Below are positions 1 through 64,000 of a stretch of DNA of 64,000 bases, one piece after another. A program made the position numbers and the translations under genes. How positions within the stretch are numbered: the stretch's first letter is position 1; each line of letters begins with the position of its first letter. The notes beneath the pieces were generated by a model. The model made no database searches. It was not told the DNA's origin and worked only from the letters and a program-made list of their open reading frames with translations. This DNA is from an uncultured Pseudomonadota bacterium (GTDB lineage Bacteria; Vulcanimicrobiota; Vulcanimicrobiia; Eremiobacterales; Eremiobacteraceae), in the NCBI GenBank assembly GCA_963736005.1, contig CAVTNB010000001.1:256001-320000 (forward strand). The letters are read 5' to 3'.

Positions 1-1908
1 CCTTACTGGCAGCAGATGAACTACGGCAACACGTGGGTTGGTCTGTACTCCGGCCGGCTTCAGGATGAGTCGAACATTTCCACCTCAGGCTTCCCGGCTG
101 GCGCGCTGCCGAACCAGCCCCGGATCGAGGATTGGTTCCTGCCGGCCAACACGAACGCGCCGGTTGGCGCCGGCAACCCATGCATTGGGCCCGCCATGGA
201 CAACTCGTTCACGCAGGGCGCGGCGACAAATATGGGCTGCTATTTGTACTCCTGGATGTTTGCTCATCACCTGTGGCACGGCCACCTTCCCGCGATTCCC
301 AGCACAGGTTTCACGTATGGCACTACGGATTTCCAGCAATATGGGATTGGCTTTCGCGACCAGTGGACGCCCAATGCAAAACTGTTAGTTGATTGGGGCG
401 TTCGTCTCGATGGTCAGAACCTTCGCTGGGGTCCAAATCAGTTTTCAAAGGATCTGAGCAATCCATCTGATGTGGGCATCGGTTATGCTGCGCTTGGGAA
501 TGACTACCTCTACCCGCGAATCGTCGAACCGCGCATCGCCACCAACTACATCTTGGACTCGAATAATAGCGTACGGGCAAGCTACGGTCGATCGATAAGT
601 TTTTTCTTCGCGCAGACCGCTGGAACGCCGACCGGGGCGGCCAACATCGACCCGCTGTTGTATCAGATCCCCGCAAAGGATTCTCCGGGCTATAGCCCTC
701 TTGGGCCGGCATGCGGCAGCGGCTGGCATGGGCCGGGAAGCAATGCCAACGGCAAGTATTATTCGAATCCATGGGTGACGTTTTCCGGCGGGGGAACGCT
801 TGGAATTCCCGGCTATTACTTTTTCTGTCCCAACTATGCCGAATCGGTGTACTGGCTCTTCGACCAAGCCTTCGCAGCGCCGGATATTGGTGGCAGCGCT
901 CCAGCGACGTACAGCAACTTTGATATCGCATGGAGCCATCAATTTCACAACGGTTGGGGTTCAAAACTCACGGGCTACTGGCGCCGCGGATACGGCACCT
1001 ACCAGGTGACCCTGCTCAATGCTGGACCTCCCGATCCTGTGACGGGTCAGCAAAACGCGGGATCCTTTGCCGTTCGCGAGACTGGGGTCCAAAAGGCTTT
1101 CGGGCTTGAGGGTTTTGTGACGACGCCAACGCCGCCCATTGGATGGAGCGGTTTTTTGTCCATGGACTACGTCAACGAGTTGACCAACACGCCGCCCGTG
1201 GCGGGTTCCGATAGTTTGCCCGTCGTCTCGCAATATCTCTACCAGACCGGAACCTTATTCCATCAATACTATCTGCCGCCGTTTTCCGCGGTTGCTGGCT
1301 TCGAGTACAAGCGCAAGGGTTGGCAGTTCAATCCGATCTTTTCCTTCGATTCCGGCGTGCCGTTCGGTGTTGGAAAAACTGCGATCGGCTTTGTGAACGG
1401 CGTCCTCATGCAAATCCCAACCGGAAACCTTGGGGTCGCAACCCCATATGCGGGACCCGGCTTGCCAAACCAATCGTACAACGCGACCTGCTATGTTGAT
1501 CCGGCGTTCCCGGGCAACTACTTCAATCCCAAAGATTATGCGTGTCGGGGATATAACGAGCCCGCGCTCGCAGGGCAAGCGTTCACGAAAGCGCGGCTCT
1601 TCACCGATCTCAACGTCCAATTCACGCACGGCCCCGCGACGCTCGGCTTTTTGATCAGCAACGTCTTCAACAATTATCGTGACGAGCCGACGATCAACAA
1701 CGACTGGCAGCCGCTATCCACCGGCTACGGCGGCTTGCAAACCGGAGAATACGCAAGTGGGTATCCGCAGAACCCCGACGGCACGACGAACGCTTTCTAC
1801 TACCAAGGCGCGAGAGACGAGAGTCAGCACGATGAGTTCTGGCTTCCCTATCAGGAGCTCTACAACCCCGGTAGGACGTGGCGATTCTACATGCAGTACT
1901 CGCTCTAA
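1..1908 (+). CDS. TonB-dependent receptor-like outer-membrane beta-barrel protein, C-terminal part (5' truncated by the window edge)
   Basis: Frame is open from base 1. Amphipathic beta-strand patterns (GFRDQWTPNAKLLVDWGVRLD, EPRIATNY, VRASYGR, ISNVFN). Aromatic-rich terminal strand GRTWRFYMQYSL. Confidence 0.75.
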   Translation, partial: PYWQQMNYGNTWVGLYSGRLQDESNISTSGFPAGALPNQPRIEDWFLPANTNAPVGAGNPCIGPAMDNSFTQGAATNMGCYLYSWMFAHHLWHGHLPAIPSTGFTYGTTDFQQYGIGFRDQWTPNAKLLVDWGVRLDGQNLRWGPNQFSKDLSNPSDVGIGYAALGNDYLYPRIVEPRIATNYILDSNNSVRASYGRSISFFFAQTAGTPTGAANIDPLLYQIPAKDSPGYSPLGPACGSGWHGPGSNANGKYYSNPWVTFSGGGTLGIPGYYFFCPNYAESVYWLFDQAFAAPDIGGSAPATYSNFDIAWSHQFHNGWGSKLTGYWRRGYGTYQVTLLNAGPPDPVTGQQNAGSFAVRETGVQKAFGLEGFVTTPTPPIGWSGFLSMDYVNELTNTPPVAGSDSLPVVSQYLYQTGTLFHQYYLPPFSAVAGFEYKRKGWQFNPIFSFDSGVPFGVGKTAIGFVNGVLMQIPTGNLGVATPYAGPGLPNQSYNATCYVDPAFPGNYFNPKDYACRGYNEPALAGQAFTKARLFTDLNVQFTHGPATLGFLISNVFNNYRDEPTINNDWQPLSTGYGGLQTGEYASGYPQNPDGTTNAFYYQGARDESQHDEFWLPYQELYNPGRTWRFYMQYSL

Positions 1909-1920
1909 GGCGTGAAACGA

Positions 1921-3483
1921 ATGAGACAACCTTTGAGGACGATCGCTCTCGCTGTGTTTGGTTTGTTGCTCGTTGGTTGCAGTGTCGGCGCCACCGGCGG
2001 CCCAACGCTGAACATGAGTTGCAACCCGGCGAGTCCCAGTTGCAGCAGGCTCCAGTTTGCTGTGGGCACGGCGAACATCTACGGGAGCTCGACTGGCCTC
2101 AATGTCGTTTCGACCATGCGCCAACCAAATGGTGAATCGGCTTTGGGCGTCGACACGCCGACGATCAGCGGACCGTTCACCAATTCGAATGCCGCGGTTC
2201 CTGCGGATGGAACGAACCTCGCGGATCCCTACACCTCGATGTTCTATTTCGCGCCTGTTGGGGCAGGCCCGAGTCTGCCGGAGACAACTGCGACAGCACC
2301 AATCATCTCCGGCACTTCGCAGACCGTGCATCCGGGAGCGCCATTTTGCGATACGACGGGCGCCCCACCGGCAGGCTTTACCCAATGCCCCGGTGGTATC
2401 GCCCCGAATACGTCAACATTCGGTCAAAGCGGCGGCGTCTTTGCCATGGGGCTTGCGCCGTACAACGTGGTCGCGAATACCGCGCAGTCGTATAGTTATC
2501 AGCCCTACCCGCAACCGATGTACGACAACGGCAGCGTTCACCCGCAATTTGTGCCGTGGGGGGGACCGCCTGCCTTCGATCCGGATGCCAACGGGATGGG
2601 GACGCGAGACGGTCTGATCATTTTGGGAGCCGATTCGTTTACGTATGGATGGTGTTCGATCAAACCTGGATGCCCATACTTCCTCGGCGTTGGGGAAGGT
2701 GTCACCGTCTTCGAGGGTGTGTCACCGGGAACTGGTTCGTATTCGCTCGCGGTGCAAGTTGGCATCATTGGGAGCAATGGCTCGAAGCAGATCAGCACGC
2801 TGCGAGCGAACGCTGCGCTGAATTCGCTTGTGGTGCTCCCAACGCTGACGGCGCCGCTCGTCACGCCTGATGCCAGCGGCGACGGAGGCGCGACCTTCTC
2901 CGCAGTGCTCCCGGCTGGTGTCACTGAGGCGCTCGTCCAGATCGTCGATTACGGTCCAGGTGCTGGTCCAATCGAGTTTGCGGGCGGGGGGTCGCTCAAC
3001 GCGCCGAACTGCCAAGGTCCCAAGGGTGCGTCGTTCGCACCCGTCTACTATACGGTCGTGGTGCGCGCTTCGGGGGCGTTTACGCTCGCGCCCAATCATG
3101 GACCGAATAATCTTACTGGAGGAAACGGTAGCCTGACGCCAACGCCTTCCATCTGCACCGCCGCGCAGAACAATGCCACAGTCGGAACAAATGCAGGTGA
3201 CAACATCAGCGTGCAAATGATCGGCTTCGATTACCCCGCCTACGAGGCTGCTGTTTCCTTGACGCAAGCTTCCGTTCCGCAGGCTCCGCAGATTACTGGA
3301 GCAGGCGGACAGTCGGATAGCACGATTTCGCTGGGAGCTGAAGAAGACTATCCGGGCTATACGCAATCACCGCTTGCACATCTGCGTCGTCCCTTTGTGT
3401 TCGGCCGGCCGCTTCGAGGCATCATCGCACCGCGGCAGTCCCCGGACGTCTATCGCAAACTCGGCCTCCCCGCGCAAATGTAG
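1921..3483 (+). CDS. Secreted lipoprotein, Gly/Pro/Thr-rich, function unknown; probably co-transcribed with the receptor
   Basis: Signal peptide with lipobox LLVG-C. Starts 12 nt after the receptor stop (alternative GTG at 1912). Paired cysteines. Confidence 0.7.
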   Translation: MRQPLRTIALAVFGLLLVGCSVGATGGPTLNMSCNPASPSCSRLQFAVGTANIYGSSTGLNVVSTMRQPNGESALGVDTPTISGPFTNSNAAVPADGTNLADPYTSMFYFAPVGAGPSLPETTATAPIISGTSQTVHPGAPFCDTTGAPPAGFTQCPGGIAPNTSTFGQSGGVFAMGLAPYNVVANTAQSYSYQPYPQPMYDNGSVHPQFVPWGGPPAFDPDANGMGTRDGLIILGADSFTYGWCSIKPGCPYFLGVGEGVTVFEGVSPGTGSYSLAVQVGIIGSNGSKQISTLRANAALNSLVVLPTLTAPLVTPDASGDGGATFSAVLPAGVTEALVQIVDYGPGAGPIEFAGGGSLNAPNCQGPKGASFAPVYYTVVVRASGAFTLAPNHGPNNLTGGNGSLTPTPSICTAAQNNATVGTNAGDNISVQMIGFDYPAYEAAVSLTQASVPQAPQITGAGGQSDSTISLGAEEDYPGYTQSPLAHLRRPFVFGRPLRGIIAPRQSPDVYRKLGLPAQM

Positions 3484-3505
3484 GGGGCGATTGGAAAATC
3501 GCCCC
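3480..3505 (+). repeat. REP-like GTAG palindrome
   Basis: GTAG-GGGGCGATT-GGAA-AATCGCCCC; the TAG is the lipoprotein stop codon. Confidence 0.7.
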
Positions 3506-3514
3506 TCGACGAGA

Positions 3515-5671
3515 TCAGTCTGTAGGGTGAGCTTCGAAAAGTCTTCCGCGAATAACGGTGATGGACATCGGGGAGATCAAAAAGGCTTGCCGATAGCGGA
3601 CATTAACGGTTGTCTCCTTGGGTCCAGTGTTTGGCCACGGGATCTCGGTTGCCGAGTTGCCGCTCCATGCGTACTGGTCGGCGCCGAAAGTGACGACTTG
3701 CGTGGATCCGCTGAATGTTCCAACTTCTGTCTCGCTTGGAAATTCGATGACCACTTGGTGTGACTCGGTATCCTTGTTAACAAGCATGATCGACCATTGG
3801 CCGTCTGGCCTTTTCGCCGCATAAGCGGTGACTGGCGGATTGTCCATATGCGGTGTGATGTTCACCTTGTAGAGTTCATGTTCTAAATCGCCTGGTTCCA
3901 ACCACTGCTGAGCAAGCATTTGGGCTCCGTAGAATTGCGCTGCATTGGCAAGGATCTTGAAATTCTGGTCCACGATGAACATGCCGTAGCCGCCCCATTT
4001 GTTGCACTCGCGACTATGGCCGAGCGGTTCGGCTTCGTATTGATAGTAGTTAATGCCCGAGACACCATACGAGAGGGCCGTGCCAATCCAGTCGGCCATC
4101 CACAAAGCGCCTGAGATTTGCTTTGGCACCGGGCCACCGTTATTTGCAAAGTTTGACTCAGTAATATACATGGGGACACTCGGCGGCAAGCCGTCGTTGT
4201 GCCAAGCATCAATGACTTGACGCACGAGCGATGGTTCGCGCAGCAGATCCATACGCAACGTTACGCCCTGATCGCACCCGCGAAACGGGTAGTGCTCGAA
4301 TGACATGAACGCGAGGTCGTGCATTCGTCCGTGCAATCGTAGATAGTTGAGGAAGCGCCGAAACCATGAGTCATCGCCTTGCGCGTCGCTCCAAACTTTG
4401 ATGTCGGAGTTCACGCCTTGAAAGACTGGCCCCCCGAGTTTGGCTGATGGATCGACGGCGTGAATGGCTTTTGCAAACTGAACGTAGAGCGCAGCGTAAT
4501 CCTCGGGCATCGCGTACTGACCATCCACCTCCTCACCCATCTCGATGTGGTCGAGCGGATACCCCCTGGCTTTGAGATAGCGAATTTCAGCGACTGCGTT
4601 CTCAGGCGTGCTATAGAGCATTGGGATTGGGTACATCATCGGTAGGCCGCGCGTGATAGCATTGCGGGAAACAATGTCAAGGCCCGGCTGATCCTGCCCC
4701 GTGCGGATTTGATCCGCCGCCGTATGCCAAGGATCGATCGACGACACAAAAATGACGGTCTGGTGATGCTTGCACTCACGCTCGCTCTCGGGGTTGCCGC
4801 CACAGATCGAATGCACGAGGATGTCATGCAAGACCCCGTGGGCATCGAGCTGTCCAAGATAGATTTCTTGGATGGCGTAGCCTACGCAGTTGCGCCGGTC
4901 TTGCGCGCCATGCGTGTCGCAGGTATTCGACGAGCTGGTCATCCAGATCCGAAGGAACCGAACTAAGATTGGCGATGGCGCAAGCCTCAGCTGGGCAATG
5001 CCGCCTCGTCCCTGAACGACCGTTCCACCCGGAAAGTCGTGCCAGGTTCCGCTGCCTTGGTCCAAAATCGCGTCGCCACCCGTCCAAAATTGAACCTTGT
5101 ATTGCGTGGCATACGGATCGACCCACTCGATGCGAATGGCGTCTATCGGTTTTGGATGAATCAAGTCGATCACTGCCCACTGTGGGTGCTGATCGTCAGG
5201 TTCGCCCGTGTAAGGGTGAGTGAGATAGGGATCGCTCTTCCAATAGGTGTTTGGATCTCCGTCATCGATGCGCGAATAATTGTTGTCGTCCCCTTGATCT
5301 TCGGTTGAGCCGCGATGTGGTAGCATGTAGCCGAAAGAGTCGACGATCTCCGGGCTCTTCGGGGACACGCTGCTCACCCAGTAACCTTGCTTGTGGGCCG
5401 GATCGGAAAACTGTCCGACCGGGTTCCAATGCCAATCTTGGATGGAGAGTTCGGTATACAACCGGTAGCTCACAACACCTAAACCGGCGCCCAGCATCAG
5501 GTTGGTCCGCGGCTTCGAATACAAAAATGGGACCTTGCCTGCGTCGTCGGAATCGATGCCGACGCCAACCGCATGCAACGGTCTTATGGTGTTGACGACG
5601 TGGTTTGTGTCCACGCTTATCGTGATGATCGCGCTTGCGGCTACTGTCGCAGCAAGAACAAGAAAATTCAT
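3515..5671 (-). CDS. Secreted glycoside hydrolase (clan GH-A-like TIM barrel) with an inserted discoidin/F5-8 type C (CBM32-like) domain
   Basis: Signal peptide. Discoidin motifs (DDGDPNTYWKS, QWAVIDL, VRFLRIWM). Acid/base-like IEMGEEVDG, LGGP, SFEHYP, nucleophile-like YITES. Confidence 0.7.
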   Translation of the reverse strand: MNFLVLAATVAASAIITISVDTNHVVNTIRPLHAVGVGIDSDDAGKVPFLYSKPRTNLMLGAGLGVVSYRLYTELSIQDWHWNPVGQFSDPAHKQGYWVSSVSPKSPEIVDSFGYMLPHRGSTEDQGDDNNYSRIDDGDPNTYWKSDPYLTHPYTGEPDDQHPQWAVIDLIHPKPIDAIRIEWVDPYATQYKVQFWTGGDAILDQGSGTWHDFPGGTVVQGRGGIAQLRLAPSPILVRFLRIWMTSSSNTCDTHGAQDRRNCVGYAIQEIYLGQLDAHGVLHDILVHSICGGNPESERECKHHQTVIFVSSIDPWHTAADQIRTGQDQPGLDIVSRNAITRGLPMMYPIPMLYSTPENAVAEIRYLKARGYPLDHIEMGEEVDGQYAMPEDYAALYVQFAKAIHAVDPSAKLGGPVFQGVNSDIKVWSDAQGDDSWFRRFLNYLRLHGRMHDLAFMSFEHYPFRGCDQGVTLRMDLLREPSLVRQVIDAWHNDGLPPSVPMYITESNFANNGGPVPKQISGALWMADWIGTALSYGVSGINYYQYEAEPLGHSRECNKWGGYGMFIVDQNFKILANAAQFYGAQMLAQQWLEPGDLEHELYKVNITPHMDNPPVTAYAAKRPDGQWSIMLVNKDTESHQVVIEFPSETEVGTFSGSTQVVTFGADQYAWSGNSATEIPWPNTGPKETTVNVRYRQAFLISPMSITVIRGRLFEAHPTD

Positions 5672-5687
5672 ATCGCATCCCCGACGG

Positions 5688-7967
5688 CTAGCCGCACGAT
5701 CTCAAATCTCCAGGGATTCGACCACGAAGCACGGTGAGAGATTGTGCAGGAAGTGTAAAGAGGGTCTCAGAGTTTGGTGCTTGCCACCTGACAAGGCACG
5801 GCCGGAAAGTGGGTGCAGTGATCGTTGCTGACATCGGTCCCTCATCTGGAGCCGGAACAGAGCGTGATCCGCGCGAGCGCCACACGTATTGTCTAGATCC
5901 AAACGTTACTTGGATCACGTCGTTGACGAACGTTTCTGATCCAGGCTGCTGGGGCGAAACAAATCGAAGGTCAACAGTGTGCGCCTGCACATCCTTATTG
6001 ATGAGCAAGACGGACCACTCGTCCCAATTAGACTCCGCGCGCTTTGCGGCGTAGGCGGTCACGAGAGCATAACCGCCGCGTTGAATATTTGTTGTCGTTG
6101 AATAGAGCGTGAAGGTTGCCCTTGACGGTGCAAGCCACTTCTCAGCGAGCATCTGGGCTGCGAAAAATTGAGCGCCGAGCGCGCGGATATGCGCGTGGCC
6201 GTCAGCCACAAACATAGTGAGGTTTCCCCAATCACTTGGACAATCCGCGTTTTGGGTAAGCGGCACCGGTTCGTACTGATAGTAAACCGCTCCGCTAACG
6301 CCATTTGCGAGAGCGCTCGCCATGTAGTCGGCTTGCCAGAGCGCTCCCTCGATCTGCATGGGCACTTGGGTGAAATTGACCGCCGAGAAGTTCGCCTCGC
6401 TGATGTATATTGGCACGTTCGTCGGCAACCCGTCGGAGCGCCACTGGTTCACGATGCCCTTCATGATCGAGGGTTCCTGAAGAAGATCTTGCTGCAACAC
6501 TGCTCCCCGATCGCAGCCACCGAACGGGTAATGTTCGAACGACATGAACGCGAGCTGCTGCATCTGGCCGTGCGAGCGCAGGTAGTTCAAGAAGCGGTTG
6601 AGCCACGAGATGTTGCCCTGCGCGTCTGACCAGGTCTGCAATTCAGAGTTGACGCCCGAAAAAACAGGACCGCCCAGCTTCAGCGCTGGATAAATTGCAT
6701 GAATCGCCTTCGCCCACTGCACGTAGAGGGCGGCATAGTCTTCCGGTTGCGTGTACTGTCCGTCGGGCTCCTCGCCGAGCTCGATGAACGCTACCGGATA
6801 ATCGCGCGCCTTGAGATAACGGATTTCATTGACCGCATTCTGAGGCGTGCTATAGAGCATAGGGACTGGATACATCGCGCCGATTTCTCGCGTGAGTCCG
6901 CTGCGGGCGATCAGATCGAGCCCCGGTTGCTCCTGATTCTTCACGCGATTTGCGCTTGTGTGCCAAGGGTCAACCGATGAAACGTACGTTGCGGTTTGGC
7001 GCCAACCGCAGGCATACTTTTGGGGATTCGCGCCGCCGCACGGTGCATGGTGAACGTAGTCGCTAAAGCGGCCCGTTCTGGTTACGTTTCCTATGAAGAT
7101 CTCGTTCATGGCGTAGCCGACGCAGTTACGGCCATCAGAGCTACCGTGTGAGTCGCACGTGTTCGAGGAACCGGTCATTAGCACTCGTACGAAACGTGCG
7201 GGAATGGGCACCTTGCCGAATTGCGACAAAGCTGTTCCACCACGCCCGTTTGCGACCAGACCGGAAGGGAAGGTCTGCCAGTCGCCTACGCCGGGATTGT
7301 TGATGGCATCATCGCCTGTCCAGTATTCGATCCGATAGTTAGTAGCGTACGGATTGCTCCAATCGATTCGGACCGCATTGACTGGGCGCGGTTGCCCTAA
7401 ATCGACCACAACCCACTGGGGATGTTGGCCATCCGGATCGCCGGTAAATCGCCGAGTGAGGTATGGATCGCTTTTCCAGTACGTCTTTGGGTTGCCATCG
7501 TCAAGACGCGAGTAGTCTTCGTTGTTACCCTGATCGGTTGTAAAACCTCGGTGGGGCAGCCGATAGCCAAAAGAGTCGCTGATCAGAGCGTTTGAGATGT
7601 GGTCGCCTGAAACCCAATAGCCCTGCGTACCCTCACTGAAGGTGCCTGCGGGATTCCAGTGCCAATCTTGGACAGAAAGCTCTGTGAAGAGCCTGTAGCT
7701 CAGCCAACCAAGTCCGGCCGCCAACATCTGCCTGACGTTACGCTTTGAGTAAAGAGACGGAATGCTGCCAGCCGGCTCTTTGTCAACTGTCGAACCGAGC
7801 GCGACCAGCGGACGAATAACTTGAATCGGCCGCGTGCGATCGATTTGGACCAACTCAGCCGTCGCCGAGGGAGCGGGCGTTGGTGTGGGCGTTTCTGCGG
7901 CGCGCGTGGCCGCGGGAGCCAGGCTCACAACCAAAGAAAATACGAGCGCCAACAGCAGCGAGCGCAT
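5688..7967 (-). CDS. Secreted glycoside hydrolase with discoidin domain; paralog of 3515-5671
   Basis: Shares long identical blocks with the neighbour (SYRLxTELSxQDWHWNP, TYWKSDPYLT, MLYSTP, PEDYAALYVQ, AFMSFEHYPF). Signal peptide from ATG 7967. Confidence 0.7.
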   Translation of the reverse strand: MRSLLLALVFSLVVSLAPAATRAAETPTPTPAPSATAELVQIDRTRPIQVIRPLVALGSTVDKEPAGSIPSLYSKRNVRQMLAAGLGWLSYRLFTELSVQDWHWNPAGTFSEGTQGYWVSGDHISNALISDSFGYRLPHRGFTTDQGNNEDYSRLDDGNPKTYWKSDPYLTRRFTGDPDGQHPQWVVVDLGQPRPVNAVRIDWSNPYATNYRIEYWTGDDAINNPGVGDWQTFPSGLVANGRGGTALSQFGKVPIPARFVRVLMTGSSNTCDSHGSSDGRNCVGYAMNEIFIGNVTRTGRFSDYVHHAPCGGANPQKYACGWRQTATYVSSVDPWHTSANRVKNQEQPGLDLIARSGLTREIGAMYPVPMLYSTPQNAVNEIRYLKARDYPVAFIELGEEPDGQYTQPEDYAALYVQWAKAIHAIYPALKLGGPVFSGVNSELQTWSDAQGNISWLNRFLNYLRSHGQMQQLAFMSFEHYPFGGCDRGAVLQQDLLQEPSIMKGIVNQWRSDGLPTNVPIYISEANFSAVNFTQVPMQIEGALWQADYMASALANGVSGAVYYQYEPVPLTQNADCPSDWGNLTMFVADGHAHIRALGAQFFAAQMLAEKWLAPSRATFTLYSTTTNIQRGGYALVTAYAAKRAESNWDEWSVLLINKDVQAHTVDLRFVSPQQPGSETFVNDVIQVTFGSRQYVWRSRGSRSVPAPDEGPMSATITAPTFRPCLVRWQAPNSETLFTLPAQSLTVLRGRIPGDLRSCG

Positions 7968-8251
7968 GTGCCGGCACATTCATGGCGAAACGCCAACACC
8001 CTTCGCCTCCTTTACAGCAACCCGTTGCGCTTGACGTCGCCCGGCCAGCGGGGATAGGGGGGTAAACGAGCAAGAACTTGGAGCCCTATAGGCGAACGAA
8101 CGTCAGTCGCGCTCGTCTCTCGCGTGCGCGCCTAGGGTTGTCGCACTCCGGGTCGAAGCCAATATTCAGGCGACATTTACCGACTGGTTGGCTTTTCAAG
8201 GGTGGGTAATGATTCGCAATGAGTTTGCAATGAAACGCGTGGAATGAAGTC

Positions 8252-8548
8252 ATGCAGAAAATGACGGATGAAAATGCCCGAGAGGCGCTTCATACTCTCT
8301 CAAACGAGAGACCGAAGTACTCGAACAGCGAGTTGTTTGAGTTTGCTGCTACCTTGGGGTCCCTAGAATGTCCCCACGCCGATTTAGCCGTGGCGTTCGC
8401 GGCATATGCGGGGATGAACATCGAGACGATCTGTTCGGCGTGGGAGTATCGGTTCTACAATCTGAGCGCCCCCGAAGATAACCGGGGAAAGGCGCTGGCA
8501 AAGTTTGAGGAAATCGTGGCGCTGATAAAGCGGAACATCGGCACATAA
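8252..8548 (+). CDS. Hypothetical protein (98 aa)
   Basis: ATG-started ORF with protein-like composition; no recognised motif. Confidence 0.5.
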   Translation: MQKMTDENAREALHTLSNERPKYSNSELFEFAATLGSLECPHADLAVAFAAYAGMNIETICSAWEYRFYNLSAPEDNRGKALAKFEEIVALIKRNIGT

Positions 8549-8579
8549 CACATCGTCAGCGAACCGCCACCGTCTGCGT

Positions 8580-8813
8580 TTAGCGTTCCAAGCGCTGGCG
8601 CAATAAAGTAATAGCTGCGTTCACGTTCCCGGTGAGGTCGCTTCCGCATTTCGGGCATCGTAAGAGATCCCCAGATTGAAACGCATTGATGACGTTTCGC
8701 GCTTCCTCGTCGGAGAATTGCGTCGCAGTGAGGCCGCAGTGCGTGCACTTAAAAGGTGCGGGCTCTTTCAAAAGAACATCCCTTGCTGGCGTGATGCTGT
8801 CGTGCCACATCAT
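8580..8813 (-). CDS. Small zinc-ribbon-like hypothetical protein
   Basis: Two CxxC pairs (CTHCG, CPKCG) in 77 aa. Confidence 0.5.
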   Translation of the reverse strand: MMWHDSITPARDVLLKEPAPFKCTHCGLTATQFSDEEARNVINAFQSGDLLRCPKCGSDLTGNVNAAITLLRQRLER

Positions 8814-9294
8814 TAGTCATTGGCCCCCGGTCTTCCGTGGCGAAGACACCGTCTAAAAGAGCGGCATCGCCGGGACACGTTGGCCTTGGGTGGCAAGTCT
8901 CAGCGAATGGCCACTTGCCAAAGGAGCCACCATCCGATGATCAGGGCGGAGAGCATTTCAACCGAGAATGCGTAGGGTCGCCTCGGCGCGCCTTGGCAAA
9001 CGGTCGCAACGAGGGCATACGTGTCACAGTCAGCGCAGTTTGGAAACACAAGCATAGGTCTGGCGCTCCGTCTTTAAGAGTAAGAGAAACCCAGCTTAGG
9101 TTTGTTTCCCTGTTCCCGGCCTCGAGAAACCTAACCGAAATTCTTGAGACTTTCGGACTAGCCGTCCTCAAGGTGTCACTGCGGGAGCCCGCCGCACCAG
9201 CCGCAAACTTAAGAACTCAATCGCTCGAAAGGCCGAGCGAGGAAGCGCGATGAGGCGTTCGTTTTCCTAAAGTGATTGCCAGCAGGAGTACTTC

Positions 9295-9396
9295 ATGTAC
9301 AGCACACCGAGAATCATCGCTTCGCTCGATGCCACAGTCATATTGTCAGAGGCCCTGGGTGGGTGCGCGAGTCAGTGCCCGCCTCCTTTCGCCTAG
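9295..9396 (+). CDS. Putative RiPP-like precursor peptide 1, MYSTPRIIASLDATVILSEALGGCASQCPPPFA (33 aa; not in the ORF track)
   Basis: AGGAG RBS just upstream of the ATG, terminator downstream, 13/22 leader identity to the peptide at 11433. Confidence 0.8.
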   Translation: MYSTPRIIASLDATVILSEALGGCASQCPPPFA

Positions 9397-9421
9397 AGCC
9401 AAGGGATCAGTAGCAATCGAC

Positions 9422-9471
9422 GCAAGAAGGGGAGCGAAGTCGCTAAGACAGGATTCCCCTTCTTGTTTTTT
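9422..9471 (+). terminator. Intrinsic terminator between peptide 1 and the convergent DUF6065-like gene
   Basis: GCAAGAAGGGGA / TCCCCTTCTTGT stem followed by a T-tract. Confidence 0.7.
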
Positions 9472-9479
9472 AGGCGCGC

Positions 9480-10238
9480 TTACTCAGAAAAGCGTTTTAG
9501 GTTCAGTTTTTGGCGGTGGTGAAGTGCTTTGGTGCCGTCCGGGCTCGTGCCGAGCATATAGTGTTTCTGCCAAGTTGCGGGCTGCTGACCCTGATCCTTG
9601 GGGTGCACGGGCTTCATGAACTCAGCTCGACTCGTGCGCCAGGCGAAATAGGACTCTTTCAACCTTGAATTCTTCTCGAGGGACTCGAGTCGCGGTTCAA
9701 ACCGTTCGATATCCGCCAATCTTGTTGGCACAAGCATGGCAATCGGCTCATCGATCTCAAAACGAACTTTGTGCTTCGGCCTCGTGATCTGCCAGTTCAT
9801 CGTAAAAGGGGCCACAGACCAAGACGTTTCAACAATCCCTTCGAGCGGCACGATGCCATCTTTTGGCAGATTCGCCGGACCCCGCACCATCAAGTCGAAG
9901 GCTTGTGAAGTTCTAAAGAGATAGGGCAAGCTGAACGTGAGGATACCATACCCAAAATGACTCGAAGCCCAGGTGGGACCTGTGCCGCGAAGATATCGAA
10001 TCCGCAATGACGCTTGATCGCGGCCACCCTTCCATTCCGCTTCAAACGCGCGGTTGTTCAAGATGAACCAGCCAGCTTGATTTGCGATCAAGAGCGGCAA
10101 GCAGCGGTTAGCAAAACGCCCCGGCAATGATTCGATCCATCCGCGCATTCGCGGGGCAGGCTCGATTTTGAGGTCATCGTCACTCTTGCGGTAGGCGATG
10201 AGCTCGTGCTCATCACGTTTGTCTTCGCGAGTGTCCAT
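9480..10238 (-). CDS. DUF6065-like protein
   Basis: Motifs PAPxxRxW, RCLPLxxANxxGW, SHFGYGILTF, GPANLPKDGIxPLEGIVET, FTMNW and WQKHY, as I recall them for this family. Confidence 0.75.
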   Translation of the reverse strand: MDTREDKRDEHELIAYRKSDDDLKIEPAPRMRGWIESLPGRFANRCLPLLIANQAGWFILNNRAFEAEWKGGRDQASLRIRYLRGTGPTWASSHFGYGILTFSLPYLFRTSQAFDLMVRGPANLPKDGIVPLEGIVETSWSVAPFTMNWQITRPKHKVRFEIDEPIAMLVPTRLADIERFEPRLESLEKNSRLKESYFAWRTSRAEFMKPVHPKDQGQQPATWQKHYMLGTSPDGTKALHHRQKLNLKRFSE

Positions 10239-10277
10239 CTTCAGTGTAACAGGTGCTGCCTCGCCTTTTGTGGACCC

Positions 10278-10418
10278 TTACGTGCAGGCGGGGTGTCCGC
10301 ACTCGCATTTATGCTGTTGCTGGTGCTCCGTGTGTTTGGCGCAATGTCCACTGCAGAACCGGCCAGATGTCGCCATGCACTTACAGTGCTCGTGTTCGCA
10401 TTTTTTTGGCTCGGCCAT
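10278..10418 (-). CDS. Metallothionein-like Cys/His-rich peptide, MAEPKKCEHEHCKCMATSGRFCSGHCAKHTEHQQQHKCECGHPACT (46 aa; not in the ORF track)
   Basis: AAGGGAG RBS. 8 Cys and 7 His in the pattern CxHxxCxC-FCSxxC-CxCGHxxC, resembling bacterial BmtA/SmtA metallothioneins. Confidence 0.85.
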   Translation of the reverse strand: MAEPKKCEHEHCKCMATSGRFCSGHCAKHTEHQQQHKCECGHPACT

Positions 10419-10589
10419 TGAATTAATCTCCCTTGCAAGACGCCTGGGTGCAGGAAAAGGCTCAGCTATCGTTTGTTCCTTGGATTAGCTGGCCACCTGC
10501 TCGACGAGAGAAAACGCTGTCGATACGAGCGCTAGCGACCCACGAGACGGCGTTTTCCGCTAAGCGGTCCTAGAATTGAGCATTCCGAA

Positions 10590-11336
10590 GTGATGCGCGC
10601 TCTTACACACGAAGAAGATCAGGTGATCGACCAAGACCTTTTCGAGGGGACTCGCGAGGAGCTGGCGACACGGCGTTATGCCGTTCTCCGTCCCGACGTC
10701 ATCATTTCAGCCATCGACCGCCTCAAGCTGCGTGCCGCCGTCTTTCAAGACGCGCGCCTCGAAGTAGACCAGCCGGACATGCATCCCAATCGGAGTCGCG
10801 CCGATGCCGTGCTGAGGTTTGCGTGGAGAGGAAGCGACGTTGAGCTCACCCTTGGTCCGAACCCGTCCACTGCGCCGGAAACTCGTCAGGTTGTACGGTA
10901 CACGGCGAATCACAAAGGCGATCGGGAATACCTAAGGCTAAGGGCGCTCGACATTCCCGAATTGAGAAAGCTCCTTGTTGGCCTCCTCAATCTCATTCCG
11001 CGGGAGTCGCGACGGGAAAGGGGATTACTGGGCGTGCATGCCTTGCGGACGTTCGGAGACGTTGTTTTCGTTCGACATCGCGACGGGAGTGTTGACGCTC
11101 CGGTTGATTGGGTCGCATCCTATGTAGCGTCAAAGAGCGGGGACGGTGCAGAGACGCAGTTGACGTTAGATCAGGATGGCAAACTGCTTATTGCTAAGGC
11201 TGTTCTTGCCCAAGGCCAGCTGGCTGTGCATCATGACGCCACATTCTTTCATTACGTCACGCCTCTCGTAAGCGGAAGCCCTGACGGCAAGCAGCGTGAC
11301 GCTGTGGTCATTACTATTAGACCAGACTTCGAGTGA
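10590..11336 (+). CDS. 2OG-Fe(II) dioxygenase family protein (BsmA/2OG-Fe_Oxy_2-like)
   Basis: HRDG (HxD) motif, distal FHYVTP His, C-terminal RDAVVIT with the expected 2OG-binding Arg. Confidence 0.7.
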   Translation: MMRALTHEEDQVIDQDLFEGTREELATRRYAVLRPDVIISAIDRLKLRAAVFQDARLEVDQPDMHPNRSRADAVLRFAWRGSDVELTLGPNPSTAPETRQVVRYTANHKGDREYLRLRALDIPELRKLLVGLLNLIPRESRRERGLLGVHALRTFGDVVFVRHRDGSVDAPVDWVASYVASKSGDGAETQLTLDQDGKLLIAKAVLAQGQLAVHHDATFFHYVTPLVSGSPDGKQRDAVVITIRPDFE

Positions 11337-11388
11337 GCGCAGAGGACGCTTTAGTGCTTTTGGACTAAGGCAGGCAAGGGCGGTGGCA

Positions 11389-11397
11389 TGTTACAAT
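11389..11397 (+). promoter_or_regulatory. Extended -10 promoter candidate for peptide 2
   Basis: TG-T-TACAAT about 35 nt upstream of the ATG. Confidence 0.45.
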
Positions 11398-11432
11398 GGT
11401 CAGAGTCGCCCCTCATAAGGAGAACCATCCTC

Positions 11433-11528
11433 ATGTACACGGCCCCAAAAATTCTCGCATCTCTCGATGTCACGGCTGTCATGTCTGAAACTCTCGGCGA
11501 TTGCCACTCAAGCGCAGGAACTTTATAG
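11433..11528 (+). CDS. Putative RiPP-like precursor peptide 2, MYTAPKILASLDVTAVMSETLGDCHSSAGTL (31 aa; not in the ORF track)
   Basis: TAAGGAG RBS, candidate promoter and terminator; paralog of 9295-9396. Confidence 0.8.
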   Translation: MYTAPKILASLDVTAVMSETLGDCHSSAGTL

Positions 11529-11562
11529 TTTTCTGAACTTAGTTACGTACGGTGCACATCAT

Positions 11563-11593
11563 GGAGCCGGCGATACGTCGGCTCCTTCATTTT
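11563..11593 (+). terminator. Intrinsic terminator after peptide 2
   Basis: GGAGCCGGCG-ATA-CGTCGGCTCC 10-bp stem followed by TTCATTTT. Confidence 0.65.
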
Positions 11594-11793
11594 AGATATG
11601 GAACTTTAAATCCCAGTTTGCGATCGAGATGTTGTTGTAACCCCAGTTGGCAGAAGCACAGAAAGTGCGACCCGACGATAAGAGACTGTCCCCTCTCCGT
11701 CAAAGTACTGCAACAACGCAACACTTTCAAGCCGTGGCGCTCTTGCGTTTTCTGAAAGCTTGCGACTGGGGATCTGGTCCCAGGAGGGAGGCT

Positions 11794-13464
11794 ATGTCTT
11801 CACCCTCATCTCACCGAGCGACGGCGCGCGTAACGGTTGTCACCGCTTTGGCGGCCGCCGCAATGGCGACCGTGTTGTCCGGCTCAGCCTGCACGAAGGT
11901 CTCGACCGGAGGGCCGTTATCTAGCCGGGCGGTGCCGGGTGTCGTGCGCATCGTCGGCATCGGCTCGATGGACAATATGGTGCCGGAGCTCTCCGCCACG
12001 ATTGCCGCGGTCGACGTGGGGATGTTCTGGGCCGGCTGGTTCTTCATCGTCAACGACAAAGGTCAACTCGAGCCGGATTTAGCTACAGAGGTGCCGACGC
12101 CCTCAAACGGTGGCATCAGCAAGGACGGACTTACCATCCGCTATCATTTGCGTCGTGGTGTTACGTGGCATGACGGCGTTGCGTTCACGGCACGCGACGC
12201 GATCTTTACGTGGCGGCTTATCATGAACCCCAACAACAACGTGCTGAGCCGCACAGGATACGATCAAGTTGCATCTATGGACGCGCCGGACCCCTATACG
12301 CTCGTGGTGCATCTCAAAAGACCTTACAGTCCGGTTATCGCTGCATTGTTCAGCATGAGCGGAACGCCAATGTGCGTGTTACCGGAACACCTGCTGCGAG
12401 GCTTACCAGATATCAATCATGCCGCATTCAATAACAAGCCTGTCGGCACAGGTCCCTTCATGGTCGCACATTACGATCCGCAATCGGGGGTTGACCTCAT
12501 CGCAAATCCACACTATTGGCGAGGGCCTCCGAAACTCCATGACATTCACATCATCTTCGCGCAAGATGACAGCACGCGCATCGTGATGATGAGGACCGGC
12601 GAGGCTGACCTCTTCTACGATCCAGCAAATCGTGTGGTGCCGGAACTTGCAGGCATACCCGACACTCGAGCACTGCATACGCCATTCGAGGAGTTTTGGT
12701 ATCTCGATTTCAACCTAAAGCGTCCGCCCCTTGACGATCTCCGCTTGCGCCGAGCCATCGTGATGGCGGTCGATAGGCAGTCGATCATTCGCGACCTCTT
12801 GCACGGTTACGCGACGATAGCCAACGGCGATCAGCCCCCGTTCTCGTGGGCCCACGATCCATCCACGGAAGCTCCGTCGTACGATCCCGTGGGTGCAGCG
12901 CGCCTGCTTGATCAGGCGGGATGGGAGCTTGGCGCAGATGGGGTGCGACGCCGCAATGGGAGACCGCTCACGCTTGTGTACGCCTACAGCGTAAATTCCG
13001 GTGATGGCGTACGGTATGGCCCGATTTTCCAAAATGTTATGCGTCAGCTAGGTATTGTCGTCAGTGTGAAGGGTTACCCGGACAGCCTCTTCTACGCCGC
13101 GAAGCAATCCGGAGGGATCCTGCAAAACGGTAAGTTCGATGTTTCCTATCAAGGCTGGATCGGTGGCATCGATCCCGATGACCGGACTTTGTGGGCGTGC
13201 GATCAACAGCCCCCAAGCGGATACAACACGTCATTCCTTTGTGATCGGCGCGTCGACGAACAAGAGCGCATCGCAATGACATCGTACGACCTCAAGACGC
13301 GTAAGGCGGCATACGCTCGCATTCAAGAATTGCTCAACGCGGATCTTCCGGTCGATTTTCTGTATTGGTCGATGCGCAACGACAGCGTGCGCAGCGAACT
13401 CCGCAACTACCAGCCCGCTCCGGTGGTGACTGAATTTTGGAATAGCTGGAAGTGGTCCATCTGA
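11794..13464 (+). CDS. Peptide ABC transporter substrate-binding protein (family 5, OppA/AppA-like), likely lipoprotein
   Basis: PDLATEVP, SKDGLTIRYHLRRGVTWHDG, PVGTGPF, RLRRAI and ARLLDQAGW motifs. RBS AGGAGGGAGG before ATG 11794. No permease or ATPase adjacent. Confidence 0.9.
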   Translation: MSSPSSHRATARVTVVTALAAAAMATVLSGSACTKVSTGGPLSSRAVPGVVRIVGIGSMDNMVPELSATIAAVDVGMFWAGWFFIVNDKGQLEPDLATEVPTPSNGGISKDGLTIRYHLRRGVTWHDGVAFTARDAIFTWRLIMNPNNNVLSRTGYDQVASMDAPDPYTLVVHLKRPYSPVIAALFSMSGTPMCVLPEHLLRGLPDINHAAFNNKPVGTGPFMVAHYDPQSGVDLIANPHYWRGPPKLHDIHIIFAQDDSTRIVMMRTGEADLFYDPANRVVPELAGIPDTRALHTPFEEFWYLDFNLKRPPLDDLRLRRAIVMAVDRQSIIRDLLHGYATIANGDQPPFSWAHDPSTEAPSYDPVGAARLLDQAGWELGADGVRRRNGRPLTLVYAYSVNSGDGVRYGPIFQNVMRQLGIVVSVKGYPDSLFYAAKQSGGILQNGKFDVSYQGWIGGIDPDDRTLWACDQQPPSGYNTSFLCDRRVDEQERIAMTSYDLKTRKAAYARIQELLNADLPVDFLYWSMRNDSVRSELRNYQPAPVVTEFWNSWKWSI

Positions 13465-13800
13465 GATCGATCCTGAGTCCCCGGATCAGGGGCTGAGGGT
13501 CCAAAACCTGTCGAAGCTCTCGCCGCACGCACGCACAGCCTCCAACGGCGTTAGTACCCTTACTCGCGTGCCCGCCTTTTCCAAAAAATTTTGGGAAAAA
13601 ATTTCTTGAGCGTTTCGTCCGGGCGCACCGCCAGGCTCAAACATATGGTCAAACCTAGGGCACGGGTGTTCGAATAGATAAAAACTGGCATCACGACGCT
13701 TCTTTTTCTCTCTTTACGAGGGCGTTAGGCCGCCTACTGCCAAACAGCCTCACTTCCCCACTAAATTGTGCTTTCGCCTCATGTGTGAAAGGACATTATC

Positions 13801-14259
13801 ATGTTTCGAACACTTCGCGTTATTCTTTGCGCTCTCGTGTTAATGGGCGCTGGAACAAAGATACTTGGCAGCGCAGATGGAGAGACGCCGGGCACCCATA
13901 TCGATGTAACCCAACTCAAACGCATTTCTGGGAACATGGTTTCCCTGCAGTTTGTTTTAGCAAACAATATGAGCACGACAATTCCGCTGGGTGGCTTGAT
14001 GGACGGATCTGATCAAATGCACGACAATGCCACGCTTGCGGGCATCTATCTTGACGACGGAAGCACCAAATACACGGTCGTGCGCGATGCGCAAGGCAAG
14101 TGCGTGTGCAGCTCCGACTTGACCTATCTTGAGCCGAAGTCTAAAGTAAATCTTTGGGCCAAGTTTTCCGCGCCGCCAACATCGACTAAGAAACTCAATG
14201 TAGACGTGCCTCACTTTCCGCCGGTCGAAGACGTGCCTCTGACGCCGCTTAGCCAATAG
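13801..14259 (+). CDS. Secreted hypothetical protein (small beta-rich domain)
   Basis: Signal peptide, KYxVVRDxxGxCVCS and WAKFxAPP motifs, RBS AAAGGA. Confidence 0.65.
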   Translation: MFRTLRVILCALVLMGAGTKILGSADGETPGTHIDVTQLKRISGNMVSLQFVLANNMSTTIPLGGLMDGSDQMHDNATLAGIYLDDGSTKYTVVRDAQGKCVCSSDLTYLEPKSKVNLWAKFSAPPTSTKKLNVDVPHFPPVEDVPLTPLSQ

Positions 14260-14299
14260 GAGTGCCATAGGTCTGACAAGCCGCTAGAGGGTCTCGAGC

Positions 14300-15388
14300 A
14301 TGGTTACGATGCGCATTCGGAACTGCTTAATTGTTGCGTTCCTGCTTTTGAGCGCGGGGACTTTGTATATGGGCGTAAACATCGCCCCCGCCGGCGGGGC
14401 GCAGCAAACTAACACGGCGTCCGTCGCGATTACGGATGATCGCGTCGCACCGACGACGGTGACGATCGTGGTCGGCGGTCAGGTAACGTGGAGGAATAAC
14501 GGCACAAGTGCCCACGCGGTGATTGCAAAGAACAACGCTTTTGTGGGTTTTACACTCCAACCGACGGGGACCCGCAGCGTGTACTTCGCAAAGGCCGGGC
14601 TCTTCCCGTATCTTGTTGATGGACGGATGGCCGCGGTTGTGATAGTCGAGTTCGCCGCTGGTGGAGCAGGAGGCAGCGGTGGAACGAGCACGGCGAAGCC
14701 TTCATCGCAGTACGCTCGCTACGAGGTCGACATCTCTGTCACCATCCACGAGCACGAAGCTGGCCCAGTACCTCCCGCCCGATACCCACAAGAGGCCTGG
14801 GATGCGACCATTGAATGGACTGGCAATTGGGCGAACGTGTCCTTCCCGATTGCTCCTGACGCCGTGGGTGTGCGCCCCCGCCCGAGCGGCGTGTTTACGG
14901 GCACCATCCAGGCGTCAGATAAAGTCACGTTTTTCTATTTGGCGGATCCGAGAGAAAGTTCGGTGCAATGCAGGGGTGACATCTCGCGGGAGCCGGAGGC
15001 AGCGCGGTTGGTCTTCTCAGGCCGCTACCTCGGCGCATCAGGAGAGATGGATTTCACAAGTATCCCAGTCGATGGAGGGAAGTCGTTTTGGAGCAAGCTC
15101 AACTCCATCAAGGCGAGCTGTTCGGAGCCTTCAATCTTTCTTCCGTACCCAAATGGCTTCGACTTCACTACGCCCGATGGCATTGAGTTCTCAGTCATCC
15201 CCGCCTCAGCTCTGAACCTCCAGTTTAAGGCGACCTCGACAACAAAGATACCCTTCCCGCTCGACCATTTGATCGCGGGCCAATCGTTCGGCATAGAGAC
15301 GGGAACACAAACGAGGACCACGTCGGGAGGAGGCACCACTCGCACCGCGGATGAGGCGGTGTCCGTGCGCTTCAAAGCGCGCCCATGA
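14300..15388 (+). CDS. Secreted protein with an N-terminal cupredoxin-like domain
   Basis: Signal peptide. PTTVTIVVGGQVTWRNNGTSAH...FAKAGLFPY cupredoxin pattern, then a Gly/Ser linker and an unknown domain. Confidence 0.6.
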   Translation: MVTMRIRNCLIVAFLLLSAGTLYMGVNIAPAGGAQQTNTASVAITDDRVAPTTVTIVVGGQVTWRNNGTSAHAVIAKNNAFVGFTLQPTGTRSVYFAKAGLFPYLVDGRMAAVVIVEFAAGGAGGSGGTSTAKPSSQYARYEVDISVTIHEHEAGPVPPARYPQEAWDATIEWTGNWANVSFPIAPDAVGVRPRPSGVFTGTIQASDKVTFFYLADPRESSVQCRGDISREPEAARLVFSGRYLGASGEMDFTSIPVDGGKSFWSKLNSIKASCSEPSIFLPYPNGFDFTTPDGIEFSVIPASALNLQFKATSTTKIPFPLDHLIAGQSFGIETGTQTRTTSGGGTTRTADEAVSVRFKARP

Positions 15389-15424
15389 GAGCGTCCCATT
15401 GGAATCGAGACGCCTTAGCAAATC

Positions 15425-15805
15425 CTATTCCTCGAGCGGCGGCTCTAGCGGTTTGTCCAGCAGTGGGTTCTTGCTCAGTGAAAGCATCAGCCCTTGAGCC
15501 ATACGTTTGAGCTGCAGGGCCTGAATCGCTTTGAGTTGTGCCTGCGCCTTTAAGTCTAGATGCAATGCCGAAATGAGGGCCTGCTTCTCATCCCATTTTG
15601 TCGCCCTATGCGCCCTCATCTGTAGTCGCTGCTTTTTGCGGCAATACTGACACCAAAGGTAAGTGGTTGACTTACGCCGTCCGCAGTTGCTGCAGTGCCC
15701 TTTCTTAGCCCAAACCTCGCGTTTGGTTGGCTTGTGATGGCAATTGATGCAGCGTTCAAAACGGATTCCAAGAGACTGAGACATGGCATCAGTGTAGCAC
15801 GGCAT
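15425..15805 (-). CDS. Hypothetical basic Cys-rich (zinc-finger-like) protein, possibly of mobile-element origin
   Basis: Three CxxC pairs (CINC, CSNC, CQYC). Confidence 0.4.
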   Translation of the reverse strand: MPCYTDAMSQSLGIRFERCINCHHKPTKREVWAKKGHCSNCGRRKSTTYLWCQYCRKKQRLQMRAHRATKWDEKQALISALHLDLKAQAQLKAIQALQLKRMAQGLMLSLSKNPLLDKPLEPPLEE

Positions 15806-16190
15806 TGCGACATGGATAGGCGGCTGGGGTTTAATCCCCGCGTGTGCGCGTCTTACTTTCCTAGCGATTTTTTGTGGTACGCCTCTAGCGCGATTTTAAC
15901 AAGGACAACAGGCCTTCTTGTTGCCCACTAGGCGCTGAAAGTCTGGTTTTCGGTATTGATGGTGGCCCTCGGGTTGCTAAACCCCAATAGCTTCGTTCGC
16001 TCAAGTGTTCGCTGGGTTTTATCTCTACGTCCAAGAAGCTTCTAATCTGCCCGCGCGGGCAGCTTCGCCCTTTTCTACCTCGCATTTTACTCCGCCAAGT
16101 TATTCTCAAGCGAACTGAACTGGCTTTTGGGCCAGCCCTCCACGGCTTCAAAGATCGAACTTATTAGCCGTCTCGGTGCGGAGGTTGATT

Positions 16191-17564
16191 ATGATTAGCA
16201 AGCCCAATTTTAGTTATGGCCCGCAAGGTCGCCAAAAAGTCTTGGCGTGTCTCATCCTCATGTTGTCCATCTTGATGATACAGCCATCGCTCGGACAAAC
16301 ATACAGCCCTCTGCACACAACTACTATTTTTGTTCCCTCGCGGGCGAGAGTGCAAGGGTTCGGTCCGCCCTTTTACCTTTACCGTATCCTTCATAATTTC
16401 ACCGGTGGTCCAGACGGAGCTGAACCAACAGCTGGCTTAGCTCGTGACACCTCGGGCAATCTCTACGGCACTACCACCGGCGGTGGCACAACTGCTGGCA
16501 TATGCTCCTCATTTGGGAGTGGATGCGGTGTTGTGTTCAAGCTTAGTCCAACCGGCCATGAGACAGTGCTACACACCTTCACCGGAGGTGCAGATGGAGG
16601 GACGCCACTTCTTGACGGTGCGCTGATCCTCGACCAGCTGGGCAACCTTTATGGCACAGCTAGTGCAGGCGGATCATTCCAATGCACTGGCGCCTGCGTT
16701 TGCCCCGGTGCCGGCGGATGTGGCGTGGTCTTCAAGGTTGGCTCAGATGGTCAGGAAACGGTGCTACACACCTTCACTGGAAATGCTGAGGGTTACCAAC
16801 CGCTAGCAGGTTTAGTTCGTGATGCGCACGGCGTCTTTTATGGCACAAGTTTTACGGCATCAGACACGCTATTGGTGTTTAGGATGACGCCTTCAGGTAA
16901 TGTTCATGTGATTCAGAATAGCTTTCCCAATTGCGCCGCGCCGAGCCAGGAGGAAGCAAGCGGTGATAGTAGGGTGACTCTGGATTCAATGGGCAGTCTC
17001 TACGGCGTAGAGGAGTGTGGCGGCGGAGCATTTGGTCAAGGGGCAATATTTAAATTGTCACAGTCAGGTAGCTATAGATACCTTTACAACTTTCTAAGTT
17101 GTTGTGCTGACCCAGGTGGTTATTTTCACAACACACCGTTGGTTCGAGACGTCTTCGGCAACATCTACGGCACTACCCAAACTGGTGGCTCTTTCGGCGT
17201 GGGAACCGTGTTCAAGGTCGACCCGCTGGGCAAGGAGACGGTGCTGCACACATTTACGGGGGGGATAGATGGTGGGAGCAGCAGCGGTTTGATTCAAGAC
17301 AGCAGTTTGCTTCTAGACACACGTGGCAATTTGTACGGTAGCACTCCTGGCGGCGGCAGTTTCGGCAACGGGGTGGTGTTCAAGCTGAGCCCAACCGGCG
17401 AGGAGACGGTGCTTCACGCCTTCACTGGACGCGACGGGTCAGCCCCTATTGGCTCTTTTACAGCCGATTTGTCGGGCAACATTTATGGCACGGCCGCGGG
17501 CGGCGGTGCTTTCGGTCATGGCGTGGTGTTCGAGTTGTCACCTGTCTTTGTGCCGCATCCATGA
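16191..17564 (+). CDS. Secreted tandem-repeat protein (Gloeo_Verruco/GloVer-type beta-propeller repeats)
   Basis: Repeats of GNLYGTTxxGGxxxxGVVFKLxPxGxETVLHTFTGGxDG; GGAGG RBS before ATG 16191. Confidence 0.85.
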   Translation: MISKPNFSYGPQGRQKVLACLILMLSILMIQPSLGQTYSPLHTTTIFVPSRARVQGFGPPFYLYRILHNFTGGPDGAEPTAGLARDTSGNLYGTTTGGGTTAGICSSFGSGCGVVFKLSPTGHETVLHTFTGGADGGTPLLDGALILDQLGNLYGTASAGGSFQCTGACVCPGAGGCGVVFKVGSDGQETVLHTFTGNAEGYQPLAGLVRDAHGVFYGTSFTASDTLLVFRMTPSGNVHVIQNSFPNCAAPSQEEASGDSRVTLDSMGSLYGVEECGGGAFGQGAIFKLSQSGSYRYLYNFLSCCADPGGYFHNTPLVRDVFGNIYGTTQTGGSFGVGTVFKVDPLGKETVLHTFTGGIDGGSSSGLIQDSSLLLDTRGNLYGSTPGGGSFGNGVVFKLSPTGEETVLHAFTGRDGSAPIGSFTADLSGNIYGTAAGGGAFGHGVVFELSPVFVPHP

Positions 17565-18102
17565 GTTGTTCGGTATTCGGGAAGGCAGCATAGTCGCAGA
17601 CCAGGCGTCGAAGAAGCGCTCAAGCAATTAGTCGCCTATTCTCACGATCTCATCCCGCTATGGATCGAACTGTATTATTCTGTGCCCTCGCAGCCCCGGC
17701 CCCAGCGCATCCATTTCCCCGACTTAGATCCGTGCTCGCTCGCGCGGCAGCAAATCATTTCGCACCGGAAGGACCTAGCTTCAGGCTTTGTGCCTTTGTC
17801 TGGCGGACGACGCAAGCCTTGGGCCGCACTTGCCCCGGCCCCTGCGCGGCCAGTTCGCTGACTGATCTATGCTGGGTCTTGCGATGAGCCGAGCAGCACC
17901 ACCGAGCATTTGGTTGACAAAGGGTTGATTCGCAGCAATCGGCCGTGTCCGCCTCGGCCCCCAACGTAGCCATTTTCCTGACCTGAGCCCTTTAGGCGCA
18001 AATTACGAAAATTTTTGAATTTTATAACATAAGCGATGGCGAACCCGAGTTACCCAGAGCAGGTATTAAGACTGCTCCAACCCCACATTTGCGGAGGTCG
18101 CC

Positions 18103-18702
18103 ATGTCGCTTGAATTAGCGAACACCCTTGGAACCTTGATCACCGTAGCCATAGTCGCTGCAACTGCAATCGCCGCCATGGTACAGCTGCGACACCTGCG
18201 GGCTGGTAATCAGATCAACGCCATGCTGAGCATCGGCGAAGAGCTTAGCTCTCAACCGTTACGCGATGCCGAATACTTAATTCGTCACAAGCTTGACGCC
18301 GCGATGCGTGATCCACAATATCGAGATTATGAAATCGCATACTTGCGCAACCAAGGTCCATTAAAGGCCAACCCCGATTTCTTGGAACTGCATCGAGCGC
18401 GGAGACTGTTCGGGAATGCCTGGGAAGAACTCGGGATCCTTGTCAAGTGTGGCATCGTGGACAAGGCAATCTTTCTCGACCGTTATTCGTGGGTGATACT
18501 CAGGGCCTGGAAGCAAATGGAGAACGTGACGGCACTGGTGCGAGACGCCTCCGGCGACAATTCGCTTTGGGAGAACTTCGAGTATTTGGCCGTGCTTTCG
18601 GAGGACTGGCAGAAGGAAAATCCCAGCTCGTATCCATCTGGCGTCCGACGGATGCAACTCACGAACCCGTGGCCCGTGCCGCTGATGCCAGCAAGAGCGT
18701 AG
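18103..18702 (+). CDS. DUF4760-like membrane-anchored protein
   Basis: N-terminal TM helix, then QLRHLR, NxWEELGILVKxG, WENFEYLA; GGAGG RBS. Confidence 0.65.
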   Translation: MSLELANTLGTLITVAIVAATAIAAMVQLRHLRAGNQINAMLSIGEELSSQPLRDAEYLIRHKLDAAMRDPQYRDYEIAYLRNQGPLKANPDFLELHRARRLFGNAWEELGILVKCGIVDKAIFLDRYSWVILRAWKQMENVTALVRDASGDNSLWENFEYLAVLSEDWQKENPSSYPSGVRRMQLTNPWPVPLMPARA

Positions 18703-18921
18703 GGGAGATACTTGTTTCTGTAATCTCACAACCTGTCTCGCACTCAAAGTAGTGCAATCGCCAGGGCTCCAAGCGTCAGCGGCAAAGGTCGTTGACGAGG
18801 CATGGCGGACCCTTGTCGAAGTCGATCTTAGAGACGAAGTGACGACAATCTAGCTTACATCGACGATCAAATAAGAATGGAGAACCATAAAACATTACAG
18901 AATAAGGGTTTCAGCAATTGA

Positions 18922-18994
18922 TGGGGCGTCGCCAAGTTGGTAAGGCACCAGACTTTGGATCTGGCATGCGTAGGTTCGAGTCCTACCGCCCCAG
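18922..18994 (+). tRNA. tRNA-Gln(UUG); CCA not encoded
   Basis: Acceptor stem TGGGGCG/CGCCCCA, anticodon arm CCAGA-CT-TTG-GA-TCTGG, T-loop GGTTCGAGTCC. Confidence 0.95.
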
Positions 18995-19083
18995 CGTGAC
19001 GCGAGCCGCCGAAGGTCCGCTGCCCTAATGAACCGAGGCCGCTAATAAAACGTATCATCGTCATTGGGTAGAGGGGAGCGCCT

Positions 19084-19662
19084 TTGACCGCAGTGCGTAC
19101 CGACGAGCAAGTTCTCACTGCTTTGGCGCAGCGCGACCTTTCGGCGCTTGAAGAGCTCTACGATCGCTACAGCAAGATCGCGTATTCTCTGGCGTATAGG
19201 ATCGTGGGCGACCGAGGCACGGCGGAGGACGTGGTGCAGGATGCGTTCCTCTCTGTGTGGCGCCAAGCGGCCAGCTATCGGCGAGAACGCGGTGCCCCGC
19301 GAACGTGGCTTTTGTCCATTGTCCACCACCGTTCTATCGATCGGCTGCGCAGCAGCGCTGCGCCGTCGATGACGATTCCCTATGACGACCTTCCCGAAGA
19401 TCGGGAGGAGGCTGAAACTCCCAGTATCTGGCAGCAGGCGTGGAATAACGTGCGCGGCGATATTGTACGACACGCGCTAGCGCGGCTACCCGTGGAACAA
19501 AAAAAGAGTATCGAGCTTGCATATTTTTCGGGCTACACGCAATCGGAGATTGCGGAGCTCATGGGCGTGCCGCTTGGGACGGTGAAAGGTCGGATGCGCA
19601 TCGGTTTGCAGAAACTGCGCGCAATGCTCGCTTCGCAAGAGATTGGAGCTTCAAGTTCATGA
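19084..19662 (+). CDS. ECF RNA polymerase sigma factor (SigK-like)
   Basis: Region 2 AEDVVQDAFLSVW; region 4 LAYFSGYTQSEIAELMGVPLGTVKGRMR. Confidence 0.92.
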   Translation: MTAVRTDEQVLTALAQRDLSALEELYDRYSKIAYSLAYRIVGDRGTAEDVVQDAFLSVWRQAASYRRERGAPRTWLLSIVHHRSIDRLRSSAAPSMTIPYDDLPEDREEAETPSIWQQAWNNVRGDIVRHALARLPVEQKKSIELAYFSGYTQSEIAELMGVPLGTVKGRMRIGLQKLRAMLASQEIGASSS

Positions 19663-20507
19663 GTAACGACGTGCACGTCAGCGAGAGTGCGGGTGCGTAC
19701 GTTCTTGGCGCACTGGCCCCTGAAGAGGCGCAGCAAGTGGAGGCGCATGCCGCCTCATGTTCGCAATGCCGTAAGGAGATCGCGGAACTCAAGCAGGTCG
19801 TCTCTGTCCTTCCGCTTGCTGCTTCGTCGGTGGAGCCCTCAACCGATCTCAAAGCACGCATCCTCGCCGCGAGCAAAGGAGAAGACCAAGCGGACGCAAT
19901 TCTTCGTCGAACGGTGGTGACGTCGGTACAGCATGAGCCAAAGAGAGATTTCTGGCACCGGCCGATCCCTTCATGGGCCGGGGTCGCAGGCTGGTTGGGA
20001 TTGGCGGCCGCGTGCGTGGTGGCAGGTATCTTCATTGGAGTAACGGGCGAACACAATAGGATGCTCGCTTTTGTGGCACGCTCGTCATCGTCCGTTTACC
20101 CCGCCGCGGACAACGCCAGCCGATCGATCGCTACCTCCTATACGGTGTACCCCGTCAGCACCGAACAGCTGTCGCAGGCCGTCGAAATCATCAACGAATC
20201 AAAAGTGTGGGATTTCAGTTTGAGCAAAACGGGCAAGCGGATGCCCTACAAAGTCATTCAACCACCGCACGTCTCTCACGCCATGATCGTCACGGACATG
20301 CCACCGCTAAAAGCGGGCATGGTGTATCAGGTCTGGCTCGTTCGCAAGGGTAAGATGCACAGGGGCGGTATCGTTATGCCCGGCCACGGCGTGCAAACGA
20401 TTATTCCTATGCGCGTGCAGAGCGGTGACGTGATCGCGTTTAGCATGGAACCAAGTGGTGGAAGCGCGCTGCCGTCCGGGCCGCTCATGATGCAGCAAAC
20501 CTTGTGA
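19659..20507 (+). CDS. Anti-sigma factor (ZAS/zf-HC2 + TM + RskA-like domain)
   Basis: AYVLGAL, HxxxCxxC (HAASCSQC), TM helix, YQVWL and EPSGGSxxP; ATGA overlap with the sigma gene. Confidence 0.88.
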   Translation: MSNDVHVSESAGAYVLGALAPEEAQQVEAHAASCSQCRKEIAELKQVVSVLPLAASSVEPSTDLKARILAASKGEDQADAILRRTVVTSVQHEPKRDFWHRPIPSWAGVAGWLGLAAACVVAGIFIGVTGEHNRMLAFVARSSSSVYPAADNASRSIATSYTVYPVSTEQLSQAVEIINESKVWDFSLSKTGKRMPYKVIQPPHVSHAMIVTDMPPLKAGMVYQVWLVRKGKMHRGGIVMPGHGVQTIIPMRVQSGDVIAFSMEPSGGSALPSGPLMMQQTL

Positions 20508-20514
20508 CAAAAAT

Positions 20515-20598
20515 GGGCGATTTTCTAGTGGACGCCCCCTACGCGCGCGAATAAATTCGCGCGACTACATCCCAATGCGCGATAAATTCGCGTACTAC
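20515..20598 (-). repeat. Cluster of three REP-like GTAG palindromes
   Basis: Minus strand: GTAGTACGCGAATTTATCGCG, GTAGTCGCGCGAATTTATTCGCGCG, GTAGGGGGCGTCCACTAGAAAATCGCCC. Confidence 0.75.
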
Positions 20599-21752
20599 AC
20601 GATGATATCGGTGGTGCGGTCGCCGATCGGCACGTACTTCACGTTACGCGGACCGACGTAATTCTCGCCCGGACGGATAAGCTTATTGTTTGCGTACTGC
20701 TCGATGAGGTGGGCGCACCAGCCTGCAATCCGGCTCATGGCAAACACAGGGGTAAAGTACGGGGGCGGGATTCCCAGGGTGTAGTAGACCGAAGCGCTGT
20801 ACAGATCGACGTTGGCATACAGTTTCTTTTGTTCCCAAACCGTGCGCTCCATGAGCTCGGTCATGTCGACCCACTTGGTCGCGCCGGCGCGCTGACCAGC
20901 TTCTTTGGCGATTTTCTTGAGATCGATGGCGCGCGGGTCGTTCGTCTTGTAAACCGCGTGACCGAAGCCCATGATCTTCTCGTGTTTGGCGAGCTTTTGG
21001 GCGACCCAAGAATCCATTTTCGAGGGGTCGCCAATCTCGATGAGATTGGCGATCACGCCTTCGTTGGCGCCGCCATGGAGCGGGCCTTTGAGGGTGGCGA
21101 CCGCGGACGTTACTGCGGCGTACATGTCAGCCAGCGTCGCAGCGGTGACGATCGCGGCGAAGGTCGACGCATTCATGCCATGGTCGGCGTGAAGCACGAG
21201 GGCCGCGTCGAGCAGGCGGGCCGCTTGAGGGTCTGGCTCCGAGCCGTGAAACATGTAGAGGAAATTTGATGCTGTGCTGAGATCGGGTCGGGGTGCAAGT
21301 GGCTCTTTGCCTTGGCTTAAGCGGTAGAAGGAGGCCAAAATGGTTGGAAAGACCGCCGTCAGTCTTTTGGCCTTTTCGAGGTTTGCCTCGGGCGTCGTCT
21401 CTTTTGCATGCGGATCGAAGAGAGCGATTGCCGAGACGGCCGTGCGGAGGACGTCCATGGGCGTCGCAGTCTTGGGTACCTCTCCAAGAATGTGCACAAC
21501 TGGATCCGGGAGGGCGCGGCGCCGGGCAAGGTCGGCGCGGAATGCTTCGAGGCTCTCGCGGCTGGGGAGCGCCTCAAACCAGAGCAGGTACGCAACCTCT
21601 TCGAAGGTGGAAGCCCGCGCTAGGTCATGGATGTCGATGCCGCGGTAAATGAGCTGCCCGCGCTCGCCATCGACGTACGAGATCCGCGTGTCTCCGACCA
21701 CGACTCCGCGGAGCCCGGCGGCGGCCGGCGGCGGTGTGGCTGCTGTCGTCAT
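20595..21752 (-). CDS. gltA: Citrate synthase (type I / 2-methylcitrate synthase-like)
   Basis: GLRGVV, LHADHGMNASTF, GPLHGGAN, IMGFGHAVYK, NVDLYS; start taken at MTTAAT. Confidence 0.93.
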   Translation of the reverse strand: MTTAATPPPAAAGLRGVVVGDTRISYVDGERGQLIYRGIDIHDLARASTFEEVAYLLWFEALPSRESLEAFRADLARRRALPDPVVHILGEVPKTATPMDVLRTAVSAIALFDPHAKETTPEANLEKAKRLTAVFPTILASFYRLSQGKEPLAPRPDLSTASNFLYMFHGSEPDPQAARLLDAALVLHADHGMNASTFAAIVTAATLADMYAAVTSAVATLKGPLHGGANEGVIANLIEIGDPSKMDSWVAQKLAKHEKIMGFGHAVYKTNDPRAIDLKKIAKEAGQRAGATKWVDMTELMERTVWEQKKLYANVDLYSASVYYTLGIPPPYFTPVFAMSRIAGWCAHLIEQYANNKLIRPGENYVGPRNVKYVPIGDRTTDIIV

Positions 21753-21845
21753 TTTGGCGCACCCTCTCTTACTTTGTGACCATTCGCGCATGGGGTAAAG
21801 GTCCACTCCAAACAAGCTCAAAAAGGCCTGCGGGAAAAGTCCTAA

Positions 21846-22793
<948 letters not shown>

Positions 22794-22960
22794 CCCTATC
22801 TGCGGGACAGCAAATGTGGACGGTTGACCCGGAAAGCACCTCAATAATGCTCTGTCACATGCCGTCGTCCGATGCTGTCATATAGCTACGCGAGCGTTGG
22901 GGCATCGTCGGTCTGCGAATGTTGACCGTGTCGGGAATTTGAAGCCCTACTCTTGAGACT

Positions 22961-25114
22961 TTGCTCACCGCTGGGGAGGACCGTCACTTTTTGAAACGCG
23001 CGGCTCGAGAACAAGAACGCGTCCGGCGCCGGTATCAACGGCGCCGCATTAAACTCCCCGTCAGCGTACGAACTGACGATGGCACGACTGCTGAAGGACT
23101 GGCGTCGGATATGAGCGCCGGCGGCATGCGTTTGTCGACGAGCGCGGATTTCTCCATTGGGACGCACGGTGTTGCGCAAGTCGCGACCCCGAGTGGCGAG
23201 CAAGTTCGCGCACCGATAGAAATTGTCTGGCGAGAACCGGGCCCAGAGGGCGCAACCATCTACGGCGTCCATTTCCAGAACCTCGGATCCAGCGAGCGCT
23301 TTTCGCTGTTTGAGGCGATCTACTCGCCATCAAATGGCGAGCAAGTTTTTGCCAAGCCCCTCGACGGCGACATTCGCACTCAAGGGAGCGAACCGCTCAC
23401 CCCCACGCATCACGCGTATTACATGCGGATCATTCGCCGCATCGAGCAAGCGCACAAGTTATCACCTCTTGACACCGACAAGCTGCTGTATGCTCGTCTG
23501 CACGAAGGCCGGCCGCTCAAGGAGGCGATCGTTGAGTTCGGCCTCGCCACAGAAGATGGGCTGGATGATTTTCTGAGTTCCATTTTCGGCGTGCCCTATA
23601 TCGATCTCGCGCGCAACCGACCCGATCCGAACTGCTCCGATACGATCCCAGTCAGCGTCGCCACGACTGGTTATATCGTCCCCGTCAATCTGCTCGATGA
23701 TAAGTTGACGGTCGCCATGGCCGACCCGCTCGACTTGCCGACCCTGGACCTGATCTTGTTGCGCGCGAAGCATCAGGTTGAAATTCGCTTTTCGCTCATC
23801 GAGGACGTTGAGAAAGCAATCGATGAGGTCTATCACGGGACCACCTTGCATTCCGTGGACCGTCTGTTGCAAGGCTTGCCCACGATTGCGGCCGAGGGGC
23901 TCGGGCAAGAGGGTCAAGACGTCGAGGACCTCGAGACGCTTCGCAAGATGTCGGACGCGACGCCAATCGTGTCGTTGGTGGAATCCCTCTTGCGCACCGC
24001 GACCGAGTATCGAGCCAGCGACATCCACTTAGAGCCCTACCACGATACTATACGCGTCCGTTTTCGCATGGACGGCGTCTTGCAAGAAATTCGCAAGCTG
24101 CCGCGGCCGATTTATCCGGCTGTGGTATCGCGCATCAAGATCATGGCGCGTATGGACATCACCATTCGGCACATTCCGCAAGACGGTCGCGCATCGATGC
24201 GCTACCTCAAGCGAGAGACCGACCTCCGCATCGCTTCGATGCCAACGGTCAATGGCGAGAAGATCGTCATCCGGCTGCTTGAGAAAAACCCAGCCTTCAA
24301 AGACCTAACCGCCATCGGGTTTTCGGAAGGGAACTACCAGATTTTCTCGCCCCTGGTGAAGCGGCCATACGGCATGATCCTGTGTTGCGGTCCAACCGGG
24401 AGCGGCAAGTCAACCACGTTGTTCGCGTGCCTTCAAGAAATTAATGATGGGCTTACGAACATCACGACGATCGAAGATCCAGTCGAATATCGCGTGGGCG
24501 GCGTGAACCAAGTGGAAATCAACGTCAAGCGCGGCCTCACGTTTGCCTCGGTGTTGCGCTCGCTGCTGCGGCAAGACCCAGACGTCATCTATGTGGGTGA
24601 AATTCGCGATCGCGAAACCGCCGACTTGGCGGTGCGCGCTGCTTTGACGGGCCACCTGTTGCTCTCGACGCTACACACGAACAGCGCCGTTCAAGCGATC
24701 ACGCGTCTGGTTGACATCGGTGTGGACCCTGCACTCATCGGATCGTCGTTGATTGGCGTCGTCGGCCAGCGGCTGATGCGTCAGATTTGTCCGCGCTGCG
24801 TCTATGAGTACGAAGTAGGAGAAGACGAAGCGCTGTTGCTGCAGGAGCTCCTGCCCTTGGTTGCGCCCTCCACCCTGCGCCGCGGCAAGGGTTGCCGCCA
24901 CTGCCATGACACTGGCTACTATGGCCGGCTGGGCGTGCACGAGGTCATTGGGGTTGATGACGGGCTGCGACGTCTGATCGCGAGAGGCGCCGATTCAAAT
25001 CAACTGCTCGACTACGTGTCGGCGAAGGGTTTCAACGATCTGCGCGACGATGCGCTTCGCCGGTTGACGAACGGCGACACCACGCTGCAAGAGGTCGTGC
25101 GCGTCACGATCTAG
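22961..25114 (+). CDS. PilB/GspE-family secretion/pilus ATPase with an N-terminal PilZ domain
   Basis: RxxxR and DMSAGG PilZ motifs; ASDIHLEP, PQDGR, GPTGSGKSTT, TIEDPVE, LRQDPD, TGHLLLSTLH, Zn CxxC pairs. Confidence 0.9.
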   Translation: MLTAGEDRHFLKRAAREQERVRRRYQRRRIKLPVSVRTDDGTTAEGLASDMSAGGMRLSTSADFSIGTHGVAQVATPSGEQVRAPIEIVWREPGPEGATIYGVHFQNLGSSERFSLFEAIYSPSNGEQVFAKPLDGDIRTQGSEPLTPTHHAYYMRIIRRIEQAHKLSPLDTDKLLYARLHEGRPLKEAIVEFGLATEDGLDDFLSSIFGVPYIDLARNRPDPNCSDTIPVSVATTGYIVPVNLLDDKLTVAMADPLDLPTLDLILLRAKHQVEIRFSLIEDVEKAIDEVYHGTTLHSVDRLLQGLPTIAAEGLGQEGQDVEDLETLRKMSDATPIVSLVESLLRTATEYRASDIHLEPYHDTIRVRFRMDGVLQEIRKLPRPIYPAVVSRIKIMARMDITIRHIPQDGRASMRYLKRETDLRIASMPTVNGEKIVIRLLEKNPAFKDLTAIGFSEGNYQIFSPLVKRPYGMILCCGPTGSGKSTTLFACLQEINDGLTNITTIEDPVEYRVGGVNQVEINVKRGLTFASVLRSLLRQDPDVIYVGEIRDRETADLAVRAALTGHLLLSTLHTNSAVQAITRLVDIGVDPALIGSSLIGVVGQRLMRQICPRCVYEYEVGEDEALLLQELLPLVAPSTLRRGKGCRHCHDTGYYGRLGVHEVIGVDDGLRRLIARGADSNQLLDYVSAKGFNDLRDDALRRLTNGDTTLQEVVRVTI

Positions 25115-25140
25115 CGCCTTCCCGCCGCTGTGTTTCAGCC

Positions 25141-25166
25141 GTAGTGGGCGACTGTAAAGTCGCCCA
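25141..25166 (+). repeat. REP-like GTAG palindrome
   Basis: GTAG-TGGGCGACT-GTAA-AGTCGCCCA. Confidence 0.7.
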
Positions 25167-25220
25167 TTCGTTTTCCTTGAAGCGCATGATTTCGGTTGGG
25201 TCTTCCAAAACTGAGCGCTC

Positions 25221-26531
25221 ATGACTCAGGACAGGAAATTTGGGTTTCGCACGCGCGCGCTGCACGCCGGCACGCCGCCGAACGCTACCACCGGCGCAAG
25301 CTCGTTGCCGGTTGAGATGTCCACTGGCTTTGTTTTTGACTCCATCGCACACGCGAAGGAACTGTTTTCGCTGCGTACCTATGGCAATATCTATAGCCGT
25401 ATCTCAAACCCGACTGTTGCGGCGTTCGAGGAGAAGATCGCAAGCTTGGAAGGTGGACTGGGCGCTCTTGCGACCTCATCGGGACAGGCGGCGCAGCTGG
25501 TCGCAATTCTGTCGTTGGCGCAAAACGGCGACCATTTGGTTGCGTCCTCGAATATCTACGGTGGAACAGTAACGCAGTTCAGTGTCTCGCTGCGCCGTTT
25601 GGGTATCGAGACGACGTTTGTACCCGGCTCCGATCCCAAGGCGATGGCAGCCGCAATTCAGGAGAACTCGAAGGCGCTTTTTGTCGAGACCATCGGTAAC
25701 CCGTCGGGCAACGTGGCCGACCTCGAGGCGCTTGCAAGCGCTGCTCACGCGGCTGGCCTGCCGCTGATCGTTGACAATACGTTTGCGACCCCATACTTGT
25801 GCCGTCCGATCGAGCACGGTGCTGATATCGTGCTTCACTCGGCCACGAAGTATATTTGCGGTCATGGGACGGTGATCGGGGGCGTCCTGGTTGAATCCGG
25901 GAAGTTCAACTGGGCGGGTGGCAAGCATCCCCTCTTAAGCGAGCCGAGCCCAAGCTATCATCACGTTCGCTTCACAGAGACCTTTAACGAGTATGCCTTC
26001 CTCACTCGAGCGCGAGCAGAAGTGATGCGCGACATTGGTGCGTGTCTTTCCCCGATGAATGGATGGCTCTTAGTTCAAGGTTTGGAGACTCTGGTATTGC
26101 GCATGGAGGCACACGTAAAAAACGCTCTGCATGTTGCACGCTTTTTGGAGCGACACGCCGGCGTGAAATGGGTGAGCTATCCTGGGCTACCATCGAGTTC
26201 TCAATACCCGCTCGCGCAACGGTATCTACCGCTTGGGGCGGGAGGTATCGTCACGTTCGGCGTTGTTGGTGGGCGCGAAGGTGCCGAGCGATGCATCGAA
26301 GCACTCGAATTGTGGAGTCACTTAGCCAACATGGGAGACGCCAAAAGCCTGGTCCTCCATCCCGCTTCGACGACTCACTCGCAGCTTAGCGAGAAGGAAC
26401 TGGCCGCAGCGGGCATCACCCCCGACATGATCCGGCTCTCAGTAGGATTGGAAGACGTTGACGACCTCACATGGGATCTGGAACAAGGGTTGGGCGCAGC
26501 GACTCGAGCAGCCAGCGGTCGTCCATCATGA
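25221..26531 (+). CDS. metY: O-acetylhomoserine aminocarboxypropyltransferase/sulfhydrylase
   Basis: YSRISNPT, DNTFATP, HSATKY (PLP Lys), LANMGDAKSL, HPASTTH. Confidence 0.92.
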   Translation: MTQDRKFGFRTRALHAGTPPNATTGASSLPVEMSTGFVFDSIAHAKELFSLRTYGNIYSRISNPTVAAFEEKIASLEGGLGALATSSGQAAQLVAILSLAQNGDHLVASSNIYGGTVTQFSVSLRRLGIETTFVPGSDPKAMAAAIQENSKALFVETIGNPSGNVADLEALASAAHAAGLPLIVDNTFATPYLCRPIEHGADIVLHSATKYICGHGTVIGGVLVESGKFNWAGGKHPLLSEPSPSYHHVRFTETFNEYAFLTRARAEVMRDIGACLSPMNGWLLVQGLETLVLRMEAHVKNALHVARFLERHAGVKWVSYPGLPSSSQYPLAQRYLPLGAGGIVTFGVVGGREGAERCIEALELWSHLANMGDAKSLVLHPASTTHSQLSEKELAAAGITPDMIRLSVGLEDVDDLTWDLEQGLGAATRAASGRPS

Positions 26532-27001
26532 TTCTCACGAGCCCGGTGCAACGCCAGCAGTTGCTGCGGCGAGCGAAGACTGTCGCCGTCGTTGGTGCGA
26601 GCGACAATCCCGCACGTCCAAGTTATTTTGTTGTCCGCTACCTCAAGACCCATGGATATGTGGTGTGGCCGGTTAATCCGGCCTACAGCACCGTTGATGG
26701 TACGCAGTGCTACCCGTCGCTGGCTGCGTTAGTCAGCGCACACGGCGTACCCGATATTGTGGATGTCTTTCGCCGCCCAGACGCCTTGCCGGCGTTGGTA
26801 GAAGAAGTGATAGCCGCGGGCGTCAAGGCAGTATGGTTTCAATATGGGGTCGTCAACGCGACGGCCATCGAGCAGGCTGATCAGGCAAACTTGGACATCG
26901 TAGTCGACCGTTGTATGAAAGTCGAGCACGCCCGGTTCAATCGGGGCTTGAGCACGCAGGGTTTCGATTCCGGGATCATCACCGCAAAGAGACTCGTGTA
27001 G
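26528..27001 (+). CDS. CoA-binding domain protein (YccU-like)
   Basis: VAVVGAS, PVNP, DIVDVFR, VWFQYG, DRCMKVEH; ATGA overlap with metY. Confidence 0.88.
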   Translation: MILTSPVQRQQLLRRAKTVAVVGASDNPARPSYFVVRYLKTHGYVVWPVNPAYSTVDGTQCYPSLAALVSAHGVPDIVDVFRRPDALPALVEEVIAAGVKAVWFQYGVVNATAIEQADQANLDIVVDRCMKVEHARFNRGLSTQGFDSGIITAKRLV

Positions 27002-27020
27002 TCGCGCGAAATTATTCGCG
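26998..27020 (+). repeat. REP-like palindrome containing the stop codons of both convergent genes
   Basis: GTAGTCGCGCGAAATTATTCGCG. Confidence 0.7.
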
Positions 27021-27479
27021 TATGGGTTTGTGCTGCGCAAGCTCCTCAAAGATGGCGTTTTCCACTTCGCCTCGGTGCTCTTTGCCATCGGCAAAGAGAT
27101 ACGTCGGAGCGGTGAACACGACTCCGTCGACTCCGTGATCTCGAACTTCGGCGATCTGCACGGAGACAAGGGCGCAAGGAAATGGTACGGTCCGCAGCTG
27201 TTCCTTGAGGATCCGTGCTTCGCCGCGGACGGCCAGAATGAGATCGTCAGCGAGAATCTCGAGCGCCACTTTGGCAGTGCCGGCGCCGATGTTGCGGTGC
27301 GCCGTGCTGCGGGAATCCAAGGCAAGGGCCAACCGATCGGGGCCGGCGGAAACGATCCAGCTGCAGAAGGCCGTGGATGGCATCCCTTCTGCTGACACCG
27401 TTGCCAAAATGGCCCCTGTTCGGCGCTTGAGGGCCGCCTGGAGCGCATCGCGCAAGTTTTCCGGTGCGGGGTGTTGCAT
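27012..27479 (-). CDS. Pyridoxamine 5'-phosphate oxidase-like (FMN-binding split barrel) protein
   Basis: LATVSAEGMP, SRSTAHRNI, VRGEA; GAGG RBS before MQHP. Confidence 0.7.
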   Translation of the reverse strand: MQHPAPENLRDALQAALKRRTGAILATVSAEGMPSTAFCSWIVSAGPDRLALALDSRSTAHRNIGAGTAKVALEILADDLILAVRGEARILKEQLRTVPFPCALVSVQIAEVRDHGVDGVVFTAPTYLFADGKEHRGEVENAIFEELAQHKPIRE

Positions 27480-27678
27480 AGCGTCCTCAAAAAATTCGCT
27501 TCTTGGGCTGTCATACGCTTCCACGGTCTGTTTCCTTTGTTTGTGCCGTTCCTGAAGCAGAAGGGCTGGTGGGGCAATCGGTGAGTACCCGATGGCGCTA
27601 GTGGGAGTCAAAGTCACTCCTATATCCCCAAACATTGATTAGAGGATACAGATCCAGGGGCCCGCGAAACGGGGTTTC

Positions 27679-28635
27679 GTGGCTGACTTGAAGCGATCTG
27701 GGCGGACTTCACGGGATTCACGGCAAGAAAAGCGCCTGCTCACGTTAGACGAATTTGGTACGTACCTTCAGTACGAGCGTGGCCTGGCGGCGCGCACCGC
27801 CGTGGAGTATCCGGCCGACATGCGCGATTTTGCGAGGTTCTTAGGCAAGGATACGACGGATCGGCAACTGTTGCGAGCAGGACGCGAGGATGTGAGTCGC
27901 TACGTCCAGACTATGATGGGAAAGCGAAGGTACACCACCGCGGCAGTAAAACGCCGGCTGGCTTCGATTCGAGGCTTCTATCGGTTCGCTCGGCGAAAAA
28001 ACCTCATTCAGGAAAACCCATTTGACAAGTTTCAAGGGCCGAAAGGCGGGCGACCATTGCCGAAAGTGCTCTCCGAACGAGAGGTTTCGAAACTGCTGGC
28101 GGCGCGGGTGCACCCAGATGATGAGTTTCTATACTCGCGAGATCACGCGATGTTCGAGCTCATGTATGCCACAGGCATACGCATCGGAGAACTCGTGGGG
28201 TTAAACATCCGGGATGTAGACCGCGAGCGGCGGCTTATGCGCGTTACGGGAAAAGGGAATAAACAGCGACCCGTATTGTTCAACAAAACTTCGCTCCACG
28301 CGCTCAACCGATACCTTGCCGTGCGTCCGAATGCTGCCACCGACGCGCTTTTCCTCAGCCGTAACAACGAGCGGTTGACCGTACGGGGCGTGAGGTTTGC
28401 CTTCGAGGCTATGAAGCGCGCTGCGGGTATCGAGGGCGCCGCAACTCCGCATACGTTGCGCCACTCGTTCGCAACACATCTACTCGAGCATGGTGCGGAT
28501 CTTGTGGTCATAAAGGATTTGCTCGGACACGAAAGCCTGAGCACGACCCAGATCTACACGAATATCTCTCTTGAACATGTGCGTCAGACCTATGAGGAGG
28601 CTCACCCTCGGGACAGAGAGACGCAGTCGAAATAA
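27679..28635 (+). CDS. Tyrosine recombinase XerC/XerD
   Basis: RDHAMFELMYATGIRIGEL, GKGNKQR, TPHTLRHSFATHLL, LLGH, TTQIYT. Confidence 0.92.
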   Translation: MADLKRSGRTSRDSRQEKRLLTLDEFGTYLQYERGLAARTAVEYPADMRDFARFLGKDTTDRQLLRAGREDVSRYVQTMMGKRRYTTAAVKRRLASIRGFYRFARRKNLIQENPFDKFQGPKGGRPLPKVLSEREVSKLLAARVHPDDEFLYSRDHAMFELMYATGIRIGELVGLNIRDVDRERRLMRVTGKGNKQRPVLFNKTSLHALNRYLAVRPNAATDALFLSRNNERLTVRGVRFAFEAMKRAAGIEGAATPHTLRHSFATHLLEHGADLVVIKDLLGHESLSTTQIYTNISLEHVRQTYEEAHPRDRETQSK

Positions 28636-28672
28636 GGGTATGACACTGACCGCGCTTGGCTATGTAAATGGA

Positions 28673-29317
28673 CTAGAAGCGTGGATCGTCGAGAACGTAG
28701 CGCGGGATTCCGATATCGGGCGTATCACTCACGAGTTCACCACGGCGGAGTTTTACCGGCACGACACCGGCCCACACCGGGAGGTCTAGGTCTTCTGCAT
28801 TGTCTTTTGGCGGGCCAGTCCGAACCTTCGCCGAGGCTTCTTCTATCGGCATCTGCAGCACGAATGTGGCGGTAAGCTCGATGTCTTTCGGCGGCCGGAT
28901 CTCTTCCCAGCGCCCCGGCATGATGTGCTCGCTGAAAAGTCGTAGCGCCCGGGTCTTGTCAGCTTGATCCTGGATCGCAGTCGCCCTGCCAAAAAGAACA
29001 ACAGAGCGGTAGTTCATCGAAGAGTTAAAGGCAGACCGAGCGAGGACCAGCCCGTCGACAAGCGTGACGTTGAGGCACGCGTCAAGGCCTGTGGATAGCG
29101 CTTGCGTGAGCCGGCTTGCCGACGATCCGTGCATGATGATACGATCGGCGTCTCGCGCATAGAGCATGGGAATCACAACGGGCAAGCCATGTTCGACGAA
29201 ACCGACGTGACAAATAAGCCCGGCATCTAATATCGCATCAATGGTCGCACGGTCGTAGCGACCCTGGTCAGGCAGTCGACGCAATTTCGTGCGCGCCGAG
29301 TTAGGCATTTCTGGCAT
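28673..29317 (-). CDS. Flavin-nucleotide-binding protein (NimA/pyridoxamine oxidase-like)
   Basis: HGSSASR, DGLVLARSAFNSSMNYRSVV, SAKVRTGPP, WAGVVP. Confidence 0.85.
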   Translation of the reverse strand: MPEMPNSARTKLRRLPDQGRYDRATIDAILDAGLICHVGFVEHGLPVVIPMLYARDADRIIMHGSSASRLTQALSTGLDACLNVTLVDGLVLARSAFNSSMNYRSVVLFGRATAIQDQADKTRALRLFSEHIMPGRWEEIRPPKDIELTATFVLQMPIEEASAKVRTGPPKDNAEDLDLPVWAGVVPVKLRRGELVSDTPDIGIPRYVLDDPRF

Positions 29318-29318
29318 G

Positions 29319-30818
29319 CTAGAGGTTGAACTGAACCCCCAGCGCGGGTGCGCGCAGGTTCGCCGGACCCAGAAGGGAGCGTTCGCCGTAAAAAAGTTGC
29401 AAACGTTGTGCTAGGCGCAGATCTCCATAAAGGTCGAGCTTTGGCCGCTTCGGGTCGTAGAGGCGGGCGTCGATGCCAAATGGGCCGGCTGACTGGTAGA
29501 GCGCTTGCGCTCCCAAGTTTGAGTACAAGACCCCAAACGAATACTGCAGGCGCGGCGAATCTTGCAGGTTGATCAGAAAATTGTAGGTTGTCTTATAGCC
29601 AAGGTCATTCGCGCCGACAGTGACATGCACCGGAAAGCGTGGCAAGAGTTCAAGGTTGAGATCGCTCGCTGGCCCGGGCGAAGCATTAAACCAAGTCATC
29701 CGCACGTGAGCTGTCGCTAGGGCGAAGCCAGATCCAGATGAGGAGCTCATGCGGAAGCCCGCCCCGGATCGTGGGCCAGGCGACCCACCGCCGCCCTGCG
29801 GCTGGGCTGGGCCGGGTGTTTCGTTTCCCTGTGCGGTTGAAAAGGTACCAAGAATCGCGTTCGCTTTGGCGATCGCGCCGCTCAAATTGTGCACCGCGCC
29901 GCGCAACTCGCCCTGCACTTGCTGGTCGCCCGTAATGCTCTGAATGTCGGTTGCGACGGCCTTGAGCTTCTCACTTGAATCCTTGAGATTCGCCGTCGCA
30001 CTGAGCAGGTTTGCCTTCATGGTGGGATCGGTTGCAATTGAAGTGACCGCAGCCATGGTCTTGTTGAGGTTGTCCGCCGTGGCCGAGAGATCGTCGATGA
30101 GCGCGGCAAACTTCGGCCCGTTGCCAACTACCAGCCGGCGCAAGGTTGTCGTCATGGCGGTGACGTTTTGCCCATTCTGTGCGAGGACGGTCTGGAATCC
30201 TGTGATAAGGCCGTTGACGCTCGCGACGGTCGTGTTGAGTTGCTCGCCGAGCAAGTTGAAGTTTCGATCGGCGTGCACGACGAGCGCATCCGTGTGCTTC
30301 GCCACGTTGTTGAAATGGTGCACCATGCCGGGAAGCTCTGCGTTCACGATGGCCAGCGTCTTGTCCAGATCCCTCATGCGCTTTTGTCCCTCGGACACGA
30401 GGTCGGCGATCGTCAGCGGCACGACTCCCTCAGGCTGCTCACCCTCGGGAAGCACCCTGCGAGGTAATGGGACCGCTGACGACAGGTCGGCGGGAGGGAA
30501 TATGGTGAGCGTCGACTGTCCAGTCAACGTGGTCGCCACGGTAAAGGTTGAACCTCGATAGACAGTATTGTCGCCGTTGATCGAGCAGATGACGCTCGCG
30601 GTCTGATCGGGCAAAAGTCTGATCTTATCGACCGTGCCGATGTCGACCCCAGCGAGTTGCACCGAGCTGCCCTCTTGCAAGCCAACGACGTCGCGGAAAT
30701 GCACGCCAATTTGATACGAATTGCGCATGAGCGAGAAGTTGCTCAGCATCGCCCACACAACAAAAATCCCGATGATGGTTAAAACGGCGAAAACACCGAC
30801 TCGAAAGGCGACGGTCAT
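29319..30818 (-). CDS. mlaD: MCE/MlaD family protein with a long helical region and a C-terminal beta-rich region
   Basis: TM anchor (FRVGVF), MCE motif GLQEGSSVQLAGVDIGTV. Confidence 0.85.
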   Translation of the reverse strand: MTVAFRVGVFAVLTIIGIFVVWAMLSNFSLMRNSYQIGVHFRDVVGLQEGSSVQLAGVDIGTVDKIRLLPDQTASVICSINGDNTVYRGSTFTVATTLTGQSTLTIFPPADLSSAVPLPRRVLPEGEQPEGVVPLTIADLVSEGQKRMRDLDKTLAIVNAELPGMVHHFNNVAKHTDALVVHADRNFNLLGEQLNTTVASVNGLITGFQTVLAQNGQNVTAMTTTLRRLVVGNGPKFAALIDDLSATADNLNKTMAAVTSIATDPTMKANLLSATANLKDSSEKLKAVATDIQSITGDQQVQGELRGAVHNLSGAIAKANAILGTFSTAQGNETPGPAQPQGGGGSPGPRSGAGFRMSSSSGSGFALATAHVRMTWFNASPGPASDLNLELLPRFPVHVTVGANDLGYKTTYNFLINLQDSPRLQYSFGVLYSNLGAQALYQSAGPFGIDARLYDPKRPKLDLYGDLRLAQRLQLFYGERSLLGPANLRAPALGVQFNL

Positions 30819-30840
30819 GGGATCAAACCGTACTTGAGGG

Positions 30841-30891
30841 TCGCGAATAAATTCGCGACACCACATGGGCGACTTGACAGTCGCCCGCTAC
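30841..30891 (-). repeat. Two REP-like palindromes between mlaF and mlaD
   Basis: Minus strand: GTAGCGGGCGACTGTCAAGTCGCCCA and GTGGTGTCGCGAATTTATTCGCGA. Confidence 0.75.
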
Positions 30892-31691
30892 AGGGGAATC
30901 GGACCAACTTCGCTTCCCTCCAAGAATTGCTGGACGATGGGGTTTTGCGAGCGCCGGAACTCCTTCGCTGATGCGACCTCGATGATCGTGCCTTCAAAGA
31001 GCATTGCGATGTTGTCCGAGATCGCATAGACAGAGGGCATGTCGTGCATGACCACGATGCTCGTTGCATGCAAGCGCGATTGAATGGCCTTGATGGAGTC
31101 GGTGATGACATTGGTCATGATCGGATCAAGTCCCGTTGTCGGTTCGTCGAAGAGGACGATTTCCGGGTCATTCACGATTGCACGGGCGAATCCCACTCGC
31201 TTCTGCATTCCGCCTGAGAGCTCCGCGGGAAGCCGGTCTGCGACGTCACCCAAGCCGAGCGCATCCAACGTGTCGGTCACTCGCTGATCGATCTCCTTGC
31301 GCGTGAGCGTTGTGTGCTCGTACAGCGGAAAGCTCACGTTTTGCGCAACGGTGAGCGAGTCAAAAAGCGCGGCCGCCTGAAAAGCGAATCCCATCTTCCT
31401 ACGGATTTCATTGAGCTCCCGCTCTTGCAACCCAACAATGTTCTCCCCGTTGACGAAGATGTAGCCAGCATTCGGCATTCGCAGGCCATCGATGAGGCGC
31501 AAGATCGTCGACTTCCCCGCTCCAGACAGCCCAATCACCGACGTGACTTGCCCGCGCTGGAAATCAAGCGAGAGGTCCGACAGGACGATTTTCGGTCCGA
31601 AGGACAGATCGATATGTTGGAGGCTCACCGCGACGCTTTCGGATGGCGTCACAGCGTCGGGCATCTCGCGAGCGCCCGCGTGCTCTATCAT
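30888..31691 (-). CDS. mlaF: MlaF-type ABC transporter ATP-binding protein
   Basis: GLSGAGKS, ALFDSLTV, LSGGMQKRV, DEPTTGLDP. Confidence 0.9.
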   Translation of the reverse strand: MIEHAGAREMPDAVTPSESVAVSLQHIDLSFGPKIVLSDLSLDFQRGQVTSVIGLSGAGKSTILRLIDGLRMPNAGYIFVNGENIVGLQERELNEIRRKMGFAFQAAALFDSLTVAQNVSFPLYEHTTLTRKEIDQRVTDTLDALGLGDVADRLPAELSGGMQKRVGFARAIVNDPEIVLFDEPTTGLDPIMTNVITDSIKAIQSRLHATSIVVMHDMPSVYAISDNIAMLFEGTIIEVASAKEFRRSQNPIVQQFLEGSEVGPIPL

Positions 31692-32479
31692 CGGAACAGC
31701 ACGAACGACAGCGCGAAGTTGAAGGCGAAGATCAAAATGATCGAGGTAACCACGGCCTGGGTAGTCACGCGGCCGACTCCTTCTGCTCCGCCTTCTGTGC
31801 GCAGCCCTTCGTAGCAGGCAATGATAGAAATAATGATGCCGAAGACGGCGGCCTTCAGCAAACCCTTTTCAAAATCGGTAAAGTCGATGAACTGCTGCAC
31901 GGAAATCCAGTACGTGCTCGGTGCCAGGTGAATGCGCAGCCAGGCCATATAGTATCCGCCCCAAACTGAGATCATATCCGCGAAAACCGTCAGCATAGGG
32001 AGGCCGATAATGCAGGCAAGCAGCCTGGGCACAACGAGTACGCGCGTGGGACTTGTGCCCATGGATTGATACGCTTCGATCTGTTCGGTGACGACCATGG
32101 AGGCGAGTTGAGCGGTGATAGCGGCACCGGCGCGCCCAGCGACGACGATGGCTGTGAGAAGCGGGCCGAGCTCGCGTACCACGCCGTAGGCGACGCTCCC
32201 CCCGATGATATTGACGAGTCCATACTGCTGTGCCGAAGCCGCTGTTTCTAGCGCGATGACGAACCCCGTGAAGCCCGACGTGAGCAAGATGATGGGCAAC
32301 GATGAGACGATCAAGAAACTCGCCTGGCGCACCACTTCGCTTGGCCGGAAACGTAGCGCCAAAATATACCGAACCGAGTCGATGAGCAGCAACGTCACCC
32401 CGCCCGCGTACTCGAAGAAACGGCGCGTCAGCGGAAATGATTTTGGCAACGTCCGAAGGTAAAACGAGGCTCGAAACAT
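31688..32479 (-). CDS. mlaE: MlaE-type ABC transporter permease
   Basis: RELGPLLTAIVVAGRAG, VTEQIEA, GGAEGVG. Confidence 0.92.
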   Translation of the reverse strand: MFRASFYLRTLPKSFPLTRRFFEYAGGVTLLLIDSVRYILALRFRPSEVVRQASFLIVSSLPIILLTSGFTGFVIALETAASAQQYGLVNIIGGSVAYGVVRELGPLLTAIVVAGRAGAAITAQLASMVVTEQIEAYQSMGTSPTRVLVVPRLLACIIGLPMLTVFADMISVWGGYYMAWLRIHLAPSTYWISVQQFIDFTDFEKGLLKAAVFGIIISIIACYEGLRTEGGAEGVGRVTTQAVVTSIILIFAFNFALSFVLFR

Positions 32480-32480
32480 G

Positions 32481-32786
32481 CTAGGCTTTTGTCTCTTTTA
32501 GCGCTTGCGCAATCGTACGGGCACCTTCAAGGCGGCGCTGGGCTACAGCTCGTTCCGCATGCAAATTGTACTGCCGTTGATACACGTCATCAAGCTTGCG
32601 GTCGACCTCGGCCACATGGGCCTGCGCCTCGTTCGCGACGGCTCCAAAGTAACGAAGCGCCTGCGCACGAAACTCACGTTCGCTCTTCTCGCTTGGCAGC
32701 GCAGCCAGCTGCGCGCGCGCACGCAGCAAACGCTTGTCGGTGATGTGAAAAGCGTCGACAAGCGCGAGCAGCTCGGACACGTTCAT
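32481..32786 (-). CDS. Hypothetical coiled-coil protein
   Basis: Fills the gap between rph and mlaE exactly, on the same strand. Confidence 0.65.
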   Translation of the reverse strand: MNVSELLALVDAFHITDKRLLRARAQLAALPSEKSEREFRAQALRYFGAVANEAQAHVAEVDRKLDDVYQRQYNLHAERAVAQRRLEGARTIAQALKETKA

Positions 32787-33574
32787 TTAAACGCTGCTGC
32801 CGGCCTTCGTCGCAAGCGGCTTGCGCCCGAATGGCGGTAGACCAAAGGAAGCCAGCGACTCCTTCTGGTGCGCGATGATCTGCTCGATGCCAGCCTTGGC
32901 AAGCGCCAAGAGCCGATCGAGGTCGGCGCGCGAGAAGGGCATTTGTTCGGCCGTGCCCTGCAGTTCGACGAAGCGCCCGTCGCCGGTCATCACGACGTTC
33001 ATGTCCACCTGCGCCTTCGAATCTTCTTCGTAGCACAAGTCAAGTGCGACCCGGCCACCGATGATGCCAACCGAAGTTGCGGCGAGCCAGTCGACGACTG
33101 GCCAACCACGCAGCGTGCCCTTCTCTCGGAGTTTCGCCAGCGCCAGGCACATCGCGACAAAGGCGCCACACAACGCCGTCGTTCGCGTGCCGCCGTCCGC
33201 TTGGACGACGTCGCAATCGAGCCAGATCGTACGCTCCCCCAAGGCTGTGAGGTCGACGACCGAGCGCAGGCTGCGCCCGATAAGCCTTTGGATTTCGTGG
33301 GTGCGGCCACCAATTTTGCCAGTGGCTGCTTCGCGCGGCGTGCGCTCGAAGGTCGACCGTGGCAGCAGTGAATACTCGGCGGTCACCCAGCCGCCGCCCT
33401 TGCCTTTCAGAAATGGCGGGACCTTTTCATCAACGGTCGCCGCACAGATAACTTTGGTGTGCCCGGCCTCAATCATCACCGAACCTTCCGCGTAGCGCAG
33501 ATAGTCCGTGCGGATCGACAACGGGCGCAGCTGATCGTCAGCTCGTCCATCAGCCCGAAGATCTGCGGCCACGC

Positions 33575-33578
<4 letters not shown>
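32787..33578 (-). CDS. rph: Ribonuclease PH
   Basis: [43 protein letters not shown]. Confidence 0.96.
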
Positions 33579-35404
<1,826 letters not shown>

Positions 35405-35454
35405 GCTTTAAGAGTTCGCTCCTACCTGTCGAGGGCGGCTCCAGTGGCCGCTCA

Positions 35455-36048
35455 TCAAGGGCCGGTTCGCCCCGGCAAACGGACGACCTTGAGACGTTCC
35501 GCCGTCAATATCGAACGAAGGTCGAAGACTGCGCCTTCTATATCTTTGTTGACCACCCTATACTCGAACTCAGCTAAGGCCTGCACTTCTTCTTCTGCAA
35601 TATTGAGCCGAGCATCGATCTCTTTTTGGCTATCCGAGTGTCGCTGCTCGAGCCGCTGGAGCAGGTCTCGTTCCGTCGGCGCGGTTAGGAAAACTAAGAC
35701 TGCTTGCGGGTAGAGCCGCTTGATAGCGCGTGCCCCGTTCACTTCAGGCTTGAGGATTAAGTCGCGGCTGTTGGCAAGCGCCCCATCGACGGCTGCGCGA
35801 GGCGTACCATACAGATTGCCGGCATATTCGCGGGTCTCAAGGAAGTAACCGGTAGCGGCCAATTTGCCAAATTCGTCCCGAGTTATGAAACGATAGTGCA
35901 CACCTTCGATTTCGTAGGGACGGGGCGCCCGTGTGGTGGCCGAAACGCAGTAGGCAACCCCTGGTTCGAGCTGGCGAAGGCGCTCGATGATCGTATCCTT
36001 CCCGGCCCCAGAGGGTCCGGAAAGCACGAGGAGCACCCCCTTGCTCAT
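35455..36048 (-). CDS. gmk: Guanylate kinase
   Basis: SGPSGAGK, SATTRAPR, YGTP. Confidence 0.95.
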   Translation of the reverse strand: MSKGVLLVLSGPSGAGKDTIIERLRQLEPGVAYCVSATTRAPRPYEIEGVHYRFITRDEFGKLAATGYFLETREYAGNLYGTPRAAVDGALANSRDLILKPEVNGARAIKRLYPQAVLVFLTAPTERDLLQRLEQRHSDSQKEIDARLNIAEEEVQALAEFEYRVVNKDIEGAVFDLRSILTAERLKVVRLPGRTGP

Positions 36049-36089
36049 TGTGGTCGCGATTTTTTGCTCTCCTTGTCGAAAGGTCGCGC

Positions 36090-37775
36090 ATGACGCTTGA
36101 CTCCTGGCTCGTTGCGCGCCTCGCGCGAGAACTCGACGTCATGCTGCGCGGTGCAAGAATTCAGTCCGTTCAGACTCTGCGCCACGGGGTCATCTTCTTG
36201 TGTTATCGGCGCGGCGTCCACGTTGCCTTGCACGCCAGGCTGGATTCGTCAGATCCGATGGTCGGCGCATACGAATGCGCGCCGCCAGAAAAGGAATCCG
36301 GCCCAGCTGGATGGCTCGGCGACGTCGCGGCGCTCCTGCGCGGCGCAAGCATTGAGTCGGTCAGCGTAGTGCCGCACGATCGCGTGATGATTTTCGATGT
36401 AGGTTCCCGTTCAGCTTTTGGCCTGCCTTCACGGAGCCGGCTTGTCTTCGAAATCCAGCCGCGCAAAGCAAATGCTCTGGTTCTGCGGGCAGCCCATGAC
36501 GCAAAAAGCTGGGTCATCGTTGCTGCTCAAAAGCAATTTGCCCAGAGCGGCGCACGGCGCGTTGCGGTCGGGTCACCATACGAGCCGCCGCCAGCTAGAC
36601 GCACAACGTTGGATCGCGCCCAATTCATCGTCGCTGCTCGTGAGTTGACCAGTGCAGACGCAAAAGGTTGGGAGCGACTGCTTGCGGCTCACGATCCGCG
36701 CTGCACGCCTGCCCTTGCCAAAGAGGTCGTGCATCGCTTCACCGCACAAGGCGAACTGCAGCGCGCGCATGCGGCATTGCAAGTGTGGACGGCCGTTTGC
36801 CAGGAAGTGGAAGGCGCCCTCGAACGCAAGGGTCCCATCTATTTTTGGTCTGAGGACGAAAGAGTCGCACTGTGTCACCTTATCCCGTTGAGCTGGCCAT
36901 CATGGCACATGGCCACCGCGATGTCACTGAACGAATTATGCGCGCGGGCTCTTCGCGAGCAGCCGGCTAGCTCCGCCGGTTCTCCGCGAGAAACAATCAA
37001 AAAGCGGCTTCAAACCATGCTCGCGCGATGCGAACAAGAAGTGCAGTCACTAGAGCGATCGCTCGATCTGGCACAGCAAGCCGACCGCTGGCGCGCAGCG
37101 GGCGAGGCGATTTACGCGAATCTCTCCGACATCCCGCCAAACAGCCAAGAGCTTGTCGCTTCCGACGGCACTCGCACGACGCTCGACCCACTGCTCACAC
37201 CGAAGCAAAACGCGGCTGAATACTTCCGAAAGTACAAGAAAGCTCGCAGCAGTATGGCGCCCGTGCGCGCTCGCCTGCAAACCTTGCAGAGCAATAGAGA
37301 ATATTGGGAGCATCTCCTTTGGGAAGCGGAGCGCGACGATATCGACGCTGCGCAACATGGCGTCCTGATGGCAGAGCTTGCCGCCGCCATCGGGATGAAG
37401 AGGCTGGAGAAAAAGACGAAGCGGACTGCCGCGCCATATCCCCGGGTCGAGCTCTCCGACGGCGCCGTCGCGTACGTTGGGCGTTCGCCCAAGGAAAACG
37501 AGCGGCTAACCTTTTCCGTCGCTGGCCCGAACGACTACTGGTTTCACGCTCGCGGCGTTCCTGGCGCGCACGTGATCGTGAAAACAAATGGCATCCCGCT
37601 TGCGCAAAACCAGATTCAAGAGGCTGCGGCGTTGGCGGCCGCGCATAGCAGAGCCACCGGTGCCAAGAGCGTCGATGTCGACTACACCCGCCGCAAGCAC
37701 GTTCGCCGGCGTGGGGCCGGGCGGGCAGGATTGGTTTGGTACACGGACTTTGCAACGATTCGCGTCAACCCTTGA
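36090..37775 (+). CDS. rqcH: NFACT/FbpA (RqcH) ribosome quality-control protein
   Basis: N-terminal MTLD...DR, LDPxxTPxQNAxxYF, GRSxKEN, WFHARGVPGAHV, VDYT. Confidence 0.85.
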   Translation: MTLDSWLVARLARELDVMLRGARIQSVQTLRHGVIFLCYRRGVHVALHARLDSSDPMVGAYECAPPEKESGPAGWLGDVAALLRGASIESVSVVPHDRVMIFDVGSRSAFGLPSRSRLVFEIQPRKANALVLRAAHDAKSWVIVAAQKQFAQSGARRVAVGSPYEPPPARRTTLDRAQFIVAARELTSADAKGWERLLAAHDPRCTPALAKEVVHRFTAQGELQRAHAALQVWTAVCQEVEGALERKGPIYFWSEDERVALCHLIPLSWPSWHMATAMSLNELCARALREQPASSAGSPRETIKKRLQTMLARCEQEVQSLERSLDLAQQADRWRAAGEAIYANLSDIPPNSQELVASDGTRTTLDPLLTPKQNAAEYFRKYKKARSSMAPVRARLQTLQSNREYWEHLLWEAERDDIDAAQHGVLMAELAAAIGMKRLEKKTKRTAAPYPRVELSDGAVAYVGRSPKENERLTFSVAGPNDYWFHARGVPGAHVIVKTNGIPLAQNQIQEAAALAAAHSRATGAKSVDVDYTRRKHVRRRGAGRAGLVWYTDFATIRVNP

Positions 37776-38829
37776 TCGGCTCCCAAAACGTCGCATCCCC
37801 GAACGAATAGAAACGGTACTCATTGCGCACCGCTTCGCGATACGCATCCAAAACGCGGGCTGTTCCAGCAAATGCGCACACGAGCATCAAGAGCGTCGAT
37901 CGCGGGAGATGAAAGTTTGTCACGAGCGCGTCGACGGACGCAATTTCGTCGGGCGGATGAACGAACAGCGACGTCCACCGCCCGCCCGCCTCGACCTGGC
38001 CATGGGGTGACACACGCAACGCATCTTCGAGCGCTCGCAGCGTTGTGGTGCCAATCGCGATGACTCGGTTGCCGCTCGCCCGCGCCCGCGCGATGGCTTG
38101 CGCTGTGCCAACATCGATCTCATAACGCTCCGCATGCATGAGATGCTGGCGGATGTCTGCCGACTTCACTGGCCGAAAGGTGCCTGGACCGACGTCGAGG
38201 GTAATCGTACTCCATCCGACGTCGCGCTCGCGGAGCTGCGCGAGTAGCGATTCCGTAAAATGCAAGCCAGCGGTGGGGGCGGCGACCGATCCTGGTTGCG
38301 TCGCATAGACGGTCTGATAACGCTCGCGTGCATTCGCAGGAGCGCTCCGGATGTACGGTGGTAGAGGCACAACCCCAAAGCGTTCCATTGCTGCCTGCGC
38401 ATCGATGCCGTAAAAGCGGACAAGACGATTGCCGCCTGGCGCCCAGTCGAGAATCTCGATACCCGAGTCAGCATCGAAGTGAAGGAGGTCTCCTGGCCTC
38501 ACCCGCTTGCCCGGCCGGGCCATAGCGAGCCACGTGCCCGGCGTATCGGCCGGATGTAAGAGCAGTACCTGGGCTGCGCCACCACCGCGGCGCTTTGGAA
38601 AGAATCGCGCCGGAAGGACGCGAGCATCGTTGGCAACGAGCAGATCGCCGGCGCGCAGCAGCGACGGCAGATCGGAAAAACACAGATGGCGGCGCTCGCC
38701 GCTCGCCCCAACCGCGAGCAGCCTCGATTGATCTCGTCGATCGGTAGGTCGCTGGGCTATGAGCCGTGGAGGTAAGTCGTACTCGTACGTCGCCGTTGCG
38801 TACGGGTCGAGTTCTAAGGGCCTATCCAA
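37765..38829 (-). CDS. queA: S-adenosylmethionine:tRNA ribosyltransferase-isomerase
   Basis: LIAQRP, PLPPYI, YQTVYA, AAPTAGLHF, TNFHLP, YRFYSFGD. Confidence 0.96.
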   Translation of the reverse strand: MDRPLELDPYATATYEYDLPPRLIAQRPTDRRDQSRLLAVGASGERRHLCFSDLPSLLRAGDLLVANDARVLPARFFPKRRGGGAAQVLLLHPADTPGTWLAMARPGKRVRPGDLLHFDADSGIEILDWAPGGNRLVRFYGIDAQAAMERFGVVPLPPYIRSAPANARERYQTVYATQPGSVAAPTAGLHFTESLLAQLRERDVGWSTITLDVGPGTFRPVKSADIRQHLMHAERYEIDVGTAQAIARARASGNRVIAIGTTTLRALEDALRVSPHGQVEAGGRWTSLFVHPPDEIASVDALVTNFHLPRSTLLMLVCAFAGTARVLDAYREAVRNEYRFYSFGDATFWEPIKG

Positions 38830-40067
38830 TGTAGTTTCGCGAATTTATTCGCGAGCATTCGTCGTGAGCGATTGGAAACTCGCCGGGTCGTGGCCCGCGC
38901 GACATGAAGTCGCTGATACGATGCGAGTTGCGTGAGCAACGTCCCGGGATAGTAGAAATTGATAATCGAGTAGACGCCGAGGCCGGCCTGCGCCATCCCG
39001 CGAGCGCCGAGCTGACACATACCGACGCCGTGACCGTAGCCAGAGCCGCTCACTCGAACGATGCCCGAGGCATATGAGAGCGAGCGAATGCGGGTGCTCT
39101 TCACGAGGCGCGTTCCCGCGGCGGATCGGAACACTGTCGCTGGAATGGAAAAAGTGTGTCCGCCAATGATGAGATCGACCGACAAGAGTCTGCCTGATTC
39201 ATCGTAGGGTCCCGGGCGAATGTCTTGCAACGAATCAAAATCGATGCTGCCCGCAAGCGCACCCGTATCAGCGAGCGAGCTCAGCAACGCTGGCGCTGGA
39301 ACGTCGGCGCTCCAGTCCATGTAGGGCGAAAATGGGCAATACGGGTCGCGGACCGCCTGAAGGTAGGGTTGCGGGTCGTTGAGAGCATGGCCGTCTGAGG
39401 TAAACCCTCCATCGCACGACGAGTAATATGCGTTCGCAAGATGGTTTCCGTACACCATGACGACCCCGCGGGTTGCATCGACGGCATTGACGACGGACTC
39501 GGATTCCGCATCGACGCCGTTGTACGCTTGATCCGCGTCGCCCGCCCGCAGGTCGAATCCCAGATCCTCGTGCGCACCAAGATGCGCAACTGCATAGGTG
39601 CGCGCGACGATCGCCTGCGCTTGCAACGCTGAGGACGGGGTGCTCGCGCCCACCTCACTGCCGACGACGCTATACAGATACTGTTCCAACTCGACCACGT
39701 CGACGACTCGCAGTGAGTTATCGGTGTCACGAATGATCAGCATGCTGCCTCGGTACTCTTGTCCATCGAGGGTCAGGCCGATGTCGGTCAAAGGGGTAAT
39801 GAGAATCTGCGACTGCGCGGCAATGCTGCCGGCCAGCACGAGACCATCGGCTTGGGGGCGGACGTCGATGACCGTTGTGACGTCTGGCGTGAGCAAAGGC
39901 GCCGAACCAGCCAGATAGGGCCGAACGATGAGGCCACCAGCGGATGCAACGACGGCTTGCAGTTGGTGTTTTAAGAGCAAGACCCGCATTTGCGTCTGAG
40001 CGTCGCTTGGCAAGACGCAGCTCAGCACCCACCCAAGCGCCGCAAGGCAACCGACGACGAGCCTCAC
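38814..40067 (-). CDS. SpoIID/LytB domain peptidoglycan lytic protein
   Basis: EQYLYSVVGSE, AQAIVARTYA, YSSCDGG, GYGHGVGMCQLGA. Confidence 0.9.
   Translation of the reverse strand: MRLVVGCLAALGWVLSCVLPSDAQTQMRVLLLKHQLQAVVASAGGLIVRPYLAGSAPLLTPDVTTVIDVRPQADGLVLAGSIAAQSQILITPLTDIGLTLDGQEYRGSMLIIRDTDNSLRVVDVVELEQYLYSVVGSEVGASTPSSALQAQAIVARTYAVAHLGAHEDLGFDLRAGDADQAYNGVDAESESVVNAVDATRGVVMVYGNHLANAYYSSCDGGFTSDGHALNDPQPYLQAVRDPYCPFSPYMDWSADVPAPALLSSLADTGALAGSIDFDSLQDIRPGPYDESGRLLSVDLIIGGHTFSIPATVFRSAAGTRLVKSTRIRSLSYASGIVRVSGSGYGHGVGMCQLGARGMAQAGLGVYSIINFYYPGTLLTQLASYQRLHVARATTRRVSNRSRRMLANKFAKLHWIGP
38831..38854 (+). repeat. REP-like palindrome inside the SpoIID 3' coding end
   Basis: GTAGTTTCGCGAATTTATTCGCGA. 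Confidence 0.7.
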
Positions 40068-41149
40068 AGAAGCCGGGGATGCTCCTGCGGAGAGGGCTTC
40101 CCCAAGTATTCCCTTGCCTTGGGCGTCGCCCGCCTTCCAGCGGCAGTGCGATTGACAAAACCAATTTGAATCAAAAATGGCTCAACGACGTCGACGAGTG
40201 TTCCCTCATCCTCGTTTAAACTTGCGGCCAAAGCCGCGATCCCGACTGGTCCACCGGAATACTGCTCGATCAAGACACGCAGGAATGCGCGATCGAGTGG
40301 GTCCAGCCCCAGCAAATCAATACGCTCGAGTTCGAGCGCTGCTTTGGCAACTTCTTGATCGACATTGCCGGCGGAACGCACCTCAGCGAAATCGCGCACG
40401 CGGCGCAGGAGGCGGTTTGCTATGCGGGGCGTTCCTCTGGCGCGCGACGCAATTTCTCGCGCTCCTTCCGCGTCGATGCGGACGCCGAGCACCGAGGCTG
40501 AGTGGGTGACGATCGCGCAGAGGTCGTCGACGCCATAGTAATCGAGACGGTGAACGATCCCAAAACGCTCCCGCAGCGGCGCCGTGAGCATGCCGGGCCG
40601 CGTCGTTGCTCCGATGAGGGTAAAGTGTTTGAGATTGATCTTGATTGTCTTCGCGTACGCGCCCTTATCGACCATAAAATCAATCGCAAAATCTTCCATG
40701 GCGGGATAAAGGAACTCTTCCACGACCCGGCTGAGGCGGTGCACCTCGTCGATGAAAAGCACGTCGCCGCGCTCGAGGTTGGTGAGGATTCCCACGAGAT
40801 CGCCCGGCCGGTCAAGCGTCGGCCCTGATGCCTGACGAAACGTGGCTTCCATCTCCCGAGAGATGATGTTCGCAAGGGTGGTCTTGCCAAGACCCGGGGG
40901 ACCGTGGAGCAAGATGTGGTCGAGCGGTTCGCCGCGGCGCTTGGCGGCCTCGATAGAGATTTTTAGATTCTCGACAACATCGCGCTGCCCGACGTAGCGA
41001 TCGAAGCGCGTCGGTCGCAACGTGACCGTTATGATTTCGTCTTCGATGCTTTCGCCGGCTCCGACAATGGGATGTCGGGCGTGCTCGGGCTTTGGTTGCT
41101 CCCCGGGAGCTTCAGCGCCATCTCCGCGCACCGTTGGTTTCTTTGGCAC
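40064..41149 (-). CDS. ruvB: Holliday junction branch migration helicase RuvB
   Basis: GPPGLGKTTLA, FIDEVHRL, GATTR, RGTPRIANRLL. Confidence 0.97.
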   Translation of the reverse strand: MPKKPTVRGDGAEAPGEQPKPEHARHPIVGAGESIEDEIITVTLRPTRFDRYVGQRDVVENLKISIEAAKRRGEPLDHILLHGPPGLGKTTLANIISREMEATFRQASGPTLDRPGDLVGILTNLERGDVLFIDEVHRLSRVVEEFLYPAMEDFAIDFMVDKGAYAKTIKINLKHFTLIGATTRPGMLTAPLRERFGIVHRLDYYGVDDLCAIVTHSASVLGVRIDAEGAREIASRARGTPRIANRLLRRVRDFAEVRSAGNVDQEVAKAALELERIDLLGLDPLDRAFLRVLIEQYSGGPVGIAALAASLNEDEGTLVDVVEPFLIQIGFVNRTAAGRRATPKAREYLGKPSPQEHPRLL

Positions 41150-41809
41150 CTACTGCGCACTCCCGTTGTCGCGAGCGACCGTCTTGGTCGCTGGCTGCTG
41201 GCGCCGGTAGATCTCGCCCAAGAGTTCCTCTGCGGTCGTGATGCCGCTGTTATGCGCGATCGCTTCGCGCGCCATGTGGTCGGCTTCTGCCCGCCGATAT
41301 TGCAACTGGAGCAACACCTCAATAGCTTCGGCGACAAAATCAGGCGTCGGTTCGCTCTTCTTCCCGTCTGCTTCGCCTTGAATCAAGCCGAAGCGCGCGA
41401 CCTTGCCTTGAAGTTTTGCGATGATATCTTTGGCCTTTTGACCGCCGATACCCGGCAAACGCCGCAAACTTGCTTGGTCGCCCGCATCGATAAAGCGAGC
41501 GATCTGTGCCATTGGAAGCGAGAAGGCCTTCGCTGCGGTCTTTGGCCCAATGCTCGCTACGGTTAACAGCGCTTCAAAAAATTCTCGTTCGATGGCGTTG
41601 GTGAAACCAACGAACATGGACTCACCGCGGTTGCCATCGATTTGCAAGTACGGAAAGATTTCGAGTTTGATCGGATCTCCGGGACCGAGTTTGGCTAGTT
41701 TGTCAATCACGCAGCGGGGCAGCATGATGTCGTACGAAAGCCCCCCAACTTCGACAAGGGCCGAGCTTTGAGTCTTCTCCCGAAGGATGCCCTCGATCCG
41801 CGAGAACAT
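41150..41809 (-). CDS. ruvA: Holliday junction branch migration protein RuvA
   Basis: EVGGLSY, HhH motifs SIGPKTA and PGIGGQKA; lies between ruvC and ruvB. Confidence 0.93.
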   Translation of the reverse strand: MFSRIEGILREKTQSSALVEVGGLSYDIMLPRCVIDKLAKLGPGDPIKLEIFPYLQIDGNRGESMFVGFTNAIEREFFEALLTVASIGPKTAAKAFSLPMAQIARFIDAGDQASLRRLPGIGGQKAKDIIAKLQGKVARFGLIQGEADGKKSEPTPDFVAEAIEVLLQLQYRRAEADHMAREAIAHNSGITTAEELLGEIYRRQQPATKTVARDNGSAQ

Positions 41810-42342
41810 CAGCTTTTCTTCCGGCCATTGGACGTTCGCGAATGAATTCGCGAGACTATATTAGCCTCGGAGGCGGCGCGGCGGCCGTGTGCGATGGCCA
41901 GCGCAAGCGCGTCCGACTCGTCGTCGTGCTCGAACCTGTGCCTCAGCCTGAGCGTCTGCACTACCATGGAAGCGACTTGTTGTTTGCTGGCTGCCCCGGT
42001 GCCTACCAAGGCTCGTTTGACTGCCGTCGCCGAGTAGTGGTAAATGGGCATATCCGCGAGCGCCGCCGCGCAAATGAGCGCGCCGCGGGCGTGACCGATT
42101 AAGATCGCCGTGCGCGGACGAATCGCTTGAGAAAAAACGTCTTCCACGACCATGACGTCCGGGTGCAAGCTTCCGATGATCTCGGCGAGCGTGCGCTGGA
42201 GATCCGCAAGGCGAAGGCCGAGATTTTTCGAGCGAGGCGGTGTGATGATGCCGCCTTCGACGAGACGCACGGATCCAGCGGAAAAGTCTACCACGCCGTA
42301 GCCCGTCTTGTTCAGGCTCGGGTCGATCCCGAGGATTCTCAC
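41809..42342 (-). CDS. ruvC: Crossover junction endodeoxyribonuclease RuvC
   Basis: ILGIDP, GHARG, GxGxAxKxQV, DDESDALALA. Confidence 0.95.
   Translation of the reverse strand: MRILGIDPSLNKTGYGVVDFSAGSVRLVEGGIITPPRSKNLGLRLADLQRTLAEIIGSLHPDVMVVEDVFSQAIRPRTAILIGHARGALICAAALADMPIYHYSATAVKRALVGTGAASKQQVASMVVQTLRLRHRFEHDDESDALALAIAHGRRAASEANIVSRIHSRTSNGRKKS
41836..41859 (-). repeat. REP-like palindrome inside the ruvC 3' coding end
   Basis: Minus strand: ATAGTCTCGCGAATTCATTCGCGA. Confidence 0.65.
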
Positions 42343-44429
42343 TTCGAGGTGCCCAGGAAAATCGTAATCGCCGATCCAGCCGGCACCGATGCTCCAGCAG
42401 CCGGGTCCGTGCGCACGACCCGAGCATTTGGCGGGCTGCCCGGTGCGACCGTTACGCGGATGACGTCCAATGGTGCCTTTGCAAGCGCGCTCTCCGCGTC
42501 AGCGAGGCTCATGCCAAGCACGTTCGGCACGATAATGGGTGCCGCAGGCGTCGCGGGTTGAGCGCTCGCACTTGCTTGCGGCTGCGGCGAAGGAGGCGCT
42601 TGTGCGATGACGATGTCAATGCCCGATCCCTGTGGCGCTTGCGAGTTGGCCGCAGGATGTTGGCCGATGACCGTGCCCGGAGTTGTGTCGGTGACTGCCG
42701 CGTACGCAACGCTGCCAACAGCCAGCCCAGCCTGTTCGATTGCCGTGCGGGCGTCATCGAAGCTTGTGCCGACGACGTTAGGTACGGTCGCCGCGTTGGG
42801 TCCGGCGCTCACGTCGACGGTCACGGTCGACCCGGGCATGGCGTTGCTGCCCCCCAGCGGATCCTGATCGACAATCGTGCGCGCAGGAATGTCCACGCTT
42901 GGCACGATGTTGATCGCAAGTTTGAGGCCGAGCTTTGAAAGCTGCGTTTGCGCGACGTCAACGATGGAAGAGACGACGTTTGGGACCTGTATGAGCTGTG
43001 GTCCGGAGCTTATCGAAACCGTCACAGTTCCGCCTCGGTCCACCGGACTATTCGTGGATGGGTTTGTATGCGCCACCAAACCCTGCTTCACCGGAGAATG
43101 GACGGAGGAACCCAACTTGGCCACAAAGCCAAGCGCGGTCAAGGCAGCCATGGCGCTCTTTTGGTCCTTGCCAACGAGATCTGGGACCAAGACGCGCTGC
43201 GGGCCCGCACTCAAGTACAAGACGATGTGGTCGCCGGGCCGCACGGGCGAGTTGGGCGCCGGATCCGAGCCGTCGATGAGACCCGCGGAGATCGTCGGAT
43301 CTTGCCGCTCAGAAAAGCTCACGGCGTCGATGCCCATGTCGTGCAGCGCCGCAAGCGCTTCAACCTGCGGTTTGCCTGACAAGTCTGGGACGAGCACACC
43401 GCGCGATGCACCTTCGCGAGACGCAACCAGAATCGAAACGATGACGATCGCTGCGACAGCAGCGGCAGCCAATGCAATCGTGCGGCGCGCACTCCACGCG
43501 GGAGCAACCTCGACCACCTCGCTGCGCTGAGCGCTACCCAACCCAAGCGAGCGCCGCCGCAAGATCGCGGTGGACGAATCGCTCCCCGTCTCCTCATCGA
43601 GTTCGGCTCCACCAAGGCGACCGCAATGCCGCAAAGCAGCCAAGGTTTCGCCGGCGCTCTGATAGCGGTCGGCGGGGCTTTTCTGCAACAGTTTCGTGAT
43701 GACGTCGCGAAGCGGAGTGCCGATCTGCGCTCCACAATCCAGCGGATCAGGAATGCTCGAATTCACATGCGCCATTGCCACGCCGAGCGCAGTTTCAGCC
43801 GTGTACGGCTGGCGGCCAGTAACCATTTCAAAGAGCACGACGCCCAAACTGTAGAGATCGGCCGAAGGCGCCAGGGCTGTCCCTGAGAGCTGCTCGGGCG
43901 AGCAGTACGGGATAGACCCCATAATCGCTTCAACGCCTGTGAGGGTCGCCGCATTTGCTGCGCGGGCGATGCCGAAATCTGTCACTCGTACCGTGTCATC
44001 CGGCGTAATCAAGACGTTCGAAGGCTTGATATCGCGATGGAGGAGATCGGCGCGATGAGCAGCGCCAAGCGCGAGGCAGATTTGGCGAGCGTATCGCACG
44101 GCGGCCGCCTCAGGCAGTTTCCCTTCCCTCGAGATAAGGGTTGCGAGGGTTTCGCCAGCAACGAACTCTTCAACGATGTAGTGCGAGCCGTCCACTTCGC
44201 CCACGTCATACGTGTTGACGATATTCGGATGCGAGAGCTTGGCAGCTGCTCGTGCCTCCTCGTAGAAATGCTGCACGAAGGTTTGATCGGCGGCCTGTTG
44301 AGGCCGCAAAACTTTCACTGCGACCTGGCGGCGCAACAACAGGTCGTAGCCGCGGTACACGATGGCCATGCCACCTTGACCGATGACGGCGTCGAGCCGG
44401 TAGCGATTGTTGAGAATCGTGTCAATCAT
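42339..44429 (-). CDS. pknB: PASTA-domain Ser/Thr kinase (PknB/Stk1)
   Basis: GQGGMA, HRDIKP, DFGIA, TM helix, five VP(D/N)xxG-type PASTA-like repeats; start at MIDTILNNRY overlaps the pbpA stop. Confidence 0.93.
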   Translation of the reverse strand: MIDTILNNRYRLDAVIGQGGMAIVYRGYDLLLRRQVAVKVLRPQQAADQTFVQHFYEEARAAAKLSHPNIVNTYDVGEVDGSHYIVEEFVAGETLATLISREGKLPEAAAVRYARQICLALGAAHRADLLHRDIKPSNVLITPDDTVRVTDFGIARAANAATLTGVEAIMGSIPYCSPEQLSGTALAPSADLYSLGVVLFEMVTGRQPYTAETALGVAMAHVNSSIPDPLDCGAQIGTPLRDVITKLLQKSPADRYQSAGETLAALRHCGRLGGAELDEETGSDSSTAILRRRSLGLGSAQRSEVVEVAPAWSARRTIALAAAAVAAIVIVSILVASREGASRGVLVPDLSGKPQVEALAALHDMGIDAVSFSERQDPTISAGLIDGSDPAPNSPVRPGDHIVLYLSAGPQRVLVPDLVGKDQKSAMAALTALGFVAKLGSSVHSPVKQGLVAHTNPSTNSPVDRGGTVTVSISSGPQLIQVPNVVSSIVDVAQTQLSKLGLKLAINIVPSVDIPARTIVDQDPLGGSNAMPGSTVTVDVSAGPNAATVPNVVGTSFDDARTAIEQAGLAVGSVAYAAVTDTTPGTVIGQHPAANSQAPQGSGIDIVIAQAPPSPQPQASASAQPATPAAPIIVPNVLGMSLADAESALAKAPLDVIRVTVAPGSPPNARVVRTDPAAGASVPAGSAITIFLGTSK

Positions 44430-45817
44430 TGATACAAGGGGAGCGCACTGGCCAAAATCGCGCGGGCGATCGGTGCAGCGACAGCGCCTCCATAACCCGA
44501 ATCCTCCACCACGACGGCGACGACCAGGCGCGGCGATTCCGCGGGAGCAAAGCAAACAAACCAGGCGTCGGGGGCACCTCCCGGATGCGTTGCCGTTCCT
44601 GTTTTCCCAGCGACCGTCACGTTCGGCATCTTCGCCGCGGTCCCGGTCCCATACCTTACCACAGCGATCATCAGGTCACGCATCTCGGCTGCTGTTTGCG
44701 CAGAGATGGGTTGTGCCCAGACAACGGGCACGGTGTGAACCGGGAGCTGTCCGCTGGCGCGAATCTCCTTGACGAGCGATGGACGCATCAACACGCCGCC
44801 GTTGGCGATCGTCGCACCGATGAGCGCCATGCGCAGCGGGGTCACCGCGAGGCTGCCCTGCCCAAAGGCCATCTGAGCCAGCTCCGAATCCGAGACCGTG
44901 CTTGCCGCCGGAACGTTGTCTTTGGTCACGGGAACCGCGAGCCCCATATTCTCACCGACGCGGAAGCGGATCAGATATTCGTAAAAGGTGTCGACCCCCA
45001 TGGCGACGCCGATCTGCGCGAAGTCCACGTTGCTTGAGAAGGCAAATGCGCCGGTGAGGGTCTGGGTGCCGGTTGCCTCGCGCTCCGCATTATGGAGCGT
45101 GAAGCCACCGACGTTGAAATAGCCCGGATCATTTAGCGTACTGTCCAGCGTGAACGTGCCGCTGTCGAGAGCTGCGCTAGCCGTAAGCATTTTAAACGTC
45201 GAACCAGGAGGGTACAGGCCGTCCAGCGAGCGGTCCAGCAGCGGTGCGTCCGCGCGGGATCGCAGTTTGCTCCATTGAGCCACGAGCGTATTTGGATCGA
45301 ACGTCGGACGATTGACTGCGGCGAGCACCGCACCGGTTCGAGGGTCTAAGACCAGCGCTGCGCCGCGAATACCGGCCGGCATAGCTTGATCCACGGCTTG
45401 GGCGATATCGCGGCGCAACGTCAAAACGACTTGGCCGCCTGTCGAACGCGTCGCCTTCGTGCGGCGGCTAAAGAGGGATGCCACAGTCGTCGCGTCATCG
45501 GCGGCGCGGGGGGCCAGGATGGCGTCTAAAGCGGCTTCAAGGCCGGACTCGCCGTAAAGGGATGAAGAATAACCTACGATCTGCGCCAGTGCTGGTCCCG
45601 CCGAATAGACGCGGTGTGCTCCCAAGCTTCGCGCGACCGCGACACCTGACGCATCAAGCAGCTCGCCCCGCCCCTGAATGCTCTGAGCGCGCCGTGGATC
45701 TCCAGGCCGATCCAAGATGGCGTTGCGCTCGATGATTTGGACCCGTGCCTGTTGCGCAGCGAGAATAAGAAAAATAACGACGAACGCGATCGTAACGTTG
45801 AGGATGCGGCGACGCAT
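44426..45817 (-). CDS. pbpA: Class B penicillin-binding protein (PbpA-like)
   Basis: PGSTFK, SSN, KTGT motifs; N-terminal TM helix. Confidence 0.88.
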   Translation of the reverse strand: MRRRILNVTIAFVVIFLILAAQQARVQIIERNAILDRPGDPRRAQSIQGRGELLDASGVAVARSLGAHRVYSAGPALAQIVGYSSSLYGESGLEAALDAILAPRAADDATTVASLFSRRTKATRSTGGQVVLTLRRDIAQAVDQAMPAGIRGAALVLDPRTGAVLAAVNRPTFDPNTLVAQWSKLRSRADAPLLDRSLDGLYPPGSTFKMLTASAALDSGTFTLDSTLNDPGYFNVGGFTLHNAEREATGTQTLTGAFAFSSNVDFAQIGVAMGVDTFYEYLIRFRVGENMGLAVPVTKDNVPAASTVSDSELAQMAFGQGSLAVTPLRMALIGATIANGGVLMRPSLVKEIRASGQLPVHTVPVVWAQPISAQTAAEMRDLMIAVVRYGTGTAAKMPNVTVAGKTGTATHPGGAPDAWFVCFAPAESPRLVVAVVVEDSGYGGAVAAPIARAILASALPLYQ

Positions 45818-45821
45818 GCTG

Positions 45822-48800
45822 CTACCTCACGGCCAGGCGCGGTCGCACGTACTCTTGCAGCGAGCACACGTCCAGCGGGCTTTCGCCTTGGGCGGCGAGC
45901 GCAAGCAGGAGTGCTCGCACCGTATCAAGCGATGTGAGGCACACCAAACCGCTCTCGAGTGCAGCATGCCGGATCCGGAAACCGTCTGATTGCGCAAGCG
46001 ACGTCGCTGCGACGTTATTGATCACCAAGTCCACGCCGCCCTCACTGATGAGATCGACGACGTGCGGCGAGCCTTCGGAAATCTTGTTGATGCGATTGGC
46101 CAGAATGCCGCGGTCTGCGAGGTAAGCCCACGTTCCTGGGGTCGCAAAGAGCGCGAAATCCATTTCCGCGAGCGAGCGAGCGATGGGAAGCGCTGCCTCC
46201 TTTTCGTCATCCGCGATGGAGAGCAAAATCCGCCCGCCCGGTGGAGGCAAGGCGATGCCCGTTCCGATGAGCCCGCGAAGGAGCGCTCCGGCATACGTTC
46301 GAGCGATGCCAAGGACCTCACCGGTCGATTTCATTTCTGGGCCGAGCATGGTTTCTATACGACGCAGCTTCGAGAATGAGAAGACCGGAACTTTGACCGC
46401 AACGAAGTCCGGGGGAGGCAACAGCCCGGTTTCTATTCCAAGATCCGCCAACTTCTTGCCAAGCGCAATCGAAGTTGCCGCCGCAACTAAGGGAACTCCC
46501 GTCAACTTCGCAATGATCGGAACGGTCCGGCTCGCGCGCGGATTCGCCTCGATGACAAACAAGTCGTCGTCTTTGACGATGTATTGGACATTAATGAGGC
46601 CGCGGATGCCGAGCTCGGAAGCGAGACGCAAGGTCACGTCAACGATGCGCTGCTGCATGCCGGCCGAGATGGTCTGCGGCGGATACACCGCCATCGAATC
46701 ACCCGAGTGAATGCCGGCGCGCTCGATGTGTTCGAAGATCCCAGGGATGCAGATGTCGACCCCGTCGAAAACGGCGTCTACCTCGACTTCCGTTCCCGCG
46801 ATGTATTTGTCGACGAGCAGCGGCGCCTCGGGTTGGATTGGCGGCGCGCTTTCCGCATATGCCGCAAGTTGCGCCTCGTTGTACACGATCTCCATGCCCC
46901 GACCACCCAGGACGTACGAGGGGCGCACGAGGACGGGGAACCCGATCGAGCGCGCGATCTCACGCGCTTTGCGAAAGGAGAGCGCCGTCTGCCCTGTGGG
47001 CCGCGCGACTCCAAGGCGCTGCAACAACGCGTCAAATTTGCGGCGGTCTTCGGCGAGATCCAACGCTGTTTGGCTCGTTCCCAAAAGCGGCACGCCACGC
47101 GCACCAAGCTCGCGGGCTAAGTTGATGGGCGTCTGCCCGCCAAACATCAAGAGCGTTCCTCTGGCGTTGGTCACGCGAACGGCGTGTTCGACTTCATCGG
47201 CGCAAGGGGGTTCGAAAATCAACACGTCCGAGACGTCGAAATCCGTACTGACAGTTTCTGGATTATTGTTGATCATGACGGAAGCGACTCCCGCATCATG
47301 CAAGGCCCAGGCTGCATGGACGCATGAGTAGTCGAACTCGATGCCTTGACCGATTCGAATCGGACCGCTGCCGACGACCACGACGGAGTCGCGAAGTGGC
47401 CGGCGCAGTTCGTCTTCTTCTCCAACGGTTGCGTAATAATAGGGCGATCGGGCCGGAAACTCTGCGGCAGCCGTGTCCACCATCTTATAGGCCGTGGCCG
47501 AGGCCGGTGTCAGATCTCGCCGGATCGTCTCAAGCTTTCTCCCCGTTAATCGTGCGATGGTCGACTCCGCAAAACCGGCAGCCTTCGCTTCATTGATCAG
47601 GTCGGCGGAAGGCGTGGCGCGCAGACAGGTCTCGACCTCGACCAGCTCCCGCAATTCCCACAGCCAGAAAGGGTCGATGCTCGTGAGCGATGCGAGTTCT
47701 TCCACGCTACGACCGCGGCGCAGACACTCAGCGACGACGAAGAGGCGATCGTGCGTTGGCGTGCGAGCAACATCAGCGAGCTCGTCATCACTCCAGTGCA
47801 GAAATGGCGCTCCGGTCAGGGTGTCGCGCCCAATGTCAAGACCACGCACCGCTTTGAGCAGAGCCGCTCCAAACGTTCGGCCGATAGCCATGACCTCTCC
47901 GGTGGACTTCATCTGCGTGCCCAGGCGAGTATCGGCAAGCGGAAACTTATCGAACGGCCAGCGCGGAATCTTCACGACGCAGTAGTCAAGCGTTGGCTCG
48001 AAGGCTGCCTTGGTCACACCAGTGACGGGATTGGAGAGCTCGGGCAGCTTGTAACCTAACGCGATTTTGGCCGCGACTTTGGCAATAGGGTAGCCGGTCG
48101 CCTTGCTGGCGAGTGCGGACGAGCGGGAGACTCGCGGGTTGACCTCTATGACTTGATAGGCGTCGCTGTGCGGGTCGAGGGCGAATTGAATGTTGCACCC
48201 GCCTTCAACTTTGAGATGGCGGATAATGTTGAGGGCCGCGCTGCGCAACCGCTGGTAATCGCGATCTGAAAGGGTTTGGGAGGGAGCGACGACGATCGAA
48301 TCGCCAGTGTGGATGCCGACTGGATCGACGTTCTCCATGTTGCAGATCGTGATGCAATTGTCGTCGGAGTCGCGGAGAACTTCGTATTCGATTTCCTTCC
48401 AACCCAGCAGAGATGATTCGAGCAGGACTTGATGGATGATGCTGGCAGCGAGTCCCGTTTTGACGGTGTATCGTAGTTCAGTTTCATCGTGCACCGCGCC
48501 GCCGCCCGTGCCGCCGAGGGTATAAGCCGGACGCACGATGAGCGGATAGCCAGCTTCTCGAGCGAAGGCGAGCGCCTGCGAAACGTCCGTGACGATCGCC
48601 GAGCGTGGTACGGGCTCGCCGATGTGATTCATTGCTTCTTTAAAGAGCTTGCGATCCTCCGCTAGTCGGATGGTGCGCAGCGGGGTGCCCAGCAGTCGGA
48701 CCCCGTAACGCTCGAGGGTGCCCCGCTCGGCGAGAGCGACCGCCAGGTTGAGTCCGGTCTGCCCGCCGAGGGTCGCGAGCATCGCATCGGGGCGTTCTCG

Positions 48801-49034
48801 TTCGATGATCGCTTCAACGTACGCTGGGACGAGCGGTTCGAGATAGACCGCATCCGCCATCTCGGGATCGGTCATGATCGTCGCTGGGTTGGAGTTCACC
48901 AAGACGACGCGCACGTTCTCCTCACGAAGCGCGCGGCACGCTTGGACGCCGGCATAGTCGAACTCCGCAGCTTGACCGATAACGATTGGGCCTGATCCAA
49001 CCACGAGCACGCAGCGAATGGCGAGTTCGCTCAT
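45822..49034 (-). CDS. carB: Carbamoyl-phosphate synthase large subunit
   Basis: GSGPIVIGQAAEFDY, NPATIMTD, duplicated ATP-grasp domains, MGS domain; start at MSELAIR. Confidence 0.97.
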   Translation of the reverse strand: MSELAIRCVLVVGSGPIVIGQAAEFDYAGVQACRALREENVRVVLVNSNPATIMTDPEMADAVYLEPLVPAYVEAIIERERPDAMLATLGGQTGLNLAVALAERGTLERYGVRLLGTPLRTIRLAEDRKLFKEAMNHIGEPVPRSAIVTDVSQALAFAREAGYPLIVRPAYTLGGTGGGAVHDETELRYTVKTGLAASIIHQVLLESSLLGWKEIEYEVLRDSDDNCITICNMENVDPVGIHTGDSIVVAPSQTLSDRDYQRLRSAALNIIRHLKVEGGCNIQFALDPHSDAYQVIEVNPRVSRSSALASKATGYPIAKVAAKIALGYKLPELSNPVTGVTKAAFEPTLDYCVVKIPRWPFDKFPLADTRLGTQMKSTGEVMAIGRTFGAALLKAVRGLDIGRDTLTGAPFLHWSDDELADVARTPTHDRLFVVAECLRRGRSVEELASLTSIDPFWLWELRELVEVETCLRATPSADLINEAKAAGFAESTIARLTGRKLETIRRDLTPASATAYKMVDTAAAEFPARSPYYYATVGEEDELRRPLRDSVVVVGSGPIRIGQGIEFDYSCVHAAWALHDAGVASVMINNNPETVSTDFDVSDVLIFEPPCADEVEHAVRVTNARGTLLMFGGQTPINLARELGARGVPLLGTSQTALDLAEDRRKFDALLQRLGVARPTGQTALSFRKAREIARSIGFPVLVRPSYVLGGRGMEIVYNEAQLAAYAESAPPIQPEAPLLVDKYIAGTEVEVDAVFDGVDICIPGIFEHIERAGIHSGDSMAVYPPQTISAGMQQRIVDVTLRLASELGIRGLINVQYIVKDDDLFVIEANPRASRTVPIIAKLTGVPLVAAATSIALGKKLADLGIETGLLPPPDFVAVKVPVFSFSKLRRIETMLGPEMKSTGEVLGIARTYAGALLRGLIGTGIALPPPGGRILLSIADDEKEAALPIARSLAEMDFALFATPGTWAYLADRGILANRINKISEGSPHVVDLISEGGVDLVINNVAATSLAQSDGFRIRHAALESGLVCLTSLDTVRALLLALAAQGESPLDVCSLQEYVRPRLAVR

Positions 49035-50161
49035 GCTTCCGCCGATCTTCGCTTGCGAAGCACGTTGACGAAGTCTGCAAAGAAGTGGTGCGCATCGGCT
49101 GGGCCAGGCGATGCTTCCGGATGAAACTGCACCGACATGATGGGCATCGTTGTGTGCCGCAGCCCTTCGTTCGTACCATCGTTGAGATTGATCATCGTCT
49201 GCTCGACGTCCGCTGGCAGCGACTTCGGGTCGACCGCGTAGCCGTGGTTTTGTGCCGTGATGATCACGTCGCCCGTGCGGCAGTCGAGCACGGGTTGATT
49301 CCCTCCTCGATGGCCATACTTGAGCTTGTAGGTTTTTGCACCGAGCGCTTCGGCAAGCAGCTGGTGTCCAAGGCAAATGCCGAACATGGGCAGGGTTCCG
49401 CGCGTTATCGTCTGGCGCAATGTCTGAACCACGCGCTCCAGCTCGGCAGGATCGCCCGGGCCGTTGCTGATGACGAGGCCTTCGAGCCCGAGTTCCAGCA
49501 GATGCTCGCTCGTCGAATCGAACGGTACCTCGACAACCTGCACGCCCTGCTCTGCGAGAGAGCGCGCAATGTTCTCCTTGGTTCCGCAGTCGAGCAACCC
49601 GACGCGAATCGGCCCGTCACCGTGGACTTCCTGCGTGCGTACGGAAACCGACCTGACCAATGCGGGCGTGTCCAAAGGCTGGCGCAGGTAACTTGCGAGT
49701 TCGGCAGGCGCTCGGGCGATCGCAGTCTCGCCTACCGCGAGGACCGAGGGCATGGTGCCGGCTTCGCGCAATCGCGTCACGAGCGCGCGCGTGTCGATAC
49801 CTTCGATGGCTCGCACCTTGCTCTCGTCAAGCCACTCCGGCAGCGTTCCGCAGCTGCGATGGTGGCTCGGATGGCGGCTGACCCGTTTGAACACCGCGCC
49901 GGCCGCACAGATGGTTTTATGTTGGCGGACGCTTCGGTCGAGCCCGTAGTTGCCGATGAGCGGATACGTAAACACAAGAATTTGGCCAGCGTAGGACGGA
50001 TCCGTCAGCGCTTCTTCATAGCCCGTCATGCAGGTATTGAAAACGGCTTCTCCCCGAGAGATGCCGTCTGGTCCAATGCCGATGCCCTTGTAGGTGGTTC
50101 CATCTTTGAGCAGCAGTGCTGCCGGTCGCGAATGAATTCGCGTCGCTACATTTTCGCTCAC
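49031..50161 (-). CDS. carA: Carbamoyl-phosphate synthase small subunit
   Basis: TDPSY, SNGPGDP, GICLGHQ, QFHPEASPGP. Confidence 0.97.
   Translation of the reverse strand: MSENVATRIHSRPAALLLKDGTTYKGIGIGPDGISRGEAVFNTCMTGYEEALTDPSYAGQILVFTYPLIGNYGLDRSVRQHKTICAAGAVFKRVSRHPSHHRSCGTLPEWLDESKVRAIEGIDTRALVTRLREAGTMPSVLAVGETAIARAPAELASYLRQPLDTPALVRSVSVRTQEVHGDGPIRVGLLDCGTKENIARSLAEQGVQVVEVPFDSTSEHLLELGLEGLVISNGPGDPAELERVVQTLRQTITRGTLPMFGICLGHQLLAEALGAKTYKLKYGHRGGNQPVLDCRTGDVIITAQNHGYAVDPKSLPADVEQTMINLNDGTNEGLRHTTMPIMSVQFHPEASPGPADAHHFFADFVNVLRKRRSAEA
50126..50149 (-). repeat. REP-like palindrome inside the carA 5' coding end
   Basis: Minus strand: GTAGCGACGCGAATTCATTCGCGA, read as VATRIHSR. Confidence 0.7.
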
Positions 50162-51504
50162 CTAGGCACGCTTTTCTGTAGCAGCGGACCTTTCAGTGCA
50201 TTTACTCCCTCGCGCATGATGACATGACCGCTCACCACAGTGAGCGCTGGCTTCACAGCAAAGGTCATGCCGTCGAAGGGCGTCACCCGCCCTCTCGAAC
50301 GGAAACGGTCAGGTTCGACCTTCCAGGGACGCTGCAAATACAGTCCCGTCATATCGGCTGGTGATCCCGGCGCGAGCGTTCCGCCGCGAACGCCCAGCAA
50401 CGCAGCAGGATTGGTCGAGAAGTTTGCGACCATCGTGACGAGCGATAGGTCGGCAAGCGCGTGGAAGGTAGCGCCAACCGCAACCTCGAGTCCGGTGAAT
50501 CCAACGCAGGCATGGGCAAGTGGAGCATCTTTGTCGGAGTTGGTGTGGGGCGCATGATCGCTTGCAAAGATCGTAATGACACCTTCCGCCACCGCTCTAC
50601 GAACTGACGCTACATCGGCTGCCGATCGAAGTGGGGGATTCACGCGATTCCGACCCTCAAACCCGTCGAGGAGTTCCTCCGTGAGCTGCAAGTGGTGGGG
50701 CGTCACTTCCGCCGTCACATTGATGTTAGATGCGCGTGCCCACCGGAGCACTTCAACTGTTTGGGCGGCGCTGACGTGGCAGAGGTGCCACGCTTTTCCC
50801 GTCGCCTGGGCTACGAGGATGTCGCGTGCGGCGATGGCAGCCTCCGCAACGGCTGGCGTCCCGGGAAGGCCTAGCTTGTCGCTTACGGTGCCGTCATGCA
50901 TGACAGCGTCGGAAAAAGTAGCATCTTCACAATGCGAGAGAAACGGTTGGCGCAGGTCTGCAGCGTAGCGAGCTGCGTTGTAGAGCGTTTTGAGCGAACG
51001 CGTCGCTGCACCATCATCGGAGAAGGCAACCGCTCCCGCAGCAGCCATGCCGCGCAGTGGGGCGATCTTCTGTCCTTCGCGACCGACCGAGATCGCGCCA
51101 ATCGCATAACAGTGCGGACCTCCCAAGGCCGCCGCGCCTTGCAGCAAGCGCGAGACCTCCTCCGGCGAGTCGATGGGTGGACGCGTGTTGGGCATGACCG
51201 CAACGGCAGTAAAGCCTCCCGCCGCGGCTGCGGCGAGGCCTGTGGCGAGGGTCTCTTTCTGGTTGTCGCCAGGCTCTCGGAAGTGAACGTGCGGATCGAT
51301 GAAGCCTGGACACAAAACCATGCCCGCACAGTCGATGCGTTCGCAATCGGCATCGGCCGACGCGGGTGCGCCCTCGAGCAGTGCTGCGACGATCCCCCGC
51401 CTGACCACAACCGTACGAATCGCATCGAGTCCCGTCGCCGGATCGATAACGCGCGCACCGACGAAATCGCGGTTGCCGCTGCGATCGTCGTTGCTTGCAA
51501 TCAT
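50158..51504 (-). CDS. pyrC: Dihydroorotase
   Basis: DPHVHFREPG, MPNT, EVTPHHL, VNPPLR, SDHAPH. Confidence 0.95.
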   Translation of the reverse strand: MIASNDDRSGNRDFVGARVIDPATGLDAIRTVVVRRGIVAALLEGAPASADADCERIDCAGMVLCPGFIDPHVHFREPGDNQKETLATGLAAAAAGGFTAVAVMPNTRPPIDSPEEVSRLLQGAAALGGPHCYAIGAISVGREGQKIAPLRGMAAAGAVAFSDDGAATRSLKTLYNAARYAADLRQPFLSHCEDATFSDAVMHDGTVSDKLGLPGTPAVAEAAIAARDILVAQATGKAWHLCHVSAAQTVEVLRWARASNINVTAEVTPHHLQLTEELLDGFEGRNRVNPPLRSAADVASVRRAVAEGVITIFASDHAPHTNSDKDAPLAHACVGFTGLEVAVGATFHALADLSLVTMVANFSTNPAALLGVRGGTLAPGSPADMTGLYLQRPWKVEPDRFRSRGRVTPFDGMTFAVKPALTVVSGHVIMREGVNALKGPLLQKSVPR

Positions 51505-52430
51505 GCCACTCTCTCCCGCGTGGACGAACTCATGCTGCGCTCAAGCGATGCCATGCGAACGTAGACGCCATTTTCCACTTGGCGCTCGATGCGGCTGCGC
51601 TCGTTGCGCACGAGCGAGCCGTCGAGCTCGAGTCCGCGGTTCACGGGCCCTGGGTGCATGACGATGGCGTGCGGTGGCAACAGCTGTGCTCTGGCAGCGG
51701 TGAGACCGTACAATCGCGCCAAGTCTTCGGATGGCGGCATATCCTCGCCCGACGCTCGCTCCCTTTGGATGCGCAGCAGCATGACCGCATCCGCGTTGGG
51801 TAGGACGCTATCGAAGTCGCTCGTGAGTTCAGCAACCCCCCACCCGGGCGAAGCGTGCGGCAACAGTGCGGGAGGTCCGCACAAGACGACCGAGGCGCCC
51901 AACAGCGTTACCGCCATGGCGGTTGAACGCGCCACACGGCTATGTTTGATATCACCGCTGATGACGAGTCGCCGACCTGCGAGGTCACCGAACTCTTCCA
52001 CCAAGGTCATCGCGTCGAGCAAGCCTTGGGTTGGATGAGCGTGCGCGCCGTCGCCTGCGTTGTGCACCGATCCCTCAAAATAACGCGCGAGAGCATGAGG
52101 GAATCCGGCTTCGGGGTGGCGGACCACGATCGCGTCTGCGCCGATAGCGCGGACCGTTCGCATCGTGTCCTCAAGGGATTCGCCTTTTATCAGCGACGAA
52201 GCATCGGTACGAAAATCAATCCACGTTGCGCCCAGCCTTTGCGCGGCGACGTTGAAGCTGGTCGTGGTGCGCGTGCTCGGTTCGAAGAACATCCCCATGA
52301 CGATCTTGCCGCGCAGTCGAATCCCCTCGTTGGGCACTCCCGCTTTGAACTGCCGGGCACGCGCGATCAATGCCTCGATGAACGGCCGATCTGCGTCATC
52401 GAGGTCGAGGAGATGTCTTGTCTTGGTCAC
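51501..52430 (-). CDS. pyrB: Aspartate carbamoyltransferase catalytic subunit
   Basis: FFEPSTRT, NAGDG, HPTQ, HSRV, MHPGP. Confidence 0.96.
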   Translation of the reverse strand: MTKTRHLLDLDDADRPFIEALIARARQFKAGVPNEGIRLRGKIVMGMFFEPSTRTTTSFNVAAQRLGATWIDFRTDASSLIKGESLEDTMRTVRAIGADAIVVRHPEAGFPHALARYFEGSVHNAGDGAHAHPTQGLLDAMTLVEEFGDLAGRRLVISGDIKHSRVARSTAMAVTLLGASVVLCGPPALLPHASPGWGVAELTSDFDSVLPNADAVMLLRIQRERASGEDMPPSEDLARLYGLTAARAQLLPPHAIVMHPGPVNRGLELDGSLVRNERSRIERQVENGVYVRMASLERSMSSSTRERVA

Positions 52431-52981
52431 GTTTGCTCGTACAGCGTCACGCGGTCGCTGTCGCTCGGTTCTCGAGCGAGCTCGACCTCAACATGCTCCG
52501 CCCTCGAGGTCGGAACAACGCGTCCGGCATAGTCAGCCTGTATCGGCAGCTCGCGCAGTCCACGGTCGACCAGGACGCACAGCCGGGCGACCCGCGGGCG
52601 GCCCAGGTCTGTGATCGCATCCAAAGCGCTGCGAATGGTACGGCCGGTGAAAAGCACGTCGTCGACGATGACCACTTCTTTGCCGAGGACGTCGACCGAG
52701 ATTTCGCTGTCCGGCATGTCGCGCGCTGCATCGTCATCACGGTACATCGTGATGTTGAGGAAGCCGATGGGCACGGCAACTCCAGTTCGCTGCTTAATCT
52801 GGGCGTGAATGCGGCGCGTGAGGTTCTCGCCACCTTTTCGAATGCCAATGAGCACTAAATCCGCGCTTGCGCCGTTTGGTTCTATGATTTGTTGCGCGAG
52901 CCGCTCCACCGTGCGCTGCAGCTCAGCAGACGAAAGCACGACCCTTTTCTCTCGCAGGGTCGTCGCAGGCGCTCTTGCCAA
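52427..52981 (-). CDS. pyrR: Bifunctional pyrimidine regulator PyrR / uracil phosphoribosyltransferase
   Basis: ITMYRDD, VDDVLFTGRTIR, LVDRGxRELPI. Confidence 0.94.
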   Translation of the reverse strand: MARAPATTLREKRVVLSSAELQRTVERLAQQIIEPNGASADLVLIGIRKGGENLTRRIHAQIKQRTGVAVPIGFLNITMYRDDDAARDMPDSEISVDVLGKEVVIVDDVLFTGRTIRSALDAITDLGRPRVARLCVLVDRGLRELPIQADYAGRVVPTSRAEHVEVELAREPSDSDRVTLYEQT

Positions 52982-53011
52982 GTGAGGTCCAGCCCTTTCC
53001 CGCTCATCCGT

Positions 53012-53064
53012 GTCGCAGGGGACCGCTAGGTCCTCCCGTGTAGCAGCGGACCTTCAGGTCCGCT
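53012..53064 (+). repeat. Two tandem REP-like hairpins of a GGACC/GGTCC subfamily
   Basis: GTCGCAGGGGACC-GCTA-GGTCCTC and GTAGCAGCGGACC-TTCA-GGTCCGCT. Partial copies occur at 50178 and about 19011. Confidence 0.6.
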
Positions 53065-55757
53065 CATAGTGAGCCAAGGCGTTCGGAACTTTTCGCGAGG
53101 GTTGCCCGCAGTTCTTCGAGCCGGGCTTGTTCTTTCTCGACGACCGTTCGAGGTGCCTTCTCAAGGAAGCCCCGCGAGGACAGCTTGCTTTCCAATGCTT
53201 CGATTTCGACGCGACTTTTTTCGATTTCCTTTTGGAGCGCTGCCCGTTCCTTTTCGACGAACGAGGCATCGACAGGAAGCAGCACTTCGACCGCGCCCAT
53301 GCGGCGAGACAAGGCGTGCTTCGGACGCCCGTCGAGTGGCGCAATGGCATTCACAGCGCTCGCGCGGGCAAGCGTGCGGAGAATGGCTTCTTCCCTGCGA
53401 AAAAGCGAAAGCAGCTCGTCGTCTGCACCGACGACGACAACATCGCGCAGCTCGCGATAGGGCAGCTTGGGCACGGCTCGCAACGAAAGCACGGTCTCAA
53501 CGAACTCAAGCAGCGTGCGCATGTCTTCGCGCGCTTGCACATCGATGCGACCGGCCTCGGTCGGCCAAGGTGCCGCTTCGATGCGAGGAGCGTCGCGCGG
53601 CAGGCGCTGCCAGAGTTCTTCCGTGAGGAAGGGCATGATGGGATGGAGCAACTGCAGTGAGACCGAGAGCGTGCGCGCGAGGATCGGGGGGCGCGTTTTC
53701 ACGCGGTCCTTGGCAATCTCGATGTACACGTCGCAGAGCTGGTTCCAGAAAAACGTATAGATCGCTTGCGACCACTGGGAAAAATCATAGGCCTGCGCGG
53801 CTCGCTCGACCCGTTCCACGGTTTGTGCAAGCGCGTCAAGGATCCAGCGGTCCGCGAGAGTCAGCTCCCGCTCGATCTGAGCCATGTAGTCGCGCGAATT
53901 TATTCGCGCGTCAAACTCTGGAAAGGTATTCAGGGCAAACCGCGTGGCTTGCCAGATCTTGTTGCCAAACTTGCGGGCCTCGTCGCAGCGGTCCTCGGAG
54001 AAACGCACGTCTTGACCTTCGTGCATTTGACTGACGATGGCAAAGCGGGTTGCGTCCGCTCCGTATTCGGCGACCAACTCCATGGGGTCGAGTGAGTTGC
54101 CGAGGGATTTGCTCATCTTGCGTCCCAGCTCGTCCATGATGAGCGGCGTGATGAGCACGTCTGCGAACGGCTCCTTGCCCAAGAAATGAAGCCCCATCAT
54201 CACCATGCGGGCCACCCACAAAAAGATGATCTCGCGCGCGGTGACGAGCAGTTGCGTCGGATACCAAACTTGCAGCTCCCGTGTCTTATCCGGCCAGCCG
54301 AGAATTGAAAATGGCCATAAAGCGCTGGAAAACCAGGTGTCGAGCGTGTCGGGAGCTTGGGTAAGTTGGGTGTTACCGCACGTGCTGCATGTGGCGGGCG
54401 CCGTCGCGGCGACGTTGACATGGTCGTTAGCGCAGTACCAAACAGGCAGTCTGTGGCCGAGCCAGATTTGCCGTGAGATGCACCAATCGCGAATGTGTTC
54501 GAGCCAATTCTCATAGGTGCGGGCATAGCGCTCCGGCACAAAATGCAATCTGCCGGAGCGCGACGCCTGGAGGGCTGGCTCGGCCAACGTCTTCATCTTG
54601 ACAAACCACTGGAGGGACAGCAAGGGTTCCACGACCGTGTCGCAGCGGTAGCAGGTGCCCTGCGAAATGCCGTGCACTTCTTCCTTGACCAACAAACCTC
54701 GCTCTCGCAGCGTAGCAACCGCGAGCTCGCGCGCTTTGAAGCGGTCGAGGCCGACGAATGCGGGCTCGACGTCGCCTGTCATTTTTGCGTCGAAACCGAT
54801 AACGGATTTTGCTTCCAGGTGATGACGCTCGCCGATTTCGGCGTCAGTTTGATCGTGGCCCGGTGTAATCTTCAGTGCTCCCGTGCCGAAATCGCGCTCT
54901 ACTGCGCGGTCGGCGATGACCGGAATCGGAGAGGGCGAGAGCGGACGGGTAACGCTTTGACCGACGAGTGCGGCGTAGCGAGGGTCCTCGGGGTGCACGG
55001 CAACGGCCACGTCGGCGAAGATCGTCTCCGGCCGCGTGGTCGCGACGACGATACCCTCGCCTTTCTCCTGAGGGTAGCGGACGTAGTAGAGCGTACCCTC
55101 GACGTCCTCGCGTTCCACTTCGCTGTCGGATAACGTCGACTGGCAATGCGGGCACCAATTGACCAGGCGGAGGCCGCGGTAGATCAACCCTTCATTATAG
55201 AGATCGATGAAGACCTTGATGACCGCGCGGCTCAGGCCCTCATCCATGGTGTACCGATCGCGTTGCCAGTCAGGGCCGAAACCGAGGGCTCGAAATTGTT
55301 CGTAGATGATGTGCCCGTATTTTTCGCGCCACTTGGCGGCACGCTCGCGGAATTTGTCGGGTCCAAGATCATACCGAGTAAGGCCCTCCCGAGCAAGCTC
55401 CTTTTCGATAACGTTTTGCGTCGCAATGGCCGCGTGATCTTGGCCAGGCAGCCAAACCGCATTGTAGCCCCGCATGCGGTGGTATCGGGTAAGGACGTCC
55501 ATGGGGGTGTAGGTCGACCCGTGCCCCATATGAGCTCGGCCGGTAATATTTGGTGGTGGCATCGCAATGACGAAGGGGGGTTTTGAGGGATCGGGCTCCG
55601 CATGGAAGGCGCCCTCGGCTTCCCAGGTTCGGTACCAAGGCGTCTCGATCGCAGCGGGGTCGTACTTCTCGAGTAACGGCCCGGTTGGCTGTGCCATACT
55701 CGTTTTGTTCGGGCGAGGCTGGGATGACCCTGCGAGATGGGTCCCGGGCTGCTTCAT
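53064..55757 (-). CDS. valS: Valine--tRNA ligase (start may instead be 55697)
   Basis: PPPNITGRAHMGH, DHAAIATQ, WCISRQ, DTWFSS, KMSKS, C-terminal coiled coil. Confidence 0.97.
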   Translation of the reverse strand: MKQPGTHLAGSSQPRPNKTSMAQPTGPLLEKYDPAAIETPWYRTWEAEGAFHAEPDPSKPPFVIAMPPPNITGRAHMGHGSTYTPMDVLTRYHRMRGYNAVWLPGQDHAAIATQNVIEKELAREGLTRYDLGPDKFRERAAKWREKYGHIIYEQFRALGFGPDWQRDRYTMDEGLSRAVIKVFIDLYNEGLIYRGLRLVNWCPHCQSTLSDSEVEREDVEGTLYYVRYPQEKGEGIVVATTRPETIFADVAVAVHPEDPRYAALVGQSVTRPLSPSPIPVIADRAVERDFGTGALKITPGHDQTDAEIGERHHLEAKSVIGFDAKMTGDVEPAFVGLDRFKARELAVATLRERGLLVKEEVHGISQGTCYRCDTVVEPLLSLQWFVKMKTLAEPALQASRSGRLHFVPERYARTYENWLEHIRDWCISRQIWLGHRLPVWYCANDHVNVAATAPATCSTCGNTQLTQAPDTLDTWFSSALWPFSILGWPDKTRELQVWYPTQLLVTAREIIFLWVARMVMMGLHFLGKEPFADVLITPLIMDELGRKMSKSLGNSLDPMELVAEYGADATRFAIVSQMHEGQDVRFSEDRCDEARKFGNKIWQATRFALNTFPEFDARINSRDYMAQIERELTLADRWILDALAQTVERVERAAQAYDFSQWSQAIYTFFWNQLCDVYIEIAKDRVKTRPPILARTLSVSLQLLHPIMPFLTEELWQRLPRDAPRIEAAPWPTEAGRIDVQAREDMRTLLEFVETVLSLRAVPKLPYRELRDVVVVGADDELLSLFRREEAILRTLARASAVNAIAPLDGRPKHALSRRMGAVEVLLPVDASFVEKERAALQKEIEKSRVEIEALESKLSSRGFLEKAPRTVVEKEQARLEELRATLAKSSERLGSL
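53886..53910 (+). repeat. REP-like palindrome inside the valS coding sequence
   Basis: GTAGTCGCGCGAATTTATTCGCGCG, identical to the reverse complement of the intergenic copy at 20544-20568. Confidence 0.8.
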
Positions 55758-55836
55758 GGACTTCTCACCCACGTCTCACGGCTTTCCAACAACAAAAGAG
55801 CCCCATGTTCGGTTTTATAACAAAGGGAGTACACAC

Positions 55837-56184
55837 ATGATTGCGATGCGTAAGTCAACCTCAACCCAAGGGATCGAGAAATGTCACGCGGCGGAATTGC
55901 CGCCTGAGTTTTACATCCTCACCAACCGTTGGAGCGGCAGCGTGAACGGCCACCTCACGACCATTTACGCCGGCGCGCTGCGCCACAATCCTTCAAAGGG
56001 CGTGCTCATCGTGCGGACGCTCCCATCGGACTCTCGCCGCATTGCTGGTAAGCACTGCACGGTGCCAACCAATAGGGGCGCGCTCACGATCGTAGAGAGC
56101 CGGGGCAGCCGCTTGCGCATTGGGATGGCCGATGGAGGCCATTTCTGGTTCGAGGTTCCAGGCGCACTTCGCCACGCGGCCTAG
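55837..56184 (+). CDS. Hypothetical protein (115 aa)
   Basis: AAGGGAG RBS before ATG 55837; followed by a hairpin and T-tract. Confidence 0.55.
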   Translation: MIAMRKSTSTQGIEKCHAAELPPEFYILTNRWSGSVNGHLTTIYAGALRHNPSKGVLIVRTLPSDSRRIAGKHCTVPTNRGALTIVESRGSRLRIGMADGGHFWFEVPGALRHAA

Positions 56185-56186
56185 GT

Positions 56187-56219
56187 GTAGACGGCGCCAA
56201 TTTATTGGCGCCGCTTTTT
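56187..56219 (+). repeat. REP-like GTAG palindrome, possibly also acting as a terminator
   Basis: GTAGA-CGGCGCCAAT-TT-ATTGGCGCCG-CTTTTT. Confidence 0.65.
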
Positions 56220-56220
56220 A

Positions 56221-56589
56221 TTAGCGCCACTCACTTTGTTCGAGCAAATACAATTTTATTCCATATGGATCGCGGAAGTTTGCAATGCGAACAGGGGGAT
56301 CCTCAATAACCTCCCCATCGAAGGCCACACCTCGTTTCTTAAGAAGCTGCATGGCTTTGTCGAGGGAATCGACCCCAAAGCCGATCGAGAATTCACCAGC
56401 GCGCTCTTTCGCCGCCGGGTGGGGCCCGATGCTGATGCCTGGGCCCTGCACGATTGCGAATTCTCCCCCATAGCGGCTCTTAAGTGTCAGGCCCAAAACG
56501 CCGGTATAAAAACTAAGAGCGGCATCGAGGTCGGCCACGAAGATGGTCACGTTGCTTTCGTTGAATAACTGCGGCGAAGTGTCTGTCAT
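56221..56589 (-). CDS. VOC (glyoxalase-like) family protein
   Basis: VADLDAALSFYTGVLGL, FRDPYG. Confidence 0.88.
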   Translation of the reverse strand: MTDTSPQLFNESNVTIFVADLDAALSFYTGVLGLTLKSRYGGEFAIVQGPGISIGPHPAAKERAGEFSIGFGVDSLDKAMQLLKKRGVAFDGEVIEDPPVRIANFRDPYGIKLYLLEQSEWR

Positions 56590-56593
56590 TGGC

Positions 56594-56953
56594 TCAAGCC
56601 CCCTTTTTGAGCGTCGGAGACCCTAGTCGGCGCAGTCCCGCCCCTGCGAGACGCTCCACCAATCGCAAATGTTCGAGCAATGCGCTGGTGCCGGCATCGG
56701 TTAGGCGGAATGGTCGGCGCCGGTAATTGTTGGTTGCAACTTCTTTGATCCAACCCCGTTGGTCGAGCCTTGCGAGCGCGCCATAAAGGGTCCCAGGACC
56801 AATACGCAACTCACACAGGTTCTCGATATCTTGCATGATGGCATATCCATGCTTCGCCTCTCCAGCGATACTGACCATGATCAGCAACGCGGGGTCGGCC
56901 AGTAGCCGAAGATCGCCAACCACCGGTTTGAGACTGCGGCTTTTTTTCGTCAA
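56594..56953 (-). CDS. PadR family transcriptional regulator
   Basis: HGYAIMQ, GPGTLYGALARL, RRPFRLTDAG. Confidence 0.9.
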   Translation of the reverse strand: MTKKSRSLKPVVGDLRLLADPALLIMVSIAGEAKHGYAIMQDIENLCELRIGPGTLYGALARLDQRGWIKEVATNNYRRRPFRLTDAGTSALLEHLRLVERLAGAGLRRLGSPTLKKGA

Positions 56954-56955
56954 TC

Positions 56956-57014
56956 TATCGTTGCACGATATATCATTAAGCGATATACTATCACACCATC
57001 TTGACTCTAGTCAA
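56956..57014 (-). promoter_or_regulatory. Sigma70-type promoter with tandem palindromic operator for the padR-VOC operon
   Basis: Minus strand TTGACT-N18-TAGTAT with an extended TG. Tandem sites TATCG-N5-CGATA and TATCA-N5-CGATA. Confidence 0.6.
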
Positions 57015-57044
57015 GAAAGCGGGTGGCCACTAGTCGAGATAGAT

Positions 57045-58310
57045 TTAGGCGGAGACGTCCTTGGTTTGACCGGTGGGTATGAGCACCGGCGTTTGCGCCA
57101 AGTCGATGACTTCCTTATTGATGATGCACTTTTTGATATTGGTCAGCGACGGCAAATCGTACATGACGTCGAGCATGACCTCTTCTAAGATGGAGCGCAA
57201 ACCGCGAGCGCCCGTCTTGCGGGCCTGCGCGCGATGCGCAATGGCGACGAGGGCTTCCTTCGTAAAGGACAGCTCGACACCGTCCATGGCAAAAATCTTC
57301 TGATACTGGCGTACGAGCGCGTTGCGCGGCTCGGTGAGAATGCGACGCAGGGCAAGCTCGTCGAGAGAATCCAGCGTGACGACAATCGGGAGACGCCCGA
57401 TAAACTCGGGGATAAGGCCGAAGCGCAGGAGATCTTCGGGCAAGAGCGCTTGGAGCAGACGGCTTGTCTTCTTCTCACCCTTGGCTTCCGGCATAGCCCG
57501 GAACCCTAGGCTCTGGCTGGAAACCCGGTTTTCGATGAAGCGCTCGAGTCCGTCAAAGGCACCGCCGCAGACGAAGAGCACGTTGGTCGTGTCAATTTGA
57601 ATGAACTCTTGGTGTGGATGCTTGCGTCCGCCTTGAGGTGGAACGTTGGCGGTCGTGCCTTCGAGAATCTTGAGCAGTGCTTGCTGAACGCCTTCACCGG
57701 AAACGTCGCGCGTGATCGAGGGGTTTTCGCTCTTGCGAGCGATTTTGTCGATCTCGTCAATGTAGACAATGCCCTTTTCAGCGCGTTTGACATCGTAGTC
57801 TGCTGCCTGAATGAGCTTGAGTAAAATGTTCTCGACGTCTTCGCCGACGTATCCCGCTTCGGTGAGCGAGGTGGCATCGGCCATGGCGAGCGGCACATCG
57901 AGAATTTTCGCCAGCGTTTGCGCGAGGTACGTCTTGCCCGAGCCGGTTGGACCGATGAGCAGAATATTGCTCTTGTGAAGCTCGACTTCGTCGTTGCCCC
58001 CACTCTGAATCGAGTTGATCCGTTTATAGTGGTTGTAGACGGCGACCGCCAAGCTCTTCTTCGCCCGATCCTGCCCAATAACGTACTGATTGAGGATGTG
58101 GTTGATTTCTTTCGGCTTGGGAATATTGCGCAGTCGGAGATTCTCATCGACGTTCTTGTACAGCTCTTCTTCGATGATTTCGTTGCACAGCTCGATGCAT
58201 TCGTCGCAAATGTAGACGCCGGGGCCAGCGATCAACTTGCGCACCTGCTCCTGCGACTTGCCGCAGAAGCTGCACTTGAGTTGACCCTTTTCATCCCCGA
58301 ATCTAAACAC
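57045..58310 (-). CDS. clpX: ATP-dependent Clp protease ATP-binding subunit ClpX
   Basis: CSFCGK Zn finger, [24 protein letters not shown]. Confidence 0.98.
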
Positions 58311-58316
58311 GCCGTT

Positions 58317-58940
58317 TTATCCGCCTGAGGGTTTCGGTGCGCTTGCTTCGCGCGACTGACGGTTGATCACTGAATCAACCAGTCCGTATTCGACAGCTTC
58401 CTCCGCTGACAGGTGATAGTCTCTATCGATATCCCGTTCGATTCGTTCGATCGCCTGACCCGTGCATTGGACGTAGATGCTTGCCAAAATCTTGCGAGTA
58501 TTAAGAAGATCCTTCGCGTAGATTTCAAGATCTGTTGCTTGCCCGCCAACCTGCGATACCCAGGGTTGGTGAATGAGTATCTTCGAGTACGGGAGGGCAA
58601 AACGCTTCCCCTTTGCACCGCCCGTGAGCAAAATTGAAGCCGCGCTCGCGGCGAGTCCCGCGCAGAACGTCGCGACATCGGGTTTCACCAGCTGCATCGT
58701 ATCGTATATGGCTAGGCCCGCCGTCACGCTGCCGCCGGGACTATTGATATACATCTCTATGTCTTTATCGGCATCTTCCTTTTCTAGGAATAGAAGCTGC
58801 GCGATGACGAGATTCGCGAGATTGTCGTCAATTGCGCCCCCCACAAAGATTATCCGCTCCTTGAGAAGGCGGGAAAAGATGTCGAACGCGCGCTCCCCGC
58901 GGGCGGTTTGCTCGACGACCATTGGTACCAAATGTCCCAT
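58317..58940 (-). CDS. clpP: ATP-dependent Clp protease proteolytic subunit
   Basis: [26 protein letters not shown]. Confidence 0.97.
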
Positions 58941-58953
58941 TGTGATCCTCTAC

Positions 58954-60273
58954 TTACGTGGTTGCTTGGACTGCAACCGGCGCATCAGTGATGCTCGCGT
59001 GCTCGACGAGAAAGTCCAAGGCCTTGCCGCGCCGCACCGTGTCAATAATCATGCCGAATCCCGTGCTCCGGCGCAGAGCTTCTATAACCGCTTCTCTGCT
59101 TTGGCCATAGGAACGCGCCATCGCGTCCAACTCTTTTTCAATATCGGCTGTCGTGACCTCAAGTTTTTCTTGTTTGGCAACTTCTTCGAGCAGCAACGAA
59201 CTCTTGACGCGCCGCTCTGCTTCTGGGCGGTACTCGGCGCGCAGGCCTGCATCGTCCGTATTTTTGGCCGCTAAATACTCTTCCCACGAACGCTCGATGC
59301 GTTGCATGTAGGACTTGGCGTCTGCCACAAGGTTATCGATCTCGCGCTCGACGAGCACCTCGGGCAGCGGTACCTCATTGGCTGCAAGCATCGCGTCGAG
59401 TACTTGGCGCTGCATGTCTTCCCGTGCTCGGGCAAGGCTCACGGCTTCGAGTCTTTGGCGCACGTCCACCCGTAACGCGTCGAGGGTTGTATGATCGGAC
59501 ACTTGGCGCACGAAATCGTCGTCCAGTTCGGGAAGTTTTGCTCGCTTGATCTCGTGAACCGTCACCTCGAAGTGCGCCTCTTTGCCGGCCAGCTCGGCAA
59601 CCCGATAGTTTGAAGGGAAGGTGACGCGAAGCTGTCTTTGTTCTCCAGCTTTTTGTCCGTGCAACTGCTCGGCGAAGCCCGGGACGAAACGCTCGGCGCT
59701 CACCTCGGTCGTGTGATTTGTTGCCGTGCCGCCTTCGAATGGTTGGCCCTCAATGAGCCCATGGTAGTCGAGAGTGACGACGTCGCCATCTTCGATACCG
59801 CGGTCCTCGACCGGCTCGAGCGATGCGGCGCGCTTGCGTAGCGCTTCGATGCTGTGCTCGACGTCCGCATCGGTCACGGTGGCTGGATTGCGCGTCACGG
59901 GGATGCCTCGATAGTCTGCGAGCGTAATCTCGGGCCGAACCGATACCTTCGCTTTGATGTGCACGCCCTGTTCTTCGCCCGAGCGATCGAGGTCGATGTG
60001 CGGGCGGTCGACGGGCTCGAGTTGATGCTCGCGCAGCGCGCTTGCATACACTTCGGGCACGAGATCTTCGAGCGCCTGACTTTCTATGCTGGATTTGCCG
60101 ACATGCTGTTCAAAAATCTTTCGCGGCACGCGACCTGCGCGAAATCCTGGCATCTTATAACGGTTCACGAGCTTTCGAAACGCGCGATCTTGCGCTTGTG
60201 CAAACTCTTCGGGGGAAACTTGTATTTCGAGCTCGACTTCGGTGGGGGCGAGCTTGCGGAGGGAGGTACTCAA
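58954..60273 (-). CDS. tig: Trigger factor
   Basis: PGFRAGRVP ribosome-binding loop, FKBP domain (FEGG, FVPGF); upstream of clpP-clpX. Confidence 0.95.
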   Translation of the reverse strand: MSTSLRKLAPTEVELEIQVSPEEFAQAQDRAFRKLVNRYKMPGFRAGRVPRKIFEQHVGKSSIESQALEDLVPEVYASALREHQLEPVDRPHIDLDRSGEEQGVHIKAKVSVRPEITLADYRGIPVTRNPATVTDADVEHSIEALRKRAASLEPVEDRGIEDGDVVTLDYHGLIEGQPFEGGTATNHTTEVSAERFVPGFAEQLHGQKAGEQRQLRVTFPSNYRVAELAGKEAHFEVTVHEIKRAKLPELDDDFVRQVSDHTTLDALRVDVRQRLEAVSLARAREDMQRQVLDAMLAANEVPLPEVLVEREIDNLVADAKSYMQRIERSWEEYLAAKNTDDAGLRAEYRPEAERRVKSSLLLEEVAKQEKLEVTTADIEKELDAMARSYGQSREAVIEALRRSTGFGMIIDTVRRGKALDFLVEHASITDAPVAVQATT

Positions 60274-60401
60274 CGTGCGTGATTGCGGGCGCAGTGCATA
60301 GGGCTTCTCCGCTTTCGCCCGACCGTGTGCCTCTCCTTTGGTAGAGGAGTCTCCTCTTAGGAGTTGTCGCAGTGGACGTTGAGGTGCGCTCGAAAGTGTG
60401 A

Positions 60402-60476
60402 TGGAGCGGAAGACGAGATTCGAACTCGCGACCCTCGCCTTGGCAAGGCGATGCTCTACCGCTGAGCTACTTCCGC
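60402..60476 (-). tRNA. tRNA-Gly(GCC) with encoded CCA
   Basis: Minus strand GCGGAAGTAGCTCAGCGGTAGAGCATCGCCTTGCCAAGGCGAGGGTCGCGAGTTCGAATCTCGTCTTCCGCTCCA. Confidence 0.96.
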
Positions 60477-60565
60477 AGTTACGCGCCCGCGGCGGACCGT
60501 TCTTACGCGCGTCGCGAGATTCTCCCTTGCGGGGAAATGATGTTGCGCGAGACGAAATTCACGGT

Positions 60566-60697
60566 ATGAGTGATGGCTCGCTGATCCTTGTGATCCTCTT
60601 GCTTGGCGGCGCTTTTTACGTGGTGCTCATGCTGTGGACGACCGTCGCAAGCGTCCGCGAATCAGACGCGAATAAACCACCTCCCAAAACCCACTAG
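60566..60697 (+). CDS. Small single-TM membrane protein (43 aa)
   Basis: MSDGSLILVILLLGGAFYVVLMLWTTVASVRESDANKPPPKTH; no clear RBS. Confidence 0.5.
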   Translation: MSDGSLILVILLLGGAFYVVLMLWTTVASVRESDANKPPPKTH

Positions 60698-60711
60698 GAG
60701 GTCGATCATCA

Positions 60712-60801
60712 ATGATTCTCGCCGACGATCTGTGGGCAGCCCTTATTATCGTGCTGCTTGTCTTGATTCTCCTCGCGGTCACCGGGCACTTGAAACTCTA
60801 G
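60712..60801 (+). CDS. Small hydrophobic peptide, MILADDLWAALIIVLLVLILLAVTGHLKL (29 aa; not in the ORF track)
   Basis: AGGAGG RBS overlapping the preceding stop codon; one continuous hydrophobic helix. Confidence 0.55.
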   Translation: MILADDLWAALIIVLLVLILLAVTGHLKL

Positions 60802-60872
60802 CGCGTTCGAATCCAAAGAGTTGATTCGTTGCATCGCGTATCGTCTGTAACGAGCCGTTTTTCGCCTGACCT

Positions 60873-60954
60873 TGGGCAAGAGAGGACTCGAACCTCCACG
60901 GGTTTCCCCACCGGATTCTAAGTCCGGCGCGTCTGCCAATTCCGCCACATGCCC
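60873..60954 (-). tRNA. tRNA-Leu(UAG); CCA not encoded
   Basis: Minus strand GGGCATG acceptor, CCGGA-CT-TAG-AA-TCCGG anticodon arm, long variable arm, GGTTCGAGTCC. Confidence 0.95.
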
Positions 60955-61082
60955 ATGCTTCTGCTGTAAGGTTTCTCTGCTTAGTCGGCATCGCTCATGG
61001 CAGTTCTCGCCGCCACTTTTGCCGCCGCCGAACGGTTATGATGTCGCCGTTTCTTGGTGCCGGAACCTATGGCGCGGGCGAT

Positions 61083-61755
61083 TCAGGCAATTTTAGATTC
61101 GGTGGGAGGCTCGAGGCGGTACGTGCCAGCCGTCCAGTCGTCGTAAATTGTCCTGTATCCGTTACCAAACATATCTTTGTATGAAATTTCCGCCAACGTG
61201 ACCGTGAGGGAACTAGGATCAACTTCGGCGCGGACCACATTTGCTAGAGCGGGATCGTGATAAACTAATTGGTCGTAATTTTCCTTAAAACGCTCTTCCG
61301 TTGCCATTGATCCCGTGAATTTACATTTATCGAATTTATACGTGAATCTCTTGCTGGTAAGGTTGGGATTGCTCGCTGGAGCGCTTAGGGTCGTCATTTG
61401 GATTGATCCTGATATCGTTGCCTCGATATCAAACGCTGGACCTTTGCCAACGTTATGTGCGAACAGATAAAGGTTACCGCCGTTAGAGCTCTTCTGCTCT
61501 TATCCAGCGAAGGATGACTATCGGGACGAATGTCTGCTGATGTCTTCTGTCCTCACCCAATATGACCGCGTTAGTCTGGTAAATGTTCCACCAAGTGACC
61601 ATCGCCAAAAGCAAAGTGCCTATGGCCACCCACGTGCTCGCCACGGTCGATACATTCCAGTACAAAAAATACCTCATTATCGGCGTAAGGACGGCGCACA
61701 GAACTAAGACTACAATGATCGGGGCAAGCGCGCCAGAGCGCGGGCGAGAGGTCAA
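61083..61755 (-). pseudogene. Membrane-anchored hypothetical protein split by one frameshift near 61490
   Basis: ORF 61483-61755 (TM helices) continues in the +1 frame as EQKSSNGGNLYLFAHNVGKGPAFDI into ORF 61083-61397. Confidence 0.6.
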
Positions 61756-61881
61756 GACGTATGTGCCTCACGGCTCATTGGTACTCTTTCTGAAAGCGAA
61801 GGTCAACCCCAGGACCTTAATCAATGGCTCATGCGCGAATGGTTAAACGCCCTTCTTCTATCAGACGAACAATCTCCGTCG

Positions 61882-62539
61882 CTATGTAATCAAGCGAAGA
61901 GGCGCGGGCTCGACCTCATCACCCCATTGATGCCAGCCGTGGCGATAATGCCGAGCGAAAAGTTCAAGGCGTGGCGCGGGGCTGCATCGCTCGATTAAAT
62001 CCCACATTTCGTCGGGCTTTTGGGAATGTCGGCGCTTGCGGGTGCCGACGAGATTAACTTGAGTGCGACCGGGCTTAGAGAGTGCGGAAATTCTTTCCTC
62101 GGATGCCGAAGAGCACCAACTCGGTGACGTTTCGAAAATAGAAGCCGACCCCTCGACCATCCGGCCCCGCGTCTTTACGGATTTTGTACCAGACGATATT
62201 GGTCTTGTATGTGAAGCCCCAACGTTTCATAACTTCCAGGCCATCGGCAAGAAGGGCGTTCGGCACCCACAGGTAGAGGTGTGCGTTGGGAGCGATGATC
62301 TGAGAGACTGGAAGTTCCATGATGTCTGTGAGCGTCATGGTGCTGTAGCGCGAGAGGCGACGATGTTCTGGTGCCATCTTGCCAGTACGATTGGAGAAGC
62401 GCCAAGGCGGATCAGCATATACGGTGCTGAATCGTTCATGACCCGCGAATTTCAAAAGGGACTCGCCGACCGAATCTTTGTTGGTTAGTGGCTTGGGTCG
62501 TATAACTTTCGCGTTATGCCGAATACGAGAATTGGACAC
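61882..62539 (-). pseudogene. MT-A70 family adenine methyltransferase, frameshifted at about 62076 (start uncertain)
   Basis: YADPPW, LYLWVPN, WGFTYKT, GFYFRNVTE, then in the +1 frame HSQKPDE...LELFAR...WGDE. Confidence 0.85.
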
Positions 62540-63121
62540 CCTGCTGCACCGCCTCCCTCGAGCCTTGGTAGTAACTTTCCCGTATGCGTTGTTGACGCGC
62601 CGTATTTATGGCCAATTCCAAGCCCGTCGAATAATTCTTGTAGATGATCTGAAACGCGTAATGATCACGCCGACATCAAGGACCCGTAAATCAAAAAGGA
62701 CACGAAAATTGTTTAGGTACCTAACGTATGCTCTGATCCTGTACTATTCCACTCGATCTCAAGTCCAACGCCGTTTTTGGCGCAGTCTATCAAATGAGTT
62801 CTGTCGTCTCGCTCGATGTCATCAACGCTAAACTTCGTTTTGTACTCTCGCTCAGCCCACCCACGTTTATAAAATGCCTTGTCGATCTTACCAGAGATTT
62901 CCGATTTACCACCACCAGGTGCCATGATCTCACTCTTAAAAAAGCGAAATTCTGTAAGCACGCTCGAGAATGTCATTCCACTCTTCAGGGTGGGCGTTGA
63001 CAAGTATGGGGACTGCGTGGCGCCATTCCCAAATCTCATACATGTCCCTGATAGAAGGTGGTATGAGCTTGGATTGCCGGGTGCTTGCACCCCGCACTAT
63101 TTGCGTGATTGCAGTACTCAC
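62485..63121 (-). pseudogene. BglII/BstYI-like type II restriction endonuclease with at least three frame disruptions
   Basis: Stitched reading: EWRHA...PGGGKS...RGW...THLID...LEIEWN...LNNFRVLFDLRVLDVGVIITR...KYGASTTH...GGGAAGCP. Confidence 0.75.
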
Positions 63122-63270
63122 AGCCTGCTCGAAACTAAGTCTAGGCAGGCTTAGGCAATTTTGGGGTAAAGGGCATCAGCCAGCGGCATCGATGTCGTCA
63201 AGGCAAGAAAGAAGCCCGCTCCAACGGAGGTATCGTCGGATGCAGGGCTGTAGACCACTAGTCTTCTGTC

Positions 63271-64000
63271 CTATTGGGTTGCCCGCTCGAACAACGCGAG
63301 GCGAACGGATTTCGAAGCGGCCTCCCACACGTTGCCATCTTTGCCGATAGCATTGGGTTTGTAGCCGACGTTCGCGCCGTAGGCGTTGATCTCGCGGACG
63401 AGGTCGCCACCGATCTCTTCCCACAGGGTCAGCACCCCATCGAAGCCGCCCTTCCAGCGTGGCTTGCCCTTGCCATTGCCTACGACCATGGACTTGAAAG
63501 CCGCAAAGATCGGCAACGATGCGGCGGCGCTGAGGCGCGTCGGCCCGTCAGCGCCGATGAACGGAAAACTGAACTTTCCGTGCTGTCGCGTCTCCATAAG
63601 GAACAGCGCTCCGCCGTGACCCTGGGTGGTGGCATTGTAGCGGTCTCGGGCTTCCATGCGGATTGTGTCATAAAGGCGCAGCGCGTCTTTGAGCAGCGGT
63701 TCCAGTCGCTCGAAGTCGTCTTGATGTTCATCGTAGTAATCAAGGCACTTCTCTTTTTGAGAGTATGCTGCAACAGGTACTCCGTCAGTACGGCGTGTGT
63801 CCAGGCAGTAAAGCAGCGCGATGATTTCGCGGATATCTACGTCGCCGGGGTCGCCTTCTTTAAAGGCGTACGGCGCTCGAGGTACGGCTCGTTCTTGAGT
63901 GCGGTCTTGATCCACTCGAAAAAGTCGCCCCGTAATTCGATGATGCTTTTCTGTTGGACCTGGATCGTTGTGTTTAGGCCCTCCGACACTTCCGGTACCA
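63271..64000 (-). CDS. AIPR (abortive infection phage resistance)-like protein, 5' truncated, with a frameshift near 63870
   Basis: Upstream frame SEGLNTTIQVQQKSIIEL...FEWIK...EPY joins AFKEGD...PVAAYSQKEKCL...NAIGK; located beside an R-M pair. Confidence 0.65.
   Translation of the reverse strand, partial: GTGSVGGPKHNDPGPTEKHHRITGRLFRVDQDRTQERAVPRAPYAFKEGDPGDVDIREIIALLYCLDTRRTDGVPVAAYSQKEKCLDYYDEHQDDFERLEPLLKDALRLYDTIRMEARDRYNATTQGHGGALFLMETRQHGKFSFPFIGADGPTRLSAAASLPIFAAFKSMVVGNGKGKPRWKGGFDGVLTLWEEIGGDLVREINAYGANVGYKPNAIGKDGNVWEAASKSVRLALFERATQ

Follow-up and report, generated by a model that had tools for sequence, protein, structure and literature searches.

Two small paralogous peptides, probably orphan precursors in a divergent LPP-like pathway of Eremiobacterota/Vulcanimicrobiota

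Introduction

Linear polyphosphorylated peptides (LPPs), encoded by lppA-K-B-S-D-N in Paenibacillus alginolyticus and other Bacillota (Popov et al., Nat Commun, May 2026, PMC13381572), make up the described system that comes closest to the one considered here. There the kinase LppK polyphosphorylates Ser3 of the core, the SipW-like peptidase LppS (S29/H68/D93) depends on the RRE LppB for removal of the leader, and the system is described as restricted to Bacillota (PMC13381572). Neither of the words 'Eremiobacter' and 'Vulcanimicrobi' appears in the paper's six supplementary files.

The tailoring set of phosphorylated lasso peptides of the paeninodin type (PMC13381572, PMC8498205, PMC9266682) resembles the operon described below in its HprK-like kinase acting on a leader-bearing precursor, its PF14907 transferase and its B1-type RRE that binds YxxP/WxxP. 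Unlike that set, our operon has neither cyclase nor B2 protease, and the cores of its precursors cannot form a lasso ring. A phosphorylated linear RiPP is known from the same phylum, namely phospeptin of marine 'Ca. Eudoremicrobiaceae' (Paoli et al., Nature 2022, PMC9259500), and phosphorylation is predicted for the present peptides too. However, as described, the phospeptin enzyme is an unrelated LanM-type dehydratase-like domain with Thr targets, its precursor family is a different one, and it goes without RRE, S26 peptidase and nucleotidyltransferase (PMC9259500). The literature retrieved for RiPPs combining HPr kinase, PqqD and nucleotidyltransferase concerned lasso peptides only, and none of the publications listed for Eremiobacterota RiPPs, judged by title or abstract, dealt with the present system.

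Two small genes and a dispersed family

The window, by which we mean the whole stretch of 64,000 nucleotides analysed here (positions 256,001 to 320,000 of contig CAVTNB010000001.1, from an uncultured bacterium whose genome of 2.84 Mb we call G000), carries two small genes, pA and pB (Table 1). A preliminary description of this DNA had presented them as paralogs, and the translations bear it out: aligned without gaps, the peptides are identical at 13 of the 22 leader residues and share C24 and S26, and all the differing codons listed for conserved residues are present in the DNA. Each gene has, as was also said, its own ribosome-binding site and its own terminator, a hairpin followed by a U-run; on folding, the hairpin gave an MFE of -26.3 kcal/mol (z -2.44) after pA and of -21.8 kcal/mol (z -3.19) after pB, the latter ranking first among terminator-like matches. 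The likeness of the two peptides is far above chance expectation, because six further small ORFs of the genome make up with them a set of eight sharing this leader, because a profile of the family finds 57 protein clusters, and because synonymous sites are saturated between the two leaders (pS 0.79) at a pN of 0.21. The exact sequence of pA is found, nameless, in public gene calls, and that of pB is not among them; the peptides matched no NCBIfam family, and a comparison of pA with the protein atlas gave nothing usable.

Table 1. Features read in the window (position 1 is the first nucleotide of the window).
Feature	Position	Strand	Basis or detail
pA Shine-Dalgarno, AGGAG	9284..9288	+	read from sequence; ATG 6 nt downstream
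pA precursor, 33 aa, MYSTPRIIASLDATVILSEALGGCASQCPPPFA	9295..9396	+	translation; family HMM E 3.4e-18
pA leader, 22 aa, MYSTPRIIASLDATVILSEALG	9295-9360	+	
pA core, GCASQCPPPFA	9361-9393, stop 9394-9396	+	
pA 3' intrinsic-terminator-like hairpin + U-run	9422..9473	+	13-bp stem at 9422-9466, then GUUUUUU
DUF6065 gene	9480-10238		
2OG-Fe oxygenase gene	10590-11336		
pB Shine-Dalgarno, AAGGAG	11417..11422	+	read from sequence; ATG 10 nt downstream
pB precursor, 31 aa, MYTAPKILASLDVTAVMSETLGDCHSSAGTL	11433..11528	+	translation; family HMM E 8.7e-17
pB leader, MYTAPKILASLDVTAVMSETLG	11433-11498	+	
pB core, DCHSSAGTL	11499-11525, stop 11526-11528	+	
pB 3' intrinsic-terminator-like hairpin + UUCAUUUU	11563..11593	+	10-bp stem (8 GC) at 11563-11585

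The HMM was built from the eight paralogs of G000, and its 57 clusters (E <=1e-3) come from 1.84 billion protein representatives. Family members occur in 11 of 41 relatives, often as tandem arrays, and in 40 of 401 genomes sampled across Eremiobacterota/Vulcanimicrobiota, all 40 belonging to two families of one class. Across genomes, 49 of 95 members are not adjacent to a kinase gene, so that dispersed copies are the rule.

The leader of 22 residues follows the consensus M-Y-x-x-P-x-I-[ILV]-A-S-L-D…A-x-G, in which Y2, P5 and I/V7 vary little or not at all in the family alignment. Of 83 sequences, 81 have Gly at position 22 and 70 have Ala at position 20, a conservation that fits the small -3/-1 rule for cleavage after A-x-G; position -2 is mostly Leu and never a conserved Thr. 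The alternative of a signal-peptide family, raised in the preliminary description, fares badly. A Sec-type signal peptide has a positively charged n-region and then an unbroken hydrophobic h-region of about 7-15 residues, whereas on our reading of the alignment hydrophobic runs here do not exceed five residues, being interrupted by the near-invariant Asp12, by Lys/Asn, frequent at position 14, and by an acidic residue (Glu/Asp) around 19. By contrast, the proposal of a RiPP-type precursor with conserved leader and variable core gains from the comparison of substitution rates between G000 and G002 orthologs, where pN/pS is 0.011/0.207 in the leader versus 0.168/0.280 in the core. The leader is under strong purifying selection and the core, of 5-19 residues, is hypervariable.

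What the cores do retain is serine, present in 80 of 81. Its first occurrence lies between positions 1 and 8 in all 80, within the first five residues in 63 of them, with a mode at position 4, and in both pA and pB it is S26. Two cysteines are found in 53 of the 81 cores; 12 have none, and the Cys pair is thus not essential to the system.

Candidate enzymes beside a distant paralog

All-versus-all BLAST and Pfam scans of the ORFs flanking the eight G000 loci brought out no enzyme common to them. The neighbouring dioxygenase, DUF6065 and SBP genes of the window (dioxygenases and SBPs being among the neighbours whose tabulation had been suggested) proved unrelated to it. As candidate tailoring enzymes these neighbours were rejected: out of 25 genomes, the 2OG-Fe oxygenase occurs in G000 and its congener G002 alone, and the DUF6065 protein in 1 of 25, pA and the DUF6065 gene forming a 1-kb indel block missing from G002. 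It had also been stated that no cyclase or peptidase is present. This holds within the window, but a leader-peptidase-like domain is encoded ~730 kb away, beside the paralog pE, at about 995.5-1002.3 kb of contig C1 of G000. The locus comprises a PqqD-type RRE, two HprK-like kinases, a fusion of an S26-like peptidase with a PF14907 nucleotidyltransferase (NTase), and an ABC exporter.

The organization is best followed in genome G003, where three precursors precede two HprK-like kinases (296 and 316 aa) and the S26-like+PF14907 fusion (530 aa); PqqD lies further downstream, after a gene read from the other strand and a gene for an ABC2 permease. A divergent pair, ABC_tran and PF16962, accompanies this operon, and an equivalent set is found at pE. 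Across genera the kinases are placed between precursor and peptidase in one tightly packed operon. An HprK-like match occurs in 37 of the 40 peptide-positive genomes versus 28 of the 361 peptide-negative ones, and in 29 of the 40 an HprK-like kinase gene has a family member no more than 1.5 kb away; the three genomes missing a match (G154, G293 and G334) have weak peptide matches or are 75-93% complete. Exporters adjoining precursors are either a separate ABC_tran ATPase with a PF16962 permease or ABC-2 type permeases, and are not MsbA-like. No PF00733 cyclase turned up in the operon neighbourhoods that were scanned. What looked like a protein of 132 aa downstream of PqqD was dropped, as it is the antisense artefact of a plus-strand ORF.

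The RRE matches PF05402 above the cut-off (E 1.2e-11), a match located in G000 also at C1:995560-995757. Its nearest solved structure, by sequence search of the PDB, is the lasso RRE TbiB1 (E 1.4e-5), and the same search returned no match to an LppB chain. The YxxPx(I/L) motif of the leader, previously read as an RRE-binding motif, goes with a PqqD-type RRE whose nearest solved relative is of the lasso type. Complex prediction of PqqD with pA reached a score of 0.48 (best of three controls, 0.17), with contacts agreeing at >=98% between runs and a partner pLDDT of at least 58. This lends weak support to binding: out of 157 solved complexes 116 attain the mark set for the score, as do 2 of 215 mismatched pairs, and at scores <=0.60 only 18 of the 157 solved complexes reach it, together with both passing mismatches. 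The pass may also mirror likeness to lasso RRE-leader complexes already solved.

Both kinds of protein recall the 'HPr-rel-A system' of NCBIfam. The best match of the kinases is TIGR04352, HprK-related kinase A (E 2e-13 to 6e-13, 48-50 bits), to which the two paralogs of an operon give E 2e-13 and 3e-9, and the joint-best matches of the RRE are TIGR04353, a PqqD family peptide chaperone, and TIGR03859 PQQ_PqqD (both E 5.5e-7). Since the scores, 36.5-50.1 bits for the kinases (curated cut-off 200) and 30.5 bits for the RRE against TIGR04353 (curated cut-off 35), are too low, these proteins are not members of the TIGR04352 and TIGR04353 equivalogs; the kinases also score under the curated cut-off of Pfam HPr_kinase_C. 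Their P-loop GK[TS] is invariant, and an AF2 model (pLDDT 89.3) predicts a fold that Foldseek matches to PEPCK and HprK/P (E 1e-7). Kinases of the paeninodin-type set bear the names PadeK and ThcoK.

In the fusion, the peptidase domain resembles the archaeal-type signal peptidase I family TIGR02228 (E 8e-8 in G000, 2e-4 in G003, both under the cut-off of 51.85 bits). Its predicted triad, S37 (SMxP; at least 90%), H74 (AHR) and D89 (GD), is conserved in 46 homologs, in which the NTase motif K265-G266…D284-x-D286 is invariant. PF14907 itself is matched above the cut-off (E 2.6e-22) and is carried by all but one of 90 homolog clusters. The AF2 model (pLDDT 92.6) suggests, through weak Foldseek matches (E >=7e-3), an N-terminal domain like LexA/UmuD and human signal peptidase SEC11 chains and a C-terminal domain like NTase-fold proteins; a search of PDB sequences with the 530-aa protein gave nothing relevant. 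Compared with the intact 518-aa gene of G002, the G000 gene has one additional nucleotide in the linker, downstream of the peptidase domain, and is hence split, broken or mis-assembled.

Proposed pathway

We consider it likely that pA and pB, standing alone, encode orphan precursors for an LPP-like but divergent pathway whose enzymes are encoded ~730 kb away beside pE. This assignment sets gene content, co-occurrence, adjacency, selection pattern, conserved catalytic motifs and predicted folds, as observed here, beside LPP as described. The likeness begins with the precursor, which is short, keeps a YxxPx(V/I) leader at its N-terminus and varies towards its C-terminus, and extends to a discrete PqqD-type RRE, an HprK-like kinase, a PF14907 NTP transferase and ABC export with no macrolactam cyclase, to an archaeal/SipW-type Ser-His-Asp signal peptidase as candidate leader peptidase, and to a serine a few residues into the core, the phosphorylation of which is predicted here by analogy with LPP Ser3. 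The preliminary description did not recognise the class; as the enzyme set is that of LPP (PMC13381572), what is new is the divergence of the variant and the phylum that carries it, rather than the class.

By analogy with LppA/K/B/S/D/N, the chemistry may run as follows. The small RRE would bind the 22-residue leader through its YxxPxI motif, and one or both HprK-like P-loop kinases would phosphorylate the near-N-terminal core serine, possibly several times. Given the RRE-leader complex, the archaeal-type (Ser/His/Asp) signal-peptidase-like domain would cut after A-x-G, while the PF14907 domain fused to it may decorate the phosphate further; their physical fusion speaks for an NTase working on that very peptide. 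The divergently encoded ABC exporter would then secrete a product of 5-19 residues, in which the usual Cys pair probably forms an extracellular disulfide. pA and pB would be processed in trans.

The differences from LPP are many. Besides the host phylum (Eremiobacterota/Vulcanimicrobiota here, Bacillota there), they concern the kinases, of which LPP has one and the present operons two, the peptidase, which most often shares a single ~530-aa protein with the NTase, and the exporter, ABC_tran with PF16962 or ABC-2 in place of the MsbA-like pump of LPP. After the shared motif the leader continues as …ASLD…AxG, whereas the LPP consensus is YxxPxVLxHQxIxFETxxS, the HQxIxFET part of which is absent here; Tyr lies 21 residues before the proposed cut, against 16 in LPP. 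Cores of 5-19 residues, mostly Cys-paired, contrast with LPP precursors of 35-200 aa and an LppA core of 45 aa. Finally, each genome holds many dispersed orphan copies, and the operon is not within a capsule locus.

Several of these points count against the LPP-like reading, namely the leader without HQxIxFET, the greater distance from Tyr to the proposed cut and the exporter that is not MsbA-like, as do the one core without Ser and the 12 without Cys. So do the distance of pA and pB from the enzymes, which makes their processing presumptive, the HprK-like genes of the 28 peptide-negative genomes, the three peptide-positive genomes missing a kinase match, the kinase scores against Pfam and NCBIfam and the TIGR04353 score, all below curated cut-offs, the weak Foldseek E-values of the fusion model and the frame change of the G000 peptidase-NTase gene.

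A stronger claim, which we regard as unlikely though deserving of mention, is that these very short secreted peptides (5-19 aa) form a class of their own, on which two HprK-like kinases and a peptidase-fused NTase build something other than plain polyphosphate, one enzyme set serving a fast-evolving, genome-wide library of orphans. The product could be a Ser-derived thioether to a conserved Cys, or carry a nucleotide- or sugar-phosphate cap. If true, this would be a combinatorial strategy of the prochlorosin kind in an uncultured soil phylum, with eight precursors per 2.8 Mb and half of the copies off-operon.

Alternative explanations

The same precursors and enzymes might perform another chemistry: phospho-Ser would give dehydroalanine, to be attacked by a core Cys (a lanthionine-type thioether in which HprK-like kinases, not Lan enzymes, take part), or the NTase would make a nucleotide- or sugar-phosphate-linked product. 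The prevalence of Cys pairs agrees with it, as do the 22 cores of 81 in which Cys directly precedes the first Ser, the motifs CS (28 of 84 cores) and CxS (19 of 84), the second kinase paralog of each operon, where LPP has one, and the retained catalytic motif of the fused NTase; in addition, the LPP work reports no role found for LppN (PMC13381572). We nonetheless hold this chemistry to be improbable, as no lyase or cyclase homolog was seen in the operon, as the cores entirely devoid of Cys would escape it, and as the LPP product observed is a phosphorylated linear peptide (PMC13381572).

Still less probable, in our opinion, is that the peptides are cut from their leader, exported and otherwise unmodified, as small disulfide peptides of the signal or bacteriocin kind, the kinases and NTase serving another substrate. 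That an exporter and a signal-peptidase-like cutter adjoin the precursors, and that cores vary in the fashion of bacteriocins, would suit such peptides. So would the existence of HprK-like/PqqD/NTase cassettes apart from the peptide family, in 28 of 361 genomes and, in G000 itself, in polysaccharide-type loci on C2 and C3, where further kinase/PqqD-type cassettes are found. Kinases set between precursor and peptidase in a tight operon across genera, however, and the Ser kept by all but one of 81 otherwise unrelated cores, argue for modification.

That pA and pB arose by precursor duplication and are now decaying, neither produced nor processed any more, with operon-side pE as the one functional copy, is very improbable. 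Their distance from the enzymes, the indel that removes pA and the DUF6065 gene from G002 and the absence of exact pB from public gene calls could be so understood, as could the loss from the pB core of a second Cys that its G002 ortholog, with three of nine core residues changed, keeps. Yet starts, SD sequences and terminators are intact in both genes, every leader position conserved in the family is retained, the pB leader is identical to its ortholog at 22 of 22 residues (one synonymous, no nonsynonymous change), and placement away from kinases is, as seen above, usual.

That these are lasso-peptide precursors with cyclase and B2 protease encoded elsewhere is the least credible reading of all: the YxxPxI motif and lasso-like RRE would agree with it, as would two PF13471 (B2-like) matches and Asn-synthase homologs in G000, but, as already proposed in the preliminary description, these are not ordinary lasso peptides, for D/E stands at core positions 7-9 in only 9 of 84 cores (3 of 84 if a G/A/S/C start is also asked for), only 7 of 84 reach 15 aa, the penultimate leader residue is not Thr, the PF13471 genes belong to other cassettes, on C2 and C3, amid glycosyltransferases, one of the two full-length Asn-synthase matches, on C4, has a full GATase domain and lies in a polysaccharide locus, no PF00733 match, including the other full-length one (C2 at ~180.5 kb) and a weak, partial one (C1 at ~1088 kb), is near a family member or the pE operon, and neither cyclase nor B2 protease was found in any precursor neighbourhood examined.

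Interest and distribution

LPPs were new in 2026 and were placed in Bacillota alone. The presence of a divergent version in Eremiobacterota/Vulcanimicrobiota would mean that the toolkit of kinase, RRE and signal peptidase is older or more mobile than thought. Because the family offers dozens of very short substrates from nature (cores of 5-19 aa, one conserved Ser), the chemistry should be much easier to work out by mass spectrometry than with the 45-aa LppA core. Leader homology can, moreover, assign to a pathway small unannotated ORFs far from biosynthetic genes.

A search for related loci, with an alignment of nine rows, retrieved 20 loci. Two of these are weak outliers with the NTase only, and the remaining 18 match at E 2e-39 or better. 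The record titles are of Vulcanimicrobiota or Eremiobacter type for ~11 of the 20, several of the others being differently or generically labelled.

Two real genes and the family to which they belong

The preliminary description of this region had singled out two short paralogous peptides, pA and pB, as candidate RiPP precursors. Both reading frames are present in the window as it stated. Each has a Shine-Dalgarno sequence and a terminator of its own, a strong hairpin followed by a U-run (13-bp stem, -26.3 kcal/mol, 3' of pA; 10-bp stem, -21.8 kcal/mol, 3' of pB). The gap-free alignment, with identity at 13 of the 22 leading residues plus C24 and S26, is reproduced, and the synonymous codon differences are confirmed in the window DNA. 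pA and pB are genuine genes and subject to selection. Family members in public gene calls are nameless, one of those read being labelled 'hypothetical protein'; pB has no exact match in the collection of these calls.

Features of the window around pA and pB
Feature	Window position	Strand	Remark
Discoidin-domain gene, first of tandem pair	3515-5671	-	718 aa
Discoidin-domain gene, second of tandem pair	5688-7979	-	763 aa
Block carrying pA	9254-10277		about 1 kb; holds pA with its terminator, and DUF6065 in convergent orientation
Shine-Dalgarno of pA, AGGAG	9284-9288	+	read from sequence
pA	9295-9396	+	33-aa peptide, by translation
DUF6065	9480-10238	-	gene flanking pA
46-aa Cys/His-rich ORF	10278-10418	-	between DUF6065 and oxygenase genes by coordinates
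PF10014 2OG-Fe oxygenase	10590-11336		gene flanking pB
Shine-Dalgarno of pB, AAGGAG	11417-11422	+	read from sequence
pB	11433-11528	+	31-aa peptide, by translation
Family-5 solute-binding protein	11647-13464		flanking gene
DUF4760	18103-18702	+	one of the copies in this genome

The suspected family exists: tblastn and a six-frame motif scan find eight paralogs in the genome of the window (G000; 2.84 Mb, 6 contigs, GC 0.587, completeness 84%), two in the window, five elsewhere on contig C1 and one on C3. All eight open with M-Y-x-x-P-[KR]-I-[ILV]-A-S-[LV]-D; residue 22 is Gly in each, and the 9-13 residues after it are unrelated between copies. Their profile retrieves 57 clusters (E<=1e-3) from 1.84 billion representative proteins, nearly all of 29-45 aa and starting with the motif or carrying it close to the N-terminus. 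Relatives of G000 often carry their precursors in tandem arrays of 2-3 copies.

For the leader, the conserved first 22 residues, pN is 0.26 and pS 0.76 among the eight paralogs, synonymous sites being saturated, 0.21 and 0.79 between pA and pB, and 0.011 and 0.207 over four orthologous pairs of G000 and its congener G002. The core, the variable tail, gives 0.168 and 0.280 in the three of these pairs that are of equal length. Because of these values, we see the leader as strongly constrained at the protein level and the core as fast-evolving, the very pattern of RiPP precursors that the preliminary description had discerned in two copies.

Features of leader and core were tabulated from 83 parsed members, which make 81 distinct cores. 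Position 22 is Gly in 81/83; position 20 is Ala in 70/83, Val in 7 and Thr in 3. By their residues, the two positions are a putative small -3/-1 pair of the kind that signal peptidases prefer. All distinct cores except one (80/81) contain Ser, first met between positions 1 and 8 (most often at 4, in 29 cores), and among the five leading residues in 63/80; S26 of pA and pB, flagged from the outset, is this near-invariant first core Ser. Two Cys residues are found in 53/81 cores, one in 15 and none in 12, and the gap within the pair is mostly 3-6 residues.

The probable machinery operon

In the related genome G003, an operon comprises three precursors, two HprK-like kinases (296 and 316 aa) and a 530-aa protein in which a signal-peptidase-I-like domain is fused to a PF14907 nucleotidyltransferase (NTase). 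A PqqD-type leader-binding protein (RRE, 89 aa) lies further downstream, past a gene on the opposite strand and one for an ABC2 permease, and a divergent pair encodes an ABC ATPase and a PF16962 permease. In G000 the same enzyme set adjoins another paralog, pE (C1 ~995.5-1002.3 kb), ~730 kb from the window. A stand-alone peptidase ORF (175 aa) with PqqD directly after it was observed in one relative, G008. The operon recurs in less closely related genomes of the same class, where the precursors are divergent: they retain MYxxPxxI…AxG and have Cys-free cores rich in Ser, Gly and His.

Across the phylum, Candidatus Eremiobacteraeota / Vulcanimicrobiota by source names, the peptide profile is positive in 40/401 sampled genomes, from two families only (11/29 and 28/297, G000 aside), and in 0/75 genomes of the other 19 families. 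An HprK-like match (E<=1e-8) occurs in 65/401 genomes, namely 37/40 peptide-positive vs 28/361 peptide-negative ones, and in 29/40 genomes the distance from the kinase gene to a precursor is at most 1.5 kb (46 of 95 precursor places, the other 49 being farther away), figures which are counts, not statistics, because related genomes are not independent. The tallies of the family in relatives and those of phylum-wide peptide, kinase and proximity include genomes flagged as unpublished (G008, G013, G254, G333 and G334); alignments A3 and A4 contain rows from G008 and G013, on which the phylum-wide peptide count and the RRE-pA complex prediction partly rest.

As to the enzymes themselves, the RRE scores above the PF05402 cut-off, with the lasso RRE TbiB1 as its closest solved structure; its predicted complex with pA (0.48 vs 0.17 for the best control) lends weak support. 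The kinases match TIGR04352 under the cut-off and have an invariant P-loop, and the structural matches of a confident model (pLDDT 89.3) include HprK/P and PEP carboxykinase at E 1e-7. Membership of the NCBIfam HPr-rel-A equivalog was rejected, the scores falling short.

Homologs of the fusion protein, about 480-570 aa long, form 90 clusters. Those with a name are annotated as 'nucleotidyltransferase family protein', except for one 'signal peptidase I'. Ser37 (SMxP), His74 (AHR), Asp89 (GD) and the NTase motif G…DxD are conserved. In a model of pLDDT 92.6 the N-terminal domain is like chains of LexA/UmuD and SEC11, the C-terminal one like NTase-fold proteins, all with weak Foldseek E-values. 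The N-terminal helix is short and amphipathic, and therefore not a membrane anchor; since it is not, the modelled peptidase is probably cytoplasmic, as its fused NTase. Compared with the intact G002 allele, the G000 gene is split by one extra linker base, genuine or an assembly error, that changes the reading frame (C1 ~996,99x; ~5230-5300 in locus L003). Translation of the NTase part could resume at an internal Met.

Relation to known peptide classes

Identity with lasso peptides fails on cyclase, B2 protease and core rules alike. Phospeptin, a product of marine members of the same phylum, is made by an enzyme unrelated to those of the present system (PMC9259500).

Much closer are the linear polyphosphorylated peptides (LPP), described by Popov et al. 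(2026; PMC13381572). They are defined in Bacillota by a SipW-like leader peptidase, LppS (S29/H68/D93), with the RRE LppB, the HprK-like kinase LppK, the NTP transferase LppN and the MsbA-like pump LppD. The precursor motif is YxxPxVLxHQxIxFETxxS; LppK places up to four phosphates on core Ser3, and cleavage by LppS requires LppB. The paper assigns LppN no role and defines no end product, and states that LPP are restricted to Bacillota; a word search of the supplementary files for Eremiobacter or Vulcanimicrobi entries found none.

The pE-type operon has the same toolkit and, as predicted from its genes, the same logic. Set against LPP, it differs in its phylum, in having two HprK-like kinases per operon, in the peptidase-NTase fusion and in its exporter, an ABC ATPase with a PF16962 permease where LPP have an MsbA-like pump. 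The leader differs beyond YxxPxI, the core in its length and its Cys pair, and precursors are found here as dispersed orphans in another genomic setting. The most likely reading of pA and pB is that they serve as orphan precursors in a divergent, LPP-like pathway, for which we infer, by analogy, the chemistry, the cleavage site and the trans-processing of remote copies. Before May 2026 the system would have passed as a new class.

Neighbours in the window

Among the neighbouring genes, which the preliminary description had proposed to tabulate, the 2OG-Fe oxygenase is present in only 2/25 related genomes and DUF6065 in 1/25, with no match in any of the 24 relatives searched. Both were rejected as parts of the machinery, which the window flanks do not hold, and no tailoring enzyme common to all eight G000 precursor loci was found. 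The whole block carrying pA and DUF6065 is missing from G002 between otherwise syntenic genes, the flanking ORF and the Cys/His-rich ORF being separated there by only 24 nt.

By composition this 46-aa ORF (MAEPKKCEHEHCKC…; 9 Cys, 7 His) is metallothionein-like; it has no match in Pfam or NCBIfam and shows 98% identity to the syntenic G002 copy. In each of the tandem paralogs at 3515-7979 (52% identity), the sole recognised domain is of the F5/8 type C (discoidin) kind. DUF4760 has 18 copies in G000 and 0 in 14 control genomes; five of these are no more than 8 kb away from a precursor paralog (one each by pB, pD and pF, two by pC), where chance would give roughly one, the loci not being independent. 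In G017, another relative, one copy directly adjoins a precursor array.

Other cassettes in the genome

In a locus rich in glycosyltransferases (C2:36-44 kb; L032, 8786-16726) there is a second cassette. Its 546-aa peptidase-NTase paralog has Ala and Leu at the catalytic Ser and His positions. With it come a PqqD-like ORF of 131 aa that ends in a C-terminal tail, a 321-aa ORF that has a P-loop, a sulfotransferase and a phosphoesterase, as well as a match to PF13471. A third (C3:20-24 kb; L033, 5945-9991), without a cyclase, comprises a weak PqqD-like 170-aa ORF, a 334-aa ORF, a GT2 and two further proteins, one transglutaminase-like (PF13471, 165 aa) and one with PF14907 (376 aa). Finally, at C1:1,901-1,903 kb (L035, 6166-7599), a PqqD protein (123 aa) adjoins a radical SAM/SPASM enzyme (310 aa), a pair that may be another RiPP locus.
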